Virus record (IMG/VR): IMGVR_UViG_3300020336_000246
Span: 17,785-81,784 of that record
Strand: one strand, 5' to 3'
Origin: a virus
Taxonomy: Duplodnaviria; Caudoviricetes
Length of the DNA stretch: 64,000 nt
Shown here: in pieces, positions 1 through 64,000 of the stretch
Layout of the letters: each line of letters opens with the position of its first letter
Numbering within the stretch: position 1 is the stretch's first letter
Notes under the pieces: model-generated
Database searches by the model: none
What the model was told of the DNA's origin: nothing
What the model saw: only the letters and a program-made list of their open reading frames with translations
Position numbers and translations under genes: made by a program

Positions 1-1
1 T

Positions 2-250
2 GCTCAAAACAGCATTTGCGACTTGACAAATAGCTTAGGGGTGTGCTATACTTTACAATTAACTAATAGGTTTTCTCGGAGTGAGTTCGAGATACATATA
101 GTTAGGGACTACGATAATGAGGACGTTTGTTATCCTGTTTGTATCGAAAATAATATTTTGTGTTACAAATATAATGAGGTTGTTCAAAAGGATGAATTAC
201 CCACACATTTTGTTTCACAACGCATTTATAAGATGCCGGCACTACAATAA
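2..250 (+). CDS. Hypothetical protein, 5'-truncated by the window edge
   Basis: Frame is open from base 2 to TAA at 248-250; lies directly upstream of nrdA. Confidence 0.6.
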   Translation, partial: AQNSICDLTNSLGVCYTLQLTNRFSRSEFEIHIVRDYDNEDVCYPVCIENNILCYKYNEVVQKDELPTHFVSQRIYKMPALQ

Positions 251-293
251 ATACATTATCAATTAGGAATTAAAATTAACAGGAGCACGTAGA

Positions 294-2624
294 ATGTCAA
301 ATGGCGTTGGTATACAAATCAAAAAACGCGATGGTTCGGTAGAACCCCTGGACATTAATAAAATCCACTTTGTTGTTGAAGAAGCCACCGACGGCTTAAC
401 AGGAACTAGTGCATCGCAGATTGAAATGACAGCTAACATTCAATTCTATGATGGAATGTCCACAGAAGAAATACAAGAGATATTAATTAAAAGTGCCAAC
501 GATCTTATTACGTTGGAAAATCCAAACTATCAATATGCGGCGGCAAGGCTTTTGCTTTACCCTATCTATAAAGAAACGTTTGGTCAATACAATCCAGTAC
601 CAATAACAAAGATTATTGATAGAAATATTGCTGGTGGTGTATATGATGGTAACATCAAAGAGAAGTACACTGAAACAGAATTAAAACAACTTAACAAATA
701 CATCAAGCATAACAGAGATGAGAACTTTACGTATGCAGGGCTTCGACAAATTGTAGACAAGTATCTTGTCCAAGACAGAAGCACAGGAGAAATTTATGAG
801 TCTCCACAAGTTATGTACATGATGATTGCGGCAACTTTATTTGCTGACTACCCTAAAGAAACTAGAATGTCATATGTGAGGAAATATTATGATGCGACCT
901 CCCTTTTTAAAATCAATATCCCAACGCCAGTCATGGCCGGTGTACGTACACCTCTTAGACAATTTGCTTCTTGCGTTCTTGTTGATACCGACGATACTCT
1001 TGATAGTATCTTTTCAAGCGATATGGCTATTGGTAGGTACACGGCACAAAGAGCAGGCATAGGAATTAATGCAGGACGTATTAGAGCAATCAACTCTAAA
1101 ATTAGAGGTGGTGAAGTAGCACACACTGGCTTGATTCCGTTTCTAAAGAAATTCGAATCAACGGTAAGGTGTTGTACACAGAATGGTGTACGTGGAGGTA
1201 ATGCAACTACCCACTTCCCGCTTTGGCACTATGAGATTGATGACATACTTGTTTTAAAAAATAACAAAGGTACGGAAGACAATAGAGTACGTAGATTAGA
1301 TTATTCTATTCAACTTAATAAAACTATGTACGAAAGACTTTTGTCTGACGGAGATATTACTTTATTCTCACCGCACGATGTACCAGACTTATACGAGGCC
1401 TTTTATGCTGATCAAGATAAGTTTTCTGAGCTATATGAAAAGTATGAACGTAAAACTTCATTAAGAAAACGCAAAGTTAAGGCAATGGAATTATTTTCTG
1501 CTCTAGTTAAAGAACGTGCAGAAACAGGACGTATCTATATTATGAACGTTGACCATGCTAATACACACAGTTCATTTAAAGATACTGTGTACATGAGCAA
1601 CTTATGTCAAGAGATTACACTACCTACAAAACCTTTACAACACATTGACGATCCAGAAGGAGAGATTGCACTATGTATTTTAAGTGCTATCAATGTTGGT
1701 ACACTAAAAGAATTAGATGATATGGACGAGCTATGTGATTTAGCCGTTAGAGGGTTAGATGAGATTATTGATTATCAGAAGTATCCAGTGAAAGCCGCAG
1801 AGATATCTACTAAAGCAAGAAGAAGTTTAGGTATAGGTTACATTGGACTAGCACACTATCTAGCAAAGAACGGTGTTAAGTATTCAGATAAGAAGGCACT
1901 TACCAAGGTGCATGAGCTAACAGAAGCATTTCAGTATTACTTACTGAAGGCTAGTAATGGGTTAGCAAAAGAAAAAGGAAAGTGTGAGTATTTTGATCGC
2001 ACTAAATATAGTGATGGCATATTACCCATTGACACTTATAAAAAGGATTTAGACGAGGTATGTTCTATAAAACTAAAATATGATTGGGATACTCTTCGCA
2101 ATGACATTCAACAGCACGGGTTACGGCACAGCACATTGTCCGCACAGATGCCTTCGGAGAGCAGTTCCATTGTGTCGAACGCAACCAACGGAATCGAACC
2201 ACCTAGAGGGTTCTTGTCCGTTAAGAAGTCCAAGAAAGGGCCTCTTAAGCAGATTGTTCCACAGTATCAAACGTTAAAGAATAACTATACGTTGTTATGG
2301 GATATGCCAAGCAACGAGGGTTACATAAATATTGTTGCAGTAATGCAGAAGTTTTTTGATCAAGCCATTAGTGGTAATTGGTCGTACAACCCAACTCACT
2401 TTGAGAACAATGAAGTTCCAATGAGTGTTATGTTACAAGATATGTTAAAAACATATAAGTATGGATGGAAAACATCATACTACCAGAACACTTATGATTT
2501 CAAGAGCGATCCAAGTGAAGAGGAAATTAAGACAGAGACAACAAACTCTTTTGAACCTCAAGTTGGTTTACCTGATGGTAAGCCTTTAGAGGACGAAGAA
2601 GAGTGTGAAGCTTGTGCTATATAG
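294..2624 (+). CDS. nrdA: Ribonucleotide reductase class Ia alpha subunit
   Basis: N-terminal ATP-cone (IKKRDG), FASCVL, SNLCQEI thiyl-radical motif, C-terminal CEAC; no intein or intron. Confidence 0.98.
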   Translation: MSNGVGIQIKKRDGSVEPLDINKIHFVVEEATDGLTGTSASQIEMTANIQFYDGMSTEEIQEILIKSANDLITLENPNYQYAAARLLLYPIYKETFGQYNPVPITKIIDRNIAGGVYDGNIKEKYTETELKQLNKYIKHNRDENFTYAGLRQIVDKYLVQDRSTGEIYESPQVMYMMIAATLFADYPKETRMSYVRKYYDATSLFKINIPTPVMAGVRTPLRQFASCVLVDTDDTLDSIFSSDMAIGRYTAQRAGIGINAGRIRAINSKIRGGEVAHTGLIPFLKKFESTVRCCTQNGVRGGNATTHFPLWHYEIDDILVLKNNKGTEDNRVRRLDYSIQLNKTMYERLLSDGDITLFSPHDVPDLYEAFYADQDKFSELYEKYERKTSLRKRKVKAMELFSALVKERAETGRIYIMNVDHANTHSSFKDTVYMSNLCQEITLPTKPLQHIDDPEGEIALCILSAINVGTLKELDDMDELCDLAVRGLDEIIDYQKYPVKAAEISTKARRSLGIGYIGLAHYLAKNGVKYSDKKALTKVHELTEAFQYYLLKASNGLAKEKGKCEYFDRTKYSDGILPIDTYKKDLDEVCSIKLKYDWDTLRNDIQQHGLRHSTLSAQMPSESSSIVSNATNGIEPPRGFLSVKKSKKGPLKQIVPQYQTLKNNYTLLWDMPSNEGYINIVAVMQKFFDQAISGNWSYNPTHFENNEVPMSVMLQDMLKTYKYGWKTSYYQNTYDFKSDPSEEEIKTETTNSFEPQVGLPDGKPLEDEEECEACAI

Positions 2625-2641
2625 GGAAGAGGAAGTAAAAA

Positions 2642-3745
2642 GTGAGTAAGACAGTATTTAATAGAGAAAAAGTAGACTTTACAAAGAGCACCATGTTCTT
2701 TGGACCAGATCAAAACACACAAAGATATGATGTGTTTAAGTTCCCTGTGTTTGATAAATTGAATCAAACAATGTTAGGATATTTTTGGAGACCTGAGGAA
2801 GTGAGTCTACAAAAAGACAGAAGTGATTATGCAAACTTCCGTCCAGAACAAAAACATATTTTTACTGCTAACTTAAAATACCAAACACTATTAGATAGTG
2901 TACAAGGTAGAGGACCATGTTTAGCTTTCTTACCACACGTAAGTATTCCAGAGCTAGAAGGTTGTATTGTTACTTGGGACTTTTTTGAAACTATTCACTC
3001 ACGTTCATATACACACATTATGAAGAACGTGTATGCAGATCCAACTGAAGTATTAGATACTATCTTAGATGATGATAAGATTATTGAACGTGCAATTAGT
3101 GTTACTAAAAACTATGATGCATTTACTGAAGCGGCAGATAATCATATACATCATAAAAAAGGAACAATGCGAGATGTTAAGAAGAAACTATTCTTGGCAA
3201 TGATGAACGTAAACATCTTAGAAGGACTACGTTTTTATGTTTCCTTTGCCTGCACATTTGCATTTGGTGAACTAAAACTTATGGAAGGTTCAGCAAAGAT
3301 TATTAGTTTAATTGCTAGAGATGAATCACAACATCTAGCATTAAGTTTACACATTCTAAAGAATTGGATGCGTGGTGAAGACGATCCAGAGTTTGCCTCT
3401 ATTGCAAAAGAATGTGAAGCTGAAGTTTATGAAATGTGGAAAACCTGTGTCAACGAAGAAAAGGCCTGGGCACATCATTTAATGAAAGACGGATCAATCA
3501 TTGGACTTAATGAAAGACTACTAGGTAGCTATGTAGAGTTTATTGCTAACAAGAGATTAAAAGCATTAGGTTACAAACCAATCTTTGGTACACCAACATC
3601 ACAAAATCCGTTACCTTGGACACAGCATTGGTTGAGTTCATCAGGATTACAAGTAGCACCACAAGAAACAGAAGTCGAGTCGTATATTGTGGGTGGTATT
3701 AAACAAGACGTTAATACAGACTCGCTCAAAGGATTTAAATTATAA
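2642..3745 (+). CDS. nrdB: Ribonucleotide reductase class Ia beta subunit
   Basis: FWRPEEV, ETIHSRSY, ILEGLRFYVSF and RDESQH di-iron motifs; follows nrdA. Confidence 0.98.
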   Translation: MSKTVFNREKVDFTKSTMFFGPDQNTQRYDVFKFPVFDKLNQTMLGYFWRPEEVSLQKDRSDYANFRPEQKHIFTANLKYQTLLDSVQGRGPCLAFLPHVSIPELEGCIVTWDFFETIHSRSYTHIMKNVYADPTEVLDTILDDDKIIERAISVTKNYDAFTEAADNHIHHKKGTMRDVKKKLFLAMMNVNILEGLRFYVSFACTFAFGELKLMEGSAKIISLIARDESQHLALSLHILKNWMRGEDDPEFASIAKECEAEVYEMWKTCVNEEKAWAHHLMKDGSIIGLNERLLGSYVEFIANKRLKALGYKPIFGTPTSQNPLPWTQHWLSSSGLQVAPQETEVESYIVGGIKQDVNTDSLKGFKL

Positions 3746-3748
3746 ACT

Positions 3749-4036
3749 ATGAATGAAACGGAAACTAAGACAATGCCTACAGTCGTTTACTCCAAACCTA
3801 ATTGTCCGTCTTGTGTAAAAGCAAAGATGCTATTAAAGAATAAAAACATTCCATTTACGGAATCAATAATTGGTAAAGATATACAAGTTGAAACTCTAAT
3901 GAAAGAGTTTGAACTGAACAACTTGCCGATGCCAAGAACTGCTCCGCAGATTATCCTACACGGTAAGTATGTAGGAGGATATGAACAATTAATCCAATAC
4001 ATTGACGATCATGGATTGGGCTACGGAGGACATTAA
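3749..4036 (+). CDS. Glutaredoxin
   Basis: CPSC active site, RTAPQI and YVGGY motifs; follows nrdAB. Confidence 0.92.
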   Translation: MNETETKTMPTVVYSKPNCPSCVKAKMLLKNKNIPFTESIIGKDIQVETLMKEFELNNLPMPRTAPQIILHGKYVGGYEQLIQYIDDHGLGYGGH

Positions 4037-4356
4037 TGTTAATTGAAACACCTTATAAAGTTGGAGATGTTATTACAATTAAACTTACATCAGGCGAAGA
4101 GCTTGTTGGAAAGTTTGAAGCTGATGATAGCACACAAATTAAAGTAAACAAACCACTTACACTAGTCGCTAGTGAAAAGGGTATTGGTTTACAACAGTTC
4201 TTGTTTACTGCCGATATGGCATTATCTTATAGTATCAAACATAGTGCTATAACTTTAATACATAAAACAAGAGGCGAGTTTGCAGAAGCATATACTAAAC
4301 AGACAAGCAGTATTGTACAAGCACCAGCCGGCATGGCTGACCTAGTTCGCAAATAA
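4036..4356 (+). CDS. Hypothetical protein, possible Sm/LSm-like fold
   Basis: VITIKLTSGEELVGKFEADD resembles the Sm1 motif; TAATG coupling to the upstream gene. Confidence 0.55.
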   Translation: MLIETPYKVGDVITIKLTSGEELVGKFEADDSTQIKVNKPLTLVASEKGIGLQQFLFTADMALSYSIKHSAITLIHKTRGEFAEAYTKQTSSIVQAPAGMADLVRK

Positions 4357-4374
4357 TCTTACATAAATATTAGT

Positions 4375-4584
4375 ATGCACGAGTTTGTTATAAAAGACAA
4401 AGGTCAATTAATCACGTATACAGAGTACGAAGCTATACCTAATGAATTCGATCATGTAATTAAGTTCTTACCTGAAGTTCCACCAGAACCTCATACTGAA
4501 GAACAACACGAAGAGATCGAACAGTGGAATACAAAGTTACAAGAACTAATGAAGAAGGAGAGATCATATGCCAGCAGTAACTAG
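4375..4584 (+). CDS. Conserved small phage protein preceding PAAR
   Basis: 69-aa ORF after TAAATA (4364-4369); overlaps the PAAR start. Confidence 0.75.
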   Translation: MHEFVIKDKGQLITYTEYEAIPNEFDHVIKFLPEVPPEPHTEEQHEEIEQWNTKLQELMKKERSYASSN

Positions 4585-4855
4585 AGTAGGTGATGCCGAC
4601 GTTGCCCATTGTAGTGGAATGACAAGAGCAGTAGGTTCTCCAAACGTCTTTGTTAACAATATTCCAGTTTCAAGACAAGGTGACGTTAACACAGGACATT
4701 TACTTCCCCCAGTACCATGTCCATCACACTCGGCACCAATTGCTTCAGGATCAGCAACAGTCAAAACCAATAACGTAGGAACGGGCAGGGTTGGAGACGC
4801 AATAGCAGGGTGTACTTCGGTTGCGGCAGGGTCACCTAACGTATTTGCCGGGTAA
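4568..4855 (+). CDS. PAAR-motif baseplate spike tip protein (T4 gp5.4-like)
   Basis: MPAVTRVGD, GSPNVFVNNIPVSRQGD, GRVGD and GSPNVFAG repeats with His/Cys residues. Confidence 0.92.
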   Translation: MPAVTRVGDADVAHCSGMTRAVGSPNVFVNNIPVSRQGDVNTGHLLPPVPCPSHSAPIASGSATVKTNNVGTGRVGDAIAGCTSVAAGSPNVFAG

Positions 4856-4941
4856 TTTCGCCAATTACGGTACCTACAAGCCACAATTACTAACAATATA
4901 CACAAAAACAAATAATTAATATAGAATATAGGAGAACAATT

Positions 4942-5121
4942 ATGTCATCTATTCATGAACAGATCATAAGCGAATACGAAAATTACTTGAAAGAGTCCGA
5001 ATCTTTCGATACTAAAAATGTAAAAGCCTCGGCGGCAAGAGCACGTAAGGCTTTAGGTAACATTGGTAAACTTGCTAAAGATCGTAGAAAAGAAATCCAA
5101 GAAAAGAAAAATTCTTTATAG
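4942..5121 (+). CDS. Histone H1-like (Hc1-family) small basic protein, 59 aa; absent from the ORF track
   Basis: GGAG RBS, ATG 4942, TAG 5119-5121; MSSIHEQIISEYENYLKESESFDTKNVKASAARARKALGNIGKLAKDRRKEIQEKKNSL. Confidence 0.75.
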   Translation: MSSIHEQIISEYENYLKESESFDTKNVKASAARARKALGNIGKLAKDRRKEIQEKKNSL

Positions 5122-5134
5122 GATTTTTAAAGCT

Positions 5135-5171
5135 AATATGGGACGGGTCTTCATTGACTCTGTCCTATATT
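5135..5171 (+). terminator. Stem-loop after the Hc1-like gene
   Basis: AATATGGGACGG pairs with CTGTCCTATATT (12 bp including G-T pairs); U-tract is weak. Confidence 0.45.
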
Positions 5172-5263
5172 TGTATGCACATAATTATAGTACAATTTCA
5201 ATAAATACTCTAGTAGAAAAGTATTACTCTACAAACACAATCAAGGATAGAATAAGATAAGAT

Positions 5264-5491
5264 ATGAGTGAGAGAATAGTAGGCAAGCTAAAATGGTTTG
5301 ATGCCAAAAAGGGTTATGGTTTCATAAGTCCCAATGATGGTGGTCAAGATGTATTTGTACATATATCAGCCTTTGAAGCGGCACAAATAACAAACATCGC
5401 AAATAAGATGTTGCTAGAATTTGAACTTGTTGACAACCGAGGACGAATGATTGCAGGCAATCTAGTACGTCCTGATAACTTCAATAGATAA
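5264..5491 (+). CDS. cspA: Cold-shock domain protein
   Basis: GKLKWFDAKKGYGFI (RNP1) and DVFVHISA (RNP2). Confidence 0.95.
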   Translation: MSERIVGKLKWFDAKKGYGFISPNDGGQDVFVHISAFEAAQITNIANKMLLEFELVDNRGRMIAGNLVRPDNFNR

Positions 5492-5689
5492 TTAGATACT
5501 TTTAAAAGGTTTGGGTGTTCCGTCTGGGCCTAATACCATCTCACCAGTATCAGAGAACGCACCACACATACGACCGTTGGATCCTGGACCATAATATTTT
5601 ACGGGTTTGATTTCTATAGCTTCGCCATCTCTAACAACTGTTCTTTTATAGTTCTCAGACTTGACTCCTCTTTGCTTTACTCCAGCCAT
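5492..5689 (-). CDS. Hypothetical protein
   Basis: 65-aa ORF, 1 nt downstream of the neighbouring minus-strand ORF. Confidence 0.65.
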   Translation of the reverse strand: MAGVKQRGVKSENYKRTVVRDGEAIEIKPVKYYGPGSNGRMCGAFSDTGEMVLGPDGTPKPFKSI

Positions 5690-5690
5690 G

Positions 5691-5894
5691 TTATCTTCCT
5701 ATTTTCTTACTTCTACCCATAGGTAGTCTTTGTGTCATTTCGTACATTCCGCCTTTTTTGGCTTCCCATTCTACTCTGACTGATTTACTTTTTGTGCCAC
5801 CTTGAAAAGATTTGATTGCTTTCTTTAGACTTGTTGACTCTTTAGTTTCTACATTCTCTCCGTCGTAGAAAGTATATGTTCTCATTTTTGGCAT
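5691..5894 (-). CDS. Hypothetical basic protein
   Basis: 67-aa ORF with AGGA RBS; divergent from tmRNA. Confidence 0.7.
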   Translation of the reverse strand: MPKMRTYTFYDGENVETKESTSLKKAIKSFQGGTKSKSVRVEWEAKKGGMYEMTQRLPMGRSKKIGR

Positions 5895-5904
5895 TGTTTT
5901 TCCT

Positions 5905-5933
5905 TTGACATTAGTTATCTCTTTTGTTATAAT
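5905..5933 (+). promoter_or_regulatory. Sigma70-type promoter for tmRNA; a TAAATA box follows at 5950-5955
   Basis: Perfect TTGACA-N17-TATAAT. Confidence 0.85.
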
Positions 5934-5939
5934 AGTAGC

Positions 5940-6262
5940 ATATTAAGGCTAAATATCACTGCAATTGATGATAGCAACGTATGTCACAAGAGCAAGACCC
6001 GGGTGCAATTCCCGGCCACTCCACCAATTCAATATACCCCCGTCGGGGTGGAATTAGGATCGATTGGCTTGTTAAGGTTGAAGGAGACTGTCCGGATGTA
6101 AGCTCGGTTAACGCGAACAAACGTTATAGATGCAAACGATAATGCACTAGACAACGTTACTTTCGTAGATTTTTCTGCGCCAGTAACTGCGTTTAATGAG
6201 GATTTTGCCCTAGCGGCATAATCGCTCGGGGTTGGCAACTTACCTAGCAACAGAAAAGTTGC
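5940..6262 (+). ncRNA. ssrA: Circularly permuted two-piece tmRNA, alphaproteobacterial type
   Basis: Acceptor piece first (T-arm CCGGG-TGCAATT-CCCGG, CCACTCC-A-CCA ending 6026), then an 18-nt intervening segment, then the coding piece starting GGGGTGG (6045) with a G3-U70 pair; tag ORF at 6132-6221; outer ends approximate. Confidence 0.93.
6132..6221 (+). other. tmRNA proteolysis-tag reading frame ANDNALDNVTFVDFSAPVTAFNEDFALAA*
   Basis: Resume codons GCA AAC GAT AAT; ends ALAA-TAA. Confidence 0.9.
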
Positions 6263-6336
6263 GTCTATTACTACATAGGCAAAGCCTATAATAATTTCTA
6301 AATAAATATCGTGCTAGGTGAGAAGGAGTAATTATA

Positions 6337-7401
6337 ATGCCACCACGCAATCATAGAAACTGGTTGAAAGAACCAGCAGTAGAATATATTAGTAGCGAGT
6401 GCTATAATAATCAAGACATACACGATCAAGAACAAGAACAAATCTTTAGTAAGGTTTGGATACCTATGTGTCATAAGAGTGAACTACCAAACGAGTTAGA
6501 CTTTAGAACAACACAGATAGCAGGAGTCAATGTTCTTGTGTATAACACAGGCAAAGAATTTAGAGCATACCGTAACTATGGAGAACAAACACCAGCAGGA
6601 ACACTAGGAGCACCTATCGTAACTGTTGAACCTCAGTTGCATTTGGAAGTAAAGCACGGAGGTATGATATGGGTAACACTTAATCCTGATCCTGATCAAA
6701 CTGTAGAACAATGGACAGCAGGTGCATTTGATTGTATTGCTGATGCTATTGATACAGAGGAACTAGAAGTATTCCATTATCATAAAGCAATCATTCCTAC
6801 AAACTACAAACTATGGCATGATACCAATAGTGAATTCTATCATGACTTCATGCACTATTTTAATCGTGTAACAGGATTCAATGATGAATACTTTGCTCGT
6901 AAGAATATTGCGTTCGATAACGGTCATGTAAATGTAAGTTCTTTTACTGTCAACTATACCGAGTTTGATAAAGATGGAGATAGAGGAGAGTTAAGTTTTC
7001 CTAACTTGCCACCCAACCAATGGTATATGGTAGACTTGTTTCCAGGCTTCAACTTTAACCTACGTGGTAGTGCATATAGATCAGATAGTGTTACTCCATT
7101 AGGACCTAACAAAGTTCTTATTGAGTTTAGAGGTTATGGACTTAAGAATGATACCAAGGAAGAAAGACTCACACGTATCAGGCACCATAATACTATTTGG
7201 GGACCTTTTGGTAGAAACTTGCATGAAGACTTGCTAGGTGTTACAGGACAGGGTGCATCAATGGCTCCAGGTACTGAACGTAGGAACATTCTACATGGTA
7301 GACACGAGAACTCAACTATCCACGATGAAGTTGGTATGCGTCACTACTACGCAGAATGGGGCAAATACTTAGACGTAAACCCATCAAATCCATTGACATA
7401 A
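6337..7401 (+). CDS. msmA: Ring-hydroxylating oxygenase alpha subunit, methanesulfonate monooxygenase MsmA-like, lacking the Rieske cluster motif
   Basis: NYKLWHDTNSEFYHDFMHYFNRVTGFND mononuclear-Fe region and PPNQWYMVDLFPG, WGPFGRNLHED segments recalled from MsmA; no CxH...CxxH motif. Confidence 0.8.
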   Translation: MPPRNHRNWLKEPAVEYISSECYNNQDIHDQEQEQIFSKVWIPMCHKSELPNELDFRTTQIAGVNVLVYNTGKEFRAYRNYGEQTPAGTLGAPIVTVEPQLHLEVKHGGMIWVTLNPDPDQTVEQWTAGAFDCIADAIDTEELEVFHYHKAIIPTNYKLWHDTNSEFYHDFMHYFNRVTGFNDEYFARKNIAFDNGHVNVSSFTVNYTEFDKDGDRGELSFPNLPPNQWYMVDLFPGFNFNLRGSAYRSDSVTPLGPNKVLIEFRGYGLKNDTKEERLTRIRHHNTIWGPFGRNLHEDLLGVTGQGASMAPGTERRNILHGRHENSTIHDEVGMRHYYAEWGKYLDVNPSNPLT

Positions 7402-7421
7402 CGGTTACGTTGTGTTATACT
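7393..7421 (+). promoter_or_regulatory. Sigma70-type promoter for the tRNA cluster
   Basis: TTGACA-N17-TATACT, overlapping the msmA stop codon. Confidence 0.8.
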
Positions 7422-7456
7422 TAACTTGTTAATAACAATTAGAAGGAACTAGTATT

Positions 7457-7558
7457 ATGACGGGTTTAGAAATTTGGGGTCTTGTTATCCTAGTTGGTGG
7501 AATCATACATCAAATCGATCCAAACTTACTCGTAGTTTGCATTTCTGGATGTAATTAA
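7457..7558 (+). CDS. Small hydrophobic peptide, 33 aa
   Basis: GAAGGA RBS; MTGLEIWGLVILVGGIIHQIDPNLLVVCISGCN. Confidence 0.5.
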   Translation: MTGLEIWGLVILVGGIIHQIDPNLLVVCISGCN

Positions 7559-7566
7559 TAGTAAGT

Positions 7567-7642
7567 GGGGGATTAGCTCAGCCGGGAGAGCGCCTGATTT
7601 GCATTCAGGAGGTCAGCGGTTCGATCCCGCTATCCTCCACCA
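7567..7642 (+). tRNA. tRNA-Ala(TGC)
   Basis: Full cloverleaf, G3-U70 pair, anticodon loop TT-TGC-AT, encoded CCA. Confidence 0.97.
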
Positions 7643-7652
7643 CACCACTTAC

Positions 7653-7729
7653 GGGGGTGTAGCTCAGTTGGTTAGAGCGTCCGCCTGTCACGCGGAAGGC
7701 CGAGGGTTCGAGTCCCTTCACTCCCGCCA
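7653..7729 (+). tRNA. tRNA-Asp(GTC)
   Basis: Cloverleaf GGGGGTG/CACTCCC, loop CT-GTC-AC, G73, CCA. Confidence 0.97.
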
Positions 7730-7829
7730 TGAAATTTAATCAATTAGATAAATAGATAGGCAGAAGAACACGGTCAATTTTTTTTTGACTGAAATTTTTT
7801 TTGACCTAACAATAGCAAAGGAAAAAGAA

Positions 7830-8660
7830 ATGACGCAACTGATATCCCCACAAAAGTTTACACACTCCACTGGCCTTTTAAGGTCATTTTTTTTGGATAA
7901 AGGATTTGAAGAAGTCCATACCCAAAACAGATTAAGCATACTTGCCGCTTGTGAAGATCCATTCAATGTAGCAACATACAATTACGCCGGCCAGGTATGG
8001 CCCTTACCGCAGACAGGCCAAATGTGGTTAGAACACGAATTATTAAGTAGCCCCTCTAGTAAGGGGTTTTTTTGTGTCTCCACTTCCTATAGACAGGAAC
8101 CAAATGCAATACCAGGGAGACATGATATAATATTTCCTATGTTTGAATTTGAGATGCCAGGTGACATAGATGATCTTAAGAAGATGGAGTATGAGTTATG
8201 TGAACACCTAGGATTTAAAAAGCCTACTGAAAAGACTTATGCTGAATGGCAACAACATTACGGTCATGCTGAAGATTATGAAATGACTGCTGATGAAGAA
8301 ACTAAGATGCACGAAGAGTTTGGTACAACAATGATCACAGACTTCCCAGAACTTACAAGTCCATTTTGGAACATGAGTAGAAATGCTGATGGTAAGACTG
8401 CAAAGAAGATTGATGTTATACTAGGTGGGATGGAAACAATAGGATCAGCAGAACGTTCATGTGATGTTGATATGATGAGAGATACATTCCACAGTATTAC
8501 AGATGGTGCATACAGTAAGCTACTTTACAGTCTGTTTAGCAAGGAACGTGTTGAAGCAGAACTAGAGAAGTTCTTAGAGTTTGACTTCTTTCCTAGAGTA
8601 GGCGGTGGCATAGGTATGACACGTATGATAGCGGCCTTAGAGAAACACTGGAAAGACTAG
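7830..8660 (+). CDS. Class IIb aminoacyl-tRNA synthetase paralogue (Asp/AsnRS catalytic core only; archaeal-type asparagine synthetase-like)
   Basis: Motif 2 SYRQEP..GRH...F.MFEFE and motif 3 GGGIGMTR; no N-terminal OB anticodon domain; start taken at ATG 7830 (track uses TTG 7785). Confidence 0.85.
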   Translation: MTQLISPQKFTHSTGLLRSFFLDKGFEEVHTQNRLSILAACEDPFNVATYNYAGQVWPLPQTGQMWLEHELLSSPSSKGFFCVSTSYRQEPNAIPGRHDIIFPMFEFEMPGDIDDLKKMEYELCEHLGFKKPTEKTYAEWQQHYGHAEDYEMTADEETKMHEEFGTTMITDFPELTSPFWNMSRNADGKTAKKIDVILGGMETIGSAERSCDVDMMRDTFHSITDGAYSKLLYSLFSKERVEAELEKFLEFDFFPRVGGGIGMTRMIAALEKHWKD

Positions 8661-8667
8661 AGTTTAA

Positions 8668-8769
8668 TCTGGGGTGGTGAAACTGGTAAACACGTACAAC
8701 TGTTCATTGTATGGTTAATGTACTGCAATATATTTAACCTTGGAGGTTCGAATCCTTCCCCCAGAGCCA
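8668..8769 (+). tRNA. Non-canonical tRNA-Asn(GTT) with a long variable arm, 102 nt
   Basis: TCTGGGG/CCCCAGA-G-CCA; 3-bp D stem GTG/CAC; TACAA-CTGTTCA-TTGTA; 30-nt variable region; GGAGG-TTCGAAT-CCTTC. Confidence 0.88.
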
Positions 8770-8855
8770 ATATAAGCTACACTTATAGTCTACTATAACC
8801 TATACCTATTTTGGTAAATAACTGCATACTTAAACAATAGTATGGAGTAACCATT

Positions 8856-9005
8856 ATGGCTAAGATGTTTCATTCAACTGCGGCGGTACACGTTAGTATA
8901 CCTAAGAAGACAAGTCAATCTGGCACTAAAGCTAGATGTAAGATGTCATCTATGAACAAGAGCAAAAAGAGAAGTCATAAGTTTTATAGAGGACAAGGAA
9001 AGTAA
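8856..9005 (+). CDS. Small Lys/Arg-rich protein, 49 aa; absent from the ORF track
   Basis: GGAG RBS; MAKMFHSTAAVHVSIPKKTSQSGTKARCKMSSMNKSKKRSHKFYRGQGK; TAATG overlap with the nuclease gene. Confidence 0.75.
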   Translation: MAKMFHSTAAVHVSIPKKTSQSGTKARCKMSSMNKSKKRSHKFYRGQGK

Positions 9006-9436
9006 TGTACGAATACAAATGTAAAATACTTAGAGTAGTCGACGGCGACACAGTTGATATCGATATTGATCTGGGCTTTGGTATGTGGATGCACAAAGAA
9101 CGAGTTCGAATGATGGGCATTGATACACCAGAGTCTAGAACAAGAGATAAAGTGGAGAAGAAATTTGGCTTGGCATCGAAAGCAAGACTTAAAGAACTAT
9201 TACCAGTCGGATCGAAACAACATCTTAAAACAGAAATTGACAGAAGCGGAGAAGATAAGAAAGGCAAGTTCGGAAGAATACTTGGAGACTTTATCGTCGA
9301 CGAAAAGAGATGCACTGACATACTTGTTGAAGAAGGATATGCTGTAGTCTACACAGGCCAGAATAAAGACGATGTCGAACAGGCACACTTAAATAATAGA
9401 GAACTCTTAATAAAAGAAGGAAAGGTTACTCTATAA
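9005..9436 (+). CDS. Staphylococcal nuclease (thermonuclease) family protein
   Basis: RVVDGDTV, VRMMGIDTPE and KFGRILG motifs. Confidence 0.92.
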   Translation: MYEYKCKILRVVDGDTVDIDIDLGFGMWMHKERVRMMGIDTPESRTRDKVEKKFGLASKARLKELLPVGSKQHLKTEIDRSGEDKKGKFGRILGDFIVDEKRCTDILVEEGYAVVYTGQNKDDVEQAHLNNRELLIKEGKVTL

Positions 9437-9711
9437 TGTTAAAAGTACTTGTTGTCGTGCTTATGGCAGGCATCATGGAAAATGGTGGGAGAGATCTATA
9501 TGTTTTCACGAAACCAACTTTCACAACTATTGAATCCTGCAAAGAGTGGGCACAACAAAATCCAGACCAAGTCATTTGGACAGTAGCACAAGAATACGGA
9601 CAACGACCTATTGAGATGGTTTACTGCGTAGATGAAGAACAAGTTAAGAAGACAGTACCAGGATACGATCCTGAATCATACGAACCACCCAAAGTAGGCA
9701 CATCAATTTAA
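9436..9711 (+). CDS. Hypothetical protein with N-terminal signal or TM segment
   Basis: 91-aa ORF; TAATG coupling. Confidence 0.7.
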   Translation: MLKVLVVVLMAGIMENGGRDLYVFTKPTFTTIESCKEWAQQNPDQVIWTVAQEYGQRPIEMVYCVDEEQVKKTVPGYDPESYEPPKVGTSI

Positions 9712-9724
9712 TTTTCCAATTTAG

Positions 9725-9753
9725 TTGACACAGAGGCTTTTCTGTGTTACATT
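9725..9753 (+). promoter_or_regulatory. Sigma70-type promoter with an internal inverted repeat
   Basis: TTGACA-N17-TACATT; ACACAGA-N6-TCTGTGT at 9728-9747. Confidence 0.6.
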
Positions 9754-9759
9754 AATAAT

Positions 9760-9912
9760 ATGGAATTGCTACTAGGAATAATATCAGTAATTTTTGGCAC
9801 AGTACTACTTGGCTATTCAATGTCAATGCCAATAGATCACGAATGGTATGATCTTGTTATTATGTTTGGTGCGTTCTTTCTTGTAACCCCATTTTTACTT
9901 TCGAGGTCCTAA
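9760..9912 (+). CDS. Small two-TM membrane protein, 50 aa; absent from the ORF track
   Basis: MELLLGIISVIFGTVLLGYSMSMPIDHEWYDLVIMFGAFFLVTPFLLSRS; no clear RBS. Confidence 0.55.
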   Translation: MELLLGIISVIFGTVLLGYSMSMPIDHEWYDLVIMFGAFFLVTPFLLSRS

Positions 9913-9914
9913 CT

Positions 9915-10385
9915 ATGACAATGCATTTGGCACGTGGCTTAACTACTCTCAATACTAGTAGTCGTAAGTCTAAGATTAAACGTACGAAATCCAATTTAGA
10001 AAAATGGACTGTTCAAATGCGAAAGCATAATAAACAGATGAAACAGATAGGATGTCATCATCACATAATGACACTTAACGACTATATCGATTACATTCAC
10101 GGTCGTTACAAACCAAAACAAAAAACAACAACTACTATGAGTACTCCTTGGCATGACTCTGGTGTATATCGTAGAGAAGTAGAATTGGACAAGGCTCCTA
10201 GCCTTAGAACAGAACAATCCTTTTCTGCTTGTACCAAAAAAGAACCAATGAGATACACAGGAGAACGTAAGCTAGTTGGTATTGCTATGATGCATAAATC
10301 CAATTTAGTTCCCGTATTTGCTGACGATGATGACAAGACTGGTAGGAAACAAGCTACCGAAATATCTCAGATGAGAAGAAACTAA
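9915..10385 (+). CDS. Hypothetical basic phage protein
   Basis: 156-aa ORF with GAGG RBS. Confidence 0.8.
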   Translation: MTMHLARGLTTLNTSSRKSKIKRTKSNLEKWTVQMRKHNKQMKQIGCHHHIMTLNDYIDYIHGRYKPKQKTTTTMSTPWHDSGVYRREVELDKAPSLRTEQSFSACTKKEPMRYTGERKLVGIAMMHKSNLVPVFADDDDKTGRKQATEISQMRRN

Positions 10386-10403
10386 TTTTTGGTAAAATAT
10401 AGG

Positions 10404-10432
10404 TTGACTAAAGCCACATTCGGTGCTATAGT
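10404..10432 (+). promoter_or_regulatory. Sigma70-type promoter
   Basis: TTGACT-N17-TATAGT. Confidence 0.7.
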
Positions 10433-10455
10433 ATATACATAATGAAGATAAACTT

Positions 10456-11034
10456 ATGGAGGCTTTAATGAAAGGCACAGTTAAAAATCTGACGTTAGTC
10501 GCAACAATGGCGATTATGATGTCAGCTTGTTCTACAATGACCACAGTGGTCGAGAAACAACAAGACGTTGTACCTAATTGGTATATGAAATGTAAGGACA
10601 CTGGAACTGAAGGTTGGTTTTGGTGGTCTAAGGATTACTACTATGCTTGTGGTAGTGGTGTAAGTGGATTTAAAGAAGCCGCTTATGATAAAGCTATTCA
10701 ATTAGCAAAAACTAAAATCGCTGACAGAATTAATGGTGCAGTGAACAAGCGAACAACTATTGAGTATAATGATAGTGGATCAGAAGAGAGTATGGTTTCT
10801 ACTACACAATCTCAAGTATTGGTTGTAAACAAGATCACAGATACAGTAGTAAGACACTATTCATCTAATGAAGGATACTTGTATAAAAGAAATGGCAAGT
10901 ACTATCATTTCATTATGTTGAAACTTGATAAAGAAATTGTAGATCAACTTGTAGCAGAAGCACAAGGTGTGAGAGCTAACAAGAACAAAGTTGATACAAA
11001 CTCTATCAATAAATCTGCTAAACAAATCGACTAG
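10456..11034 (+). CDS. Lipoprotein (LPP20-like)
   Basis: Signal peptide with lipobox MSAC. Confidence 0.75.
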   Translation: MEALMKGTVKNLTLVATMAIMMSACSTMTTVVEKQQDVVPNWYMKCKDTGTEGWFWWSKDYYYACGSGVSGFKEAAYDKAIQLAKTKIADRINGAVNKRTTIEYNDSGSEESMVSTTQSQVLVVNKITDTVVRHYSSNEGYLYKRNGKYYHFIMLKLDKEIVDQLVAEAQGVRANKNKVDTNSINKSAKQID

Positions 11035-11043
11035 GAGGATCGT

Positions 11044-11388
11044 ATGAAACATCTTCTATACATAGTAGCTCTGGTTCTAGTATGCACAGGTTGTAGTGCT
11101 ACAGGCAACAAGCTAACCTTAGAAGAAAACGGTCACCAGTACTGCGATACGGAAAAGACCATTGTTGATAATAATGGTACTACCAATAGCAAACAAATCA
11201 CAAAGTGTAGCGATGATCCTGTAAAGAAGCTCTTACCACCTAAGATGGGTATGGGCAAACAATGTAGGGAACATTGGTACTCTGTTCACATAGGAGGCAA
11301 GATGGTTGAGAGAAAAGGCTATGCTTGTCTATTTGAAGGGAAGGATTATGAAAGTAGTAAATGGTATATTGTTACTAGCCCTTATTAG
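11044..11388 (+). CDS. Lipoprotein
   Basis: GGAGGA RBS; lipobox CTGC; Cys pairs. Confidence 0.75.
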   Translation: MKHLLYIVALVLVCTGCSATGNKLTLEENGHQYCDTEKTIVDNNGTTNSKQITKCSDDPVKKLLPPKMGMGKQCREHWYSVHIGGKMVERKGYACLFEGKDYESSKWYIVTSPY

Positions 11389-11791
11389 TATATTAAGTGC
11401 TTGTGGCTCAACTAAAGGTGTACAGACGTACAATACTAGCGATACCGCAACTTCTAGTGTACAATCTTCCTATCAACCTAGTAACGGATATGTAGGTGTT
11501 ATTGTTAACCTAACTAAATGGCATTGGTACAGATTACCTGCTAATGATAGAATGAAACAAGAACAAGCTATGTATTTCGCATTAGACAATAGTGAAAACG
11601 GACAGAGTACAAGTTGGTACAATAACGAAACAGGAACCAATGGTGAAGTGATTGTAGCAAGTACCTATCCAATGGGAAGTGGTTACTGTAGAGTGGTTAT
11701 GTCTAAACTTAATTATAAAGGTAAACTAAGACATTTTAAAGAAACTGCTTGTCGTGAAACTGGACATGAAGGTTGGCGTTTTATCAGATAG
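11348..11791 (+). CDS. Lipoprotein, RT0821/Lpp0805 (17-kDa surface antigen-like) family
   Basis: Lipobox LSAC; ALD...GQSTSWYN..TG..G, GYCR and ETACRE..GWRF; start taken at ATG 11348. Confidence 0.75.
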   Translation: MKVVNGILLLALISILSACGSTKGVQTYNTSDTATSSVQSSYQPSNGYVGVIVNLTKWHWYRLPANDRMKQEQAMYFALDNSENGQSTSWYNNETGTNGEVIVASTYPMGSGYCRVVMSKLNYKGKLRHFKETACRETGHEGWRFIR

Positions 11792-11828
11792 TTTAACTTC
11801 TTTCAAATGAGGTAAAAGTAAGCTAAAT

Positions 11829-13541
11829 ATGTTATACAAAGAGTACACAGGGAGCAGTATGTTATTAGGAATATTGACATTTCTATCTGCACTAACTATT
11901 AGTGCGGTAGCTATATACTATTCGGTGGCAGGATTGGCGGCTATATTTGCCGCGGCTGTTATCCCGATTATCATTATGGGTGTGTCATTAGAAGTTGGAA
12001 AACTTGTAACGGCAGTATGGTTGCACAGACATTGGAGTCGAGCTACATGGTGGCTTAAGACTTATCTGTCCGTTGCAGTATTTGTATTGATGTTTATAAC
12101 GTCAATGGGAATCTTTGGTTTCCTATCTAAAGCCCACATAGAACAAACAAGTATGTCGCAAGAGCAAGTAGCTCTTATTGAAACTATCGACGATAAGATA
12201 GTACGATCAGAAGGTAAGATACTACGTTGGACTACAGAGATGGATCGCTTGTTAGCAGGTGAAGACATTCGTGTAGATAGTCTTATTGATCGTGAGCAAG
12301 TAGAACTAGACAAAATTAATGCACTTATTAAAGCAGAGAAAGACGACATAAGAAAAGACTTTGATAAGCAAATAGAATTACAGAATCAAAGAATCATACA
12401 AGCAAAAGAACGTAAGGACGCAGATATACAAGCGGCCAAGGATAGATTTGAAGGATCCTTTGCTGGTGGTTCTAAGTATGACGAAGCAGTAGAAAAAGCA
12501 AAAGCAAATGAATTAAGTGTAGCAAGTTCGGCACAAAAAGAAATACGATCTATTAATAGCAAACTTAATGATGCACTTGCAACTGTAGATACAAAGTATG
12601 CTAGTGATATAAAAGCAATACAGGATAGAATACAGGACCTACGTGGACAAGCTAATGCTAAAACAGAAGACTTAGATGCTAGGGTTACAGAACTAGAAAC
12701 ATTCATTGATAAAGAACAAACTGTAATTGACGGTGTTAGAGAAGAGAAGTTTGCATACGAAAAGACTTATAGAAAACTTGAAGCTGAAGTAGGACCTATT
12801 AAGTATATTGCTGAATTCATATATGGTGAACAAGCAAATCAGAACTTACTAGAGTCAGCAGTACGTTGGGTAATCATAATTATTATCTTTGTGTTTGATC
12901 CATTAGCAGTATTACTATTGATTGCTTCGCAGTATACATTCCAATTTGTAAGAGAGGATAGAGGGCCTAAGTTGCCCCCAAAGTCCGACCCGGATCCAGA
13001 CGAGCCTGACGATCCGGTAGAAGAGAAGTTCGAAGATGTTAGTGAAGAAGAACTAGCAGAAGAAGAACAACGTGAGCTCGAACAACTTCGTGCAGAAAAG
13101 ATAGCAAAGAACGTTCCTCCGACGGAGAACCCAGACAGGTTTGATCCAGATGAAGTAAAGTATGAGATGGACGATGTGCATGATAAAAAAGACGAAGAAG
13201 AAATGCGAATAGCACTAGAAAAAATTGATAGTGAAATTGCAAAAGAAAACCCACCTGAATACTTTGGCGAAGATGAATACGTTCCAAATGAAAACATTAA
13301 AGAAGAAGCTAAAGATATTGACAAATGGAATAAGTGGGTAGAGGCCGCTGAACAAGAAGTTGCTAAAGAAGATTCAAAAGAAATAACAGGTATTGGTGCT
13401 GTCAAAGGTTCATTTAAACAAGCAGAGGAAGAACTTCAAAAAAAAACTCTAGAAGGAACCAATTACATAACAAAGGTCAGCAACAAGCAACAACGCCAAA
13501 CAACGAATCCGGAAGACTCCGACCCGACTTCACAGAAGTAG
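11829..13541 (+). CDS. Multi-TM coiled-coil membrane protein with acidic tail
   Basis: Several N-terminal TM segments, long heptad region, late TM (IIIIIFVFDPLAVLLLIA); probable start 11859. Confidence 0.8.
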   Translation: MLYKEYTGSSMLLGILTFLSALTISAVAIYYSVAGLAAIFAAAVIPIIIMGVSLEVGKLVTAVWLHRHWSRATWWLKTYLSVAVFVLMFITSMGIFGFLSKAHIEQTSMSQEQVALIETIDDKIVRSEGKILRWTTEMDRLLAGEDIRVDSLIDREQVELDKINALIKAEKDDIRKDFDKQIELQNQRIIQAKERKDADIQAAKDRFEGSFAGGSKYDEAVEKAKANELSVASSAQKEIRSINSKLNDALATVDTKYASDIKAIQDRIQDLRGQANAKTEDLDARVTELETFIDKEQTVIDGVREEKFAYEKTYRKLEAEVGPIKYIAEFIYGEQANQNLLESAVRWVIIIIIFVFDPLAVLLLIASQYTFQFVREDRGPKLPPKSDPDPDEPDDPVEEKFEDVSEEELAEEEQRELEQLRAEKIAKNVPPTENPDRFDPDEVKYEMDDVHDKKDEEEMRIALEKIDSEIAKENPPEYFGEDEYVPNENIKEEAKDIDKWNKWVEAAEQEVAKEDSKEITGIGAVKGSFKQAEEELQKKTLEGTNYITKVSNKQQRQTTNPEDSDPTSQK

Positions 13542-13622
13542 TAGACCCAGAGAAATACGTTCAAAATCAAGAACAAAGTCAGAACTCCATTTGGAGTAAG
13601 ATCCAGAAAAATAAGTAATAGT

Positions 13623-14030
13623 ATGGAAGATCCAGTAATCAATTTAATCACGCCACCTGATAAGTTGTACAATGACAATAGAAGCTTTCTATTAATGAAT
13701 CCTAGTGATATTGTTAAAGAACAATTTAATGAAATGGCAAAACAACTTGGTGAAAACTTGAACGTTTATCTGTTTGACCAAGATGAAGTACACGATGTAA
13801 ATTGGTTATTAGATATAGTAAATCAAGTAGGTACAATTATATTAGACGTAGACAATACTCGCAATGAGTATCAATGGCTTATTGGCTATCTTTTAAGTTT
13901 TGATAAAACTTATTACTTGACAAAAGCCGACCAGATGTCGTATAATGTAATTAACACTCGAAGGATTTACGATGTGAGACAAATTGCAGAGGAGAACGAT
14001 AGCTTTGTCAAAATTCAAGGAAAGACCTAA
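13623..14030 (+). CDS. Hypothetical protein
   Basis: 135-aa ORF in operon context. Confidence 0.75.
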   Translation: MEDPVINLITPPDKLYNDNRSFLLMNPSDIVKEQFNEMAKQLGENLNVYLFDQDEVHDVNWLLDIVNQVGTIILDVDNTRNEYQWLIGYLLSFDKTYYLTKADQMSYNVINTRRIYDVRQIAEENDSFVKIQGKT

Positions 14031-14241
14031 GAGTGGTCTTACTGTTTTAGTCCGCAACGGCGACTTTAATGGTGCATTGAGAAAATTTAAAAAACGGGTA
14101 TCGCAGGAAGGTATATTGATGGATTATAAAGCAAAACAATATTACGAAAAACCTAGCGAAAAAAGAGCAAGAGCAAAGGCGGCAGGTATTGCTCGACAGA
14201 AGAAAGAACTACGAAGACGAATGTTGGAGGAAGGATTTTAA
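14005..14241 (+). CDS. rpsU: Ribosomal protein bS21, copy 1
   Basis: ALRKFKK...QYYEKPSEKR; probable TTG start at 14005 with GAGGAG RBS. Confidence 0.88.
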   Translation: MSKFKERPKSGLTVLVRNGDFNGALRKFKKRVSQEGILMDYKAKQYYEKPSEKRARAKAAGIARQKKELRRRMLEEGF

Positions 14242-14840
14242 TGGAACTTAAAGCGGATCTATGGTTTCCTAGTATTATATTTGCAGGCATAAACGATGTT
14301 ATTGATCGTGGAGCCATTAAGCAAATTGCACAGGCTTGGAGAAACAAAGAACCAGAACTTGCAGGTAATAGCAATGAAGGTGGTTGGCATAGTCGTTCAA
14401 TCGAAAACATTGACATACTACCACCAGAGTTACAACAAGTTTTTAATACAATGGTTATTGAACTTGATAAAGCAGTTGAATCTTGTCGTAACAACATTGG
14501 CTTTCCTCCCTTAAAATTACAAAACTTCTGGATTAACATTAATGGTCCAGGAGCATATCATACACTACACAATCATCAAGATGCTATGTTGAGTGGTGTG
14601 TTCTATATAGATATTCCAACAGAGAATATGGGTGACTTACAGTTTTATCGTGGAGATGAAGCACAATACTACATTCCAGATAACCTAAGCACATACAACA
14701 CAATTACAAGTACTATGGCTACATATCCACCTAAGCCAGGTATGGTTGTTATTTTCCCTTCATGGGTCAAACACGCAGTAAAACAAAATAGGTCGGATGC
14801 AGAGAGAATAGCAATATCATTTAATTATGGAGCGAAATAA
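14241..14840 (+). CDS. 2OG-Fe(II) oxygenase-like protein (TIGR02466-type)
   Basis: HNH motif, MLSGVFY, VIFPSWVKHAV, RIAISFN. Confidence 0.85.
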   Translation: MELKADLWFPSIIFAGINDVIDRGAIKQIAQAWRNKEPELAGNSNEGGWHSRSIENIDILPPELQQVFNTMVIELDKAVESCRNNIGFPPLKLQNFWININGPGAYHTLHNHQDAMLSGVFYIDIPTENMGDLQFYRGDEAQYYIPDNLSTYNTITSTMATYPPKPGMVVIFPSWVKHAVKQNRSDAERIAISFNYGAK

Positions 14841-15886
14841 TGAGAATAGAACAAGACATTAAGTTGGACTACAAAGACGTACTGTTTAAACCTAAAAGAT
14901 CAAAATTAGAAAGCAGACGTGATGTCGACTTAACTCGAACGTTTAAGTTTCATTACGGTAATGAATGGACAGGTGTACCTATCATGTCAAGCAATATGGA
15001 CGGTGTTGGTACATTCGCAATGGCAAAAGTATTACAGGATCACAAGATGATTACTGTAATGAGAAAACATTATTCAGTAGACGACTGGACTAAAAATGCT
15101 AAAGGTGTTAAGATGAAATACCTAAGTGTTTGTACAGGTACAGGAGTTATATGGGATCCTGATGCACCAGACTATGCTACAATGAAAGCAGTACTGGCAA
15201 TGTATCCGGACATTAAGTTTATTACTGTTGATGTTGCTAATGCTTATCATGAAAACTATGCAGACTTTATTTCAAGAGTTAGAGATGCTTATCCTGACAA
15301 AACTATTATAGCTGGTAATGTTATATCAGCAGAGATGACAGAAGAACTTATTATCAAAGGTGCTGACATTGTTAAGTGTGGTATTGGTCCCGGATCAGTA
15401 TGTACTACACGACTAATGACAGGTGTTGGTGTTCCGCAACTATCAGGAATCATTGAGTGTGCTGATGCGGCCAACGGTATTGGTGGACACATTATTGCTG
15501 ATGGCGGTTGTGTTTATCCAGGAGATGTAAGTAAAGCCTTTGGAGCAGGAGCTCACTTTACAATGCTAGGCGGTATGTTAGCAGGACACGATGAAAGCGA
15601 AGGTGAAGTAGTAAACGGCAAGATACAGTTCTATGGTATGAGTTCAGATGCGGCCATGGCAACACATGGTACTCGTAAAGATGGATATCGTGGAGCAGAA
15701 GGCAAGGTTGTTGAACTTCCACACAAAGGCCCTGTTGAGAAAACTGTTATTGAAATACTTGGCGGACTAAGATCCACTTGCACATACATTGGTGCAAAAC
15801 GTATTAAAGATATGCCTAAGTGTACAACGTTTGTAAGATGTACACAACAGGTTAATCAAGTGTTCAATCAGTTCAATGCAGATTAG
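14840..15886 (+). CDS. guaC: GMP reductase
   Basis: MRIEQDIKLDYKDVL, GIGPGSVCTTR catalytic loop, GGLRSTCTY. Confidence 0.96.
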   Translation: MRIEQDIKLDYKDVLFKPKRSKLESRRDVDLTRTFKFHYGNEWTGVPIMSSNMDGVGTFAMAKVLQDHKMITVMRKHYSVDDWTKNAKGVKMKYLSVCTGTGVIWDPDAPDYATMKAVLAMYPDIKFITVDVANAYHENYADFISRVRDAYPDKTIIAGNVISAEMTEELIIKGADIVKCGIGPGSVCTTRLMTGVGVPQLSGIIECADAANGIGGHIIADGGCVYPGDVSKAFGAGAHFTMLGGMLAGHDESEGEVVNGKIQFYGMSSDAAMATHGTRKDGYRGAEGKVVELPHKGPVEKTVIEILGGLRSTCTYIGAKRIKDMPKCTTFVRCTQQVNQVFNQFNAD

Positions 15887-16430
15887 AACTAATCAGAAAC
15901 CGTTCGTACACACTATCATAGACGATTACTTTGACAAAGAAGAACTTCCTAGTGTATTTTCTGAAATAAAATATTTAAATCAACACGCCACTGACACAAA
16001 AGACAATGGCGATCCAAAGAGCAGTAACATGAATGCAGTTCATTTGGATAAGCACTACAAAGAAGAAAGACACGTAAGCAGTATTCTTAGATATAATAGA
16101 AAGATGTTTGATCTTGACTTTTCAGAGAACATCTTTGCAAATTATATAAAGATGTGTAACTTTGATGTTACCCAACTTAACTGTTACAATGGAGATGGCA
16201 GTTATGATCTACATCCTGACCTCGGAGTAATGTCAGCAGTAACTTTATTGTACGAAGAGCCTAAGCAGTTTACAGGCGGAGAACTAGCTTTTTCGGACTA
16301 CAACTATACTCCAGAACTCAAAAACAACTCGCTAATACTATTTCCTAGCTTTATACAACACGAAGTAAAACACATTAAAGGAACAGGTCGATATAGCATA
16401 AATCACTTCTTTTTTATCCATATTAGGTAG
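15876..16430 (+). CDS. 2OG-Fe(II) oxygenase (P4H-like)
   Basis: HPD motif, FTGGEL, LFPSFIQHEV, GRYSI. Confidence 0.85.
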   Translation: MQIRTNQKPFVHTIIDDYFDKEELPSVFSEIKYLNQHATDTKDNGDPKSSNMNAVHLDKHYKEERHVSSILRYNRKMFDLDFSENIFANYIKMCNFDVTQLNCYNGDGSYDLHPDLGVMSAVTLLYEEPKQFTGGELAFSDYNYTPELKNNSLILFPSFIQHEVKHIKGTGRYSINHFFFIHIR

Positions 16431-16448
16431 ATTTGGTTAGATTTATAC

Positions 16449-16496
16449 TTGAAAATAGACCTATTTTAGCATATAATTTGTATAGTAGTATAAATA
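16449..16496 (+). promoter_or_regulatory. Tandem promoters for the hsp20 operon: sigma70-type plus late TATAAATA
   Basis: TTGAAA-N17-TATAAT (16449-16477) containing AAAATAG-AC-CTATTTT; TATAAATA at 16489-16496. Confidence 0.7.
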
Positions 16497-16501
16497 CTAA
16501 T

Positions 16502-16566
16502 ATGTTAAAGAATGCTTGATAGGTTCTTTCAACATTTAACTTGCTTAATAAAGGAGAAACAAAATG
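16502..16566 (+). promoter_or_regulatory. ROSE-like RNA thermometer in the hsp20 5' UTR
   Basis: 11-bp 5' hairpin; CTTGCT (16540-16545) pairs with SD AGGAG (16552-16556), leaving a bulged G. Confidence 0.65.
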
Positions 16567-17004
16567 ACAAGAAACCAACATCTATCAATTTTTAATCAAC
16601 TAAGACCAGTAACAGTAGGGTTTGATCCTATCTTTGATCACTTCGAAAGAATGTTTGACAACGATACGTTAATGACACCATCTGTTAACTACCCACCTTA
16701 CAATATTGTTAAAACAGGTGACTATACCTACAATATTGAAGTAGCCCTTGCAGGCTTCAACAAGAAGGATATTGAAGTTAAGTACGCAGATAATACTTTA
16801 GAAATCAAATCCATTCATGAGAAGGAAGAAGCTAAAGAAGGAACACTACACCAAGGTATTAGCAAAAGACATTTTACTAGATCTTTTACTATTGCTGAAG
16901 ATGTAGAAGTAAAAGGTGCAGAACTTAAAGACGGTCTTTTACAAGTTGAACTGGAAAAAATTATTCCAGAAAGCAAAAAACCAAGAACTATTAATATTAA
17001 GTAG
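16564..17004 (+). CDS. Small heat shock protein Hsp20 (IbpA-like)
   Basis: NYPPYNI, IEVALAGF, HQGISKRHFTRSF, A.LKDGLL. Confidence 0.95.
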   Translation: MTRNQHLSIFNQLRPVTVGFDPIFDHFERMFDNDTLMTPSVNYPPYNIVKTGDYTYNIEVALAGFNKKDIEVKYADNTLEIKSIHEKEEAKEGTLHQGISKRHFTRSFTIAEDVEVKGAELKDGLLQVELEKIIPESKKPRTINIK

Positions 17005-17022
17005 TTCTAATAATAAACCGAT

Positions 17023-17067
17023 AGGGAGGCTGAGATACTAGCCGCGAAAACGGGTATAAGCCTCCCT
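17023..17067 (+). terminator. Long hairpin between hsp20 and clpS
   Basis: AGGGAGGCT/AGCCTCCCT outer stem with inner stems, followed by TTCATTT. Confidence 0.55.
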
Positions 17068-17078
17068 TTCATTTACTA

Positions 17079-17405
17079 TTGCATAGGAGTGGTACAATGA
17101 TAAGTAATGTTATGGACGTACAAATAGACGAAAAGATTAAACAGAAGATTTTGGAGCCAGCACTATACAAGGTTGTGTTCCTTAATGACGATCTAACACC
17201 AATGGAATTTGTTATCGAATGTCTTGTAGGTATTTTCAAACATACTGATACAACCGCAAGAGACCTTACAGTAAAAATACACGAAGAAGGTTCAGCAATA
17301 GTAGGAGTATATACTTTTGAGATAGCAGAACAAAAAGGTATAGAAACAACTACTTTAGCTCGTACTAACGGATTTCCATTACAAGTTAAAGTGGAAAAAG
17401 AATGA
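17079..17405 (+). CDS. clpS: ATP-dependent Clp protease adaptor ClpS
   Basis: YKVVFLNDDLTPMEFV, IHEEG, EIAEQK, FPL; true start may be downstream. Confidence 0.93.
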   Translation: MHRSGTMISNVMDVQIDEKIKQKILEPALYKVVFLNDDLTPMEFVIECLVGIFKHTDTTARDLTVKIHEEGSAIVGVYTFEIAEQKGIETTTLARTNGFPLQVKVEKE

Positions 17406-17947
17406 GCCTAAAAGAATTAACTTACGAACATCATCGTAACGCAGAAAGACAACAATTTGTAAAGGTACTAATGAGTGGGAAAATAGATCCTAAACTCTAT
17501 GCTACCTTTATGTACAACCAACACCAACAGTATAATATATTAGAAGTTCATGCGATGGCACATGGATTGTTAAACGGTCTAATGGATATTAGACGAGCTC
17601 CTAATATATGGGCAGACTACGAAGAATTATGGGAAGACCACGATAACCCACCACAACTATTATCAGTTACTAAAAAGTATGCCGATCATATTATGAGTAT
17701 CAAAGAAGATTCTCAAAAACTGTTTGCTCATATGTATACAAGACACATGGGCGACCTAAGTGGTGGACAAATGATCCGTAAAAAGATTCCTGGAAGTGGC
17801 ACACTATATGACTTTGAAGACGGTCCTGCTCTTAAAGAATTAATCAGAGAACGTCTAGACGATAGTATGGCCGATGAAGCAAAGATCTGTTTTGATTTTG
17901 CAACACAAACTTTTCAGGAACTAATGGATGTCTCAATCGACAGTTAA
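17402..17947 (+). CDS. hemO: Heme oxygenase (phage HemO/Ho1 type)
   Basis: LKELTYEHHRNAE proximal His; AHMYTRHMGDLSGGQMI. Confidence 0.92.
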   Translation: MSLKELTYEHHRNAERQQFVKVLMSGKIDPKLYATFMYNQHQQYNILEVHAMAHGLLNGLMDIRRAPNIWADYEELWEDHDNPPQLLSVTKKYADHIMSIKEDSQKLFAHMYTRHMGDLSGGQMIRKKIPGSGTLYDFEDGPALKELIRERLDDSMADEAKICFDFATQTFQELMDVSIDS

Positions 17948-19424
17948 AAAAATTGTTATAGTAGGAGGCGGAAGTGCAGGTTGGCTTACGGCCGCTTATG
18001 CCCTATACAATTTACCCAACACACAAATCACACTAGTAGAAAGTCCTAACATACCTATAGTAGGAGTAGGTGAAGCTACTATACTTGGCTTCGACCATTA
18101 CCTAACTGACTGTGGTATACCAACCGAACTATGGACAAAGGAATGTGATGCAACTATTAAACTAGGCACATACTTTCCTAACTGGAGAGGTGATGGTAAA
18201 AACATTTGGCAACCTTTTTACTTTCCAATTGAAATGGCAAAAACGGGTAACTGGCATGATGTAATAGACTTATGCCGAGATGCTAATGTTCCTTTTGAAG
18301 ATTACGAAAAGTGGACTGCTTGGTATGACATCAGTGTTAAGGATAAAAAGATTGCAGGTAACACAACTGCCTGTGGTAGTGAAGCTCATGTAGGTTACCA
18401 TTTAGATGCAGTTAAACTGGCAAACTTCTTAAGCGAATATCTTAATAAGAAGTATCCAAGGTTAAAACATATTAAAGCACACATAGATAAGCCTGTTATA
18501 AAAGATGGAAACATTGAACACGTTGTATTAGAGAACGGTGAAATGGTTACCGGAGACTTCTTTGTTGACTGTACAGGATTTAAAAGATTACTTTCAAATG
18601 CATTAGGCAATAGTAAATGGGTTGACAGAAGTCATATGTTGTTTACAAATGCCGCAGTGGCATCACAGATTAGTTATGAAACAGAAGATGAACCACAGGT
18701 ACCTTATGTAACTGCACAGGCTTGTGATCACGGATGGATATGGAAAACTCCTGTTAAAGATAGAATAGGTAGTGGACTTTGTTACAACAGTGATATAACA
18801 ACTAAACAAGAAGCAGAAGATTATTTTGTACAACATTGGGGAGAACATAGATTAAGAACAGGTAAGTTTAATCATGTACCTTTCAAACCAGAGTACAATG
18901 CAAACAACTGGCGTGGCAACTGTTTTAGTGTAGGACTAGCAAGTGGCTTTATTGAACCACTAGAATCAACAGGACTTGCATTATTAGTAATAGGTAGTTC
19001 AGCACTACACTATATGAAAAAAGGTTATTATGAGCAGGAGGACATGGATAGATTTAACGAGGATATGAGTAACGTGTACGAAGATAGCATGGGCTTTGTT
19101 GCACTACATTATTTTAGCAATCCAAGACAAAGTAAGTTTTGGAGACACGTTGAAGATAACTTTAAAGAAACTGAAAAGATGGAAGAACTATGCACAAACT
19201 TTGCAAGAAACTTTACTCCAAGTTTAGGTGGACAGTTTTTTCCACGTAACACAGAGATATTCCAAGATATAAATTGGAAGCTATGGTTAAACACCGTAGG
19301 TATTAAAACTGCTACTGCCAATTTAGGTGAGCAGGAGAGTAAGGAACTTTTAAATAGAATGAGAGAAGATAATAAAAAAGCTTCTTATCCAGGCTTAACA
19401 AATAGACAATGGAGTAACAGGTGA
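17928..19424 (+). CDS. Flavin-dependent halogenase (tryptophan halogenase family)
   Basis: GGGSAG, VGEAT, ATIKLG (catalytic Lys), GWIWKTP, GFIEPLESTG. Confidence 0.9.
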   Translation: MSQSTVKKIVIVGGGSAGWLTAAYALYNLPNTQITLVESPNIPIVGVGEATILGFDHYLTDCGIPTELWTKECDATIKLGTYFPNWRGDGKNIWQPFYFPIEMAKTGNWHDVIDLCRDANVPFEDYEKWTAWYDISVKDKKIAGNTTACGSEAHVGYHLDAVKLANFLSEYLNKKYPRLKHIKAHIDKPVIKDGNIEHVVLENGEMVTGDFFVDCTGFKRLLSNALGNSKWVDRSHMLFTNAAVASQISYETEDEPQVPYVTAQACDHGWIWKTPVKDRIGSGLCYNSDITTKQEAEDYFVQHWGEHRLRTGKFNHVPFKPEYNANNWRGNCFSVGLASGFIEPLESTGLALLVIGSSALHYMKKGYYEQEDMDRFNEDMSNVYEDSMGFVALHYFSNPRQSKFWRHVEDNFKETEKMEELCTNFARNFTPSLGGQFFPRNTEIFQDINWKLWLNTVGIKTATANLGEQESKELLNRMREDNKKASYPGLTNRQWSNR

Positions 19425-20122
19425 GCGAATCAATTATATGGGATACATTAATTAAAACCCAAGACGACATACTTGACATTTTTAACGAGTATGCAGAGGA
19501 AACAGAAGAAAAGACTTTGAACAAGTTTAATCAACCCGAGAATGGTTGGCTCAATAGAGTATGGGCAAACAAGCACGTTCGAAGAGCTCATATTGATGTC
19601 GTAGATGTACGTAAGGATAAAAGCCTTTGGATGATGCACGTATGTTGTTTTCCAACACTAGACAATGGTGCACCTATATACGGCTTTGATGTTATAGCAG
19701 GTAAACGTAAGATGACAGGTGCCTTTCATGACTTTTCAGCATCTAGTGGAGGAGAGGATCACCCACTATGCGAATGGTACCAAGATGCAGTAAAAGATTT
19801 TATTCCTACAAAACAAAGAGAACTACCACAATGGGCAAAGAATATTTTTAGTCCAGGAATGATTGCCGCTGGTAATGTTGCAACACAAGAAGAAGCAGAA
19901 GCTATTTGTAAACTAGCAGTTGATAACCTAAGAGTATGGTTCCAATCAGTACCTGAATATGCAGGCGATCAACCCACAGATTTTACTGCCGGCTGTCAGG
20001 ACTTCTACTGTCATAATCAGCAACAAAACCCACATACACCACGTGTTATGAAGTCTTTAGGACTTAACGAAGCAGACGTAGATGAATTTTGTACTAATGC
20101 TTTGTTTCCTAAACTAGCATAA
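19421..20122 (+). CDS. pcyX: Ferredoxin-dependent bilin reductase, PcyX/PcyA-like
   Basis: RRAHIDVVD, MMHVCCFP, PIYGFDVIAG, AFHDFS, YCHNQQQNPHT; near hemO; PcyX versus PcyA not resolvable without phylogeny. Confidence 0.82.
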   Translation: MSESIIWDTLIKTQDDILDIFNEYAEETEEKTLNKFNQPENGWLNRVWANKHVRRAHIDVVDVRKDKSLWMMHVCCFPTLDNGAPIYGFDVIAGKRKMTGAFHDFSASSGGEDHPLCEWYQDAVKDFIPTKQRELPQWAKNIFSPGMIAAGNVATQEEAEAICKLAVDNLRVWFQSVPEYAGDQPTDFTAGCQDFYCHNQQQNPHTPRVMKSLGLNEADVDEFCTNALFPKLA

Positions 20123-20133
20123 ATACTAGTGTT

Positions 20134-21516
20134 ATGCGTTTCTTTGAATTTAAAATAAATGAATCTAAGGGTATATTCGGTAGAGTGCCAGGTGATCCCT
20201 ATGTACATCCAGACGGACGCAAAGCAATATTCAAACAAGTAATAGGCTTACCTGATATGACACAAGGTGGTGGGCAGTTTGAATCTCCAGAGGCACGTGA
20301 TGCCGCAATAGAAGAATTTGAGAAAAACATCAATGGTAAAATTGAATGGACTAACAAACCAGACGCAGGTTCATTAGCATTTGGTGTTGCTGAAGTACAT
20401 TCAGCAGATGGCGATCAAACAATGTACTGGGGTAGATACTTTCGTATTATGAAAGCTAATATGATGAGTGCTTGGCCTAATGCAAGTGTACCACAAGGTT
20501 GGAAATTAGCAACCAAGGGTGCCGCTAAAATGGATCAAGGATTAGAACCACAAGCATTAATCAAGACAAATAATTTATTCAAAGGTTCTGAGTCAGTAAT
20601 TAGAGCAGTTGAAATGAATTCTAAACCAGAAAACAAAGAGATGTTAGTGAAAGCACTACAAGATTCAGCTAACGGACAGATGGCAGTATTTCCAGGACAA
20701 AGAGAAATAGAAACTGCAATTAGAGATTACTTCGGAGAGATTATGGGTCCTGTTGCTATGATGGGCAAAGCAGTTATGGGACAGGCAGAAGATGCCAGAC
20801 AAGAACTAGGTGGTGGTGCTGAATGGAATGACATGAGCATACGTTGGCCACAAGGCATGAACGAACCACTAGTTGACAGTAAGTTCTTTGCACCAAATGG
20901 AACAGAGATAGGTATTAGTTCTAAAGGTGGAGTAGGTGCTAGTGCAAGTGTTAAAAACTTACACGATGGTATTGTAAAAGCATCTGAGTCAAGCAAACCA
21001 GAAGATAAAAAAATATTAGAAGAAAACGAATACGTTGTTGATATTGTTACAACTATACAAAAAGAATCATCTAAAGATGGACCATTTGCATTAGGTGAGA
21101 AGTTTGGTCTTTCAACTCCAGCACTAAGACAAGAAGTTATTGAATATCAAAAGACTGGTAAAAAAGAAATGACTGATGTAAGTGAAGAAGCCGCGAAGAT
21201 GATGGAAGGTATTAACTTCAATACAAATGTTGTTGGCTTTAATACTGGAAACGCCATTACAAGTGCATTGGCTAAGAAAGTAGCACAACACGTTAATTCA
21301 GATAAGAGATTTTCACAAGGAGCACTTGCACTTCTTAACAATGCAAGTATTATTCAGCTATACACCAAGACTGGTGTTAAAGGTGATGATGTATCCGTTA
21401 AAGGTTACCAAGCAGTATATCCACCAAACTTCCAAGGTACTATTGGACTAGATGGTGGTAAGAACTATTACAGTTCACGTATTGGTGGTAAGTTTGCCTT
21501 TAAGTTCCTAAAGTAA
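20134..21516 (+). CDS. Hypothetical protein, possibly head-internal
   Basis: 460-aa ORF 8 nt after TAAATA; N-terminus MRFFEFKINES. Confidence 0.75.
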   Translation: MRFFEFKINESKGIFGRVPGDPYVHPDGRKAIFKQVIGLPDMTQGGGQFESPEARDAAIEEFEKNINGKIEWTNKPDAGSLAFGVAEVHSADGDQTMYWGRYFRIMKANMMSAWPNASVPQGWKLATKGAAKMDQGLEPQALIKTNNLFKGSESVIRAVEMNSKPENKEMLVKALQDSANGQMAVFPGQREIETAIRDYFGEIMGPVAMMGKAVMGQAEDARQELGGGAEWNDMSIRWPQGMNEPLVDSKFFAPNGTEIGISSKGGVGASASVKNLHDGIVKASESSKPEDKKILEENEYVVDIVTTIQKESSKDGPFALGEKFGLSTPALRQEVIEYQKTGKKEMTDVSEEAAKMMEGINFNTNVVGFNTGNAITSALAKKVAQHVNSDKRFSQGALALLNNASIIQLYTKTGVKGDDVSVKGYQAVYPPNFQGTIGLDGGKNYYSSRIGGKFAFKFLK

Positions 21517-21853
21517 TAATCAGATAATAACCTAAGAAGTGTAGTATTTGGTCTGCGGTATTGAGCAACCAAAATTGTCTTTGATTTGACTTCCAACCAA
21601 AATATTCACGTATATTAGTCTTTAAAAAGTCGGTATGCCAGTGTAGTATGTAATCTAGTATTCCAAGCAATATACAGACCTCTATGCTTGAATAAAAGGC
21701 CATTACAAGCATGGTTAAGACCCCATGTGGTATGTAATGTTGTAGATGTGCTGGTCCACCAAAATAACGTAATTTGGTTGGGCCTATGCCAAAAGGTTGC
21801 ATACCCAAATCAATTATGGCGTGTTTAATCATTAAGAATAGGAAAATTTCCAT
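21500..21853 (-). CDS. DUF3307-like membrane protein
   Basis: KHAIIDL, H...HG, HWHTDFLK, DQILH pattern; minus-strand TAAATA at 21879-21884. Confidence 0.75.
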   Translation of the reverse strand: MEIFLFLMIKHAIIDLGMQPFGIGPTKLRYFGGPAHLQHYIPHGVLTMLVMAFYSSIEVCILLGILDYILHWHTDFLKTNIREYFGWKSNQRQFWLLNTADQILHFLGYYLIITLGT

Positions 21854-21882
21854 TTGACTTTATCGTGATCCTTTGCTATATT
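21854..21882 (+). promoter_or_regulatory. Sigma70-type promoter
   Basis: TTGACT-N17-TATATT. Confidence 0.6.
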
Positions 21883-21932
21883 TATAGTATGTGATATATA
21901 AGTGTATATATCCTTTAACAAATAGGTAAGAA

Positions 21933-22121
21933 ATGATACATAAAATATCTGAACTATGTGACAAGATCGACTCTATTAAATTATGTGCCGATCAATTACG
22001 CCAGATGAAGTACGGTGCTCCCAAGTCTACTGAAATTGAAATAGACAATATGATACAGACTATTCAAGCTGACTGTCTATTAGTAGCTAACGATAAGCAG
22101 AAGTACAAGAAGAAGTCGTAA
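21933..22121 (+). CDS. Hypothetical protein
   Basis: 62-aa ORF downstream of the promoter. Confidence 0.65.
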   Translation: MIHKISELCDKIDSIKLCADQLRQMKYGAPKSTEIEIDNMIQTIQADCLLVANDKQKYKKKS

Positions 22122-22518
22122 GTTCAATAAAATAACGTAAAAACTTAAAATGCTTTGAAAGATCGTTAAAGAGGTCTTTGTTCATTCCATATGAAATACT
22201 ATTGTAAGAACTTTGTCCTATACCTATATAGTAATCCTGATCAATACCATAGTCAGGAAACACACCAGTAACAAATAAACAACTATCTCCAAGAGCCTTT
22301 GCATCTCTTGAGTTCTTTAGTTTTAGGTATGATTCTGCAAATGTACTTTCAGGTAGGAAATTAGGCTTGTCCAAATGGTCAGCAAGGAGCATGACGACAT
22401 AGGACTCAATGCCTACGGGTAACGTGTAGCCACTGCTCTCCTGCGTTTCTTTAACAACGCCGTAAAAGGCACTCTGATAAAAGTCCTTCATACTATTACT
22501 TATCGTTTTTGGTAACAT
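22087..22518 (-). CDS. Hypothetical protein
   Basis: ORF with ALGDSCLFVTGVFP motif; probable start about 22491. Confidence 0.7.
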   Translation of the reverse strand: MLPKTISNSMKDFYQSAFYGVVKETQESSGYTLPVGIESYVVMLLADHLDKPNFLPESTFAESYLKLKNSRDAKALGDSCLFVTGVFPDYGIDQDYYIGIGQSSYNSISYGMNKDLFNDLSKHFKFLRYFIELTTSSCTSAYR

Positions 22519-22566
22519 AGATTTTTAAACTGTTGAAAAAGCAACATTTTAATCATACCTATAAGG

Positions 22567-22595
22567 TTGACATTTGGCAGTAGTTTCTGTATAAT
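22567..22595 (+). promoter_or_regulatory. Sigma70-type promoter
   Basis: Perfect TTGACA-N17-TATAAT. Confidence 0.85.
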
Positions 22596-22623
22596 ATATG
22601 TATAATCAAGCAAGGGAAATAAA

Positions 22624-23094
22624 ATGAATTTAAAAATCAAAGGCGGTTCAAAATCACAGAAAAGATATGCTAAAGATATCATAGAATTCTGTGCAGAAAA
22701 GCTAATGAGTAAGCGACTTGCTAATAACTTGACTATCAAACTAACCTTCGTAAAGATGTACGAAAAGCATAGACAGATTGGCAACTGTATTTGGGAAGAT
22801 GACCCATACAGACCACGTGAGTTTTTAATTGAAATCGATCCTACTGTAAGACTACGTAGGGTGCTTGAAAGCATCTGTCATGAGATGGTCCATGTTAAGC
22901 AGTTCGCTAAAGGTGAAATGCGAGATTTATCCGGTGCTGAAAAAGTGAGCTGGAATGGAGAAAGATACGATCTAAGTGCAGATGAGTACTTCGACAGACC
23001 ATGGGAAATAGAGGCACACGGCCGTGAATTAGGGCTTTTTATACGTTGGGCTGAGAAAAACAAACTTGGACACCTAAAGTGGACACATGACTAA
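22624..23094 (+). CDS. Zn metallopeptidase-like protein (HExxH)
   Basis: CHEMVHVKQ and PWEIEA. Confidence 0.8.
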   Translation: MNLKIKGGSKSQKRYAKDIIEFCAEKLMSKRLANNLTIKLTFVKMYEKHRQIGNCIWEDDPYRPREFLIEIDPTVRLRRVLESICHEMVHVKQFAKGEMRDLSGAEKVSWNGERYDLSADEYFDRPWEIEAHGRELGLFIRWAEKNKLGHLKWTHD

Positions 23095-23116
23095 ATACAA
23101 CTAGATTACTAATTAC

Positions 23117-23677
23117 ATGAAAAAATACGAACAATATACAGCAGATGACAGGGTAGAAGCAACGTTATTTGATAACGATATACATTATCTTAACGGAGAA
23201 CTTGACCACGAAAATATAGCGAGAGCTATCAAGTGGATCATCTCAGCTAATATTCACAAGAAGCCTAAACGTAAATTAACTTTATATGTTAATACTGTGG
23301 GCGGAGATCTGTATGAAACGTTCGGACTTATTGATATAATGAAAGACAGTTATCATTCTATTGTAACGGTAGGAGTTGGAGCAGTTATGAGTGCTGGGTT
23401 CTTAATATTTGCTAGTGGTAAACATGGCGAAAGATATATTGGTAAGAACACAGGTATAATGAATCACCAACACTCAGATACAATGGAATCAAAGATGCAT
23501 GATATGAAAGCACAGATGAAAGAGAATAACAACTGTGAACTAAGATGTATGCAGATACTTAGAGATGCAACAGGATATTCATTATCCGATGTACGTAAAA
23601 AGTTCAATAATCCATCAGACCAATACTTTACAGCCAAACAATTGGTTGACCTAAAAGTAGCAGATCACATATTATAA
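23117..23677 (+). CDS. clpP: ClpP-like protease subunit
   Basis: LYVNTVGG, VMSAGFLI (Ser), MNHQ (His), DQYFTA (Asp). Confidence 0.88.
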   Translation: MKKYEQYTADDRVEATLFDNDIHYLNGELDHENIARAIKWIISANIHKKPKRKLTLYVNTVGGDLYETFGLIDIMKDSYHSIVTVGVGAVMSAGFLIFASGKHGERYIGKNTGIMNHQHSDTMESKMHDMKAQMKENNNCELRCMQILRDATGYSLSDVRKKFNNPSDQYFTAKQLVDLKVADHIL

Positions 23678-23684
23678 TTTCTGG

Positions 23685-23713
23685 TTGACAAAACCAAAAT
23701 CTTGTGTTATATT
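23685..23713 (+). promoter_or_regulatory. Sigma70-type promoter
   Basis: TTGACA-N17-TATATT; downstream AGAGGCACAAATG is also found before the ligase gene. Confidence 0.75.
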
Positions 23714-23741
23714 ATAAACACAATTAGGCATAGAGGCACAA

Positions 23742-24425
23742 ATGAAAAAACATTCTTTACTAGATATTCTTTCGGCAAGTTTTGCCGCATATAGAATCAA
23801 TGGTGACTACTACAAGGAAACAAGACGTTTCGAAGAATCACCTACTCAGTTTTCAAACAAAGATAGCATAGGACAACAATTTTCTGATAAAGAATTTACG
23901 CCACCGGATTGGCAACAGATGACTATTACTAATGCTGACATGGAAAATGCAGTTGAGTCTATTAAATGGATTAACAAAGAATTTGCTATGCAGATTATAG
24001 CAGACACTTTATCTGATTACATGAAAAGTCTTATTACTTGTTTGAATACTAAAGAACTTTCTAAAGAAGACTTTGGCATTATTGCAGTAACACCTAAAAT
24101 ATACTTTGAGGGAGTTAAGAAGAAAAGTGTTAAAAAGACTCTGAAAGATAGTTATAGAGAGTCTAAACACATAAGTACTATTGGAAGTGTTTTTGAAGGT
24201 GCGTTCACTTTGCACGAAATCAAGTTTGTCGATAAGTTTACCTGTCATGTACTAAATGGCAGTCATGAAGGAAACCTAATAAGTTTCTTTAAGAGCTTTG
24301 ACCAAACTAAAGAACTGCCAAAGGAGGGTACGACTTTCAAAATCAAGGCTAAAGTTAAAAGGCATGGGGAAAACTTCATTACCAAATTCCCTGAAACGAT
24401 TTTAAATTACGTAAAGATAGGTTGA
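23742..24425 (+). CDS. Hypothetical protein, possible C-terminal OB-like domain
   Basis: 227-aa ORF with RBS. Confidence 0.75.
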   Translation: MKKHSLLDILSASFAAYRINGDYYKETRRFEESPTQFSNKDSIGQQFSDKEFTPPDWQQMTITNADMENAVESIKWINKEFAMQIIADTLSDYMKSLITCLNTKELSKEDFGIIAVTPKIYFEGVKKKSVKKTLKDSYRESKHISTIGSVFEGAFTLHEIKFVDKFTCHVLNGSHEGNLISFFKSFDQTKELPKEGTTFKIKAKVKRHGENFITKFPETILNYVKIG

Positions 24426-24450
24426 CAAAACTGATGAATTATAGTAATAT
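24422..24450 (+). promoter_or_regulatory. Sigma70-type promoter
   Basis: TTGACA-N17-TAATAT. Confidence 0.6.
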
Positions 24451-24493
24451 TAAAACAATGTCAATCTATCGTAAACTTTTTGGAGAAAAGAAA

Positions 24494-24700
24494 ATGGCAC
24501 ACAAATACGTTTCGATAGAGAGAGTCCTCAACAGTGATGACTGGGGATTAATTATTAACAAAGATGGTGAACTTAAAGGTTTATATATTCCAGCAGGTAA
24601 AGATGATGACGAAGTACCATTCGCAATACAAACAATATGCGAAAAGTTCTTTGGTGTTGACTGGGCAGACGAGGAAATTTTTGAGAACACTATACATTAA
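24494..24700 (+). CDS. Hypothetical acidic protein
   Basis: GGAG RBS then ATG 24494 (track starts at 24422). Confidence 0.7.
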   Translation: MAHKYVSIERVLNSDDWGLIINKDGELKGLYIPAGKDDDEVPFAIQTICEKFFGVDWADEEIFENTIH

Positions 24701-24712
24701 CATAGGAGAAGC

Positions 24713-24907
24713 ATGGAAGTTATCGTAAGAAACAATAATGTTGAAAAAGCTCTAAGAGTTTTAAAAAGAAAGATCAAGAAAGAAGGTCTTCTAGTAGAAC
24801 TTAAAGAAAGATCATACTACCAAAAGCCAAGTGAGAAAAAACGTTTGGCTAAAAAACGTGGTATCAAACGGGCATTAAAGGCACAAAAAGATAGAAACAG
24901 AATATAA
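24713..24907 (+). CDS. rpsU: Ribosomal protein bS21, copy 2
   Basis: MEVIVRNNNVEKALRVLKRKIKKEG...SYYQKPSEKKR; AGGAG RBS. Confidence 0.93.
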   Translation: MEVIVRNNNVEKALRVLKRKIKKEGLLVELKERSYYQKPSEKKRLAKKRGIKRALKAQKDRNRI

Positions 24908-24925
24908 CTATAGAAGGATTAGTTT

Positions 24926-25411
24926 GTGAAATTTTTTAAAGATAAAACAGATGATTTCTTTCGATGGGTCAAAGGTACAGAGCTAGTACAACTAGATGAC
25001 ATTGACGTATCAGAGGATCCAGTAAGGCCTGAATTAACATTAGGCTGGCGTATCACTAAAGGTCGAGAAATATTTGGCTTGAAGTTTGAGAACGAGATAG
25101 AAGGTATTATTTGTATTGCATATACAAATGATGTTCCTCATAGTGTAAAGGAACTTGATATGATGAGTGAACTTATACACATGAAAAAAGAAAAACCTAC
25201 CATTGCTATTGCATACACAGTTTGGTCACGTAAACGTGGAGCAGGTAGAGAAATTATACAAAAGGTGTTAGCTCATGCAAAAGAGAAGGGTATTGAAAGA
25301 GTAATTACACTTTCGCCTCTTACTCCAATGGCAACACACTTTCACATTCGTAACGGTGCTAAACAAATAAGCATCAACGACACATCACAGAATTTTGAAT
25401 ATGGACTATGA
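24926..25411 (+). CDS. GNAT-fold-like protein
   Basis: SRKRGAGREII resembles the acetyl-CoA binding loop. Confidence 0.6.
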   Translation: MKFFKDKTDDFFRWVKGTELVQLDDIDVSEDPVRPELTLGWRITKGREIFGLKFENEIEGIICIAYTNDVPHSVKELDMMSELIHMKKEKPTIAIAYTVWSRKRGAGREIIQKVLAHAKEKGIERVITLSPLTPMATHFHIRNGAKQISINDTSQNFEYGL

Positions 25412-25655
25412 GTTTGAAGATTACAGGAAGAAACCGCCTAAGCCTATGCTAGGAGATTTTCCATTATGGATCGTTCCTAATATCTTTGTAACTGACTATA
25501 TGGTCAAGTTAGTTGCGTTCTTATTCTTAATACCAGCATTGTTTGGAATATCCCTAACTGTTACAGGTTTGTTTTTGAACTTCATGTTGGTTGACTTTAT
25601 TTTATATTTGTCGTATAAAAAACAAATAAACAGATTGTGGGGTAACAATGATTAA
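25395..25655 (+). CDS. Hypothetical membrane protein
   Basis: Two hydrophobic segments; overlapping operon. Confidence 0.7.
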   Translation: MNMDYEFEDYRKKPPKPMLGDFPLWIVPNIFVTDYMVKLVAFLFLIPALFGISLTVTGLFLNFMLVDFILYLSYKKQINRLWGNND

Positions 25656-25875
25656 TCACGATAACAAGTGCAAAATAGTTTGTACTGATAACGACATGGT
25701 CAACGAAGCAGACGTTGATCGATTTGAAGAAAAGAAATTTGTTGAAGTGTTCATAGCACAGAATAGATTAAAACTTTTATGGAATGGTTCCGTTTACGTT
25801 GGAAATAAGTCAGGATTAGAGTTTACTACTAAAGGTCCTGATATGTACAAAGTAAATGAGGGACGCGGTAGATGA
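25648..25875 (+). CDS. Hypothetical protein
   Basis: 75 aa; overlapping starts and stops. Confidence 0.7.
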   Translation: MINHDNKCKIVCTDNDMVNEADVDRFEEKKFVEVFIAQNRLKLLWNGSVYVGNKSGLEFTTKGPDMYKVNEGRGR

Positions 25876-26150
25876 GTATAGATAAAATAGCAGAATTAAA
25901 AGGCATACCTACCAAAGACACACTACTTAAAATACTATCCGAACAGACAGCCGTTGTAACTTTTAACAAACTAAACGGTGATGAACGTGTAATGACTTGT
26001 ACCAAAGATACAAGAGTTATTCCGGAAGAACACCACCCGAAAACAACCAAAGAAGCTCACGAGAAAAACATAACAGTATGGGACACCAATGCCAAAGGCT
26101 GGCGTTCCTTTGTGTATGATAGAGTTAGAAAGGTTGTTATAAATGGGTAG
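25872..26150 (+). CDS. WYL-like/SH3-fold phage protein
   Basis: VTFNKLNGDERVMTCT and VWDTNAKGWRSF. Confidence 0.75.
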   Translation: MSIDKIAELKGIPTKDTLLKILSEQTAVVTFNKLNGDERVMTCTKDTRVIPEEHHPKTTKEAHEKNITVWDTNAKGWRSFVYDRVRKVVING

Positions 26151-26388
26151 AGTTTTTAGTCAAGATTTATATCGCAAGTATCCAAACTTAGACAAGTATG
26201 CGATAGTATATGTTGTAAGGCAAATGGTCACCGAAGGTCTTTGTAAGACTCCAGTCGAAGGATTACAGTTATTGGAGAACGAAGACGTTGATGTTGACGG
26301 TCTAATCAGAAGAATCCACAATGGTCCAGACGAACCGGTAAGTACTACTGATGAAGATGAAGAAGATCACGAAGACCAAAAAGCATAA
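26143..26388 (+). CDS. Hypothetical protein
   Basis: 81 aa; overlapping operon. Confidence 0.65.
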   Translation: MGRVFSQDLYRKYPNLDKYAIVYVVRQMVTEGLCKTPVEGLQLLENEDVDVDGLIRRIHNGPDEPVSTTDEDEEDHEDQKA

Positions 26389-26545
26389 TGACTTTCCAGG
26401 TAATCTATTACAGATAAACTTTTTGGAAAGAGAAATTGAGTATGCAAAGAGTCAACTGCAAGAGCATGACACAGGACATATTCATACTGCTATAAGTTGG
26501 ATGGAGCATCGGATTCAAGAACTAAAGGGGATTTATGACAGATGA
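26351..26545 (+). CDS. Hypothetical protein
   Basis: 64 aa; LEREIEYAKSQLQEHDTGHIHTAISWMEHRI. Confidence 0.65.
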   Translation: MKMKKITKTKKHNDFPGNLLQINFLEREIEYAKSQLQEHDTGHIHTAISWMEHRIQELKGIYDR

Positions 26546-26729
26546 TAGATCAGAAGATGCAACATACGAAAACGAAAATAGTACGGTAACGATACCTTTG
26601 AGAGAATACGATAAGCTACGTGAACGTCAATCTTATATTACTGATAAAAGTTTAATTGGTATAATTGATAAGTTAGAAGAACTCGTTAGAGCATTGAGAA
26701 AGCATATTGTTAGAACAGACATTGATTGA
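26535..26729 (+). CDS. Hypothetical protein
   Basis: 64 aa with AGGGG RBS. Confidence 0.7.
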   Translation: MTDDRSEDATYENENSTVTIPLREYDKLRERQSYITDKSLIGIIDKLEELVRALRKHIVRTDID

Positions 26730-26737
26730 TCTTATAA

Positions 26738-26813
26738 GCCGCTTTAGCTCAGTTGGTAGAGCAACTGATTTGTAATCAGTAGGTCCGCGGTTCAAATCCG
26801 TGAAGCGGCACCA
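26738..26813 (+). tRNA. tRNA-Thr(TGT)
   Basis: GCCGCTT/AAGCGGC-A-CCA; ACTGA-TTTGTAA-TCAGT. Confidence 0.97.
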
Positions 26814-26827
26814 TTTTTGAGAAGACT

Positions 26828-27583
26828 ATGGATAAAGAAACAGAATTATTTTATAACACACATAAAGAAAAAACTTTTAAACTTCCGCACCTACCTAGTG
26901 ATATGAATCAGAAAGATGGTGTTACCGTTTGTAAATGGGTAATACAACAAATGCTTTCTAACAAGATTGGTTTTCTTGAACTAGATATGAAGTGTGTTAA
27001 TCAACATGACTACGTGGATCTTGCATTTAATTATAAAGCAAGACTAGAAGCAGATAGAGTTGCTACTAAGATGAAACCCTTACCATTGGGCGAAGTAGAA
27101 GGACTAACCTTATACAATAACAAATGGTTTGAGATGCCAGGAGCAGATGTTACGGAAATAGCTGACTGGTGGTTTAACAATTCAGCAATAGACAAACTTA
27201 ACAAATTAAATATGTGGAATGTGAAGCCAGGTGGCTATGTTCGACCACATAATTTTAATATAGACAAGCCAACTGATAACGTAGATACACTAGATTTGAT
27301 TGGCTGGCCTTTACCACTTATGACTTGTATTAACGAACCAGGATTGGATTGTCATACAGTAGTAGAAGACTTTGGTCTTGTACCTAATCAGTTAGGTAAG
27401 ACATTCTTAATTAATCCAATTAAACTGAGATGTGTAGTAAACACAGGAGCAACAGACAGTATTCGTATGTATGCACACGGACAGATAGGTGTACAGTTCC
27501 AAAGGTTTTGTGATCTAGTTACTAGAAGCTACATTAGATCATTAGCAATACAAGACAGAGAGAAGGAGACAAGTGATGTTTAA
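26828..27583 (+). CDS. Cupin / Asp-Asn beta-hydroxylase-like protein, degenerate
   Basis: VKPGGYVRPH motif; HxD acid residue not evident. Confidence 0.55.
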   Translation: MDKETELFYNTHKEKTFKLPHLPSDMNQKDGVTVCKWVIQQMLSNKIGFLELDMKCVNQHDYVDLAFNYKARLEADRVATKMKPLPLGEVEGLTLYNNKWFEMPGADVTEIADWWFNNSAIDKLNKLNMWNVKPGGYVRPHNFNIDKPTDNVDTLDLIGWPLPLMTCINEPGLDCHTVVEDFGLVPNQLGKTFLINPIKLRCVVNTGATDSIRMYAHGQIGVQFQRFCDLVTRSYIRSLAIQDREKETSDV

Positions 27584-28175
27584 CTTGACACAACCACATT
27601 TAAATCAAAATCCTCCACCAGAGTATAGAATAGAAGATTGGGGTTTAACTGATGACGTGGTAGAAGAATTACATAATTGGGTTAAGGAGTTTAATCCTTT
27701 ACAACGGGCAGAGTACTTAAGAGAAGGTGATGCCGAACACGATGACGACTTGCGTTCTACCGAAATAAGTTGGATTGACACAAGAACTAACCCTCGATTA
27801 TATAATTTGCTAGGTACTGCAATACACCGAGCAAATGATGATTTGTATAGATACTCACTTACGTATTTGGAAACACTCCAATATAGTGTGTATAGTGCAG
27901 ATAAGAAAGGACACTATTCGGTTCATTCGGACGCGGGGCTGAAAGGACAGAACAACGATAGTAGAAAGATTTCATTTAGTTGTTTACTAAATGATCCAAG
28001 CGAGTTTGAAGGAGGCGATCTAACATTGATGCCAGACTCGATTGGTTACCCTATCCAATTAAAGAAATATGAGATATGTTTCTTCCCTAGTTGGATGCCT
28101 CACAAGGTAGTACCGGTAACAAAAGGTACGAGAGTTTCATTGGTTGGTTGGGTACATGGACCCGATTTTGTGTAA
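27573..28175 (+). CDS. 2OG-Fe(II) oxygenase (PKHD/P4Hc-type)
   Basis: HSD, RKISFS, FEGGDL, FPSWMPHKV, RVSLVGW. Confidence 0.9.
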   Translation: MMFNLTQPHLNQNPPPEYRIEDWGLTDDVVEELHNWVKEFNPLQRAEYLREGDAEHDDDLRSTEISWIDTRTNPRLYNLLGTAIHRANDDLYRYSLTYLETLQYSVYSADKKGHYSVHSDAGLKGQNNDSRKISFSCLLNDPSEFEGGDLTLMPDSIGYPIQLKKYEICFFPSWMPHKVVPVTKGTRVSLVGWVHGPDFV

Positions 28176-28190
28176 TTGGCAAACAACCAC

Positions 28191-28219
28191 TTGACTTTAT
28201 TAAACTTTTTTGTTATACT
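28191..28219 (+). promoter_or_regulatory. Sigma70-type promoter
   Basis: TTGACT-N17-TATACT. Confidence 0.75.
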
Positions 28220-28255
28220 ATTACTGTATTTGAAACTTAATTAAGGAGATATTAC

Positions 28256-28504
28256 ATGAAAAATACAATTCAAGATAGTGTATTGGCCGCACTTAAAAAC
28301 GGTTCAGAACTAACTTCTGCTCAACTTAAGAGCAAGTTTAAAGCAGGTAACCCACAAGCGGTTATCCAATCATTGAGATTTGCAGGATACCCTGTGTACT
28401 TAAACACTACTAAGACTGGTGCTAGAAAGTACAGATTAGGTTCTGCCTCAAGAGCAGTTATTGCCGCTGGTTACAAAGCAATGGCTACTGCATCTAGAAG
28501 CTAA
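28256..28504 (+). CDS. Small winged-HTH-like protein
   Basis: AAGGAG RBS; ELTSAQLKSKF..GNPQAVIQSLR..GYPVY. Confidence 0.75.
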   Translation: MKNTIQDSVLAALKNGSELTSAQLKSKFKAGNPQAVIQSLRFAGYPVYLNTTKTGARKYRLGSASRAVIAAGYKAMATASRS

Positions 28505-28516
28505 TTAGCTTTACTT

Positions 28517-28552
28517 AAAAAGGGCGACTGTTTATTCAGTTGCCCTTTTTTT
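28517..28552 (+). terminator. Rho-independent terminator
   Basis: AAAAGGGCGACTG-TTTATT-CAGTTGCCCTTTTTTT. Confidence 0.88.
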
Positions 28553-28577
28553 ATGACTGAATAATAAATACAGTATA

Positions 28578-28745
28578 ATGAAGATCTTAATCGCCTGTGT
28601 ACTCCTTGCATTTATAATGAGTTGCTCCAGGCAGATTTCAAATTGCGAATTAACACCAGACGTAGACATCAAAATATCAAAGCCCACAGTAAAAGAAGTA
28701 CAAGAGAATATTGTACCAAAAGCTACACTCGGCTGTAGTTTTTAA
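28578..28745 (+). CDS. Small lipoprotein, 55 aa; absent from the ORF track
   Basis: MKILIACVLLAFIMSC lipobox; ATG 7 nt after TAAATA. Confidence 0.65.
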   Translation: MKILIACVLLAFIMSCSRQISNCELTPDVDIKISKPTVKEVQENIVPKATLGCSF

Positions 28746-28774
28746 TTGACAAATCCAAAATAATAAACTATACT
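28746..28774 (+). promoter_or_regulatory. Sigma70-type promoter for tRNA-Arg
   Basis: TTGACA-N17-TATACT. Confidence 0.8.
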
Positions 28775-28783
28775 ATAAGCTAC

Positions 28784-28860
28784 GGACCCATAGCTCAGCT
28801 GGATAGAGCGCCAGTTTGCGGAACTGGAGGCCAGGAGTTCGAATCTCTTTGGGTCCGCCA
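28784..28860 (+). tRNA. tRNA-Arg(GCG)
   Basis: GGACCCA/TGGGTCC-G-CCA; CCAGT-TTGCGGA-ACTGG; D-loop GGATA (A20). Confidence 0.93.
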
Positions 28861-28869
28861 AAAAAAGAC

Positions 28870-28898
28870 TTGACAAATGAATATATTGATTATATAAT
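28870..28898 (+). promoter_or_regulatory. Sigma70-type promoter for the ligase gene
   Basis: Perfect TTGACA-N17-TATAAT. Confidence 0.85.
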
Positions 28899-28925
28899 GT
28901 ATATAATAATTAGGAAGAGGCACAA

Positions 28926-30254
28926 ATGAGAACACAACCACAGGCAATCATAGAAAAACTAGAAGCAGACAATTCACGTCTTGCTAAAGAATCAATATTA
29001 TTAGACGCAATGAACGAAGGACTAGATGAGTTCTTTGAAGGTGTAAAGATGGCACTTGATCCATTACACACATTTGGCGTTAAGCAAGTTCCAACCAAGG
29101 ACACAGTAATTAGTGGACAAGGTTGTGAATGGAAAGTATTTGTAGAACTTGCAGATAAACTTAACAAAAGAGAATTAACTGGTCATGCGGCCAGAGATGC
29201 AATAAACCTTGTAATGAGTTCAGCGACAGCAGAACAATGGAATGGGTTTTATAGACGTATCTTAATTAAGGATTTACGTTGCGGTGTAAGTGAAAAGACT
29301 GTAAACAATGTTGCAAAGAAGAATAACTTTGACAAATACATTGTTCCTACGTTCACTTGCCAACTAGCACACGACTCAGCTAACCACGAAAAGAAGATGG
29401 TTGGTCCTAAACAAATAGAAATTAAACTTGATGGTGTTAGGGTGCTAACAGTTATCAAAGATGGTAAAGTAGAAATGTTTAGCAGGAATGGTAAGCAGTT
29501 TCATAACTTTGGACATATCATAGAAGAACTAGAAGCAGTATTAAAACAAAAGCCTGCTCCATATGATCTAGTATTAGACGGAGAGGTAATGAGTGCTAAC
29601 TTCCAAGACTTAATGAAACAGGTACATAGAAAGAGTGGTGGTGTTGCCAAAGATGCAGTACTACATTTATTTGATATGATACCTTTAGACAAGTTCTTAG
29701 AAGGAAAGTATGAAGTAGAACAATCCAAAAGAAGTCAGTATGTATGGCATTGGGTAGAAGCTAATAAAGATGCCTTAGAGCACGTACAAGCACTGGACTG
29801 GGAAGATGTGGATCTAAGTAGCCCTGAAGGTCAAGATCGCTTTGTAGAGCTTAATAAAGCGGCTGTAGACGGTGGATATGAAGGGGTTATGATCAAAGAT
29901 CAGAAAGCAGTATACGAATGTAAGCGATCTCATGCATGGTTAAAAGCCAAACCATTTATTGAAATTACATTAAAAGTAGTTGGTGTTGAAGAAGGCACTG
30001 GACGTAACGTAGGCAGACTTGGCGCAATCATAGTAGAAGGAGAAGACGATGGATACACTTATCACCTTAACTGTGGAAGTGGTTTCACTGACAGTCAACG
30101 TGATCAGTTCTGGGCTGACCGTGATAACCTCATTGATTCTTTAGTAGAAATAAGAGCAGATGCTAGGACAAAATCACAAGATTCAGACACTTACAGTCTA
30201 AGATTTCCTAGATTTAAGACATTTAGAAACTTCAGTAATGGCGAAAAAGTATAA
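28926..30254 (+). CDS. ATP-dependent DNA ligase (T4 gp30-like)
   Basis: EIKLDGVR (motif I), VLDGE, YEGVMIK, WLKAK, SLRFPRF. Confidence 0.95.
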   Translation: MRTQPQAIIEKLEADNSRLAKESILLDAMNEGLDEFFEGVKMALDPLHTFGVKQVPTKDTVISGQGCEWKVFVELADKLNKRELTGHAARDAINLVMSSATAEQWNGFYRRILIKDLRCGVSEKTVNNVAKKNNFDKYIVPTFTCQLAHDSANHEKKMVGPKQIEIKLDGVRVLTVIKDGKVEMFSRNGKQFHNFGHIIEELEAVLKQKPAPYDLVLDGEVMSANFQDLMKQVHRKSGGVAKDAVLHLFDMIPLDKFLEGKYEVEQSKRSQYVWHWVEANKDALEHVQALDWEDVDLSSPEGQDRFVELNKAAVDGGYEGVMIKDQKAVYECKRSHAWLKAKPFIEITLKVVGVEEGTGRNVGRLGAIIVEGEDDGYTYHLNCGSGFTDSQRDQFWADRDNLIDSLVEIRADARTKSQDSDTYSLRFPRFKTFRNFSNGEKV

Positions 30255-30336
30255 TCTAAAAAGTCATTTTTAGTTGACTTTTTATTTTTTTGCTATATAG
30301 TAACTGTATTACATAGATTTGTAGGAGATTGCAGAC

Positions 30337-31635
30337 ATGGCCAAATCGCTCTTAAAAGGAGCTCCTCGTAGAAAGAAAAGAGTTACGAGGCGAGTAAGTC
30401 AAAAGAATTACGAGCCAGATATATCTAATGCAAGTGAATTGGATGGTCCCAGTTTTGGGAGATTGAAGGATGCTTGTTATAACTTTTATCGAATGGAGTT
30501 TAAAGGTTCTGACTATAAGAAGTGGATTATAGAATATTGTAAGAACACTCCTGAATGGAAGAACAAGGTAAAAGTTATTTCTAAGAATCCAGACTGGCGT
30601 TATAGTCCTACACTTGGAACAAGTTGTAGGTTACTAAACAAAGGTTTTCCAAACATTCATGAAGCCTATGCAAAACATTGGTTAACACTCGCCGGCACCA
30701 TGGGAGAAGTAAAACCGATGACTGATTTTATAAATAGAAATCTAAGTGAACTTGAAACAGAAGGTACAAAGGCACTTAAAGAAGTAAAGAAAAAAGAAGA
30801 AGTGGAAAAGAAATTAGAACAGAATAGACCAAACATACAACAAAGAATTCAAACACAATCAATTCTTATGTCAGCCGCTGTGGACGAATGGTTGGACAAG
30901 TGGGGAGATAATCCTAGCAAGTTTGATCCTAAAGGATTTAGAATTAGTAAACATCTAAATGATGTAAAGTGTACACAGGCACACGCAAGAAAGATAAAAG
31001 AGTTTTATTCTAGCGAAATTGCTGAATTTGAAGAAGTATTGAATCCTCCTAGCAAGGCTTCTCGTGAGAAGATGTCCGAAAGAGACAGAGACTATGCAGA
31101 ACAATTAATTGAAGCATACGCAGACTTTGAAAAGAAAGATGTTAAGAAATACTTAGAAGCATTAATGTTATTCATGGGTGCATTAGATATTATCATTGAC
31201 ACAGCCAAAGCAAACAGGAAACCACGTAAACGAATCCGTAGCAAAGAGAAGATGGTTGCTAAACTTAAATTTAGAGTCAATGATGAGAAGTTCCAACTAG
31301 CAAGTATCAATCCGCAAGAGATTATAGGTGCTGAAGAGCTTTGGGTGTTTAACACAAAAACACGTAAACTAGGTAGATATATTGCTAGTAGCAAAGATCC
31401 ACTACATCAACGTAGAGAAGGTACAGGATTGAGTGTAAAAGGAACCACTGTTATAGGGTTCAGCGAAGACGAATCCATACAAAAAACACTACGTAAACCA
31501 GAGGAAAAACTTAAAGAGTTTAAAGATGCTGGTAAGATTAAAATCAAGAAGTTCCTGGACGAGATCAATGCAGTAGACATCAAGCTCAATGGTCGTATCA
31601 ATCCTGACACTATATTACTCAAGACATTAGACTAA
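30337..31635 (+). CDS. Conserved hypothetical phage protein
   Basis: 432 aa with GGAG RBS; LWVFNTKTRKLGRY and QKTLRKPEE. Confidence 0.8.
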   Translation: MAKSLLKGAPRRKKRVTRRVSQKNYEPDISNASELDGPSFGRLKDACYNFYRMEFKGSDYKKWIIEYCKNTPEWKNKVKVISKNPDWRYSPTLGTSCRLLNKGFPNIHEAYAKHWLTLAGTMGEVKPMTDFINRNLSELETEGTKALKEVKKKEEVEKKLEQNRPNIQQRIQTQSILMSAAVDEWLDKWGDNPSKFDPKGFRISKHLNDVKCTQAHARKIKEFYSSEIAEFEEVLNPPSKASREKMSERDRDYAEQLIEAYADFEKKDVKKYLEALMLFMGALDIIIDTAKANRKPRKRIRSKEKMVAKLKFRVNDEKFQLASINPQEIIGAEELWVFNTKTRKLGRYIASSKDPLHQRREGTGLSVKGTTVIGFSEDESIQKTLRKPEEKLKEFKDAGKIKIKKFLDEINAVDIKLNGRINPDTILLKTLD

Positions 31636-31667
31636 ACATTCGAGTTGCTCGTTTGATAAATACTTAC

Positions 31668-32780
31668 ATGAGCACAAATGACATCCAAGATTCTGAATTA
31701 AAAGCAGTAAAAGACGGTTTAGTTAAGCTAGGCGAGTCTATTGAAACTATTGCAAAACGTGAACTACCTAAGCCTGACTTTCAAAACAATGAGATAAGCG
31801 GTGATAAGATTCACGGTGGAACCATTACAGAATTTAGCACATTAGGAATACAAGACAAAGCTACGTCACTTCAATTAGTAGTTGAAAACGATCTTGTAAC
31901 TACTGGCAATTTAAAAGTTGACTTAATTAAAGATACCCTTAAGGTAGAAGAAGACTTAGAAGTAGCAGGTACTATCAAAGCCTCTAAACTAGAAGTTAAT
32001 GAAATCAAAGCTGATGTACGTAATGACAGAACAAGTCCATTAAACTTTGATTGTGAAAACGATACCTTATATGGTAAAGGATTAATGTGGACTGGATCAG
32101 GACATACCAAGCAATTAGTAATGCAGGGCAATCCAGATAGAATAATGTCAACTGAGATAGTAGATACTCTTAAAGAATACAGAATCAATAATGTTACTGT
32201 GCTTTCAGGAAATGAACTAGGTCCAGATATTACAAAATCTAGCATAAGAGAATTAGGCACAATTAAGAATCTAAGAACAGAAGGTAACTTCGTACTAGAT
32301 CAATTTATATTTTACGATGGCGACCATATGCGTTTGGGCATTGGTGCTGACGCAGGCAATGGTCAACTTACAGTTTCAGGTAATGAAGTTGAGTTCATCG
32401 TTGATCCTGGATACGACACAGTAAAAGTTGGTGCATTCACTACAAGTGATATGGAACTTATTACTGATGACCAAACAAGAATTAAACTAAAATCAAACAA
32501 TAGAATAGAAGTTGGTACTGATGCTGATTCTATTACTACTGTTAAAGGAAAACTAGGAATAGGTGTTGAGAATCCAGATGTATGTTTTAGTACATCAGGA
32601 CCGATAAAGATCGAGAATAAAAAGATGCAGGTCTTAAACGACTTGCCAACTCAAGGCGTATATAGAAAAGGTGATGTGATTTGGAATGCAAATCCGACTC
32701 CAACAGGATACGTTGGGTGGGTGTGCATCATGGACGGAACACCTGGAGAGTGGAAACCGTTCGGTCAAATAGGGGCTTAA
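31668..32780 (+). CDS. Hypothetical, probably structural beta-rich protein
   Basis: ATG 31668 lies 5 nt after TAAATA; fibre-like segments. Confidence 0.7.
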   Translation: MSTNDIQDSELKAVKDGLVKLGESIETIAKRELPKPDFQNNEISGDKIHGGTITEFSTLGIQDKATSLQLVVENDLVTTGNLKVDLIKDTLKVEEDLEVAGTIKASKLEVNEIKADVRNDRTSPLNFDCENDTLYGKGLMWTGSGHTKQLVMQGNPDRIMSTEIVDTLKEYRINNVTVLSGNELGPDITKSSIRELGTIKNLRTEGNFVLDQFIFYDGDHMRLGIGADAGNGQLTVSGNEVEFIVDPGYDTVKVGAFTTSDMELITDDQTRIKLKSNNRIEVGTDADSITTVKGKLGIGVENPDVCFSTSGPIKIENKKMQVLNDLPTQGVYRKGDVIWNANPTPTGYVGWVCIMDGTPGEWKPFGQIGA

Positions 32781-32782
32781 AA

Positions 32783-33130
32783 ATGCTAGGACAGATTAAG
32801 TTTTGGCATTGGCTAGGAAGAATAGCCCCGATGGTAGCTTTACTCGGACTTTGCCTATCTATTTGGTTAGATCCAGAACACTGGACAGAATACGTAATCA
32901 TAGGAATAGCAGTAGCATTCGGATCCATAGCATTTGCATGGTGGTGGTGGGTAGTCTATGCTGTCAAAAGCCTTACAGAAATGTTAGCTAAAAGCAGAGA
33001 CGACTTTGAAAAGGTTGTTACAGAAATTTCATCATTAAAAGAAGAACTAGCTAAAGGACGTAGAGCTAGAATAATTGAAAGGGATAACGTTATTCCTTTT
33101 GAAAAAGATCTTAATAAGCCCGACAGTTAA
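32783..33130 (+). CDS. Two-TM membrane protein with coiled tail
   Basis: ATG 32783 just after the upstream stop; hydrophobic segments. Confidence 0.7.
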   Translation: MLGQIKFWHWLGRIAPMVALLGLCLSIWLDPEHWTEYVIIGIAVAFGSIAFAWWWWVVYAVKSLTEMLAKSRDDFEKVVTEISSLKEELAKGRRARIIERDNVIPFEKDLNKPDS

Positions 33131-33276
33131 TCTTTCTTTTCTAAAGACTCACTATCTACTTTTGCTTTATATTTGTCTAGTGTAGGTAAAGGTGGACAAT
33201 CGTTTGCCTGTCCAGGCATATCAATTTCAATCTCAGTACCGTCTGGTTGAGTTTCTTTAGTTTTAAATGAAGTCAC
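33127..33276 (-). CDS. Small hypothetical protein, 49 aa; absent from the ORF track
   Basis: GGAGGTG RBS then GTG; MTSFKTKETQPDGTEIEIDMPGQANDCPPLPTLDKYKAKVDSESLEKKD. Confidence 0.6.
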   Translation of the reverse strand: MTSFKTKETQPDGTEIEIDMPGQANDCPPLPTLDKYKAKVDSESLEKKD

Positions 33277-34858
33277 TTTCACCTCCATAGTAATGATTCA
33301 AACTCATATTCTGTGCATAATATTTTATATTGACGTTTTGCTCTGTAGCATTTGTAGGTCCTGACGCAGTTGTTGTGACCGTACCATTTGCTACACCATT
33401 TGCCGCACTACCTGATCCTTGATCAATTTGAGAATACCCAAAGTTTTGATAGGTCGCAGTAACAGTTAATCTTCCTGACAAATAATATCTAATCTTGAAT
33501 CCATTAGTAATGCTATTGTAAGTTAACAAAGGATAAAGCTCTCCTGTGTCTAAAGCATCATGAAAGTATGCTTCTGACTGTGACTTTATTGATGCCAATG
33601 CTTCAGTTCTTGTGGCGTTGTTGGTTAGCAGATGATTAAAGTAACCTAGGTCTATTGATGAACCGTCAAATTTCTGTAAGTCATATTGTAATCTAAGCAG
33701 TGATGGATATCCATACTCGTTCCTTTGCCAGTTGGTGTTAAATTCGCCATTACCACCAGCACCTCCGTTATACATCATTTCAAAGTTACCAGCATTGTTC
33801 TGCCAACCTATGTTTATAGGTCTGTCTTTGGAAGTTCCAGTCTGATTGGTAACGTACTTGTTAATCAATATCGGACCAGTGTTATTGTTTGTAAGTGTCA
33901 TTGTGAGTGTTGCTCCACTTGTTGAAGCACTCATTACAACAGGTTCACTGGTAGATTGATAATTAGGTGCACCACTGTTGCTGTTCAAACAAGAAGCAAC
34001 GGTACTAGCCCAACCACTGGCGGTGTTTGAATATGCTCCACTGCCTCCTATGTAATTTCCGCTTCCATTTGTGTAAGATGTGTTGTTGGTCCAACCAACC
34101 TGTCTGTAGTTGGTAAATGTACTTGATCCTGTGCTTGTATTGTAAGTGGAATCATAGACATTTATAGTAACATAGGTCCATGTACCTCCTGCCCACACAC
34201 CACCGGATGCTCCGCCAGGTAAAGTTACTTGGAATGATACGTTTCCACCTGAAGGTATTATTGCTACATTTTCGTTGGCTCCTATATTCCTATAGGTAGT
34301 TACTTTCTGGTTATAATCACCACCTGAGAAACTAGATGACAGTTCTATCTTTGCTTCACCAGGGTGTGTCTGAACGTAATTTGTGCTTGGAGTATCTACA
34401 ACATAGACCGCAGTAACATTTGTAGCAGTATCAGTTTTTAAGTAGCCAACAAGTGTACCACTAGCACTACTACTAAAACCTGCGTTGCTAAAGTCAATGA
34501 CCATAAGAGCGTCTGTTGCCGTTGCATTGTTTGTTACTCCTGCTGTTATTAGATTATTATTACCAAGTGTCTGTGATGTGCTAAAATATAATTTGTTTGA
34601 AGCGAACGTCATGTTTGCGTCCTTGACGTCGAATATAAATTTTTGATGTTTCTGAACAACTAGATTTGTTGCTTGACTACCACCGAGTGTGAAAGAACTA
34701 CCTGATACCGCAGGAGTATATCTTATTTCATTGGCCCCGCCAGCCAATGACGTGTCACCAACGTTTCTAATGTACTCACTCAATGATATGGGATTTGTTC
34801 CTCCAAACTCTGTTTGAAGATCTGCGAAACTTATTGCTCCTGAAGTTTGAAGTGCCAT
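33263..34858 (-). CDS. Putative distal tail-fibre adhesin / receptor-binding protein
   Basis: N-terminus MALQTSGAISFADLQTEFGGTNPISLSEY typical of fibre-tip proteins; follows a chaperone-bearing fibre. Confidence 0.7.
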   Translation of the reverse strand: MALQTSGAISFADLQTEFGGTNPISLSEYIRNVGDTSLAGGANEIRYTPAVSGSSFTLGGSQATNLVVQKHQKFIFDVKDANMTFASNKLYFSTSQTLGNNNLITAGVTNNATATDALMVIDFSNAGFSSSASGTLVGYLKTDTATNVTAVYVVDTPSTNYVQTHPGEAKIELSSSFSGGDYNQKVTTYRNIGANENVAIIPSGGNVSFQVTLPGGASGGVWAGGTWTYVTINVYDSTYNTSTGSSTFTNYRQVGWTNNTSYTNGSGNYIGGSGAYSNTASGWASTVASCLNSNSGAPNYQSTSEPVVMSASTSGATLTMTLTNNNTGPILINKYVTNQTGTSKDRPINIGWQNNAGNFEMMYNGGAGGNGEFNTNWQRNEYGYPSLLRLQYDLQKFDGSSIDLGYFNHLLTNNATRTEALASIKSQSEAYFHDALDTGELYPLLTYNSITNGFKIRYYLSGRLTVTATYQNFGYSQIDQGSGSAANGVANGTVTTTASGPTNATEQNVNIKYYAQNMSLNHYYGGESDFI

Positions 34859-34860
34859 TC

Positions 34861-37068
34861 CTACCCCTTAGATTTCAACTGCTCTATTTCTGCTTTCAAT
34901 TCTTTGATTGCTTCTACAAGAAGTCCTACTGTCTTGTCGTATTGTATTCCTAGGTAGCCGTCTTTTTTCTTACGTACTATCTCTGGTAACACCTGTTGTA
35001 CGTCCTGTGCAATTAATCCTGTGTCGTGTTTCTTAACAAAGTAACCATCTTCACCACCACGTTCCTTGATGTGTTCATCTGTCCAATCAAACGTTACACC
35101 TTTCAACATCATGATCTTATCAAGTGCATCTGGAATATTCTGTATGTTTTCTTTTAGTCTGCTGTCTGATGAATAGTAACCTGTGATGTTGTTGGTAGCT
35201 CTTATTTCTCCAGTTGTACCTGAAGCGGCTGTGCCAACACCAAATGAATCAAACTGTACATCATCATCTGTGTCAAGTGTTAATAGTTTACGTTGTGAGC
35301 CTGCACCACTAACTGCCGACGCGGCTAATAATGTTCTTGCCTGTAAAGGTAAATCATATACCCCAGCAGTACCTGAACCTGTAAAATATATTCCTTTGTC
35401 AGCCGCGGAAGTTAATCCTGCAAGTGCGGCCAAGTCTGCGTCATAGGCCTGTACGTCTGAGCCAATGGCAAGTCCTAGTGCTGTTCTGGCATCTGCGGCC
35501 GTTGTTGAATTCGTTCCACCTTTTGCTATAGGAACTGTGCCTAAAGTTATGTTACCTGCCGACGACAATGACAATGGTGCTGATACACTTACGGCCACCG
35601 TACCTGAGCCATTTGGTAGGGCTATAGTTTTAGTCTGATTATTAGTAACAGAGTCCGCACCAGTTAATACTACTTTACCTGAGCCATTGTTTGTTGCCTC
35701 CATAAATTCTATCTTACCTGCCGCAGTGGCACCTGGTGCTATCACAGGAGCAGTTATGTTCGGTGTATCTATTCCTGGAGAGTTAAGTGTCTTGTTGCTT
35801 AATGTTTCTGTACCAGTTGTAGATACTAGAGTTGCATCTGAAACAGCAGTATTAAATTCTGCTAGTGTTCCTGTTAAAGTATTATCTGTAAGATCAATAC
35901 CTTTGTTTGTAAGTGTTTGTGATGCGGCTATACCTGCCACAGTATCATCACTGATAGCAGTTGAAAGTTCTGCAAGTGTTCCTGTCAAAGTATTATCTGT
36001 TAGGTCTATGCTCTTGTTTGTAAGTGTTTGAGTTGCACTTTCAGTAACTGCCGTTATACCGTTTACAGTTAAGCCTGTTGTGATTGCCACACTGGCTGGT
36101 AATCCAATAGTAAATGTTCCTGAGTTTTCACCTACCGTTACTTCACTTGCAGTTCCTTGGAAGGAAACTGTATCACCCAATGAGGCCGCTGTTGAGTTAC
36201 CGCCAACCCTTGCAAAAGTTATACTGCTGTTTGATAATGAACTGTTTGCAATATTTGTTAATGTATTGTCAGGTCCATTAATTGTTTTGTTTGTTAATGT
36301 TTGTGAACCTGCCAATGTCGCCACAGTTGAATCTATTGCGTATGAAATTGTGTCAGTACCTGCTGTGGTTGTTATGTCAATACCTGTTCCACCTACAAGT
36401 GTAAGTAGATCAGCAATGGTATCTGCTACGACATCACTCTGTCCTGATACCCTAATTGTTTTAAATGCTTGTTTGGCTCCACCATAGTCGGCAGTAGCAA
36501 CACCTCCTGATGTGTATGCAGGAAAGCCTGTACTGTTTAGTCCAGTGCTTAAAAGTTCGTCTGTGTACAAATCAAAATTGTTACCATCGATAACGTTCAT
36601 GAAATATTCGTTACCGTTTACGTTGGTCATTCCTACAACATCAACTATGGTTACTGGTGTAGCTTCTGTGTATCCATGTGCGTTGGTAGTTGTTACCCTA
36701 GCAGGATTGCCCTGTGTGATTGCACTTATGCTCTTACTAACACCACCAATCAATGCTGAAATAGTAAGTTGGTTAGCACTATCTCTTACAATGGTCATGT
36801 TACCACCTGCCACTAGTGCTATGTCTTTGTTGTTTGAATTTACGTCAGACAGTCTTATGCTTGTGGTTGATACTGGTACTGTTAAATCATAATCAACATC
36901 TATCTTAAATGTATCCGTAGATGCGTTAGCCCCTGTAAAAGCTACACCATTACCTCTGCTAATATTCAAGCTATCAGTTACACTATCACCTTCAAGTGTA
37001 GCTTCTAGTGTTGTACCGTCTGTAGAGTACAACTTAATATATCTAAAAAAATCGTAAAATGCTGTCAT
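34861..37068 (-). CDS. Tail fibre with C-terminal intramolecular chaperone (peptidase S74-like)
   Basis: SDSRLKENI, GVTFDW, GLIAQDVQ.VLPE, LLVEAIKEL; E1-FCCH-like domain; QTLTNK repeats. Confidence 0.88.
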   Translation of the reverse strand: MTAFYDFFRYIKLYSTDGTTLEATLEGDSVTDSLNISRGNGVAFTGANASTDTFKIDVDYDLTVPVSTTSIRLSDVNSNNKDIALVAGGNMTIVRDSANQLTISALIGGVSKSISAITQGNPARVTTTNAHGYTEATPVTIVDVVGMTNVNGNEYFMNVIDGNNFDLYTDELLSTGLNSTGFPAYTSGGVATADYGGAKQAFKTIRVSGQSDVVADTIADLLTLVGGTGIDITTTAGTDTISYAIDSTVATLAGSQTLTNKTINGPDNTLTNIANSSLSNSSITFARVGGNSTAASLGDTVSFQGTASEVTVGENSGTFTIGLPASVAITTGLTVNGITAVTESATQTLTNKSIDLTDNTLTGTLAELSTAISDDTVAGIAASQTLTNKGIDLTDNTLTGTLAEFNTAVSDATLVSTTGTETLSNKTLNSPGIDTPNITAPVIAPGATAAGKIEFMEATNNGSGKVVLTGADSVTNNQTKTIALPNGSGTVAVSVSAPLSLSSAGNITLGTVPIAKGGTNSTTAADARTALGLAIGSDVQAYDADLAALAGLTSAADKGIYFTGSGTAGVYDLPLQARTLLAASAVSGAGSQRKLLTLDTDDDVQFDSFGVGTAASGTTGEIRATNNITGYYSSDSRLKENIQNIPDALDKIMMLKGVTFDWTDEHIKERGGEDGYFVKKHDTGLIAQDVQQVLPEIVRKKKDGYLGIQYDKTVGLLVEAIKELKAEIEQLKSKG
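35837..36030 (-). repeat. Intragenic tandem duplication, 111-nt (37-aa) period
   Basis: QTLTNKSIDLTDNTLTGTLAELSTAISD versus QTLTNKGIDLTDNTLTGTLAEFNTAVSD. Confidence 0.85.
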
Positions 37069-37094
37069 TTCGTATCATGTCCTAACTTATACTG

Positions 37095-37107
37095 TATTTA
37101 TTAAATA
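37095..37107. promoter_or_regulatory. Back-to-back late-type TAAATA boxes (divergent)
   Basis: TATTTA-T-TAAATA between divergent genes 37068(-) and 37115(+). Confidence 0.65.
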
Positions 37108-37114
37108 AAGTATC

Positions 37115-37699
37115 ATGCTTGTAATAGGTAACGGAGAAAGTAGGCTAGGCCTAGATATAGACACATATAAACGTATAAAAATAGGCTGTAATGCAATACA
37201 CAGAGACTATTATGTACATCATTTGGTGTGTTGTGACCGCCGTATGGTAATAGAAGCACAAGAGAAACGTAACTACGGTTCAATATATACTAGATCAGAT
37301 TGGAAAGACCAATTTAAACTATGTGGGCTAGTACCGCCATTACCTTATGAAGGCGACACAAGGCCTGATGATCCGTGGCATTGGGGCAGTGGACCATATG
37401 CATTATTGCTAGGAGCATACCTATCTGAAAAGCACATGACTGATCCTACGATACACATAATTGGATTTGACATAGGATCTGAATCAGACAAAGTTAATAA
37501 CATATATAAAAGCACACCAAACTATAATGACGCTGATACCAAACCTGTTGATCCAAGTTATTGGATATATCAAATGAACAAGGTATTTGAATGTTTTGAT
37601 AAGGTACAGTTCATTTATTACAATAATAAGCCATGGCCTAAGATAATTAATAATGTAACAAGCAAAAGGACAGAAGAATTTAATGCAACACGAAGCTAG
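37115..37699 (+). CDS. Hypothetical protein (Rossmann-like, glycan-modification-associated type)
   Basis: VIGNGESR, IGCNAIHRD, WGSGPYAL, IHIIGFD. Confidence 0.65.
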   Translation: MLVIGNGESRLGLDIDTYKRIKIGCNAIHRDYYVHHLVCCDRRMVIEAQEKRNYGSIYTRSDWKDQFKLCGLVPPLPYEGDTRPDDPWHWGSGPYALLLGAYLSEKHMTDPTIHIIGFDIGSESDKVNNIYKSTPNYNDADTKPVDPSYWIYQMNKVFECFDKVQFIYYNNKPWPKIINNVTSKRTEEFNATRS

Positions 37700-38330
37700 A
37701 CACTATCCAGCTTTTCCAACTTTGGTTTCAAGTTTCGACTTGAAGGATCATTCTTGTGAAAAGACTGTTATTGATATGATCGAAACCTGGGAACGCACAG
37801 GTGATCATGTTTTGGTACATGAAGGTCAAAGCAGTTACATCACTGGTGATGAAATGTTTTTAAATGATAAGAGATTAGTTGACCTTTGGAAAACAATACA
37901 GGAATGTTGCGATCAATATAGCAACGAATCGGGTATTGATTACACACTTATTTCTACAAGTTGGTTTAACACATTGTATGAAAAAGGATCTGTTACTGCT
38001 CATAGACACGAAAGAAGTGTTATCAGTGGAGCATACTATCCTAAGGTAGATCCAAACAGTTCACCGTTGGTTTTTGAAAGTCCTTTACAACCATATCAAA
38101 TGAACATGAACAATATAAGACAGACCAACTACAATGCTTATAACTTAGACTTTATGCCACAGGATGGCTTGTTAGTTTTGTTTCCTAGTTGGCTAAGGCA
38201 TTCTGTTCCTTCAAACCCAACAGAAAAAAGATACACAATTAGTTTTAATACGATTAGAAGAGATGATAGAGAACACTTTCAAACATTAAGAGATTATAGA
38301 ACGGACCCACATGAAAGCACAGATACCTGA
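37683..38330 (+). CDS. 2OG-Fe(II) oxygenase-like protein (TIGR02466-type)
   Basis: HRH, VISGAYY, LFPSWLRHSV, RYTISFN. Confidence 0.85.
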   Translation: MQHEARHYPAFPTLVSSFDLKDHSCEKTVIDMIETWERTGDHVLVHEGQSSYITGDEMFLNDKRLVDLWKTIQECCDQYSNESGIDYTLISTSWFNTLYEKGSVTAHRHERSVISGAYYPKVDPNSSPLVFESPLQPYQMNMNNIRQTNYNAYNLDFMPQDGLLVLFPSWLRHSVPSNPTEKRYTISFNTIRRDDREHFQTLRDYRTDPHESTDT

Positions 38331-38910
38331 TCAACAGTTTAGGAAAGCAGACTATAATATTTTTCCTACACTGGTACAAGTACATCATATAGATTGTGAC
38401 ACAAAAATAGTAAACGCATTCTTAGATGATTGTGATATGGAAACTTGGCCAGATGATATAGGTAAAGGAACAACCAGTAGTAGACAAGTTGAAAACTTAT
38501 TACACATAAACGAATTTGCAGATATGAAAAAAACTATCGAAGAACGTTTAAATGAATACTGTGATGATGCAGGACTTGAACCTGTTGACATAGGTAAGAG
38601 TTGGATCAATCATCAAGTACAGGAAGGTTATGTTGCTAGTCATAGACATGAACTATCTATTGTAAGTGGAGCATACTATCCAATAGTAGAAGAAGGAAGT
38701 GCAAGTATAGTATTTGAAAGTCCTATTAGAACTCCACGTATGTCTGAGATACATAACAAGGCAACAAACTTTACTGCTGATAAAATGGAATTTGAACCAA
38801 AAAGCGGAATGTTGATATTATTCCCTAGTTGGTTATACCATAGTAGCCTTCCAAATAAAACGGCAAAACGTATTACGATTAGTTTCAATACTTTTCATAA
38901 AAACAGTTGA
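38311..38910 (+). CDS. 2OG-Fe(II) oxygenase-like protein (TIGR02466-type), tandem paralogue
   Basis: HRH, IVSGAYY, LFPSWLYHSS, RITISFN. Confidence 0.85.
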   Translation: MKAQIPDQQFRKADYNIFPTLVQVHHIDCDTKIVNAFLDDCDMETWPDDIGKGTTSSRQVENLLHINEFADMKKTIEERLNEYCDDAGLEPVDIGKSWINHQVQEGYVASHRHELSIVSGAYYPIVEEGSASIVFESPIRTPRMSEIHNKATNFTADKMEFEPKSGMLILFPSWLYHSSLPNKTAKRITISFNTFHKNS

Positions 38911-38935
38911 CATTTGATTGGAAAGGTTATATAAT
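38907..38935 (+). promoter_or_regulatory. Sigma70-type promoter for queD
   Basis: Perfect TTGACA-N17-TATAAT. Confidence 0.85.
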
Positions 38936-38943
38936 TAAACAAT

Positions 38944-38986
38944 GAGGACTTTAACAACGTCGACCCTCTTTAAATACTCCGCCGTT
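38944..38986 (+). promoter_or_regulatory. Candidate pseudoknotted 5' leader of queD
   Basis: GAGG/CCTC stem; loop AACGTCG complementary (one mismatch) to downstream CGCCGTT. Confidence 0.35.
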
Positions 38987-39002
38987 ATAACTGGAGAGAA
39001 AT

Positions 39003-39452
39003 ATGAGTAAACATTATAGTACAAAACATTACGGACACAACATTGGGTTGAGTGCAGTCTTTAGACAGCCAAACGCAGATCATTCACATTGTCATTTGCT
39101 ACACGGATACAGTCTAGCATTTACATTTAAGTTTGGTTGTGATAAATTAGACAATAAGAATTGGGCAGTTGACTTTGGTGGGCTGAAGCCTGTCAAGAAA
39201 TGGTTAGAAGATAACTTTGATCATAAACTTGTTTTAGATTCTAAGGATCCTCACATAGATAAATTTAGAGAGCTAGAAGAAATGGATCTAGCAAGTATTG
39301 TTATTATGGACGGAGTTGGTGCAGAGAAGTTTGCCGAACACGCCTTTAACTTTGCTGACAAACATATTAGAGCACAGACAGATGACAGATGTTATGTGGT
39401 ATCAGTAGAATGTGCAGAACATGGAGCCAATAGTGCAATTTACGAAGGATAG
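39003..39452 (+). CDS. queD: 6-pyruvoyl/6-carboxy-tetrahydropterin synthase family protein (QueD-like)
   Basis: CHLLHGYS, VDFGGLK..K.WL...FDH, AEKFA, EHGANSA. Confidence 0.88.
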   Translation: MSKHYSTKHYGHNIGLSAVFRQPNADHSHCHLLHGYSLAFTFKFGCDKLDNKNWAVDFGGLKPVKKWLEDNFDHKLVLDSKDPHIDKFRELEEMDLASIVIMDGVGAEKFAEHAFNFADKHIRAQTDDRCYVVSVECAEHGANSAIYEG

Positions 39453-40020
39453 AAGAAACTTCTGGGCAGAACTTAATCAAGCTAGAGCAGGTGGTAAACC
39501 TAAGGTTTGGAAACAAGTATTTCCTGAAGCAACTAATATTAACTTCCACACACTACTAGAAGCTAATCAATACCAAGCGGCAATTACAAATGATGACAAG
39601 ATACTAAAAGGTACTGCTCATCTGCCAGGTGTTGAGATGGATCCAAGAGTAAAACCTTATCACATAGAGTTTATGGAAAACTATGAAAGGGTTGATACTG
39701 AAACACTTTTCAATGCTAGTTTCTTTTTTAGTTTAAGTGACGGACATCATAGTGTACACATACACAGAGATTACGAATCAGTATTACTAATTCAAGGATA
39801 CGGAGACGTTACATTTATTACTGCTAACGAAGACAACAGTCAAAAAGAAGTTCATACACTTAAAACAGGCGATGCAATATTCATTCCAAGACTGTATGGT
39901 CATAAGTCGGTTCCAATGGGTCCAAGGGTAACATTAAGTTTAGGTGCTAACCCATCTAAGGCAATGACTACTAACAACTTCATGAGTCAACCTGCTAACA
40001 CTTCACAGCCGTATAATTAA
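39412..40020 (+). CDS. JmjC/cupin-4-like oxygenase
   Basis: HRD motif, GDAIFIPR..GH; start uncertain. Confidence 0.7.
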   Translation: MQNMEPIVQFTKDRRNFWAELNQARAGGKPKVWKQVFPEATNINFHTLLEANQYQAAITNDDKILKGTAHLPGVEMDPRVKPYHIEFMENYERVDTETLFNASFFFSLSDGHHSVHIHRDYESVLLIQGYGDVTFITANEDNSQKEVHTLKTGDAIFIPRLYGHKSVPMGPRVTLSLGANPSKAMTTNNFMSQPANTSQPYN

Positions 40021-40037
40021 AGGGAGGCCATAAGCCT

Positions 40038-40736
40038 ATGAATTATGTAGTTTGTCTAAAACACGGTGACAAATACGGTGCTGAGTACGTCAATACACTT
40101 TACAGTATGGTCAAACGACATACTACTATCCCCATTGAGTTCATTTGCTTTACTGAAAATCCTAAAGGCATCGACTCAGGTGTTCGAATTCAACCTATTC
40201 CATTGCACCCTGACGTTAAGGGTTGGTGGTATAAACCAATGTTCTTTAATCCTGGACTAAACTTTAAAGGTCCAATGCTTTATATGGATCTAGATATTAT
40301 TATATTTAAAAACATAGATAATCTGTTTGAATACAAGGCAGGAGAATTTTGTGTTCTTAGAGACTTTAATAGATGCATACAATCTAATTGGGATCGTATG
40401 AACTCTAGTATCTTTAGATTACACCCAGGACAACATCAAAACGTATATACAGAATTTATGAAGGATCCAAAATATCATGCCGCAAGGTATCATGGAGATC
40501 AGGATTGGTTATATGCGAATGTAAAAACGCATTTCAATTTCTTTCCAGATGAATGGATACAGAGTTATAAATGGGAAATGCGTGGTAGACCTGAAATGAG
40601 TAGAGCTTCTGGTAAAAGAAACTTTGCAACCAAAGGTATACCAAATATACTGCCAGAGACAAGTATTGCAGTATTTCATGGCGATCCAAATCCAAAAGAC
40701 TGTATTGATGATTGGTGCAGGGAAAATTGGCGATAA
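40038..40736 (+). CDS. Glycosyltransferase (GT-A, DxD)
   Basis: VCLKHGDKYGAEYV, GWWYK, YMDLDII, YHGDQDW, VFHGDPNP. Confidence 0.85.
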   Translation: MNYVVCLKHGDKYGAEYVNTLYSMVKRHTTIPIEFICFTENPKGIDSGVRIQPIPLHPDVKGWWYKPMFFNPGLNFKGPMLYMDLDIIIFKNIDNLFEYKAGEFCVLRDFNRCIQSNWDRMNSSIFRLHPGQHQNVYTEFMKDPKYHAARYHGDQDWLYANVKTHFNFFPDEWIQSYKWEMRGRPEMSRASGKRNFATKGIPNILPETSIAVFHGDPNPKDCIDDWCRENWR

Positions 40737-40741
40737 ATCGC

Positions 40742-40770
40742 TTGACTTTAACCTCAACTACTAATATAAT
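40742..40770 (+). promoter_or_regulatory. Sigma70-type promoter
   Basis: TTGACT-N17-TATAAT. Confidence 0.8.
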
Positions 40771-40776
40771 ATAACT

Positions 40777-41463
40777 ATGAAAAAAATATTTAAACATAAA
40801 GCATTTCGCATCTCGTTCTATGTCGTTATTGCATTGTTAGGTATGTTAATTACCTTTGCATACGGAACGTTTAAACCTAACTATCTTGTAAAAGAAAAAC
40901 TCAAGGCAAAATACGAATCAAGTCTTGTAGCAGAATGGAATAGTTATGGTTTCATAGAACCTAGTATTGAATATTCAACAAATCTACAATTTGTAAAAGC
41001 AGTAGGTAGATGTATTGATTTTATTAACTTACACCTTGAACCACAACAAAGAGTACACAGAGATATCATTATAGCAATGGCTGTGTTAGAAACAGGTTAT
41101 GGTACTAGTAGGTTTGCCAAAGAGGCAAATAATCTATTTGGTATTAGAACATGGGATAAGAACACACCACAACTTAAAGCAAAAGAAAATCCTAATGCAA
41201 GTTGGGGTGTAAAGAAATATCCAACAAAATGTTTATCTGTAAAAAACATGATTAGTATTATTAACAAACTTCATGTTTACGAAGACTTTAGAACTGAAAG
41301 AGCAAAGCAGTTTGAGTCAGGAAAGATTGATGTTAATGCACAGATTGATCATTTACATAAATGGAGTACTAACCCAGACTATACCAAGCTAGTTAAGAAC
41401 AGAGCCAAAAAAGTTCATGCACAATTAGAAGCAAAAGAAGTTGACACCTTTGAGAAAAAGTAG
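40777..41463 (+). CDS. Membrane-anchored glucosaminidase (GH73/Bax-like)
   Basis: N-terminal TM; AVLETGYGTSRFAKEANNLFGIR; WSTNPDY. Confidence 0.85.
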   Translation: MKKIFKHKAFRISFYVVIALLGMLITFAYGTFKPNYLVKEKLKAKYESSLVAEWNSYGFIEPSIEYSTNLQFVKAVGRCIDFINLHLEPQQRVHRDIIIAMAVLETGYGTSRFAKEANNLFGIRTWDKNTPQLKAKENPNASWGVKKYPTKCLSVKNMISIINKLHVYEDFRTERAKQFESGKIDVNAQIDHLHKWSTNPDYTKLVKNRAKKVHAQLEAKEVDTFEKK

Positions 41464-41469
41464 TATAAT
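41441..41469 (+). promoter_or_regulatory. Sigma70-type promoter for uvsE
   Basis: Perfect TTGACA-N17-TATAAT within the upstream CDS end. Confidence 0.82.
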
Positions 41470-41475
41470 AGTATT

Positions 41476-42486
41476 ATGATAGAACGTATAGGTTTCGCCT
41501 GTAAATATATGCACCCGGATCAGACGCAGAAGAAAAAACTGCTAGAAGAGATCCAACGACCTTTGAACACTCGTAGCACAACCGTACAATGGTTGAATAG
41601 GCAAACACGAGATGTAGCAGAACAAAGGCTATGGGACATTATGGTTCACAACATACAGAGTTTTCATAACTTGATAGAATATGTTGGTGGACTACGAGAT
41701 GAGTTACGAATGGTTCGACTAGGATCAGATGTACTTCCTGTTTACACACAGGCAGATTGGTCTTACTATTGGAAGAAGCCTGACGTAATTGCATACTGTG
41801 AAACACACTTTGCCAAGGTAGGCGAACTTGCAAGAAAGCTAGATGTTAGACTTTCTATGCACCCAGGACAATTTACTGTCCTTGCTAGTGATAACCCAGA
41901 AATAGTAAATAGAAGTATAGAGGAGTTTGAATATCATGTTGATTGCATCAGATGGATGGGCTACGGCCAACAATTCCAGGACTTTAAATGCAACGTCCAT
42001 ATATCAGGTAGGCAAGGTCCAGCCGGTATCCAACGAGTCCTCCCAAGATTATCTCAAGAAGCGAGAAACACGATTACGATCGAGAATGACGAAATGTCGT
42101 GGGGCATCGAAGCATCGCTCGAACTCCAAGATGATGTCGCACTCGTACTTGACATACACCACCACTGGGTACGAACTGGTGAATACATACACCCCACCGA
42201 CGATAGATTTTTACGCATAGTAGATAGTTGGCGTGGCGTTAGACCTGTCATACATTATTCTGTATCACGTGAAGATCTACTTGTAGGTCATGATGCTAAT
42301 ACACTACCTAACATGGACGAGCTATTAGAACAAGGTTACAAGAAAGCTAAACTACGTGCCCACAGTGATATGATGTGGAATCATGCAGTAAATGACTGGG
42401 CATTAACGTTTAAACCGTCAGCAGACATCATGGTAGAATCCAAACACAAGAACCTAGCCAACTCAGCACTATTAGAAGCCGCATAA
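41476..42486 (+). CDS. uvsE: UV DNA damage endonuclease
   Basis: RLSMHPGQF, ITIENDE, LVLDIHHHW, HYSVSRE, RAHSD, IMVESKHK. Confidence 0.92.
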   Translation: MIERIGFACKYMHPDQTQKKKLLEEIQRPLNTRSTTVQWLNRQTRDVAEQRLWDIMVHNIQSFHNLIEYVGGLRDELRMVRLGSDVLPVYTQADWSYYWKKPDVIAYCETHFAKVGELARKLDVRLSMHPGQFTVLASDNPEIVNRSIEEFEYHVDCIRWMGYGQQFQDFKCNVHISGRQGPAGIQRVLPRLSQEARNTITIENDEMSWGIEASLELQDDVALVLDIHHHWVRTGEYIHPTDDRFLRIVDSWRGVRPVIHYSVSREDLLVGHDANTLPNMDELLEQGYKKAKLRAHSDMMWNHAVNDWALTFKPSADIMVESKHKNLANSALLEAA

Positions 42487-42504
42487 TATCAGCTAAATAT
42501 TAGC

Positions 42505-43056
42505 ATGATAATAAGAGAACTATTAGAAGCCAAAGAGCAATCACTAACTCTAGAGAAGTTACCGTATTCAATAGGTGACTTGGCTCCTATATTATCAAAG
42601 GAGAACGTAGACTATCATTACAATGTTCTGTCAAAAGGATATGTGGATAGATACAATGCAGGTGAAGGAGATCCTAAATTTAATTATGGTGGTGCAAAGC
42701 TACATAATTTATGGTGGACACAATTGAAGAAACCAACAGGAACTAATACACCTACAGGTTCAATTTTGGAACTTATTAAAGACAAATTTAGTGATTATAA
42801 AAATTTCCAAGAAGAGCTTGTTAAAACTGCTATGGGCATACAAGGATCGGGTTGGGTTTATCTTTCTAAGAAAGGCGAACTTAAAACAACACCAAACCAA
42901 TCTTTCAAAACAGATATACTGATGCCTGTGGATATGTGGGAACATTCATTTTCAGATTATACCAAAGAAGGTAAAGAGTGCAAAAAGAAATATCTCACTA
43001 GCACAATGAAGTTAATTAACTGGGAAGTTATTAATAACAGACTACAATCAATATAA
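42505..43056 (+). CDS. sod: Fe/Mn superoxide dismutase family protein
   Basis: KLPY, YHY, LHNLWW, QGSGW, DMWEH; short N-terminal extension MIIRELLEA. Confidence 0.88.
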   Translation: MIIRELLEAKEQSLTLEKLPYSIGDLAPILSKENVDYHYNVLSKGYVDRYNAGEGDPKFNYGGAKLHNLWWTQLKKPTGTNTPTGSILELIKDKFSDYKNFQEELVKTAMGIQGSGWVYLSKKGELKTTPNQSFKTDILMPVDMWEHSFSDYTKEGKECKKKYLTSTMKLINWEVINNRLQSI

Positions 43057-43067
43057 GGAGAAATATT

Positions 43068-43241
43068 ATGATCAATCCAATAGACTGGATCAAATCCAGA
43101 TTAGACGAAAGAACATCTTGGGACGGTGCTATGCTTATAGCCATCGGAGTAATTGTTCTTATTGCAGGACCATTTGCTAAAATTGCCGCCTACGCCGCAA
43201 TTGGTTATGGTGCTTGGACTCTTTGGAAAAAAGAGAAATAA
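43068..43241 (+). CDS. Small membrane protein, 57 aa; absent from the ORF track
   Basis: AAGGAG RBS; MINPIDWIKSRLDERTSWDGAMLIAIGVIVLIAGPFAKIAAYAAIGYGAWTLWKKEK. Confidence 0.75.
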   Translation: MINPIDWIKSRLDERTSWDGAMLIAIGVIVLIAGPFAKIAAYAAIGYGAWTLWKKEK

Positions 43242-43265
43242 TCAAAATAGCTTACACGGTTGGTA

Positions 43266-43556
43266 TTATAATTTACTAATATCAATCGTGTCAGCATCTA
43301 TACGCATATTCAATTTCTTGCGTTGCTCAACACCTTTCTTTTGTGCAAATCTTTTAGGATCACATTTAGGACAAACGTGACTATAGTCGTCTGCTAGTCT
43401 TTTAGGGTCTACTTTACCCTTGTCTCGGATAAACTCCTCATGACAGTCGTCGCACTTAAATACTACTAACGTCTTTTTTCGTTTGTATGTATGGTGTTGA
43501 CCCTTTTTACCTTTGCGTAAAAAGTATTGTATTTTGCGTTCAGTTCTTAAAAACAT
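43266..43556 (-). CDS. Hypothetical basic Zn-finger protein
   Basis: CDDC...CPKC; minus-strand TAAATA at 43565-43570. Confidence 0.75.
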   Translation of the reverse strand: MFLRTERKIQYFLRKGKKGQHHTYKRKKTLVVFKCDDCHEEFIRDKGKVDPKRLADDYSHVCPKCDPKRFAQKKGVEQRKKLNMRIDADTIDISKL

Positions 43557-43625
43557 AACAACAATATTTATAAGATTACATTCGGATTATAAAGGATAGG
43601 ATAAATAAAAGCAAAGAGAGATACT

Positions 43626-43949
43626 ATGTCAATTGTAAATCTAACAGAAACAGCAAGGGAGCATATGGCAACAATGCTTAAAGAACACGATAAACCGGCT
43701 ATTAGGCTAGGATTAAAGGGTGGCGGCTGTGCTGGATTCAAATACGAGTGGAGTATGGAAGACGAAATCAAGAGCGATGACGAACAAATTAAGGTAGATG
43801 GCGGTTTGTTTGTTGTAGATCCTGCGAGTGTTATGTACTTATTAGGTACTACAATAGATTATAAGAAAGAAGTATTTGGATCATATTTTGATATTAAAAG
43901 CCCTAATGCAACATCAAGTTGCGGTTGTGGTGAAAGTGTAGGATTTTAG
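43626..43949 (+). CDS. iscA: A-type Fe-S carrier protein (IscA/HesB)
   Basis: GGGCAGFKY, SPNATSSCGCGES. Confidence 0.93.
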   Translation: MSIVNLTETAREHMATMLKEHDKPAIRLGLKGGGCAGFKYEWSMEDEIKSDDEQIKVDGGLFVVDPASVMYLLGTTIDYKKEVFGSYFDIKSPNATSSCGCGESVGF

Positions 43950-43952
43950 TAA

Positions 43953-46900
43953 ATGGCTAAACAAATAATTAATATTGGTGTAGAGGGTAATGACGGTACT
44001 GGTGATAGTATTAGAAATTCGTTTAGAAAAGCTAACGAAAACTTTACAGAATTATATGCAGTATTTGGACAAGGTGGATCGATATCATTTAGAGCATTAA
44101 GTGATGTTCCTGATACACTAACAGCCAATACGGTACCTCAAGTAAATGCGGCAGGTGATGCTCTTGAAATGAAAGCATTACAAGGTGGAATAGGTATTAC
44201 TGTTACACAAAGTTCAAATGCAATTACAATTACAAACAGTGGATCAATAGTTAGTACTGATGGTATACCAAGTTTAGGTGGACCACTTAACGCGGCAAAC
44301 CAAGGTATTGCTAACGTTAACATTTCACAAGCGGCCATTAACGCATTAAACTCAGCACACGGAACAAGTTTTACAGAAGACGACCTTGTTATTACAAAAG
44401 GTTTTGCAGATGGTAGATACTTAACTTCAACAGGATCGCCAGGTGCTTCCGGACAAGTTAGAGTTAGAAGTGAACCAGCTGACGCATCAGGTTATACATT
44501 TACTATTGCAAGTTATAACAACGGTAACGTTGTTGCTAGTGCGGCTCACGGATTTACAACTACTTCAAATGGTATTGCATACAAATACAAATCATCAAGC
44601 ACAGATGCAACTAACCTAACAACAGGAACAACTTATTATCTAAGATATGTAAGTGCTACTGAAATGTCAATTCATGCTTCAAAGGCAGAAGCACAAAACA
44701 ATGACGATGGCACTAGAGTAAGAATTGTAGCTTCAGGAGGTTCTGGAACACAGACAATGACTGATGCTGACTTTGATCCAACGTTAGCAGGATATTGGAT
44801 TAAGTCAGAAGCATTACCAAGAGAATCAATTACTAGACGTCAAGGTGACGAGATGACTGGTACATTGTACTTGAATGACCACCCAGGTTCATTTGCAGGT
44901 GCAGGACAACCAAACGGAATTACAGATAGACAAGCAGTTACAAAATACTACGTAGACAATTCAGCATTTGCAAGTGCTACAAACTTATATGTTAGCACCA
45001 AGGGTGATGACGCAATGGCTAACGTGCCAGTTGGTAGTGAAGGTAGAGCTTGGAACTATGCTTACAAATCAATAGCGGCCGCGGCGGCTAAGGCAGAAGA
45101 AGTTATAACAACTTCTCCTTTAACCATTGGCCCATACAAACAAACAATTACATATAACAGTGGTGTAAGTAATTCAACAGTAGCAACAAGTGGTGTTACT
45201 AGTTCAAGTGGATACGAAGAAGTAAAAGTTCTTACAGATGCTAACTTAAAGTTCATCAGAGAAGAAACTATCAGTTACTTGAACGCAACTTATCCAACGT
45301 ACTTGTTTGATAGAAGTCAATGTAGAAATGACTTAACAAGAATTGCTAACGGTATTATACTAGACATACTAGATGGTACAACTGCAAACTATCACAGTAG
45401 AAATGCAGGTTTAAGATATTACAGTACTGCAAGTGGACAAAAAGCAAGACAGTCACAAAGAACAGAAACATTAGCGGCTATTACATTTGCTAAGGCTCTA
45501 CACGCAAAAGTTATTACCAATGTAATGGAAACAACATTATACCAAGGTCAATTTGCAGTAAGAACAATTGGCTTAGGTGCAAACACTATATCAATAAACA
45601 CAGGTAGCAATAACTATGCTCACACTTATGTAAGTGGTGGTACAGTTACATTTAATGGCGTTGCACATACTATTACAGGTGCAACATACGATCATGTTAA
45701 TGGTGTTGTTACTATTACAACTGCAACCACTCACGGTGCAGTAGCAGGTGACATTGTTACAGTAGCAAACATAACTTGGAACTGTTCATTAGGTAACAAG
45801 GTATATCCAGAAGTTCATGTACAAACAACTGACAATGCACAGGTAGTTGATGCAGTAGGACAATCAGCAGTAGCGGCAAAATGGGATATTGTTTCAACAA
45901 TTATTACAGGTCCAACTATTGCAAGTGCTCCACAACTTGTTGAAGGTAGCACATGGTCAATCACAATTACAAATGGTAGTGTTGGTTATGTTGATCAAAA
46001 CATATCAAGCAACCAAGACTTAATTCCAGGTAAACTTGTTGTAGGTAAAACATCTGGAGCAGTTGGTAGACTAGTAAAAATTACAGCAGGTGCAACACAC
46101 GACACATTAGAATTAGAATTATTAGAACCGTTAACATTTGCAGTTGGTGAAGAACTAGATTACGGTAACAAAACTTCAATAAAGAATATTAGTATTCATG
46201 TTGAATCAGGAACATACAAAGAACAGTTTCCAATTAGAGTACCAAACGGTGTATCAATAAAAGGTGATGAATTTAGACGTGTTATAATTGAACCAGTAGA
46301 CGGAGTTTCAACTTCACAATGGCGTAACGTTTATTTCTACAGAGAGCCTACATTTGATAGCATTGATTTAAAAACAACTTACAATCCAAGTGCAGTAGAA
46401 CTTTTAACTTTAAACAAAGAATATTTAAAAGATGAAACCGTTGCATGGATCGACGCACAGATAGCCGGTGCCGCAGGTATATGGAGTGGCTTTACTTATG
46501 ATAAGAAAAAGTTTGAAGTAGACACTGGTAGAGTTCTTGATGCATTAATCTATGATATTAAACATGGTGGTAATGAAAAGTTTTGGGATCAAGCTAACAC
46601 ATACTACGATGGAACAGTTTCAAACATCGCAGGTAGAGAAGCACAGACAAAAGCGGCGTTTGATCAATTAAGTTCTATTATTAGAACATACATTTTAGCC
46701 AATGCGGCTCATACAAGTTTACAAAGTGTTACAACACAAACAATTGATTCAACAGCAGGTGAAACTGCCGCAGTTACAAAAACAAATACACAATTTACAT
46801 TCCTTGGAAGTGTTCTAACAAGTGGCTTGGGAAGTTTACCTACTTTAGAATCTAGCAGTTATGGTTATCATTACTTAACAGATCATACAAACTCATCAAG

Positions 46901-49900
46901 TACAGCTAAGAACAACAAAGAAATGGATGTCTTCTTAATGGGTGATGCAACCATATTAAGAAACATCAGTGTTAAAGGACATGGCGGGTTTATGTGTGTA
47001 CTTGATCCAGAAGGATCAGTATTAACTAAATCACCTTACATACAAACTGCTTCAAGTTTCTCACAAAGCATTAACAAGAAACGTTTTGCAGGTGGTATGT
47101 TTATTGATGGTTTTGTAGGAAACCTAAGAACAAAAATTTTAAGTACAAATACAGCATACAGCATTAACGTACAGAGTGAAACAGGTGAAGGTCTAAGAAT
47201 AAAAAGACCTCAAGTACCTTGCCCATTCTATGTTGATGGTGTACGTTATCAAGTTAATGCCGTTACAGCTTATGACCAAGCAAATGGAAGTGCTACACTA
47301 ATATTAGATCCAACATCAGGACCATCAGGTGTTGGTTACACTCTAAACACACCTTACGCAATTACATTACAAACTGCTGGTAACAGAAGTATGTTGGCAA
47401 ACGACTTTACACAGGTTAACGATCTAGGTTATGGTACTGTTGCAATTAATACAGCATTATCAGAACTTGTATCACAGTTTACATATTACAACGAAGCGGC
47501 CTACTATGCAGGAACAGGTGCTGAGATTAGATCATTAAACGGATCTAATGCTTATGGTACATACGGATTAGTTTCAACAGGATCAGATCCAAACGAAGTA
47601 CCAGACACTATTGTCTTAGACAATAACATGATACAGACTGCTAAGGTCTTTGACGACGGTGGTTCAACATTTAATCATGCAATAGATCAATTATATATCT
47701 ATGTGTATGACACAGAATACGTTCCTTTAGTAGGATCAGAAATTGAAATCGATCATGGTGGTACACTTGGTACAACTAGATATGAAGTTACAACTGTACA
47801 AAATCCAACACAACCTGGTTCACCTCCAACAGGAACTAGAAGCAATACAGTTTACAAATTAAACTTGGCAACAACTGGTGCTAATACTACAAGTTCAACA
47901 GGACTAAAAGCAGTATTGGCAAACGACCAGAAGGTGATGATAAGATCAAGTTCATCATTCCAATTCTCAGGTGTTGAGTCAACTACAACAAGACCAAGTT
48001 CAGCTTTAATATTTGATGAGTCAGAAACAGTTTACAGAACATTAGCATTTAATACTACAGATTCATTAGGGGCTACATTGGCTTCAGGTGTAAGACATAT
48101 TAGATTTGATAGTCCATATGATTACATTAAACTAGTTATTGATAATACAAACGCCGCACTAACAACCTTTGCTGGTGCAGGTGGTACTACAATGGGTAAC
48201 ACAGCAGGTGACGATGTTATCGCTGTTGTAACAATTACATCACAAGACCAAATAGATAGATTAAACTCCGGTGACATGATATTTGTTTGGGATGGTAAGA
48301 CACACCAGATTACAGGATACACACAAAGATCAGGATTTGGTACTATTGCAATTACAGACGTTGCTGGTAAAGAAATTAACAGTTCAAGTTTAGTAACAGG
48401 TATTCATAGCACACTGGTTAATACACAATCGGTTGTAACTTTAAGAGCTGGATTGGCTTCCACTGAAGGTGCAGAAATTACAATTAATATTTCAACTTGT
48501 AGAGCAACAGGACATGATTTCTTAAACATTGGTACAGGTGGATTTAATAGTTCAAACTATCCAAATTCAACTTTTGGTCAAGCTACACAAACAAAAGACC
48601 AAACCAAAGAAACAGACGAAAGAGATAAAGGTAGAGTATTCTACGTAAGTACAGACCAAGATGGATTCTTTAGAGTTGGTAAATTCTTTACAGTTGATCA
48701 AGGTACTGGTACTGTTACGTTCTCAGCAAGTATTGCCTTAAGTAACTTAGATGGTATTGGATTCAAACGTGGTGTTGTTGTTGGCGAATTTAGTGCAGAC
48801 GACACAATGACTGATAATGCCACTGATGCTGTTCCAACAGAGTCAGCAGTTAGAGGTTACGTTAATAAGAGATTAGGTTGGGATCATGCTGGTAATGTAG
48901 TTGGAAGTCCAATAGGACCAGGTGCAGTAGCAAGAGATGGTTCAACATCATTTACTGCAAACATACCAGCAGGCGGATTTAAGATTACTAATTTAAGTGA
49001 TCCATCAAGTAACCAAGACGCGGCAACTAAATCATACGTTGACGGATTGATTGCGGCTGGTGATACTATTCCAGAGAACATTGATGTTGAAATGAAAGCA
49101 CCTGCGGCAAACCAGGCACTTCTTTTAACAGGTAAATTTAGACTTTATACAGCACCAGCAACAGGTGGTAACTTTGTTGCAGGTAACGTAATATCAGGAA
49201 GTAATTCAGGTGCGGCTGGTACTATTGTTGAAGTTAAGAACGTATCAAGACAAGGCGTTGCAGAAAACTTATTAATATACACAGCAACATCAGGAGCATT
49301 TACGACAGCTGATATAGTTTCAGCACAAAGTGGTACAGTTACAGCTCAAGTTAATAATGGACCACATCATGAATTTGCTACTGCGGTAGAAGAAGCAGTT
49401 TCAGATGTAAACATCCAGGTTGAAAGAACCGCAAGTGCAGTCACAGTTGATATGCAACTTAGAGCAGATAGCATTGTAAACGCAGATGTAAATTCAGCGG
49501 CGGCTATTGCACAAAGTAAGTTAAACTTAAATGCGGCAACTACAAGAGCTAACGCAACAGGTATTTCACAAAATGACTTAGGTGTTATAAGTTTAGATAG
49601 CAGTATCTTTACAGCAACTAACGGTTGGGCAACTATTGACAACGGCAAATTAGATTATAGAAAATTAATTAACATAGCTGACCAAACAGTACTTGGTAGA
49701 TCTGTACAGGATTCAAGTACAGGTGACGTTACTGAAGTAACCTTTGCAGATGTTGTACAAGGTGGTGGCGGTGTTATTGAAACAGTTTCAACAACAGGTG
49801 CCGCGAACGCTCTAGTTAAAACAGATGGTAACGGTAATGCGTCAATGCAAGGATTAAAAGTTGACAGTTACTTAATTATTGATACGTCAGGTACAGAAGT

Positions 49901-50696
49901 ACAATTTAGTACACCAGGTGGTGCTCAGTTTATGACAGCGGCTGGTACAGTTACTCCTACAGTAGCAATACCAGGAAGTGTTAACATAGGTAACACAGGA
50001 GTTACACAAGGTTCATTCCAAACTAACTCTGCATTAGCAGGTGAAAGTAGATTAGCAGTTGACTGGATACACAGTTCATTTATTGAAGCGCCAGGCGAAC
50101 TTGATGCAAATTCAACAGGTATAGGTATTGGTGCTAACACAGGTTATAGTGCGGCAGGAGAAGTTTCTGTTGTGGCCGATGGTGCTACTCCACTTAAAGT
50201 TAACGCAACAAGTGTAATACCAGGACTAAACAATGTTTACACACTAGGTACTGCAACAGCTAAATGGAATACAGTTTACGCAACAACATTCAGTGGTACT
50301 GCAACAACGGCTCAATATGCTGACTTGGCAGAGAACTACGTTGCAGATGCAAACTATCAACCAGGTACAGTTATTATATTTGGTGGCGACAAAGAAGTTA
50401 CACAAAGTTCATTACACAAGGATACAAGAGTAGCAGGTGTTGTTTCAGAACATCCAGCTTACTTAATGAACTCACATCAAGAAGGCGAGTTTGTTATTCC
50501 AGTAGCATTAACAGGTAGAGTAAAAGTTAAGGTGGCAGGAATCATACACAAAGGAGATATGTTAGTAGCTTCTAGTGTACCAGGACACGCATCAAAAGGT
50601 ATTGATCCAACTGTTGGTTCAGTTATTGGTAAAGCATTACAAGATCATTTAGAACCTGGACACGGTGAAATTGAAATAGTGGTGGGTAGAGTATAA
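43953..50696 (+). CDS. Very large baseplate-attached fibre/spike protein, 2247 aa
   Basis: T4 gp9/gp10-like N-terminus (NDGTGDSIR..F.K.NENFTELY); beta-helix entry motifs; C-terminal YADLAE...G.V.VKV domain. Confidence 0.8.
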   Translation: MAKQIINIGVEGNDGTGDSIRNSFRKANENFTELYAVFGQGGSISFRALSDVPDTLTANTVPQVNAAGDALEMKALQGGIGITVTQSSNAITITNSGSIVSTDGIPSLGGPLNAANQGIANVNISQAAINALNSAHGTSFTEDDLVITKGFADGRYLTSTGSPGASGQVRVRSEPADASGYTFTIASYNNGNVVASAAHGFTTTSNGIAYKYKSSSTDATNLTTGTTYYLRYVSATEMSIHASKAEAQNNDDGTRVRIVASGGSGTQTMTDADFDPTLAGYWIKSEALPRESITRRQGDEMTGTLYLNDHPGSFAGAGQPNGITDRQAVTKYYVDNSAFASATNLYVSTKGDDAMANVPVGSEGRAWNYAYKSIAAAAAKAEEVITTSPLTIGPYKQTITYNSGVSNSTVATSGVTSSSGYEEVKVLTDANLKFIREETISYLNATYPTYLFDRSQCRNDLTRIANGIILDILDGTTANYHSRNAGLRYYSTASGQKARQSQRTETLAAITFAKALHAKVITNVMETTLYQGQFAVRTIGLGANTISINTGSNNYAHTYVSGGTVTFNGVAHTITGATYDHVNGVVTITTATTHGAVAGDIVTVANITWNCSLGNKVYPEVHVQTTDNAQVVDAVGQSAVAAKWDIVSTIITGPTIASAPQLVEGSTWSITITNGSVGYVDQNISSNQDLIPGKLVVGKTSGAVGRLVKITAGATHDTLELELLEPLTFAVGEELDYGNKTSIKNISIHVESGTYKEQFPIRVPNGVSIKGDEFRRVIIEPVDGVSTSQWRNVYFYREPTFDSIDLKTTYNPSAVELLTLNKEYLKDETVAWIDAQIAGAAGIWSGFTYDKKKFEVDTGRVLDALIYDIKHGGNEKFWDQANTYYDGTVSNIAGREAQTKAAFDQLSSIIRTYILANAAHTSLQSVTTQTIDSTAGETAAVTKTNTQFTFLGSVLTSGLGSLPTLESSSYGYHYLTDHTNSSSTAKNNKEMDVFLMGDATILRNISVKGHGGFMCVLDPEGSVLTKSPYIQTASSFSQSINKKRFAGGMFIDGFVGNLRTKILSTNTAYSINVQSETGEGLRIKRPQVPCPFYVDGVRYQVNAVTAYDQANGSATLILDPTSGPSGVGYTLNTPYAITLQTAGNRSMLANDFTQVNDLGYGTVAINTALSELVSQFTYYNEAAYYAGTGAEIRSLNGSNAYGTYGLVSTGSDPNEVPDTIVLDNNMIQTAKVFDDGGSTFNHAIDQLYIYVYDTEYVPLVGSEIEIDHGGTLGTTRYEVTTVQNPTQPGSPPTGTRSNTVYKLNLATTGANTTSSTGLKAVLANDQKVMIRSSSSFQFSGVESTTTRPSSALIFDESETVYRTLAFNTTDSLGATLASGVRHIRFDSPYDYIKLVIDNTNAALTTFAGAGGTTMGNTAGDDVIAVVTITSQDQIDRLNSGDMIFVWDGKTHQITGYTQRSGFGTIAITDVAGKEINSSSLVTGIHSTLVNTQSVVTLRAGLASTEGAEITINISTCRATGHDFLNIGTGGFNSSNYPNSTFGQATQTKDQTKETDERDKGRVFYVSTDQDGFFRVGKFFTVDQGTGTVTFSASIALSNLDGIGFKRGVVVGEFSADDTMTDNATDAVPTESAVRGYVNKRLGWDHAGNVVGSPIGPGAVARDGSTSFTANIPAGGFKITNLSDPSSNQDAATKSYVDGLIAAGDTIPENIDVEMKAPAANQALLLTGKFRLYTAPATGGNFVAGNVISGSNSGAAGTIVEVKNVSRQGVAENLLIYTATSGAFTTADIVSAQSGTVTAQVNNGPHHEFATAVEEAVSDVNIQVERTASAVTVDMQLRADSIVNADVNSAAAIAQSKLNLNAATTRANATGISQNDLGVISLDSSIFTATNGWATIDNGKLDYRKLINIADQTVLGRSVQDSSTGDVTEVTFADVVQGGGGVIETVSTTGAANALVKTDGNGNASMQGLKVDSYLIIDTSGTEVQFSTPGGAQFMTAAGTVTPTVAIPGSVNIGNTGVTQGSFQTNSALAGESRLAVDWIHSSFIEAPGELDANSTGIGIGANTGYSAAGEVSVVADGATPLKVNATSVIPGLNNVYTLGTATAKWNTVYATTFSGTATTAQYADLAENYVADANYQPGTVIIFGGDKEVTQSSLHKDTRVAGVVSEHPAYLMNSHQEGEFVIPVALTGRVKVKVAGIIHKGDMLVASSVPGHASKGIDPTVGSVIGKALQDHLEPGHGEIEIVVGRV

Positions 50697-51187
50697 TGGC
50701 ACAGCAAAATATAAACATAGGTTCAAGTGCAAACAAAGGTGACGGAGATCCGATAAGAACAGCCTTTAGTAAAGCAGAGAACAACTTTACAGATTTATAC
50801 ACAAGACTAATTGTTGCTGAAGGCCAGTTAGGTGTTTCAAATACAGGTGGTGCTACTATACAACAAAGTATCATTGGAGATGTTATAGGTGCAGATTCAA
50901 CTGTGATAGTTAACCATGCTACAAGCACAGTTACAGCACAAAACATCATAGGAAATTTAAAAGGTTCAGTTGTAGCAGATGACTCAACAGTAATCATTGA
51001 CGGTGTAAGTGGTACTATTCCATACTCAGTATTAAGTGGTACACCAACTATACCAACAAACAATAACACGTTAACAAACGGTGCTGGTTACTTAACTGCT
51101 GAAACAATTACTTTAACAACACTAAAAACAGAAGTAGCGGCAAGTACAGACTTCGCTGACTTTAAAACTAGGATAGCGGCATTATAA
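50696..51187 (+). CDS. Structural protein with gp9/gp10-like N-terminus
   Basis: MAQQNINIG..NKGDGDPIRTAF.K..NNFTDLY. Confidence 0.75.
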   Translation: MAQQNINIGSSANKGDGDPIRTAFSKAENNFTDLYTRLIVAEGQLGVSNTGGATIQQSIIGDVIGADSTVIVNHATSTVTAQNIIGNLKGSVVADDSTVIIDGVSGTIPYSVLSGTPTIPTNNNTLTNGAGYLTAETITLTTLKTEVAASTDFADFKTRIAAL

Positions 51188-51208
51188 ATATGTTAGTAGG
51201 AAAACAAA

Positions 51209-53839
51209 ATGGCAAATAGAATACCACTAGTAGTAGATACAACGGATAAAAAGATTAAAGAATTACCAGTCGGTGATAATTTAGATCTTGGTGGATCTGG
51301 ACTTACTAACGTAGGAACAGTAAACGCAACAGACGTAAGAATTAACAACGTATCATTTAACAATCCGTTCAGTGGTGATTATAACGACTTATCTAATAAG
51401 CCAATTATTCCTACAGTACCAAGTGCTATAAGTTCTTTTGCAAACGACATTGGATATCTAGCAACAGGTACAACATCAGATCAAATAGTAGAAGGAACAA
51501 CTAATTTATTCTTTTCAAATGCAAGATCAGATGCACGTATACAAGCGGCAAACATACAAACATTAGCTAACGTAACTACTCCGGTATCAAGTGATGATGG
51601 TAAAGTTCTTTATTATGACCATGCGTCACAAACTTTCAAATACAGAGCAACTGTTACAGAAGCTGATACACTAGATACAGTTTTAGCCAGAGGTGCAACT
51701 TCAACTAGAGATATATCAGTTGGTAAAGTTTATTTTAAAAACGTATTCGCAACATTGGCAGACTTACCAAGTGCAACAGATTGGCACGGAATGTTTGCAC
51801 ACGTACACGCAACAGGTAAAGCCTACTTTGCACACGCAGGTGCTTGGATACCACTAGCACAAGAAACTGGTGGAACATTAATACAAGTGGCGGCTGATGA
51901 TTCAACAGTTAGAAATATCGGCTACGGTGAAACATTACAAATTGCAGGTGGCGGTGGAATAACTACAGCCTCAGACGCAGAAGGAAAAATTACAGTTACA
52001 GCATCATTAAACTTAGGTGATATCAATGATGTAGTTACAGCAGGTGCTAACAATGGACAAGCTCTTATTTGGGACAATGCACAAAGCAGATGGGAACCAG
52101 GAACAGTATCAAGTTCTATTTCAGAAATTGGTGACTTATCAGATGTTGATGTTACTACGGTTGCTCCACAAAATGATTATGCATTAAGTTGGGTAGCAAG
52201 TGCAAACAAATGGAGACCTCGTGCATTAAACAATATTGATGCGGCAACTATCACAGTAACAACTGACAATAGTGCGGCAACACAATATCCAATGTTTGTA
52301 GGTTCCAATGGCGGTGGTACTCAAACAGCTAGAACAGATGCAAACTTTAATTATAATCCTAATACAAATACATTAGCGGCTGTAACTTTAAACAGTACAA
52401 CAATAAATGCAACAGACGTAAACGTAAGTGGCACACTAGATAACGGAACAAACGAAATTACAGTTGGCACACACTTTAAGATGGCAAGTGCCGCAGAAAC
52501 TAGATACTATGCAGGTGATAACGGAAACTATACTGCCGTTAGAGCACCAGCTACACTAACATCTAACACAACATTTATTTTACCAGACGGTGATGGAAGT
52601 GCAGATCAAGTTTTAAAAACAAACGGATCAGGAGTACTAGCTTGGGTTGACCAAACTGGTGGCGGCGGAACACAAAACTTATTTGCCAACATAGCAGTAG
52701 CAGGACAGAATACAGTTACAGCAGACTCAACAACAGATACATTAACTCTTGTTGGAGGAACCAACGTAACAATTACAACTGACTCAGGTACAGATACAAT
52801 TACAATTAACTCATCAGGTGGCGGTGGTGGAGGAGGAACTCCAGGAGGTTCTGATACACAGGTTCAGTTTAATGATGCAAGTTCATTTGGTGGAGATTCA
52901 GGTTTAACTTACAACAAAACAACTGATACACTAACAGGTGTAACAGGATCGTTTACAACTATAAATGCAACAACTATTACAGCAGACACAATGCAAACAT
53001 CAGGAACTGGTGTACCAACATTTACAAGTGCAAGTAATATTATATTTGATGCCGCGAATGCTGTGGTATTACAAAGAACACCTTTAAGACTAGGAAGTTA
53101 TGACCAAGATGGAATAAATGGTTTAACAGGACAAGCAGGTGATATGATATATGATGCCAACGTAGGTGATGTTGTATTCTACAATGGTAGTACATGGAAA
53201 AGTACAGGCGGACAATTTAGCTTTAGCATAGGTGCTGATGACTCTTCGATGATTGCAATTAACAGCAACGAATCAATTAAAATTATTGGTGGTACAAGAA
53301 TAACAACTGCAAGTGATACAGAAGGTAACATAACAATTAATGCAGGTAATACTGATCTAGATGATCTAGCAGATGTTACTATATCAACTCCAAGTTCAGG
53401 ACAGTTCTTAAAATGGAATGGTAGTGCTTGGGTAAATGATACAATATCAGGAATTTCAATAAGTTCACCGGCGGCTGGTGATATGGTTTACTACAATGGT
53501 AGTGCTTGGGCGGCAACACAAGGTCCAGTTTACTACTACACGGTAACATCAAATGGTGCAAGTGCATATAGATTTGCAGGACCAGGTGTTAGTGCAACAG
53601 CTGACAATCCAAACTTTACATTGTACAAGGGTGCTACTTATATCTTTAATAACACTACTGGATCAGGACATCCATTTGCAATTAGAGTATCAAATGGTGG
53701 TAGTTCATTCACAGAAGGTGTTAGTGGAAGTACTACAGGAACGCAAGTATTTACAGTACCACATGAACCAAGTGATACGTCATTGGTATACCAGTGTACT
53801 ATTCACGGGGGCATGGTAGGTAACTTAACAATAGTTTAG
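51209..53839 (+). CDS. Fibre-like structural protein with C-terminal cupredoxin-like domain
   Basis: LGDINDV-type repeats, Gly-rich hinges; GHPF...YQCTIHGGM at the C-terminus. Confidence 0.8.
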   Translation: MANRIPLVVDTTDKKIKELPVGDNLDLGGSGLTNVGTVNATDVRINNVSFNNPFSGDYNDLSNKPIIPTVPSAISSFANDIGYLATGTTSDQIVEGTTNLFFSNARSDARIQAANIQTLANVTTPVSSDDGKVLYYDHASQTFKYRATVTEADTLDTVLARGATSTRDISVGKVYFKNVFATLADLPSATDWHGMFAHVHATGKAYFAHAGAWIPLAQETGGTLIQVAADDSTVRNIGYGETLQIAGGGGITTASDAEGKITVTASLNLGDINDVVTAGANNGQALIWDNAQSRWEPGTVSSSISEIGDLSDVDVTTVAPQNDYALSWVASANKWRPRALNNIDAATITVTTDNSAATQYPMFVGSNGGGTQTARTDANFNYNPNTNTLAAVTLNSTTINATDVNVSGTLDNGTNEITVGTHFKMASAAETRYYAGDNGNYTAVRAPATLTSNTTFILPDGDGSADQVLKTNGSGVLAWVDQTGGGGTQNLFANIAVAGQNTVTADSTTDTLTLVGGTNVTITTDSGTDTITINSSGGGGGGGTPGGSDTQVQFNDASSFGGDSGLTYNKTTDTLTGVTGSFTTINATTITADTMQTSGTGVPTFTSASNIIFDAANAVVLQRTPLRLGSYDQDGINGLTGQAGDMIYDANVGDVVFYNGSTWKSTGGQFSFSIGADDSSMIAINSNESIKIIGGTRITTASDTEGNITINAGNTDLDDLADVTISTPSSGQFLKWNGSAWVNDTISGISISSPAAGDMVYYNGSAWAATQGPVYYYTVTSNGASAYRFAGPGVSATADNPNFTLYKGATYIFNNTTGSGHPFAIRVSNGGSSFTEGVSGSTTGTQVFTVPHEPSDTSLVYQCTIHGGMVGNLTIV

Positions 53840-53847
53840 GGGTTACT

Positions 53848-55392
53848 ATGTCAGAAAAACATTACGTTGTTTCATTACATAAAGGGGTAGACAAGGAACA
53901 GTTCTTAAATGAACTGAATACTTCTACATCTATTACTGACATTCCTGACAGAGAAGTTTCAACAGTAAACGAAAGACCAATTAGTAAACGTATGTTGGAG
54001 GTTGCTCTTACAGATGAAGAAGCAACAGCATTATTAAAAGATTCAAGAGTAGGTGGTGTAAACGAACCTTTGGTATGGGACGATGAATGGTTAGACTACG
54101 AACAAGCAGGAACATTTATTAGAAATGCTACAGCTACTTCAAGAGATAATTGGGGATTTAAAAGACACGTACAAGAAAGCAATCCTTGGGGAGCAGGTTC
54201 TCAGACAGGTGACATAGGTGGATCACATGATTATCATTTAGATGGTAGTGGTATTGATTACATACACCAAGAAACAAAATTTAGATATGATCACGAAGAA
54301 TGGCAAGACAAGAACGGTAACAGTCGCTTACAACAGTTTCAATGGAACACACTTCCTAACTGTTCTTCAATAGCAACACTAGACTATACTAATTCAGCAA
54401 GTTCAAGCTATCATGCTACTCACTGTGCCGGAACGGCAGTTGGTAAAACATATGGCTGGGCCAAGAACGCAAACATATATTGTTTGGATATGAATACAGT
54501 AAACTCAAGCTATTGGTTTGATGCTATCAAAGAATTTCACAAAGCAAAAACTGTTAATCCAATTACAGGATTTAAAAGACCAACAGTGGTAAGTGCTAGT
54601 TGGGGATATAAAAGTTACTTCTCAAGTATCACTGATATAAACTTTAGAGGATCAAGTGTTGGTTCTGTAAAACAATCACAATACGGAATGATCGGAGATG
54701 GTGCAAATAGATTCAATGCACAGATTTACAACTTGATGGCAGAAGTAGAAGAAATGCAAGACGAAGGTGTACACTATCATAAGAGTGCAGGTAACCAAGG
54801 ACAAAAACTTTGTTACTCAACTGATGTGGATTATAACAACTACATTACAAGAAGTATTAATTCAGGAAATATTACAGCAGGTAATCCTATATACTATAAC
54901 AGAGGTGCAGGTAACATAGGCCCTCATACTATTGTTTGTGGTAACTTAGATAGTGCATTATATTCAAGTTCAGAAGCCTGTTCAAGTTCAAGTGATAAAG
55001 GACCAAGAGTAGATGTTTATGCGGCAGGTACAAATATTGTTAGTGCTACAAATTCTAACAGTACTGCAATATTAAATCTCAGTGGAACATCAATGAGTAC
55101 TCCTAATGTAGCAGGAATGAGCTGTTTGGTATTACAACTTAATCCGGGATACACTCCTGCACAACTACGTGAGTGGTGGCATAAGAATAGTATCAAAGGA
55201 TTATTATATCAAGGTTCAACAGATGAAAATACACCATCTAACTTCTTTAACAATAACAGAAACTTGATGAGTCCAGATGCAACTTCAAATAGAATTGCAT
55301 TCTTTGGAAACTTAGGTAAGAGTAAAACGTTTAGTAAGAAAAAAGGTTTAGACACAACAGGTCCAACAGGATTTAAAGCGAGTGGTAACTAA
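53848..55392 (+). CDS. Subtilisin-like S8 peptidase (Asp position appears to be Glu)
   Basis: HATHCAG, SAGN, SGTSMSTPNVAG. Confidence 0.85.
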   Translation: MSEKHYVVSLHKGVDKEQFLNELNTSTSITDIPDREVSTVNERPISKRMLEVALTDEEATALLKDSRVGGVNEPLVWDDEWLDYEQAGTFIRNATATSRDNWGFKRHVQESNPWGAGSQTGDIGGSHDYHLDGSGIDYIHQETKFRYDHEEWQDKNGNSRLQQFQWNTLPNCSSIATLDYTNSASSSYHATHCAGTAVGKTYGWAKNANIYCLDMNTVNSSYWFDAIKEFHKAKTVNPITGFKRPTVVSASWGYKSYFSSITDINFRGSSVGSVKQSQYGMIGDGANRFNAQIYNLMAEVEEMQDEGVHYHKSAGNQGQKLCYSTDVDYNNYITRSINSGNITAGNPIYYNRGAGNIGPHTIVCGNLDSALYSSSEACSSSSDKGPRVDVYAAGTNIVSATNSNSTAILNLSGTSMSTPNVAGMSCLVLQLNPGYTPAQLREWWHKNSIKGLLYQGSTDENTPSNFFNNNRNLMSPDATSNRIAFFGNLGKSKTFSKKKGLDTTGPTGFKASGN

Positions 55393-57002
55393 TGGCACAA
55401 GAAGAATATAGAGTAATAACAAACAAAGGAATAGATGTAGCTGAAATAGACTATGACTTACAAAGAGATACTAGCAGTGATGCTGGTGTTGATTCAAATG
55501 TCTTTCCTGATAGAACCTGTGATGTTTCACACGCAAAAGCAACTAACAATAGAATAACTTGTTATATGCTTGAACCAGCAGAAGCAGAAAAACTAAAAGC
55601 TGATGGAAGAATACTTGACGTTGAACCTTCAAGCATAGATCAGTATGCTGAACCTTATGCAGTACAAAATGATAATTTCCAAAGAACAACAGTTGACCAA
55701 CAAACTGATAAAAATTGGGGATTGTATAGACACTTGTTTAAAGAATGGCAAGCCGATCAAGCGGCAGACCAGACTTTCACAGGAGATTACAACTACACAC
55801 TAGATGGAACAGGTGTAGACATTGTTATACAAGATGACGGTGTTGATCCTACAGGACATCCTGAGTGGGAAGATTACAATGGGGTTACAAGATTTAATCA
55901 AATAGATTGGTATGCGGCATCTGGTGTAAGTGGAACCATGCCAAGTGGTCACTATACAAACAACTATTCAGATACGAACAGAGCAGGTGCTCATGGTAGT
56001 CATTGCTGTGGTATTGCCGCAGGTAAGACATACGGTTGGGCCAAGAATGCACAACTATATTCAGTAAGACTTTTTGGTGGAACGAGTGCTATGTCAATGA
56101 ATGATATCTATGATGTTATTAGAGAATGGCATTTGAAAAAACCTATTGATCCTAACACAGGATTTAGACGTCCTACTATTGTAAATCAAAGTTGGGGTTA
56201 TTCTAATACATATTCAAATAATGGACAACTAACATCAATCTATTTCAAAGGTGTTAATCAGAATATTACACCAGCAAACTTTTCAAGTGCATTTGTAAAC
56301 TATGGAATGACTGGTAGTAAACACCCTATACAAAGTAGTTCAGCAGACGTAGAACAACAACAGCTAACTGACGCAGGTATTATTTGTGTCAAGGCGGCCG
56401 GTAACGCATATCACCCTTGTGCGTATCTAACAACAGGACAATATGGAAGTGGTATATATGACAGTTATTACACCACAGCTACTTATGGAGCATATCGATT
56501 CTATTACAATCGTCCTAGTTCACCACATAGTGAAGATACTTTATTTGTCGCAAATATGGATACTCAACAATATGGTAGTGAAGAAAAAGTTAGAATAGAT
56601 AGTGAACGCGGACCAAGGATAGATATTATTGCCGCAGGTGATGATATTTCTAGTGCAACTAGCCAAGTAAGTGCATACGGAAGTAAACAGCTATATCCAG
56701 GAAGTTCAACACACTACATGGCTAAGATTGGTGGAACTAGCATGGCGGCTCCACAAATATGTGGAATGGGTGCTTTATGGCTACAAGCAAACCCAGGTGG
56801 AACTGCGGCACAGTTTAAAAAGTTTTTAACAGATAATAGTACACCAACAGCATACGACAGTGGTACAGCAGAAAGTTTTAGCTATGGTAACAGTTACCCA
56901 CGTTTATACGGTGCTCCTAACAGAGTAGCACACTGGCCTTATAGCAGTCCAAATCCTCTTAAATTTAGAGGTACTAGTGGTAATGATCAAACGGACTTAT
57001 AG
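55392..57002 (+). CDS. Subtilisin-like S8 peptidase
   Basis: VIQDDG, HGSHCCG, AAGN, GGTSMAAPQICG. Confidence 0.88.
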   Translation: MAQEEYRVITNKGIDVAEIDYDLQRDTSSDAGVDSNVFPDRTCDVSHAKATNNRITCYMLEPAEAEKLKADGRILDVEPSSIDQYAEPYAVQNDNFQRTTVDQQTDKNWGLYRHLFKEWQADQAADQTFTGDYNYTLDGTGVDIVIQDDGVDPTGHPEWEDYNGVTRFNQIDWYAASGVSGTMPSGHYTNNYSDTNRAGAHGSHCCGIAAGKTYGWAKNAQLYSVRLFGGTSAMSMNDIYDVIREWHLKKPIDPNTGFRRPTIVNQSWGYSNTYSNNGQLTSIYFKGVNQNITPANFSSAFVNYGMTGSKHPIQSSSADVEQQQLTDAGIICVKAAGNAYHPCAYLTTGQYGSGIYDSYYTTATYGAYRFYYNRPSSPHSEDTLFVANMDTQQYGSEEKVRIDSERGPRIDIIAAGDDISSATSQVSAYGSKQLYPGSSTHYMAKIGGTSMAAPQICGMGALWLQANPGGTAAQFKKFLTDNSTPTAYDSGTAESFSYGNSYPRLYGAPNRVAHWPYSSPNPLKFRGTSGNDQTDL

Positions 57003-57031
57003 AGCATAAATACAGTATAGGATAAGAAAAT

Positions 57032-57736
57032 ATGGCTTTACAAACAATTAATATAGGAACACTAGCAAACGACGGAACAGGTGATGATCTGCGTGAAGCA
57101 TTTATTAAAGTTAATCAAAACTTTGATGATTTAGATCTTCGTTCACCAGAGTCAACAACTGTATCTAATTTAGGTAATACAGGTGAGGGTGTTTTTGCAC
57201 AAAAGGTTGGTTCAGCTTTACAATTAAAAAAATTAGTTCAAGGATCTAACGTAACACTAACTAGTTCTACTACAGGTATTACTATAAATGCTACAGGCGG
57301 ATTACAACAATTAAATGTTGTTTCTGATGTAGGAAGTATGCAGTTAGCAGATGGACAAACATTAAACATTCAAGGTGGAGCAGGTGCAAACACTAGTGTA
57401 AGTGGAAATATTTTAACAATTAATTCTACTGCTGATGTTGTATCAGACACTACACCACAATTAGGTGGAAACTTAGATGCTCAAGGAAATGATATTTCAA
57501 ATGTAAATACACTTACAGCAAGTAACTTTGCAGGTGCCTTAACTGGTAACGTACAAGGTTTAGTATACGGGGTTGATATTAGAAACATTGAACCTAATAC
57601 AGCTGGATTTGATTTTGGATCTTTAAGTAACGATGTTAGAGGTTTGTCAGATTGGTTAATATATCAAACTGATATTGACTTTGGTGCTATGTTAACACCA
57701 GATGCAAGATCCTTTGACGCAGGAGTAATAAGCTAA
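57032..57736 (+). CDS. Structural protein with gp9/gp10-like N-terminus
   Basis: MALQTINIG..ANDGTGDDLREAF.KVNQNF; SDTTPQLGGNLD motif. Confidence 0.78.
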   Translation: MALQTINIGTLANDGTGDDLREAFIKVNQNFDDLDLRSPESTTVSNLGNTGEGVFAQKVGSALQLKKLVQGSNVTLTSSTTGITINATGGLQQLNVVSDVGSMQLADGQTLNIQGGAGANTSVSGNILTINSTADVVSDTTPQLGGNLDAQGNDISNVNTLTASNFAGALTGNVQGLVYGVDIRNIEPNTAGFDFGSLSNDVRGLSDWLIYQTDIDFGAMLTPDARSFDAGVIS

Positions 57737-58611
57737 TGGCAACACTAACAGTAACATCAAACGGTTTACCTAATCCAGCACAATTTGGAAAGGCATTCGG
57801 TAATAACGCATTTTCACCAAGCGCCAATACAGCGGCGGCACAAACATATAACTATTCATTTACTTACAGAGGTGGAACTAATACGTCTAACCCACAATTA
57901 GTAACTGCTCTTACACCAATTGGAATTATGAACAATGGTGTTGTATTTTTTAGCCCATCAGCGGGAGTTGCCGCGGTACCTCCAGGACTAGATCCAAGTA
58001 CAGACGCACCAGGTACAGGGTTTGAATATAATGCTGTACAATTTAGAACAAACTATGGCGGAGATGATGCAGGTGGATGGCCAGAGCTTTCAGGACAATA
58101 TCATTATATGTCAGGACAGTTTTTAAACTTACCAACAGGTTCATCAGAAGCAAGTGCAGGCTGGAATACAGCAATGGTTACAGGTGCAACTCCGGCGGCA
58201 ACATATTATACAGCAAGTAACTTTAGTGGAGATCACTTTAGACACGCAGATGGACACAGTAAAATTTTAGGATATTGTTTTGACGGTTATCCTATTTACG
58301 GACCTTATGGTTATTCAGACTACAATGATCCATCATCAACAGTAGTTAGAATGACAAGCTCTTATCAATACTATTCAACAGAACCTACAGGTAGAGGTTA
58401 CTTGTACGGTGCCAAAACAGCAGGTACATTTGTTAACGATCATGAGTATCAAATTGGTACAGGTTTATTAGATGAATACAACGGTAGATTTGAAAAAACA
58501 CCAGAATATACTGCTGGTACATACTGTTATCATGTAACAGTAGATTCAAATTTACAGCCCGTATATCCATATATTGTTGGCCCTAGCACAAAACAACAAA
58601 GAGCATTTTAA
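57736..58611 (+). CDS. YHYH-domain protein
   Basis: GQYHY, HSKILGYCFDGYPIYGPYG, LDEYNGRF..TPEY..GTYCYHVT. Confidence 0.82.
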   Translation: MATLTVTSNGLPNPAQFGKAFGNNAFSPSANTAAAQTYNYSFTYRGGTNTSNPQLVTALTPIGIMNNGVVFFSPSAGVAAVPPGLDPSTDAPGTGFEYNAVQFRTNYGGDDAGGWPELSGQYHYMSGQFLNLPTGSSEASAGWNTAMVTGATPAATYYTASNFSGDHFRHADGHSKILGYCFDGYPIYGPYGYSDYNDPSSTVVRMTSSYQYYSTEPTGRGYLYGAKTAGTFVNDHEYQIGTGLLDEYNGRFEKTPEYTAGTYCYHVTVDSNLQPVYPYIVGPSTKQQRAF

Positions 58612-58655
58612 TAGCCATCACGATCCGATAAATACTGTAACAGTAAGGATTTGAT

Positions 58656-61600
58656 ATGGCAGTACCACAGTGGACACAAAATTCAGGATATAGACTAGCA
58701 ACTCTGCAAGAAAGAGTTACGACTTCTATCACTTTACCTATTGCTCCAGGTTCAGCAAGTGGAACAGGATTTGATCCAGGAACAACTTCTATCAGTCTTC
58801 CAGCTCAATCAAGAATACAAAATGCTACAAATATAGGTATTTCCAAAACTTGGACACAAGGTGGATCATCTGTAACATATGATTATCCTTTTGCTATTAG
58901 AATTCCAACAATACCTGCACTAACAAATAAACGTTTACCTGTTGCAATACTATTACATGGTAATGGTGGTAATGGTCCTAACGAAATTACTGCTTGGGAA
59001 AATTACTTAGGTGATCATATTCTTATTGCACCAACTGGTTATAATAATGCTTGGAACGTTGCACACGAAAATACAAAAGCACCAGACGTTGAAATGTTGC
59101 AAGACTTAATTACACAATTAACAAATTATTCAAACGTTGATAATACTAAAATTAGAATAGTAGGATTTAGTAATGGTGCGGCATTGGCTAATAGAGCATA
59201 CGTACAGATAGATGATACATCTTTGGATGTCGTTTGTACAATAGGAACACAATTCTTTGATCCTATGTTTAGAAATGATACATTTTATATTCCATCTGGA
59301 GAAACAGGTGTTACGACAGCAGAATACAATACTGCAAAGACTCCTTTAAAAGGAAGAAAGTTTTTAAACATACATGGTACAGCAGATACGGTCATTCCTT
59401 ACGCAGGAGGATCTCATGCGTTTGGATATAGTTTCTTAGAAGCCCAAAATAGTGTTTACCAAGTAGCGAAGTCACAAGGATACACAGGAGGAATCATTCC
59501 AGATGCTGGTGGTGTATATTATGGTGTTACCGGTGTTTACTATTATTCATATCTAGCAGGTCAGGTGCTACATTACAAAACAAATGCCGCACATGGCGTA
59601 GAAGATTATATGAAACAAATAGTAGGTAACCAATTAACATATACTCAAGCAAGTGCTCCAGACATATTTTTAGAATCTGGTTCTGTTACAGATATTAATT
59701 TAAACACAGATGTTATTACAGTTATTAGTGGATCATTACCAGATGGTATGCGTTTACTAGATAATAAAATTGTAGGAACACCTTTTGAAGTAGCAAGAGA
59801 TACAGACTACGAATTTGTTCTTAGAGCAAAAAACAATGATGGTACTAGAGATAGAACATTTAAGATTCAAGTACAAGGTGCTGACAATCCAGTATGGACA
59901 ACTAATACAGGTAAACTACCTTTAGGACCTAACAACAGTTTTTACATATTAGATAGTAGCATAGTTGACTTCCAATTAAGTGCCATTGATGCTGATTTAC
60001 CAACAGGACAAAGTTTAGAATATTTTATATCAGATGGTGACGGTACGCTACCTCCAGGAATAACGCTAACCACAGATGGTAAGCTAGTTGGTATTGTTGA
60101 TCCTATAATGGCCTTAGATGCTAGAAGCGGAAATGGATATTACGATCAAACACAATATGATACCTTTGCTTTTGATTATGGAATGAGAAGTGCAAACGGT
60201 TTTGAAAGTTACTACTATGATACTCAAGGTTATGACTACGCAATACCTACACAAAGTCCAAAGAAATTAAACAGGATATACGAGTTCACTGTAAGTGTTA
60301 GTGATGGCGATACTATTGAAAAACGTAAGTTTCAAATATTTTTAGTTGGAGATGATTTCCTACGTGCAGATAATACTATCATGCAGATAGGAACAGGAAT
60401 ATTTACTGCTGATAATACATATCTAAGAACGCCATTATGGTTAACTCCAGCAGACTTAGGTTACAAAAGAGCAAACAACTATGTAACAATATTTTTAGAA
60501 GTATTTGATCCTAATACACTTACTGGTGTATTGTCATATGAACTACAACAGAATAATGATGACGGTACAACAAGTACCATACCACCAGGAATGACAATAG
60601 ATCCAACAAGTGGTGAGATTGCAGGACGAGTACCTTATATGCCTGCGGTAACTAAAGAATATAAATTTACTGTATCAGCTAAAAGATATACAAGTATTAG
60701 CAAAGCATCTTTGATAGCTGAAAAACAAAAAACATTTACAATTAAAATATTAGGTGAAGTTGAAAGTACAATTACTTGGAATACTGCGGCGGCACTTGGT
60801 AGCATTAATGCAAACTTTATCAGTACATTTGCCGTAAGTGCTACAACAACAGTTTCAACATCATCATTGTTATATGATATTACAGCAGGAATTTTACCAC
60901 CAGGACTTGTATTAAATTATAATGGTGAGATAGTAGGTAAAGTAAGACAGTTTGCTAGTGGTACACTACTAGGACTAACAACTATTGATGGCAACGACTT
61001 TTCAATGGACGGTGGTACAACTACTACTGATAGAAAATTTAAGTTTACAATTCGAGCAAGGGATAGATTTGGATTTAGTGCTACTACAAGAGAATTCAAT
61101 ATTATAGTAAGCGATCCTGACAACATAACGTACAGCAATCTCTACGTAAAACCCCTTCTTAAAAGCACACAGAGGTCTGCATACAGCAACTTCATCGGTG
61201 ATCCTAATGTGTTTACACCCGCATCAATTTATAGACCAAACGATCCAGAATTTGGTTTACAGAAGCAGGTTAAGATGTTAGTTTATTCAGGATTGGAAAC
61301 AAAAGAGATTAGAGAATACATCGCGGCAACTAGAAAAAATCATAAAAGAAAAAGATTTAAAATGGGTGCAATAAAATCTGCGATAGCAAGAAAGACAGGA
61401 AGTACAGATACAATATACGAAGTTATATATGTTGAAGTTATTGATCCTAGTGATATAACATCAGGTGTTACTTCAGTGGCATCTAAACAAACTATTTTAA
61501 ATGACAGAAAAATTACTGTTGATAGTGTAGAGTACGAAACAGGAGATGATGCATCTAAAGAAGGTGCTGGATTGGCAGTATTTGAAATTACCAACTCAAT

Positions 61601-62147
61601 TGGTCAAACAGTATTAGTTAGAGCATTTGGAAATGATCTAAATATCCTATCTAGAAACGGTGGTAGTGTTACTATTGACGCTAATGGTATTATACAAGTA
61701 ACTACAAGAAGTGGTGCTGAACTAACAGCAGGACTAGTAGCTACAACATCAAGTGATCCATTTAGATTTAGACCGGACGGAACACCAATTAAGGTATCAA
61801 GTGATGCAGTTAAAATTAGTGATCCAAGTAGCCAAACTAGATACATTAGTAATATAACTAATATGAGAGAAAATTTAAGTAAAGTAGGAACTACAGAGCA
61901 AAACTTCTTACCATTATGGATGTCTACTGCACAGACCAATACTGTAGAAGAATTAGGCTATGTAAGTGCTATTCCGCTATGCTACTGTAAACCAGGTACA
62001 AGTGCCCAAATACTGTTAAATATACAGAATAATGGCTTTGATTTTAGACAGCTAGACTTTGAAATTGACAGATATGTTATTGATAACACCACTGGAAACA
62101 GCTTAGAGCAGTATATTCCGTTCGGGAATTACAGCTTTAATGTTTAG
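58656..62147 (+). CDS. Baseplate wedge-like protein (Ig/cadherin repeats) with an inserted alpha/beta-hydrolase domain
   Basis: SGSLPDG/LPPG Ig repeats; LHG, GFSNG, HGTAD and AAHG esterase motifs; C-terminal LPLWM...IPLCYCKPG. Confidence 0.8.
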   Translation: MAVPQWTQNSGYRLATLQERVTTSITLPIAPGSASGTGFDPGTTSISLPAQSRIQNATNIGISKTWTQGGSSVTYDYPFAIRIPTIPALTNKRLPVAILLHGNGGNGPNEITAWENYLGDHILIAPTGYNNAWNVAHENTKAPDVEMLQDLITQLTNYSNVDNTKIRIVGFSNGAALANRAYVQIDDTSLDVVCTIGTQFFDPMFRNDTFYIPSGETGVTTAEYNTAKTPLKGRKFLNIHGTADTVIPYAGGSHAFGYSFLEAQNSVYQVAKSQGYTGGIIPDAGGVYYGVTGVYYYSYLAGQVLHYKTNAAHGVEDYMKQIVGNQLTYTQASAPDIFLESGSVTDINLNTDVITVISGSLPDGMRLLDNKIVGTPFEVARDTDYEFVLRAKNNDGTRDRTFKIQVQGADNPVWTTNTGKLPLGPNNSFYILDSSIVDFQLSAIDADLPTGQSLEYFISDGDGTLPPGITLTTDGKLVGIVDPIMALDARSGNGYYDQTQYDTFAFDYGMRSANGFESYYYDTQGYDYAIPTQSPKKLNRIYEFTVSVSDGDTIEKRKFQIFLVGDDFLRADNTIMQIGTGIFTADNTYLRTPLWLTPADLGYKRANNYVTIFLEVFDPNTLTGVLSYELQQNNDDGTTSTIPPGMTIDPTSGEIAGRVPYMPAVTKEYKFTVSAKRYTSISKASLIAEKQKTFTIKILGEVESTITWNTAAALGSINANFISTFAVSATTTVSTSSLLYDITAGILPPGLVLNYNGEIVGKVRQFASGTLLGLTTIDGNDFSMDGGTTTTDRKFKFTIRARDRFGFSATTREFNIIVSDPDNITYSNLYVKPLLKSTQRSAYSNFIGDPNVFTPASIYRPNDPEFGLQKQVKMLVYSGLETKEIREYIAATRKNHKRKRFKMGAIKSAIARKTGSTDTIYEVIYVEVIDPSDITSGVTSVASKQTILNDRKITVDSVEYETGDDASKEGAGLAVFEITNSIGQTVLVRAFGNDLNILSRNGGSVTIDANGIIQVTTRSGAELTAGLVATTSSDPFRFRPDGTPIKVSSDAVKISDPSSQTRYISNITNMRENLSKVGTTEQNFLPLWMSTAQTNTVEELGYVSAIPLCYCKPGTSAQILLNIQNNGFDFRQLDFEIDRYVIDNTTGNSLEQYIPFGNYSFNV

Positions 62148-62180
62148 CAGGATAAATATATACACTAGAGAGGAACAAAA

Positions 62181-62747
62181 ATGGCAAGTAATATAGACGC
62201 AACCAGCATTGATGCAACATTTCCTATAGCAGGTCAAGACAACGACTCGCAGGGATTTAGAAATAACTTCAATACTGTTAAAAATAACTTTACAGCGGCA
62301 AAGAGTGAAATTGAAGCTCTTCAAACAAATACTGCAAAGCTAAATGCCGCAAACAACTTTCTAGGAAATGATGTTAGTGGTGCAAATTTAATTGCTAACA
62401 CGCAAAAATTATATGCAGGTGGAACAATTACAGGCCCACAAAACGTCAGCTTTACAAATGGTAATTATCAGACGTTTACTATTGGGAACAACCTTACACT
62501 TACATTTGCAGATTGGCCAACAGCAAACAAAGTAGGAAAAATAAGATTAGTCTTATTAGATACACTAGGCGACAGTACAACTAGAGTTGTAACTTGGGCA
62601 ACAACAGGTGGCGGAACTATTAAATATGGTCCTGGCTTTCCTAGCCCATTTAACGTTGCTTCAAATGTTAATCCAGTAGTAGTAGACTTTTGGACTGACG
62701 ATGGTGGAACTACTGTGTATGCAGAGTACGTTGGCGTATTTACTTAA
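62181..62747 (+). CDS. Structural protein
   Basis: AGQDNDSQGFRNNF motif; AGAGG RBS; follows TAAATA. Confidence 0.75.
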   Translation: MASNIDATSIDATFPIAGQDNDSQGFRNNFNTVKNNFTAAKSEIEALQTNTAKLNAANNFLGNDVSGANLIANTQKLYAGGTITGPQNVSFTNGNYQTFTIGNNLTLTFADWPTANKVGKIRLVLLDTLGDSTTRVVTWATTGGGTIKYGPGFPSPFNVASNVNPVVVDFWTDDGGTTVYAEYVGVFT

Positions 62748-62759
62748 TAGGTAATTATT

Positions 62760-62984
62760 ATGGATCATCCGCTAGGTGAAGATACCTCGGTTATGTCAGA
62801 CGAACAGATACAAGAAAAGATTAGTATGCTGACAAAAAAATATTTCCAAACTAGAAATCCGGAAGCCAAATCACAAATAAATTTAATGCTTGATATGTAC
62901 AAACTTGAGAGCAGGGATCGACTTTTGAAAAAACGAGCAAATGGATCCAATAATGATCTTGACAAATTAATCAACATCGAGTAA
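62760..62984 (+). CDS. Hypothetical protein
   Basis: 74-aa ORF; LDKLINIE C-terminus. Confidence 0.7.
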   Translation: MDHPLGEDTSVMSDEQIQEKISMLTKKYFQTRNPEAKSQINLMLDMYKLESRDRLLKKRANGSNNDLDKLINIE

Positions 62985-62987
62985 ACT
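62959..62987 (+). promoter_or_regulatory. Sigma70-type promoter for the DnaE-like fragment
   Basis: TTGACA-N17-TAAACT. Confidence 0.65.
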
Positions 62988-62993
62988 ATATAT

Positions 62994-63515
62994 ATGCTGA
63001 TGAAAACAGATAACCTAGGAATACCACGATTTACTAACAAGGATTTATTAGATATGATCTATACAGGTCATATTGATAAATGTCATGTGGTACTATGTGA
63101 TCCTAATGATGACATAGATAAATTTAATATTCATGCAAAAGAAAATGGAATTGATACACTTAAAAAGTATGTTCCAATTGATGTTGACAAAGACAAGTTT
63201 GATAAGACATTACAATCAGAATGGTTTATGCCAGAAGAATATAAGAACTTAGATATTGAAAACTATGTTATTGGTAAATGTAAAAACCCAGAAGAAATAG
63301 TAAGGGTAGAATCAGAATTAAGAGCTTTTGAAGAAAGAGATATGTATAACTTATTACGTTATATGGTTTATTTGGTAAGCTATATGCGTGATAACAACAT
63401 ACTATGGGGTGTAGGACGTGGATCTAGTACTGCTAGTTACGTTTTATATTTGATTGGAATACACAAGATAGACTCAATCCAGTTTGGACTAGACTGGCGT
63501 GAGTTCCTTAGATAA
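62994..63515 (+). CDS. Stand-alone fragment of DNA polymerase III alpha (DnaE) palm region
   Basis: RVESEL, GVGRGSS.ASYVLYLIGI.KID; stops at WREFLR*, before the PDxD catalytic motif. Confidence 0.75.
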   Translation: MLMKTDNLGIPRFTNKDLLDMIYTGHIDKCHVVLCDPNDDIDKFNIHAKENGIDTLKKYVPIDVDKDKFDKTLQSEWFMPEEYKNLDIENYVIGKCKNPEEIVRVESELRAFEERDMYNLLRYMVYLVSYMRDNNILWGVGRGSSTASYVLYLIGIHKIDSIQFGLDWREFLR

Positions 63516-63539
63516 ATACGTATATAATAGGAGAATGTT

Positions 63540-63956
63540 ATGGCAGTAAAACAAAGCGGTCGAAAGCAATATAAATCAATGCAAGGTAAAATGGTTGATA
63601 TGGATTTGCTTAGACAAAGAAATGAACTTACTCCGGCTGTAGGAAATGCTCGTGTAAATGCACGTGGCGATGAATTAGGTCCGGGTGGTAAGATCATCAA
63701 AAAACGTGAAGATGTTTTAGGTGAATACTATAGAGATCATCCACAAGCCGTTCCGAATGAAGTACCAGGAGAAGGTATTTCAGAACCAGATGCAGAAAGT
63801 AAAGATGCTATTAAAAAAGTAGCTGAAGAAACTGCACCAGCGGTAAAGGCGGACGAAGCAAGTGATGAGATGGCAGAGATCGATGCTGAAGCTGATGAAA
63901 CAGGTACAGCATGGGTAGAAGATGCCGATGGTAATTTTGTAAAAAAGGACAAGTAG
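63540..63956 (+). CDS. Hypothetical protein
   Basis: AGGAG RBS; AVGNARVNARGDELGPGGKII; acidic tail. Confidence 0.8.
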   Translation: MAVKQSGRKQYKSMQGKMVDMDLLRQRNELTPAVGNARVNARGDELGPGGKIIKKREDVLGEYYRDHPQAVPNEVPGEGISEPDAESKDAIKKVAEETAPAVKADEASDEMAEIDAEADETGTAWVEDADGNFVKKDK

Positions 63957-63959
63957 TTA

Positions 63960-64000
63960 ATGGACGCAACCACACTAGGTGCTGGGCCTAAGCTCAAACC
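63960..64000 (+). CDS. Partial ORF running off the window end
   Basis: ATG 63960, 3 nt after the upstream stop; MDATTLGAGPKLK... Confidence 0.45.
   Translation, partial: MDATTLGAGPKLK

Follow-up and report, generated by a model that had tools for sequence, protein, structure and literature searches.

We found that a gene of a marine phage encodes an alpha subunit of the methanesulfonate monooxygenase (MsmA) family that lacks its Rieske cluster, and that bacteria of the SAR116 group carry the same short form in their msm clusters next to a complementary copy, which keeps the Rieske centre and has lost the iron site. The phage protein, P0001, is probably the catalytic (mononuclear-iron) half of a split-alpha-subunit methanesulfonate monooxygenase and would be completed by a Rieske half supplied by the host. 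The gene lies in the stretch of viral DNA analysed here (64,000 nucleotides, hereafter the window), to which all positions below refer unless another contig is named. The gene and its immediate surroundings contain the following features:

Positions 5930 to 6312, plus strand: two-piece (permuted) tmRNA gene called by ARAGORN, adjoining msmA upstream in a conserved synteny and not part of the enzyme.
Positions 6299 to 6308, plus strand: two overlapping TAAATA boxes (6299-6304 and 6303-6308), T4-late-promoter-like by consensus resemblance.
Positions 6320 to 6328, plus strand: GGAG-rich, Shine-Dalgarno-like GAGAAGGAG, 8 nt before the ATG, as read from the letters.
Positions 6337 to 7401, plus strand: gene for P0001, a Rieske-less MsmA-family alpha subunit of 354 residues plus stop.
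Positions 6385 to 6576, plus strand: remnant of the beta-sandwich base of the Rieske domain, residues 17-80 (Pfam Rieske positions 2-41, AF2 model and omega).
Positions 6577 to 6648, plus strand: linker in place of the two cluster-binding loops, residues 81-104, YGEQTPAGTLGAPIVTVEPQLHLE, free of Cys or His ligands (alignment).
Positions 6649 to 7398, plus strand: predicted catalytic domain (Ring_hydroxyl_A), residues 105-354 (Pfam, AF2 and structural match).
Positions 6832 to 6855, plus strand: EFYHDFMH, residues 166-173, with the putative bridging carboxylate E166 and the predicted iron ligands H169 and H173.
Positions 7225 to 7230, plus strand: E297-D298, the carboxylate iron-ligand position within NLHED (alignment).

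The translation opens with MPPRNH and contains three cysteines, at residues 22, 45 and 133. An initial sequence-only reading had described a 354-residue frame with three cysteines and no CxH...CxxH motif, and we likewise found the motif absent. That reading also called the Rieske motif cleanly deleted, which is nearly right: the two cluster-binding loops are gone, whereas N80, a remnant of the P-x-G spacer (PAGTL, residues 86-90) and the beta-sandwich base are retained. The Pfam Rieske model, 88 positions long, matched residues 41-80 with its positions 2-41 alone and scored 16.3 bits, below the cut-off of 20.3. Therefore, we judge that P0001 keeps the first third of the Rieske domain and that its cluster-binding part is gone. 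When aligned with Rieske-bearing relatives, P0001 showed gaps of 7, 9 and 31 columns spanning the two loops, with about 47 residues missing relative to canonical MsmA, Y-G-E at the position of CxH, and all four Rieske ligands absent. The AF2 model (pLDDT 89.3, pTM 0.90; pLDDT 92-98 across residues 20-130) agrees with removal of the two loops from a preserved base. Its best structural matches were the alpha3beta3 oxygenases TPADO (terephthalate dioxygenase), NagG and IadD, followed by Stc2 and CntA. A PHROGs search with P0001 gave no useful match, and NCBIfam gave weak N-terminal matches far below the cut-offs.

The catalytic half appears intact, as had been proposed from the letters. Ring_hydroxyl_A (PF00848) matched residues 141-345 (E 6.5e-7; 29.9 bits against a cut-off of 24.9). 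The EFYHDFMH segment corresponds in alignment to the His motif of Rieske oxygenases with solved structures and is identical in all 79 aligned viral coding sequences, the window's own among them. The second segment, NLHED at residues 294-298 (NLHEDL, 294-299), carries a nearly invariant E297-D298 pair, for which terephthalate dioxygenase has its M-E-D segment in the alignment. H169, H173 and D298, the residues of the predicted 2-His-1-carboxylate iron site, are thus conserved. The ribosome-binding site and TAAATA boxes reported before the start are also present, the boxes being part of the called tmRNA gene at its 3' end. There is a perfect sigma-70-like promoter by the tmRNA gene as well, at 5905-5933. 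At the other end of the protein, canonical and cellular short MsmA finish in a conserved ...(V/A)AAE, whereas the viral C-termini examined, including that of P0001, lack the ...AAE tail; the copy of phage HMO-2011 ends in ...EKAA.

The assignment to MsmA, which the sequence-only reading had made, withstood comparison with full-length relatives. The nearest of these in a 50%-identity representative library, P0125, has CxH-X26-CxxH and EFYHDYLH. Among species-representative genomes, 76 of the 80 best loci were matches of about 403 residues at 51-57% identity, and the X26 motif was found in all 72 of these full-length loci that were checked; their sources included Filomicrobium, Hyphomicrobiaceae and Puniceispirillales. 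The genome scan used the single pattern [EP]LE[VI]FHY[HQN][KR] and hence under-sampled SAR116, most of whose short forms read EME or DME, a gap remedied by a search across 192 Puniceispirillales genomes. The catalytic domain of one cellular short form, P0273, is 64-72% identical to that of canonical X26 MsmA, including Filomicrobium. These comparisons place P0001 as MsmA-derived, closer to MsmA than to other oxygenase families. In a quick tree search run without bootstrap, all short forms made one clade (SH-aLRT 100) nested within X26 MsmA and reached by a long branch (0.71); the viral clade (SH-aLRT 98) was sister to the SAR116 short clade, with HMO-2011 basal to both. The tree indicates a single origin of the Rieske deletion, in a clade to which SAR116 cellular genes also belong. 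A second Rieske-less lineage, represented by P0122 (358 aa, representative library; 60% identical to P0001), fell outside the main short clade; either its placement reflects a long branch or it lost the motif independently. We rejected two metagenome-assembled genomes, labelled 'Hellea' (L082) and 'Legionellales' (L085), as cellular hosts of the short form: their genes sat inside the viral clade, with a GC of 34-38% and a phage-like ORF layout, a search of both genomes for the Rieske half described below found none, and they are probably mis-binned phage DNA.

The short form is widespread and constrained. More than 1200 database proteins of 350-367 residues resemble P0001. None of its 121 best database homologues carries the Rieske motif and 118 of them have EFYHDFMH; loss of the Rieske centre is therefore a family trait, neither chance nor misassembly. 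The sequence-only reading had suggested a survey of viral contigs for the same deletion, and the short form proved to be encoded on at least 592 IMG/VR contigs, so the deletion is not unique to this one; a further 541 metagenome stretches were confirmed to carry it. That reading had also suggested an estimate of dN/dS, which we obtained with our own NG86 script from 79 viral coding sequences (636 pairs with dS 0.1-1.2). Omega was 0.086 overall, or about 0.09, and the viral copies are under purifying selection. The catalytic domain was the lowest region (0.054), with 0.16 for the N-terminal remnant (residues 1-80) and 0.21 for the linker; the cellular SAR116 short copies were held more tightly still than the viral ones (0.027). 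Metatranscriptomic libraries of two studies yielded contigs that include pieces of 212-263 nt identical to the gene. We rejected these as evidence of expression, since a contig is no proof of transcription and could stem from carried-over DNA.

The viral gene family is not new, and the missing motif in phage MsmA has been known since 2015. Henriques and De Marco (2015, PMC4433239) reported that many predicted MsmA proteins from GOS and virome data, including that of HMO-2011, lack the Rieske motif, that the bacterium IMCC1322 has two MsmA-annotated proteins of which only one carries it, and that all organisms proven to grow on methanesulfonate have an MsmA with an X26 Rieske motif. The HMO-2011 protein has been discussed as the product of a viral auxiliary metabolic gene (PMC4928673), and a 2021 preprint described viral msmA as marine-only and under purifying selection, with no mention of the Rieske centre. 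What is new, as far as we could find, is the host-side complement of Rieske-less MsmA in the SAR116 msm cluster: our literature search, incomplete in coverage, returned no paper describing a complementary arrangement of this kind.

In the Puniceispirillales (SAR116), 15 of the 192 genomes encode the short form inside the msm cluster. The cellular products have 362-368 residues, are 73-75% identical to P0001, and share its deletion and its iron site. A second, Rieske-bearing half was matched in 14 of the 15 genomes, in 12 of them within frames of 788-822 residues, mostly on the same contig and 4-12 kb from the short msmA; one partial genome among the 192 had the Rieske half without the short form. 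Co-occurrence of the two over the 192 genomes gave a Fisher p of 3e-19 with kinship ignored, a value that overstates independence because the pattern may stem from as few as one or two evolutionary events (a single subclade, and G003 from another order). No canonical MsmA was found in the short-form SAR116 genomes, and a single genome among the 192 has one. The short-form genomes include a single contig of 2,753,527 bp, which we take to be that of IMCC1322, the host of HMO-2011.

The Rieske half is a fusion protein. In the cluster of the long cellular contig L084 it is the first gene, and its product (P0272, 857 aa) joins an MsmA-like body to a Pyr_redox_2/Reductase_C ferredoxin reductase. The body has an intact X26 Rieske motif, NYKENHDD at the position of EFYHDFMH, and a 21-residue gap over NLHED. 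By Pfam, the fusion contains Rieske, Pyr_redox_2 and Reductase_C and no Ring_hydroxyl_A, which is confined to the short form. A three-way alignment with canonical MsmA made the losses complementary: the fusion is without the His-His-Asp iron ligands and the short form without the Rieske loops. The Rieske domain of the fusion is nearly as conserved as that of canonical MsmA (A4, mean column identity 71%), and the fusion Rieske domains formed one clade (SH-aLRT 96) beside a Puniceispirillales canonical MsmA, in the part of the MsmA tree to which the short clade also attaches. AF2 modelled the alpha body of the fusion (pLDDT 79.5, pTM 0.83) with an alpha-subunit fold and low confidence exactly at the degenerate segments.

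Five SAR116 loci and L084 share one gene order: a divergent ABC transporter (MsmE-like binding protein, permease and ATPase), then the fusion, msmB, a Rieske ferredoxin, variable ORFs and the short msmA, with genes for LysR, the sulfite exporter TauE and a PanB-like protein 3' of the latter. The ferredoxin (133 aa) was always present. On L084 and a second long cellular contig, L083, the short gene lies amid msm-type and C1/sulfite genes, with GcvT-like, FolD and FTHFS genes flanking the cluster. In some SAR116 clusters, and not in others, genes for a dmsABC-like molybdopterin oxidoreductase are inserted after the Rieske ferredoxin gene and before the short msmA (962, 249 and 312 aa; L202:8912-13499 in G408, an IMCC1322-type genome). 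Directly upstream of the SAR116 short msmA is an ORF of 245-293 residues (188 in L204) with no Pfam match (L084:6924-7802; L203:7822-8556; L202:13555-14382); it could encode a further subunit, and an NdmE-like structural role for it is a guess. One SAR116 assembly (G002, contigs C16 and C45) contains two diverged copies of the whole fusion-plus-short-msmA cluster, which could reflect a strain mixture or a real duplication.

Together, the complementary degeneration of the short form and the fusion implies a split alpha subunit. We propose that msmA was duplicated in SAR116 and that the copies degenerated in complementary ways: one would have lost the Rieske cluster loops and kept the iron site, and the other would have kept a near-canonical CxH-X26-CxxH Rieske centre, lost His-His-Asp and become fused to an FAD/NAD ferredoxin reductase. 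Electrons would then pass from NADH through the reductase domain to the Rieske ferredoxin, on to the Rieske centre of the fusion, and, over a subunit boundary, to the iron of the short protein, where methanesulfonate would be converted to formaldehyde and sulfite. HMO-2011, a podovirus, and a large clade of T4-like myoviruses that includes the window phage would each have taken the short catalytic half only. During infection, the phage short half may assemble with the Rieske half, beta subunit and ferredoxin of the host, and sulfonate oxidation, kept up or raised in this way, could supply the phage with reducing power and C1 units, or with sulfur. We regard it as somewhat more probable than otherwise that SAR116 bacteria oxidize methanesulfonate with a split alpha subunit and that abundant ocean phages of at least two unrelated morphotypes carry only the iron half to complete the host complex. 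For the phage copy, the most likely reading is that it plugs into host machinery rather than being a decayed enzyme, because the SAR116 msm operon holds both a Rieske-less form and a Rieske-bearing, iron-site-dead copy. The sequence-only reading had suggested an extra catalytic site joining host trimers, which comes close to this split-subunit model; it differs in presuming a phage-specific deletion that meets a normal host MsmA, while the deletion belongs to a clade with SAR116 cellular genes that stand beside an iron-site-less Rieske-reductase fusion. Some points count against the split-subunit model. Only some neighbour pairs in a mixed three-fold ring would be productive, and the phage genes differ from those of SAR116 in their lower GC (33-44% in phage contexts versus 42-47% in SAR116 clusters) and in the missing ...AAE tail.

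The phages carry the short gene by itself. Homologues of the fusion, msmB, ferredoxin, transporter and TauE were absent from 804 kb of viral loci (the entire 81.8-kb contig from which the window derives among them) and from 897 kb of metagenome loci. The msmABCD/msmEFGH-type context present around the cellular short-form relatives thus has no counterpart for P0001, no partner being found either on the phage contig or within 1.7 Mb of flanks from related viral and metagenome sequences. Likewise, no paralogue or Rieske/ferredoxin gene was found in the 81.8-kb contig, and no Rieske domain in the complete HMO-2011 genome or in three relatives of the window contig (G498-G500, 74-96 kb). A profile-derived scan of IMG/VR returned no MsmA-type Rieske domain, against at least 592 short copies. 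CheckV completeness was 21-26% for the 74-96-kb contigs of the window phage type and so points to a genome size of roughly 350 kb. Three database homologues are on contigs of 244-342 kb (P0014, P0023 and P0057, the last two on about 342 kb), and these contigs may be complete genomes of the window phage type. A partner gene may lie elsewhere in the window phage genome, because CheckV puts the completeness of the window contig at only about 21%.

The synteny of the window, with nrdA, nrdB, glutaredoxin, PAAR, cold-shock protein, tmRNA, msmA, tRNAs and an AsnRS-like gene, recurs in about half of the loci, and about five loci carry the terminase and head-tail adaptor genes of HMO-2011. The region downstream of msmA in the window (7567-8769) encodes tRNA-Ala, tRNA-Asp, an odd 102-nt tRNA called as Asn(att) by ARAGORN, and, after the first two, a 276-residue class II synthetase core (tRNA-synt_2, without the anticodon domain). 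Further metabolic genes in the window are a GMP-reductase/IMPDH-family gene (14840-15886) and a homologue of flavin-dependent (tryptophan-type) halogenases (17402-20122). Comparison of NrdA and of a baseplate protein was uninformative as to the host, the window NrdA matching its cyanomyovirus and its pelagimyovirus homologues alike at about 70% identity.

That phages carry the short gene alone would also be expected if the short protein were self-sufficient and independent of the cluster, working as a homo-oligomer whose iron site takes electrons directly from a soluble host ferredoxin docked at the former Rieske loops, or reacting without external electrons. The large, old and constrained viral clade fits such an enzyme, as do the position of the deletion in a short, fast-evolving linker where a donor could dock and the occurrence of a Rieske ferredoxin in every cellular cluster. 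However, just 1 of the 15 SAR116 genomes has the short form without the fusion, the conservation of the fusion's Rieske domain argues that the fusion is the donor, and E166, the putative inter-subunit bridging carboxylate, is invariant. We consider a self-sufficient protein unlikely.

The same split architecture could instead act on another substrate, a small sulfonate or methyl-sulfur compound that may be tied, for instance, to DMSO/DMS genes. The X26 motif shared by all proven methanesulfonate growers so far (PMC4433239), the dmsABC-like genes within some SAR116 clusters and the long branch to the short clade speak for this. Against it, the short form matches canonical MsmA at 64-72% identity over the catalytic domain, also in Filomicrobium insigne, a species whose genus contains validated methanesulfonate degraders, and the MsmE-like protein, TauE and C1-folate genes fit formaldehyde and sulfite as products. 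A different substrate is, in our judgement, quite improbable.

In alpha3 Rieske oxygenases, the Rieske centre of one subunit serves the iron site of its neighbour. A Rieske-less subunit inserted into a canonical alpha ring would, on general grounds, deprive the neighbouring iron site of its donor, and the sequence-only reading had accordingly raised a dominant-negative or regulatory role, in which the phage protein poisons host MsmA oligomers and shuts down sulfonate oxidation. Such an inhibitor would need no intact active site, and we disfavour the idea for this reason: the iron ligands and the motifs around them do not vary among the 79 aligned viral copies, the active site is the most constrained part of the protein, and cells use the same form as their only iron-site-bearing MsmA. 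An inhibitory role therefore seems very unlikely. A decaying or misassembled gene without function, to which the missing motif by itself might point, can be set aside given the common architecture and length of the copies on hundreds of viral contigs and in over a thousand database proteins, the low omega, the confident AF2 model and, weakly, the identical pieces in metatranscriptomic-library contigs.

HMO-2011 gp61 (YP_008320323, annotated 'methanesulfonate monooxygenase', 360 aa) is Rieske-less like P0001, 67% identical to it and in the same clade. It differs in belonging to a 55-kb podovirus, in its gene neighbourhood, and in its position basal to the SAR116-plus-myovirus clades. The host of HMO-2011 is known, and it encodes the complementary Rieske half if its genome is, as we assume, the IMCC1322-type contig; the short MsmA of that type is 75.8% identical to gp61 and 73% identical to P0001. 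The SAR116 short MsmA resembles P0001 in the deletion and the iron site, and differs in sitting in a full msm cluster with the fusion, in a linker that reads L-C-P-x... where phages have N-Y-G-E..., and in its ...AAE tail. Canonical MsmA (Methylosulfonomonas, Filomicrobium and others) provides the closest Rieske-bearing homologues and shares EFYHD[FY][ML]H and NLHED with P0001, but has the defining CxH-X26-CxxH centre.

A precedent for such a division exists in the N7-demethylase of Pseudomonas putida CBB5, in which NdmC is without a Rieske cluster and the cluster is carried by the reductase NdmD (PMC4408171). The proposed SAR116 arrangement would follow the same logic as NdmC/NdmD/NdmE by analogy, with a Rieske-less catalytic subunit and the Rieske centre on a reductase polypeptide. 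The two are independent in origin. Where the Ndm reductase carries a Rieske domain only, the SAR116 reductase (FAD Pyr_redox_2 type) is joined to an entire degenerate alpha body; unlike Ndm, the SAR116 clusters include a beta subunit and a separate Rieske ferredoxin, and we noticed no GST-like NdmE gene in them. We know of no phage involvement in Ndm.

These results bear on how viral and bacterial msmA genes are read. Viral msmA is counted in ocean surveys as an auxiliary gene of the sulfur cycle and assumed to act like MsmA; without a Rieske centre, however, viral MsmA alone cannot work in the textbook manner. The exact complement in the host operon turns an apparent defect into a testable design, and HMO-2011 and IMCC1322 offer a cultured phage-host pair for testing split MsmA. 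Moreover, the catalytic gene of the SAR116 type will escape msmA primers and marker searches built on the X26 Rieske motif. For enzymology, the arrangement would be a natural example of a Rieske oxygenase alpha subunit with its two cofactor sites divided between two polypeptides. If the split-subunit model is true, SAR116 and its phages would provide a second, independent NdmCDE-like architecture and, to our knowledge, the first to draw one of its halves from a virus.

What the first reader, a model, noticed from the sequence alone, without database searches (positions are those of the whole stretch)
7653..8769. Anticodon-domain-less AsnRS-like enzyme paired with a long-variable-arm tRNA-Asn(GTT): candidate new aminoacylation module
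Seen: the order is tRNA-Asp(GTC), a 276-aa class IIb synthetase core with motifs 2 and 3 but no OB anticodon-binding domain, then 7 nt later a 102-nt tRNA. That tRNA has tRNA-Asn hallmarks (U1-A72, GTT, G73). It also has a class II body: a 3-bp D stem and a 30-nt variable region folding into about 10 bp with one bulge (8713-8739). Position 37 is C rather than the usual purine. Known: long variable arms normally occur only in Ser/Leu/Tyr/Sec tRNAs; SerRS reads the arm, not the anticodon; truncated AsnRS paralogues act as Asn synthetases in archaea; many alphaproteobacteria make Asn-tRNA via a non-discriminating AspRS plus GatCAB. Inference, three options: (a) the enzyme charges or amidates this tRNA using the arm in place of anticodon recognition, bypassing GatCAB; (b) host SerRS charges it and Asn codons are misread as Ser; (c) the tRNA is an anti-defence decoy or amino-acid donor.
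Basis: partly seen in the sequence, partly recalled or inferred. Interest (0 to 1): 0.9.

Follow-up and report, generated by a model that had tools for sequence, protein, structure and literature searches.

The report
Phage AsnRS-like enzyme with captive tRNA
A marine phage carries a cut-down asparagine-tRNA-synthetase look-alike followed 7 bases later by an oddly built asparagine tRNA; hundreds of ocean phages keep the pair, but relatives of the enzyme are fused to pyrimidine-synthesis enzymes and work without any such tRNA, so it is probably a new metabolic enzyme and not this tRNA's charging enzyme.

Summary
Window 7830-8660 encodes a 276-aa class IIb synthetase core with no anticodon-binding domain. 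Seven bases later (8668-8769) lies a real 102-nt tRNA with GUU, U1-A72, G73, CCA, a 3-bp D stem, C37 and a 30-nt variable hairpin.

A tRNA(GUU) follows the enzyme in 148 of 158 testable virus loci, including cyanophages P-SSM2, P-SSM5 and P-SSM7. Found by its own sequence, the tRNA has the enzyme upstream in 113 of 114 loci.

The long arm is not constant: it runs from 7 to 39 nt, with unrelated hairpins in different lineages, so it cannot replace anticodon reading. The body is tRNA-Leu-like. Identity marks never vary, while U33 and purine-37, needed for decoding, drift.

The enzyme family reaches well beyond the tRNA. It occurs in giant-virus-like and other phage contigs without it. It is fused to PyrD or PyrF and sits beside PyrE, PyrD, ThyX, RNR or TK, with the same active-site residues throughout.

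Best reading (0.42): a pyrimidine-linked small-molecule ligase, co-transcribed with a host-loaded tRNA that carries or decodes asparagine. A private charging pair stays possible (about 0.17).

This scan has already noted the same cassette on other DNA, with at least 28 genomes in one word look-up. I found no paper on it.

The parts
7567..7642 (+). tRNA-Ala(UGC), context: first gene of the local tRNA run
   Evidence: ARAGORN; Rfam tRNA 65.8 bits
7653..7729 (+). tRNA-Asp(GUC), an ordinary class I tRNA upstream of the cassette
   Evidence: ARAGORN; Rfam tRNA 72.9 bits
7785..7813 (+). Promoter-like site ahead of the enzyme gene. No such site lies between the enzyme and the tRNA.
   Evidence: Consensus scan with 9 of 12 matches; the count in the region is not above shuffles, so this is weak
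7830..8660 (+). 276-aa AsnRS-derived class IIb catalytic core without an anticodon-binding domain ('X'). Landmarks are ACEDP, LPQTGQMWLE, motif 2 (SYRQE...GRH...FEFE), GSAER and motif 3 (PRVGGGIGMTR).
   Evidence: Pfam PF00152 5.4e-17. NCBIfam asnS 30 bits against a cut-off of 343. AF2 model pLDDT 95. Best folds are AsnRS 1x54, 8h53 and 2xgt. PDB profile: AsnRS 4.8e-13, AS-AR 0.002. 47 invariant columns across the family.
8661..8667 (+). 7-nt spacer between the stop codon and tRNA position 1. In most relatives it is 5-10 nt; in a few the ORF end overlaps the tRNA.
8668..8769 (+). 102-nt tRNA(GUU) with U1-A72, G73, encoded CCA, a tRNA-Leu-type D arm (3-bp stem), C37 and a 7/5 acceptor/T arrangement
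   Evidence: Rfam 46.7 bits. Own model R1 89 bits. Covariation. D-arm identity to phage tRNA-Leu.
8702..8704 (+). Anticodon GTT. The loop spans 8700-8706 (CTGTTCA) and position 37 is C at 8705.
   Evidence: Rfam alignment. G34, U35 and U36 are invariant in alignments A1 and A3.
8712..8741 (+). 30-nt variable region. The hairpin at 8713-8739 has 10 bp and one bulged U, with loop CUGCAA. This insert is lineage-specific.
   Evidence: RNAfold of the segment. The outer helix is 97.8% paired, with 3 pairs changed on both sides. Length across the family is 7-39 nt.

Best explanation
The window holds a two-gene transcription unit that is common in ocean phages.

Gene 1 (X) is the catalytic core of an asparaginyl-tRNA synthetase that has lost its anticodon-binding domain. 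It keeps every ATP-site and amino-acid-pocket residue. Most likely X is not the synthetase of the tRNA behind it. I read it as an ATP-dependent small-molecule ligase acting on asparagine or aspartate, or a carbamoyl derivative of them, at the entry to pyrimidine synthesis. My preferred reaction makes the dihydroorotate ring for PyrD. Two routes are chemically possible: closing N-carbamoyl-aspartate, or bridging the two nitrogens of asparagine with CO2.

Gene 2 is a genuine tRNA, rebuilt from a tRNA-Leu-type body into an asparagine acceptor. I propose that host enzymes load it, either non-discriminating AspRS plus GatCAB or AsnRS. It then delivers asparagine, to X or to the ribosome.

Shown here:
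- the anatomy of both genes;
- the conserved pairing;
- the covariation in the tRNA;
- the fusions and gene neighbourhoods of X;
- identical active-site residues in family members with and without the tRNA.

Inferred:
- the reaction X catalyses;
- loading of the tRNA by host enzymes;
- the carrier role of the tRNA.
For: X is tied to pyrimidine and nucleotide synthesis.
- At least 9 protein clusters are PyrD(DHO_dh)+X fusions, 52-54% identical to the window enzyme over 96-99% of its length.
- These fusions are real ORFs in independent assemblies, on giant-virus-like contigs next to thymidine kinase.
- One X+PyrF fusion lies beside PyrE and PyrD.
- In phage loci L021 and L023 a PyrD-like gene lies just upstream of the X-tRNA cassette.
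- Other neighbours of X are ThyX, RNR with glutaredoxin, RpiB and TK.

The chemistry is the same with or without the tRNA.
- 47 columns are invariant across tRNA-linked, fused and tRNA-less members, and they include all motif residues.
- On the tree, tRNA-linked X forms one clade. It is sister to the giant-virus/PyrD-fused clade, and the deeper branches have no tRNA.

X is nearest to true AsnRS and not to the known Asn synthetases.
- PDB profile: AsnRS 4.8e-13, AS-AR 0.002, AsnA not found. The fold search agrees.
- The pocket motif QTGQMxLE aligns with the AsnRS motif QSSQLYLE.

The conservation pattern of the tRNA fits a host-loaded carrier.
- Among 105 unique sequences U1-A72 is kept in 104, and G73 and GUU in all 105.
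- U33 is kept in only 90. Position 37 is U in 79, A in 15, G in 6 and C in 5.
- Bacterial GatCAB reads U1-A72 and the D-loop, not the anticodon (PMC2330236).

The arm is not a constant recognition element: it runs from 7 to 39 nt.

Co-transcription is likely. The spacers are 5-10 nt and no promoter-like site lies between the genes.
Against: - The pairing is very tight and one-sided. The tRNA is essentially never seen without X (113 of 114). A direct enzyme-tRNA interaction would explain that more simply.
- Motif 2 keeps the Glu that binds a free alpha-amino group in synthetases. That fits a plain amino acid better than N-carbamoyl-aspartate.
- Cyanophage P-SSM7, two large relatives' contigs and this 82-kb fragment show no PyrD. 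The pyrimidine link therefore rests on a minority of contexts.
- No known enzyme performs the proposed reaction.
- I could not check whether the hosts lack AsnRS and free-Asn synthesis.
- Expression evidence is weak. It consists only of contigs from RNA libraries, which may hold DNA.
Confidence: 0.42

Rival explanations
1. Private charging pair. X is a minimal, anticodon-blind AsnRS that aminoacylates the cassette tRNA and perhaps host tRNA-Asn. It would recognise the acceptor end (U1-A72, G73) in place of the anticodon. This would give the phage its own Asn-tRNA supply, for example in hosts that lack AsnRS or that attack tRNA-Asn.
For: - The tRNA follows X in 148 of 158 loci, and X precedes the tRNA in 113 of 114.
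- The pair keeps together while its neighbours change, as in P-SSM7 compared with P-SSM2 and with this window.
- X is closest to genuine AsnRS and keeps all catalytic and Asn-pocket residues.
- U1-A72 and G73 are invariant while the other acceptor pairs covary.
- The altered anticodon loop and Leu-type body might impair host synthetases.
Against: - Members with the same active site work without any such tRNA, in giant-virus-like contigs and other phages. They are fused to PyrD or PyrF.
- All three characterised class IIb cores that lack the anticodon domain (AsnA, AS-AR, EpmA) do not charge tRNA. This is established knowledge.
- X has no extra domain that could hold a tRNA.
- One X-bearing phage has only an ordinary tRNA-Asn, far from X.
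Confidence: 0.17
2. Asparagine supply cassette. X is an ammonia-dependent asparagine synthetase, which would be a third independent AsnA/AS-AR-like invention. The tRNA is an extra decoder for AAY codons and is charged by host AsnRS with the Asn that X makes.
For: - There is precedent in AsnA and AS-AR (established knowledge; PMC2330236 notes that AsnA co-occurs with AsnRS).
- The pocket is AsnRS-like.
- The link to tRNA-Asn makes thematic sense.
- Asn codons are about 6.1% of codons in this phage.
Against: - It does not explain the fusions to PyrD and PyrF or the PyrE/PyrD cluster.
- X is not a member of the AS-AR or AsnA families.
- A decoder should keep U33 and a purine at 37, and this family does not.
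- If the hosts lack AsnRS, free Asn is of no use for charging. That the hosts lack AsnRS is my recollection for Prochlorococcus and many alphaproteobacteria, and I did not test it.
Confidence: 0.18
3. No biochemical link. The adjacency would be an inherited transcription unit in which the tRNA depends on X's promoter. The tRNA would be an ordinary spare decoder whose loop and body changes help it escape host or phage tRNA nucleases.
For: - No promoter-like site lies between the genes, and the spacers are 5-10 nt.
- Phage tRNAs with altered anticodon loops have been proposed to evade anticodon nucleases (PMC10264068, listed; I did not read it in detail).
- The tRNA-linked enzymes form a single clade, so vertical co-inheritance is possible.
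Against: - The pair persists through 55-100% enzyme identity and through many different neighbourhoods.
- Loss is asymmetric: the tRNA is lost in about 6% of loci, and X is lost with the tRNA kept in 1% or fewer.
Confidence: 0.12
4. Host SerRS or LeuRS charges the long-arm tRNA, so that Asn codons are read as Ser or Leu.
For: - The body is class II and tRNA-Leu-like.
- G73 is also the discriminator base of bacterial tRNA-Ser (established knowledge).
Against: - The arm shrinks to 7 nt in some lineages, while GUU, G73 and U1-A72 stay invariant.
- A73, the key LeuRS determinant, is absent.
- Proteome-wide Asn-to-Ser recoding would be harmful, and nothing in the ORFs suggests it.
Confidence: 0.03

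Closest known systems
Asparaginyl-tRNA synthetase, class IIb catalytic domain (e.g. P. horikoshii 1X54, human 8H53, Brugia malayi 2XGT)
   Same: - The fold matches (Foldseek E about 1e-17, TM 0.74-0.79 normalised by the query).
- It is the best sequence-profile match (4.8e-13).
- Motifs 1-3 are present, with an AsnRS-type Glu in QxxLE and the Arg in GSxxR.
   Different: - X has no OB anticodon-binding domain and no hinge.
- It scores 30 bits against the asnS cut-off of 343.
- It has its own signatures: ACEDP in place of the usual loop, and two invariant Cys.
- Family members are fused to pyrimidine enzymes.
Archaeal asparagine synthetase AS-AR (PDB 3P8T) and bacterial AsnA
   Same: Both are class IIb cores without an anticodon domain that were recruited to small-molecule amide synthesis. 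Their size is similar, at about 275-330 aa.
   Different: X is not a family member. NF005053 scores 12 bits against a cut-off of 322. 3P8T reaches only E 0.002, and AsnA is not detected. The truncation was therefore independent. Neither enzyme is known to pair with a tRNA gene or to fuse with PyrD or PyrF.
EpmA/GenX/PoxA (LysRS paralogue that modifies EF-P)
   Same: It is a class IIb core without an anticodon domain that acts on a non-tRNA acceptor. The profile match is weak (3A5Z, 5.7e-5).
   Different: EpmA has a LysRS-type pocket and an EF-P partner. X has no such context.
Class II (long-arm) tRNAs and allo-tRNAs (PMC5389517)
   Same: The D stem has 3 bp, the variable arm is structured, and the anticodon does not match the body type.
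   Different: The cassette tRNA has the standard 7/5 acceptor/T arrangement, not 8/4 or 9/3. Its Asn identity marks are conserved, and its arm length is not fixed (7-39 nt).
GluQRS (YadB), a truncated GluRS that glutamylates queuosine-34 of tRNA-Asp
   Same: It is a synthetase core without an anticodon domain that acts on a GUN-family tRNA. This shows that such cores can use a tRNA in non-standard ways.
   Different: GluQRS is a class I enzyme. U33, which Tgt needs (established knowledge), is not conserved in the cassette tRNA. No test was possible.

Membership tests
Canonical AsnRS (class IIb) | Class II catalytic core with motifs 1-3 and an Asn pocket | tested here: met
   Pfam PF00152 5.4e-17; fold and profile matches to AsnRS; motif residues invariant
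Canonical AsnRS (class IIb) | N-terminal OB-fold anticodon-binding domain | tested here: not met
   The Pfam match covers the core only. PF01336 is absent from the 82-kb contig. Homologues also start at motif 1.
Canonical AsnRS (class IIb) | Score above the curated asnS equivalog cut-off | tested here: not met
   TIGR00457 scores 30.4 bits against a cut-off of 342.6
Canonical AsnRS (class IIb) | Aminoacylates tRNA-Asn | not testable with these tools
   Needs an enzyme assay
Asparagine synthetase A / archaeal AS-AR | Sequence membership (NCBIfam NF005053; similarity to 3P8T or 12AS) | tested here: not met
   12 bits against a cut-off of 322; 3P8T at E 0.002; AsnA not found
Asparagine synthetase A / archaeal AS-AR | Forms Asn from Asp, ATP and NH4+ | not testable with these tools
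   Needs an enzyme assay or complementation
Bacterial tRNA-Asn | Anticodon GUU, discriminator G73, U1-A72 | tested here: met
   Seen in the window. In 105 unique relatives GUU and G73 are invariant and U1-A72 is kept in 104.
Bacterial tRNA-Asn | Class I body (4-bp D stem, 4-5 nt variable loop) and A37 | tested here: not met
   The D stem has 3 bp, the variable region has 30 nt and position 37 is C. The ordinary phage tRNA-Asn in L182 differs: positions 8-27 are 11 of 20 identical.
Class II tRNA (Leu/Ser/Tyr type) | 3-bp D stem with a structured long variable arm | tested here: met
   Met in the window (10-bp arm). The D arm is 19 of 20 identical to a phage tRNA-Leu. The arm is lost in some relatives.
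Class II tRNA (Leu/Ser/Tyr type) | Leu, Ser, Tyr or Sec anticodon and matching discriminator | tested here: not met
   GUU with G73
allo-tRNA | 8/4 or 9/3 acceptor/T-stem arrangement | tested here: not met
   7-bp acceptor and 5-bp T stem, both 100% paired
De novo pyrimidine pathway enzyme (new member) | Fusion or operon link to PyrD, PyrE or PyrF | tested here: met
   Seen for family members: PyrD+X and X+PyrF fusions, the PyrE/PyrD cluster, and PyrD-like neighbours in L021 and L023. Not seen in this window's 82-kb fragment.
De novo pyrimidine pathway enzyme (new member) | Catalyses a pathway step, and the early pyr genes are absent where it occurs | not tested
   Earlier scan notes claim this for ultrasmall bacteria. 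I could not re-test it. None of 10 longer relatives carries an MGS domain.

The most novel reading that the evidence does not exclude
The enzyme and its captive tRNA work together directly. There are two forms of this reading.

(i) The pair is a natural, anticodon-blind, private synthetase/tRNA pair.

(ii) Asn-tRNA is the asparagine donor for an AsnRS-derived enzyme that starts pyrimidine synthesis. The tRNA would be loaded by host ND-AspRS plus GatCAB. This would be a tRNA-dependent route into nucleotide metabolism, carried by abundant ocean phages.
Probability: 0.3. Interest if true: 0.9.

Novelty: new variant of a known kind. Interest (0 to 1): 0.72.

Why it matters
The cassette is common. 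It also sits in cultured cyanophages (P-SSM2, P-SSM5, P-SSM7), where it is annotated only as 'tRNA ligase' plus 'tRNA-Asn'.

If the enzyme opens a new ATP-driven route into pyrimidine synthesis, it would be a new kind of viral metabolic gene. It would also be another case of a class IIb synthetase core recruited to metabolism, alongside AsnA, AS-AR and EpmA.

If it uses the tRNA, as acceptor or as asparagine donor, it would be a natural orthogonal pair or a new tRNA-dependent pathway. Either would interest workers on genetic-code engineering and on ocean nitrogen and nucleotide budgets.

The tRNA is a clear natural case of identity remoulding, with Asn marks on a Leu-type body. Gene finders miss or mislabel it: ARAGORN gave att, atc and ctc as the anticodon, or found nothing.

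Tried and rejected
- **Single-sequence AF2 model.** It was useless (pLDDT 37). The alignment-based model replaced it.
- **blastn of the tRNA against the phage collection.** No match. Too short and divergent for the method.
- **Host identification.** An exact match of the phage tRNA-Ala found only a 596-bp contig binned in a Myxococcota MAG, probably phage DNA. The host pathway (asnS, gatCAB, asnA/B) could not be checked. The control genomes of the genome search include neither Prochlorococcus nor SAR11.
- **Literature.** Searches found only a table entry, 'tRNA ligase T4-GC 194', in PMC3037559. Nothing turned up on AsnRS-like/PyrD fusions or on AsnRS status in Prochlorococcus.
- **Contexts of divergent relatives.** P0146, P0150 and P0242 were uninformative.
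- **MGS-domain fusions.** Reported in earlier scan notes, but not seen in 10 longer relatives.
- **PyrD/E/F in this contig.** None, but the contig is only about 21% complete.
- **RNA libraries.** Only contigs were laid. They cover parts of X with exact matches and a relative's tRNA region, and DNA carry-over cannot be excluded. Parts without cover say nothing.
- **treekit tree.** The run timed out. A FastTree tree with midpoint root was used, and its supports were not inspected.
- **On-tRNA amidation of Asp-tRNA by X.** Rejected. The ester-linked alpha-carboxyl would have to sit deep in the side-chain pocket. This is inference only.
- **Complex prediction.** Not used, because no protein-protein binding is claimed.
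Full report
**What is there**

The window is AT-rich phage DNA (about 37% GC). It comes from an 82-kb virus contig that CheckV rates as 21% complete.

The local gene order is as follows.

| Feature | Coordinates |
|---|---|
| Alphaproteobacterial-type permuted tmRNA | 5901-6266 |
| MsmA-like oxygenase | 6337-7401 |
| tRNA-Ala | 7567-7642 |
| tRNA-Asp | 7653-7729 |
| 276-aa ORF ('X') | 7830-8660 |
| 102-nt tRNA | 8668-8769 |

X matches Pfam tRNA-synt_2 over the catalytic core only (5.4e-17). It falls far below the curated asnS, aspS and AS-AR cut-offs. No OB anticodon-binding domain is found anywhere in the contig.

The Rfam tRNA model matches the tRNA at 46.7 bits. The anticodon loop is CUGUUCA, and about 30 nt of the variable region are not matched to model positions. 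ARAGORN's 'att' call comes from a poorer alternative fold.

**Is the pairing real?**

The enzyme has close relatives in cyanophages P-SSM7, P-SSM2 and P-SSM5 (63-67% identity). There it is annotated 'tRNA ligase', and each copy is followed 7-9 nt later by an 85-86-nt tRNA-Asn.

I fetched 160 loci whose enzymes are 47-96% identical to the window's. The tally combines scripts and a covariance model.

| Result | Loci |
|---|---|
| tRNA(GUU) follows the gene | 148 |
| No tRNA | 10 |
| Cut off by a contig end | 2 |

Some contigs were sampled twice.

For the reverse test I searched viral contigs with a pattern taken from the tRNA alone. X lies directly upstream in 113 of 114 testable loci. The one exception is not a true family member. 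This pattern covers only the GUG/CAC D-stem subfamily, and many of these contigs are the same ones fetched through X.

**The tRNA**

Across 50 diverse copies 99.7% of stem cells pair and 20 of 23 pairs change on both sides.

Among 105 unique sequences the conservation is uneven.

| Position | State |
|---|---|
| U1-A72 | 104 of 105 |
| G73 | all 105 |
| Anticodon GUU | all 105 |
| Position 33 | U in 90 |
| Position 37 | U 79, A 15, G 6, C 5 |

U8-G9 was required by my detection script, so I do not count it as a finding.

Positions 8-27 are 19 of 20 identical to a phage tRNA-Leu(UAG) and only 11 of 20 identical to ordinary phage tRNA-Asn. A model built from the family scores the tRNA-Leu genes of huge phages above their tRNA-Asn genes. 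The molecule is therefore an Asn-marked tRNA on a Leu-type body.

The variable region ranges from 7 to 39 nt. Eight of the unique sequences have class I length (76 nt). Many carry a 13-17-nt hairpin. The window's sub-lineage carries a 28-32-nt hairpin with a conserved loop (YNGCAA) and 3' strand (UAUUUA). Other lineages carry unrelated hairpins.

Within the window's sub-lineage the arm covaries: the outer helix is 97.8% paired, with three pairs changed on both sides. The arm is real but lineage-specific. It cannot be what the enzyme family reads.

**The enzyme**

With a 26-member alignment, AF2 gives a confident model (pLDDT 95). Its best structural matches are AsnRS, followed by AspRS of the archaeal/eukaryotic type.

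The family profile hits AsnRS at 4.8e-13. Archaeal Asn synthetase AS-AR reaches only 0.002, and AsnA is not found. The QTGQMxLE motif aligns with the AsnRS motif QSSQLYLE. From memory, AspRS has QSPQLYKQ at this place, with a Lys where AsnRS has the neighbouring Glu.

The family has 678 clusters at 50% identity. It is mostly viral.

**The turning point**

A search for longer relatives found X fused to pyrimidine enzymes.
- At least nine clusters are PyrD+X fusions, and one is X+PyrF.
- The PyrD+X genes are intact ORFs in independent assemblies. They sit on giant-virus-like contigs with RING, TBP-like and AAA genes, and thymidine kinase is the next gene.
- The X+PyrF gene lies beside PyrE and PyrD.
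- In phage loci L021 and L023 a PyrD-like gene sits just upstream of the X-tRNA cassette.
- Where the tRNA is missing, the neighbours are ThyX, RNR with glutaredoxin, or RpiB.
- None of the fusion loci has the tRNA.

Forty-seven alignment columns are invariant across tRNA-linked, fused and tRNA-less members, and these include every motif residue.

On a FastTree tree the tRNA-linked enzymes form one clade with a few secondary losses. That clade is sister to the giant-virus/PyrD-fused clade, and the deeper branches lack the tRNA. The tree is midpoint-rooted and I did not inspect its supports.

One X-bearing phage contig has only an ordinary tRNA-Asn, about 80 kb from X.

**How it most likely works**

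The same active site works in viruses of eukaryotes and in phages that have no such tRNA. It is repeatedly fused to late pyrimidine enzymes. X is therefore most likely a small-molecule ligase at the entry to pyrimidine synthesis and not this tRNA's synthetase.

The chemistry is inference. Dihydroorotate could arise by ATP-driven closure of N-carbamoyl-aspartate. This forms the same amide bond at the aspartate beta-carboxyl that Asn synthetases make. It could also arise by bridging the alpha-amino and side-chain amide nitrogens of asparagine with CO2.

The conservation pattern of the tRNA fits loading by host enzymes. The invariant positions are the ones read by AsnRS or non-discriminating AspRS (anticodon, G73) and by bacterial GatCAB (U1-A72; PMC2330236). 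Positions that matter for decoding drift.

That pattern suggests a carrier that brings asparagine to X in hosts that make Asn only on tRNA. The tRNA may still decode AAY codons, which make up 6.1% of codons here. Whether the hosts lack AsnRS and free-Asn synthesis rests on my memory and was not tested.

**Rivals**

The private charging pair remains the simplest account of the one-sided, near-absolute linkage. I give it about 0.17. A plain Asn synthetase with a helper decoder gets about 0.18. A purely transcriptional linkage gets about 0.12. SerRS or LeuRS mischarging is unlikely.

**Known or new**

I found no paper on the pair. Sullivan et al. 2010 list only 'tRNA ligase' in a table.

This scan has met the same cassette on other DNA. 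One word look-up returned 34 notes from at least 28 genomes, and the sequence look-up found look-alike stretches in 74 genomes. Several follow-up notes also point to pyrimidine synthesis, including a claim about ultrasmall bacteria that I could not re-test. My fusion and neighbourhood evidence was obtained before I read those notes.

Noticed in passing
window 5901-6266: The phage encodes an alphaproteobacterial-type permuted (two-piece) tmRNA (Rfam RF01849, 97.5 bits). Its tag is unusually long at 29 residues and ends in ALAA. Relative L010 carries a variant tag.
   Followed up: partly
window 7567-7729: tRNA-Ala and tRNA-Asp have 60-65% GC in a 37% GC phage. The exact tRNA-Ala sequence occurs only on a 596-bp contig binned in a Myxococcota MAG (L186), which is probably phage DNA mis-binned.
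   Followed up: partly
window 6337-7401: The MsmA-like oxygenase gene is 72% identical at DNA level to the methanesulfonate monooxygenase gene of Puniceispirillum (SAR116) phage HMO-2011. This may be a hint to the host.
   Followed up: no
L092, L094, L111, L155, L049-L053 (relatives): In several relatives the enzyme ORF runs 4-50 nt into the tRNA. RNase P cleavage of the tRNA would then remove the stop codon of the mRNA. This is notable in phages that carry their own tmRNA.
   Followed up: no
window 8713-8739 and about 30 relatives (alignment A1): The inserted variable-arm hairpin keeps a loop ending in GCAA and a fixed 3' strand, UAUUUA, while its stem covaries. It may bind something. Other lineages carry unrelated hairpins at the same site.
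   Followed up: partly
L173 538-3221; protein P0282: Mobile elements surround or interrupt the enzyme gene. GIY-YIG/NUMOD3 homing endonuclease genes lie on both sides in L173, and one relative has a LAGLIDADG domain inside the ORF.
   Followed up: no
window 7950-7952 and 8073-8075 (Cys41, Cys82 of the enzyme): Two cysteines are invariant across the 13 aligned representatives of the family. One lies in the ACEDP loop and one just before motif 2. As far as I recall, canonical AsnRS has no conserved Cys at these places. They may be catalytic.
   Followed up: no
window 8668-8769; L022, L040-L044, L006, L007 and others: ARAGORN mislabels long-arm copies as tRNA-Asn(att), tRNA-Asp(atc) or tRNA-Glu(ctc), or misses them altogether. 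Routine annotation will therefore under-count this tRNA.
   Followed up: yes
L004 3940-5502 (huge phage LR756501): A RimK-like ATP-grasp ligase lies directly downstream of the tRNA-less enzyme homologue in a 735-kb phage.
   Followed up: no
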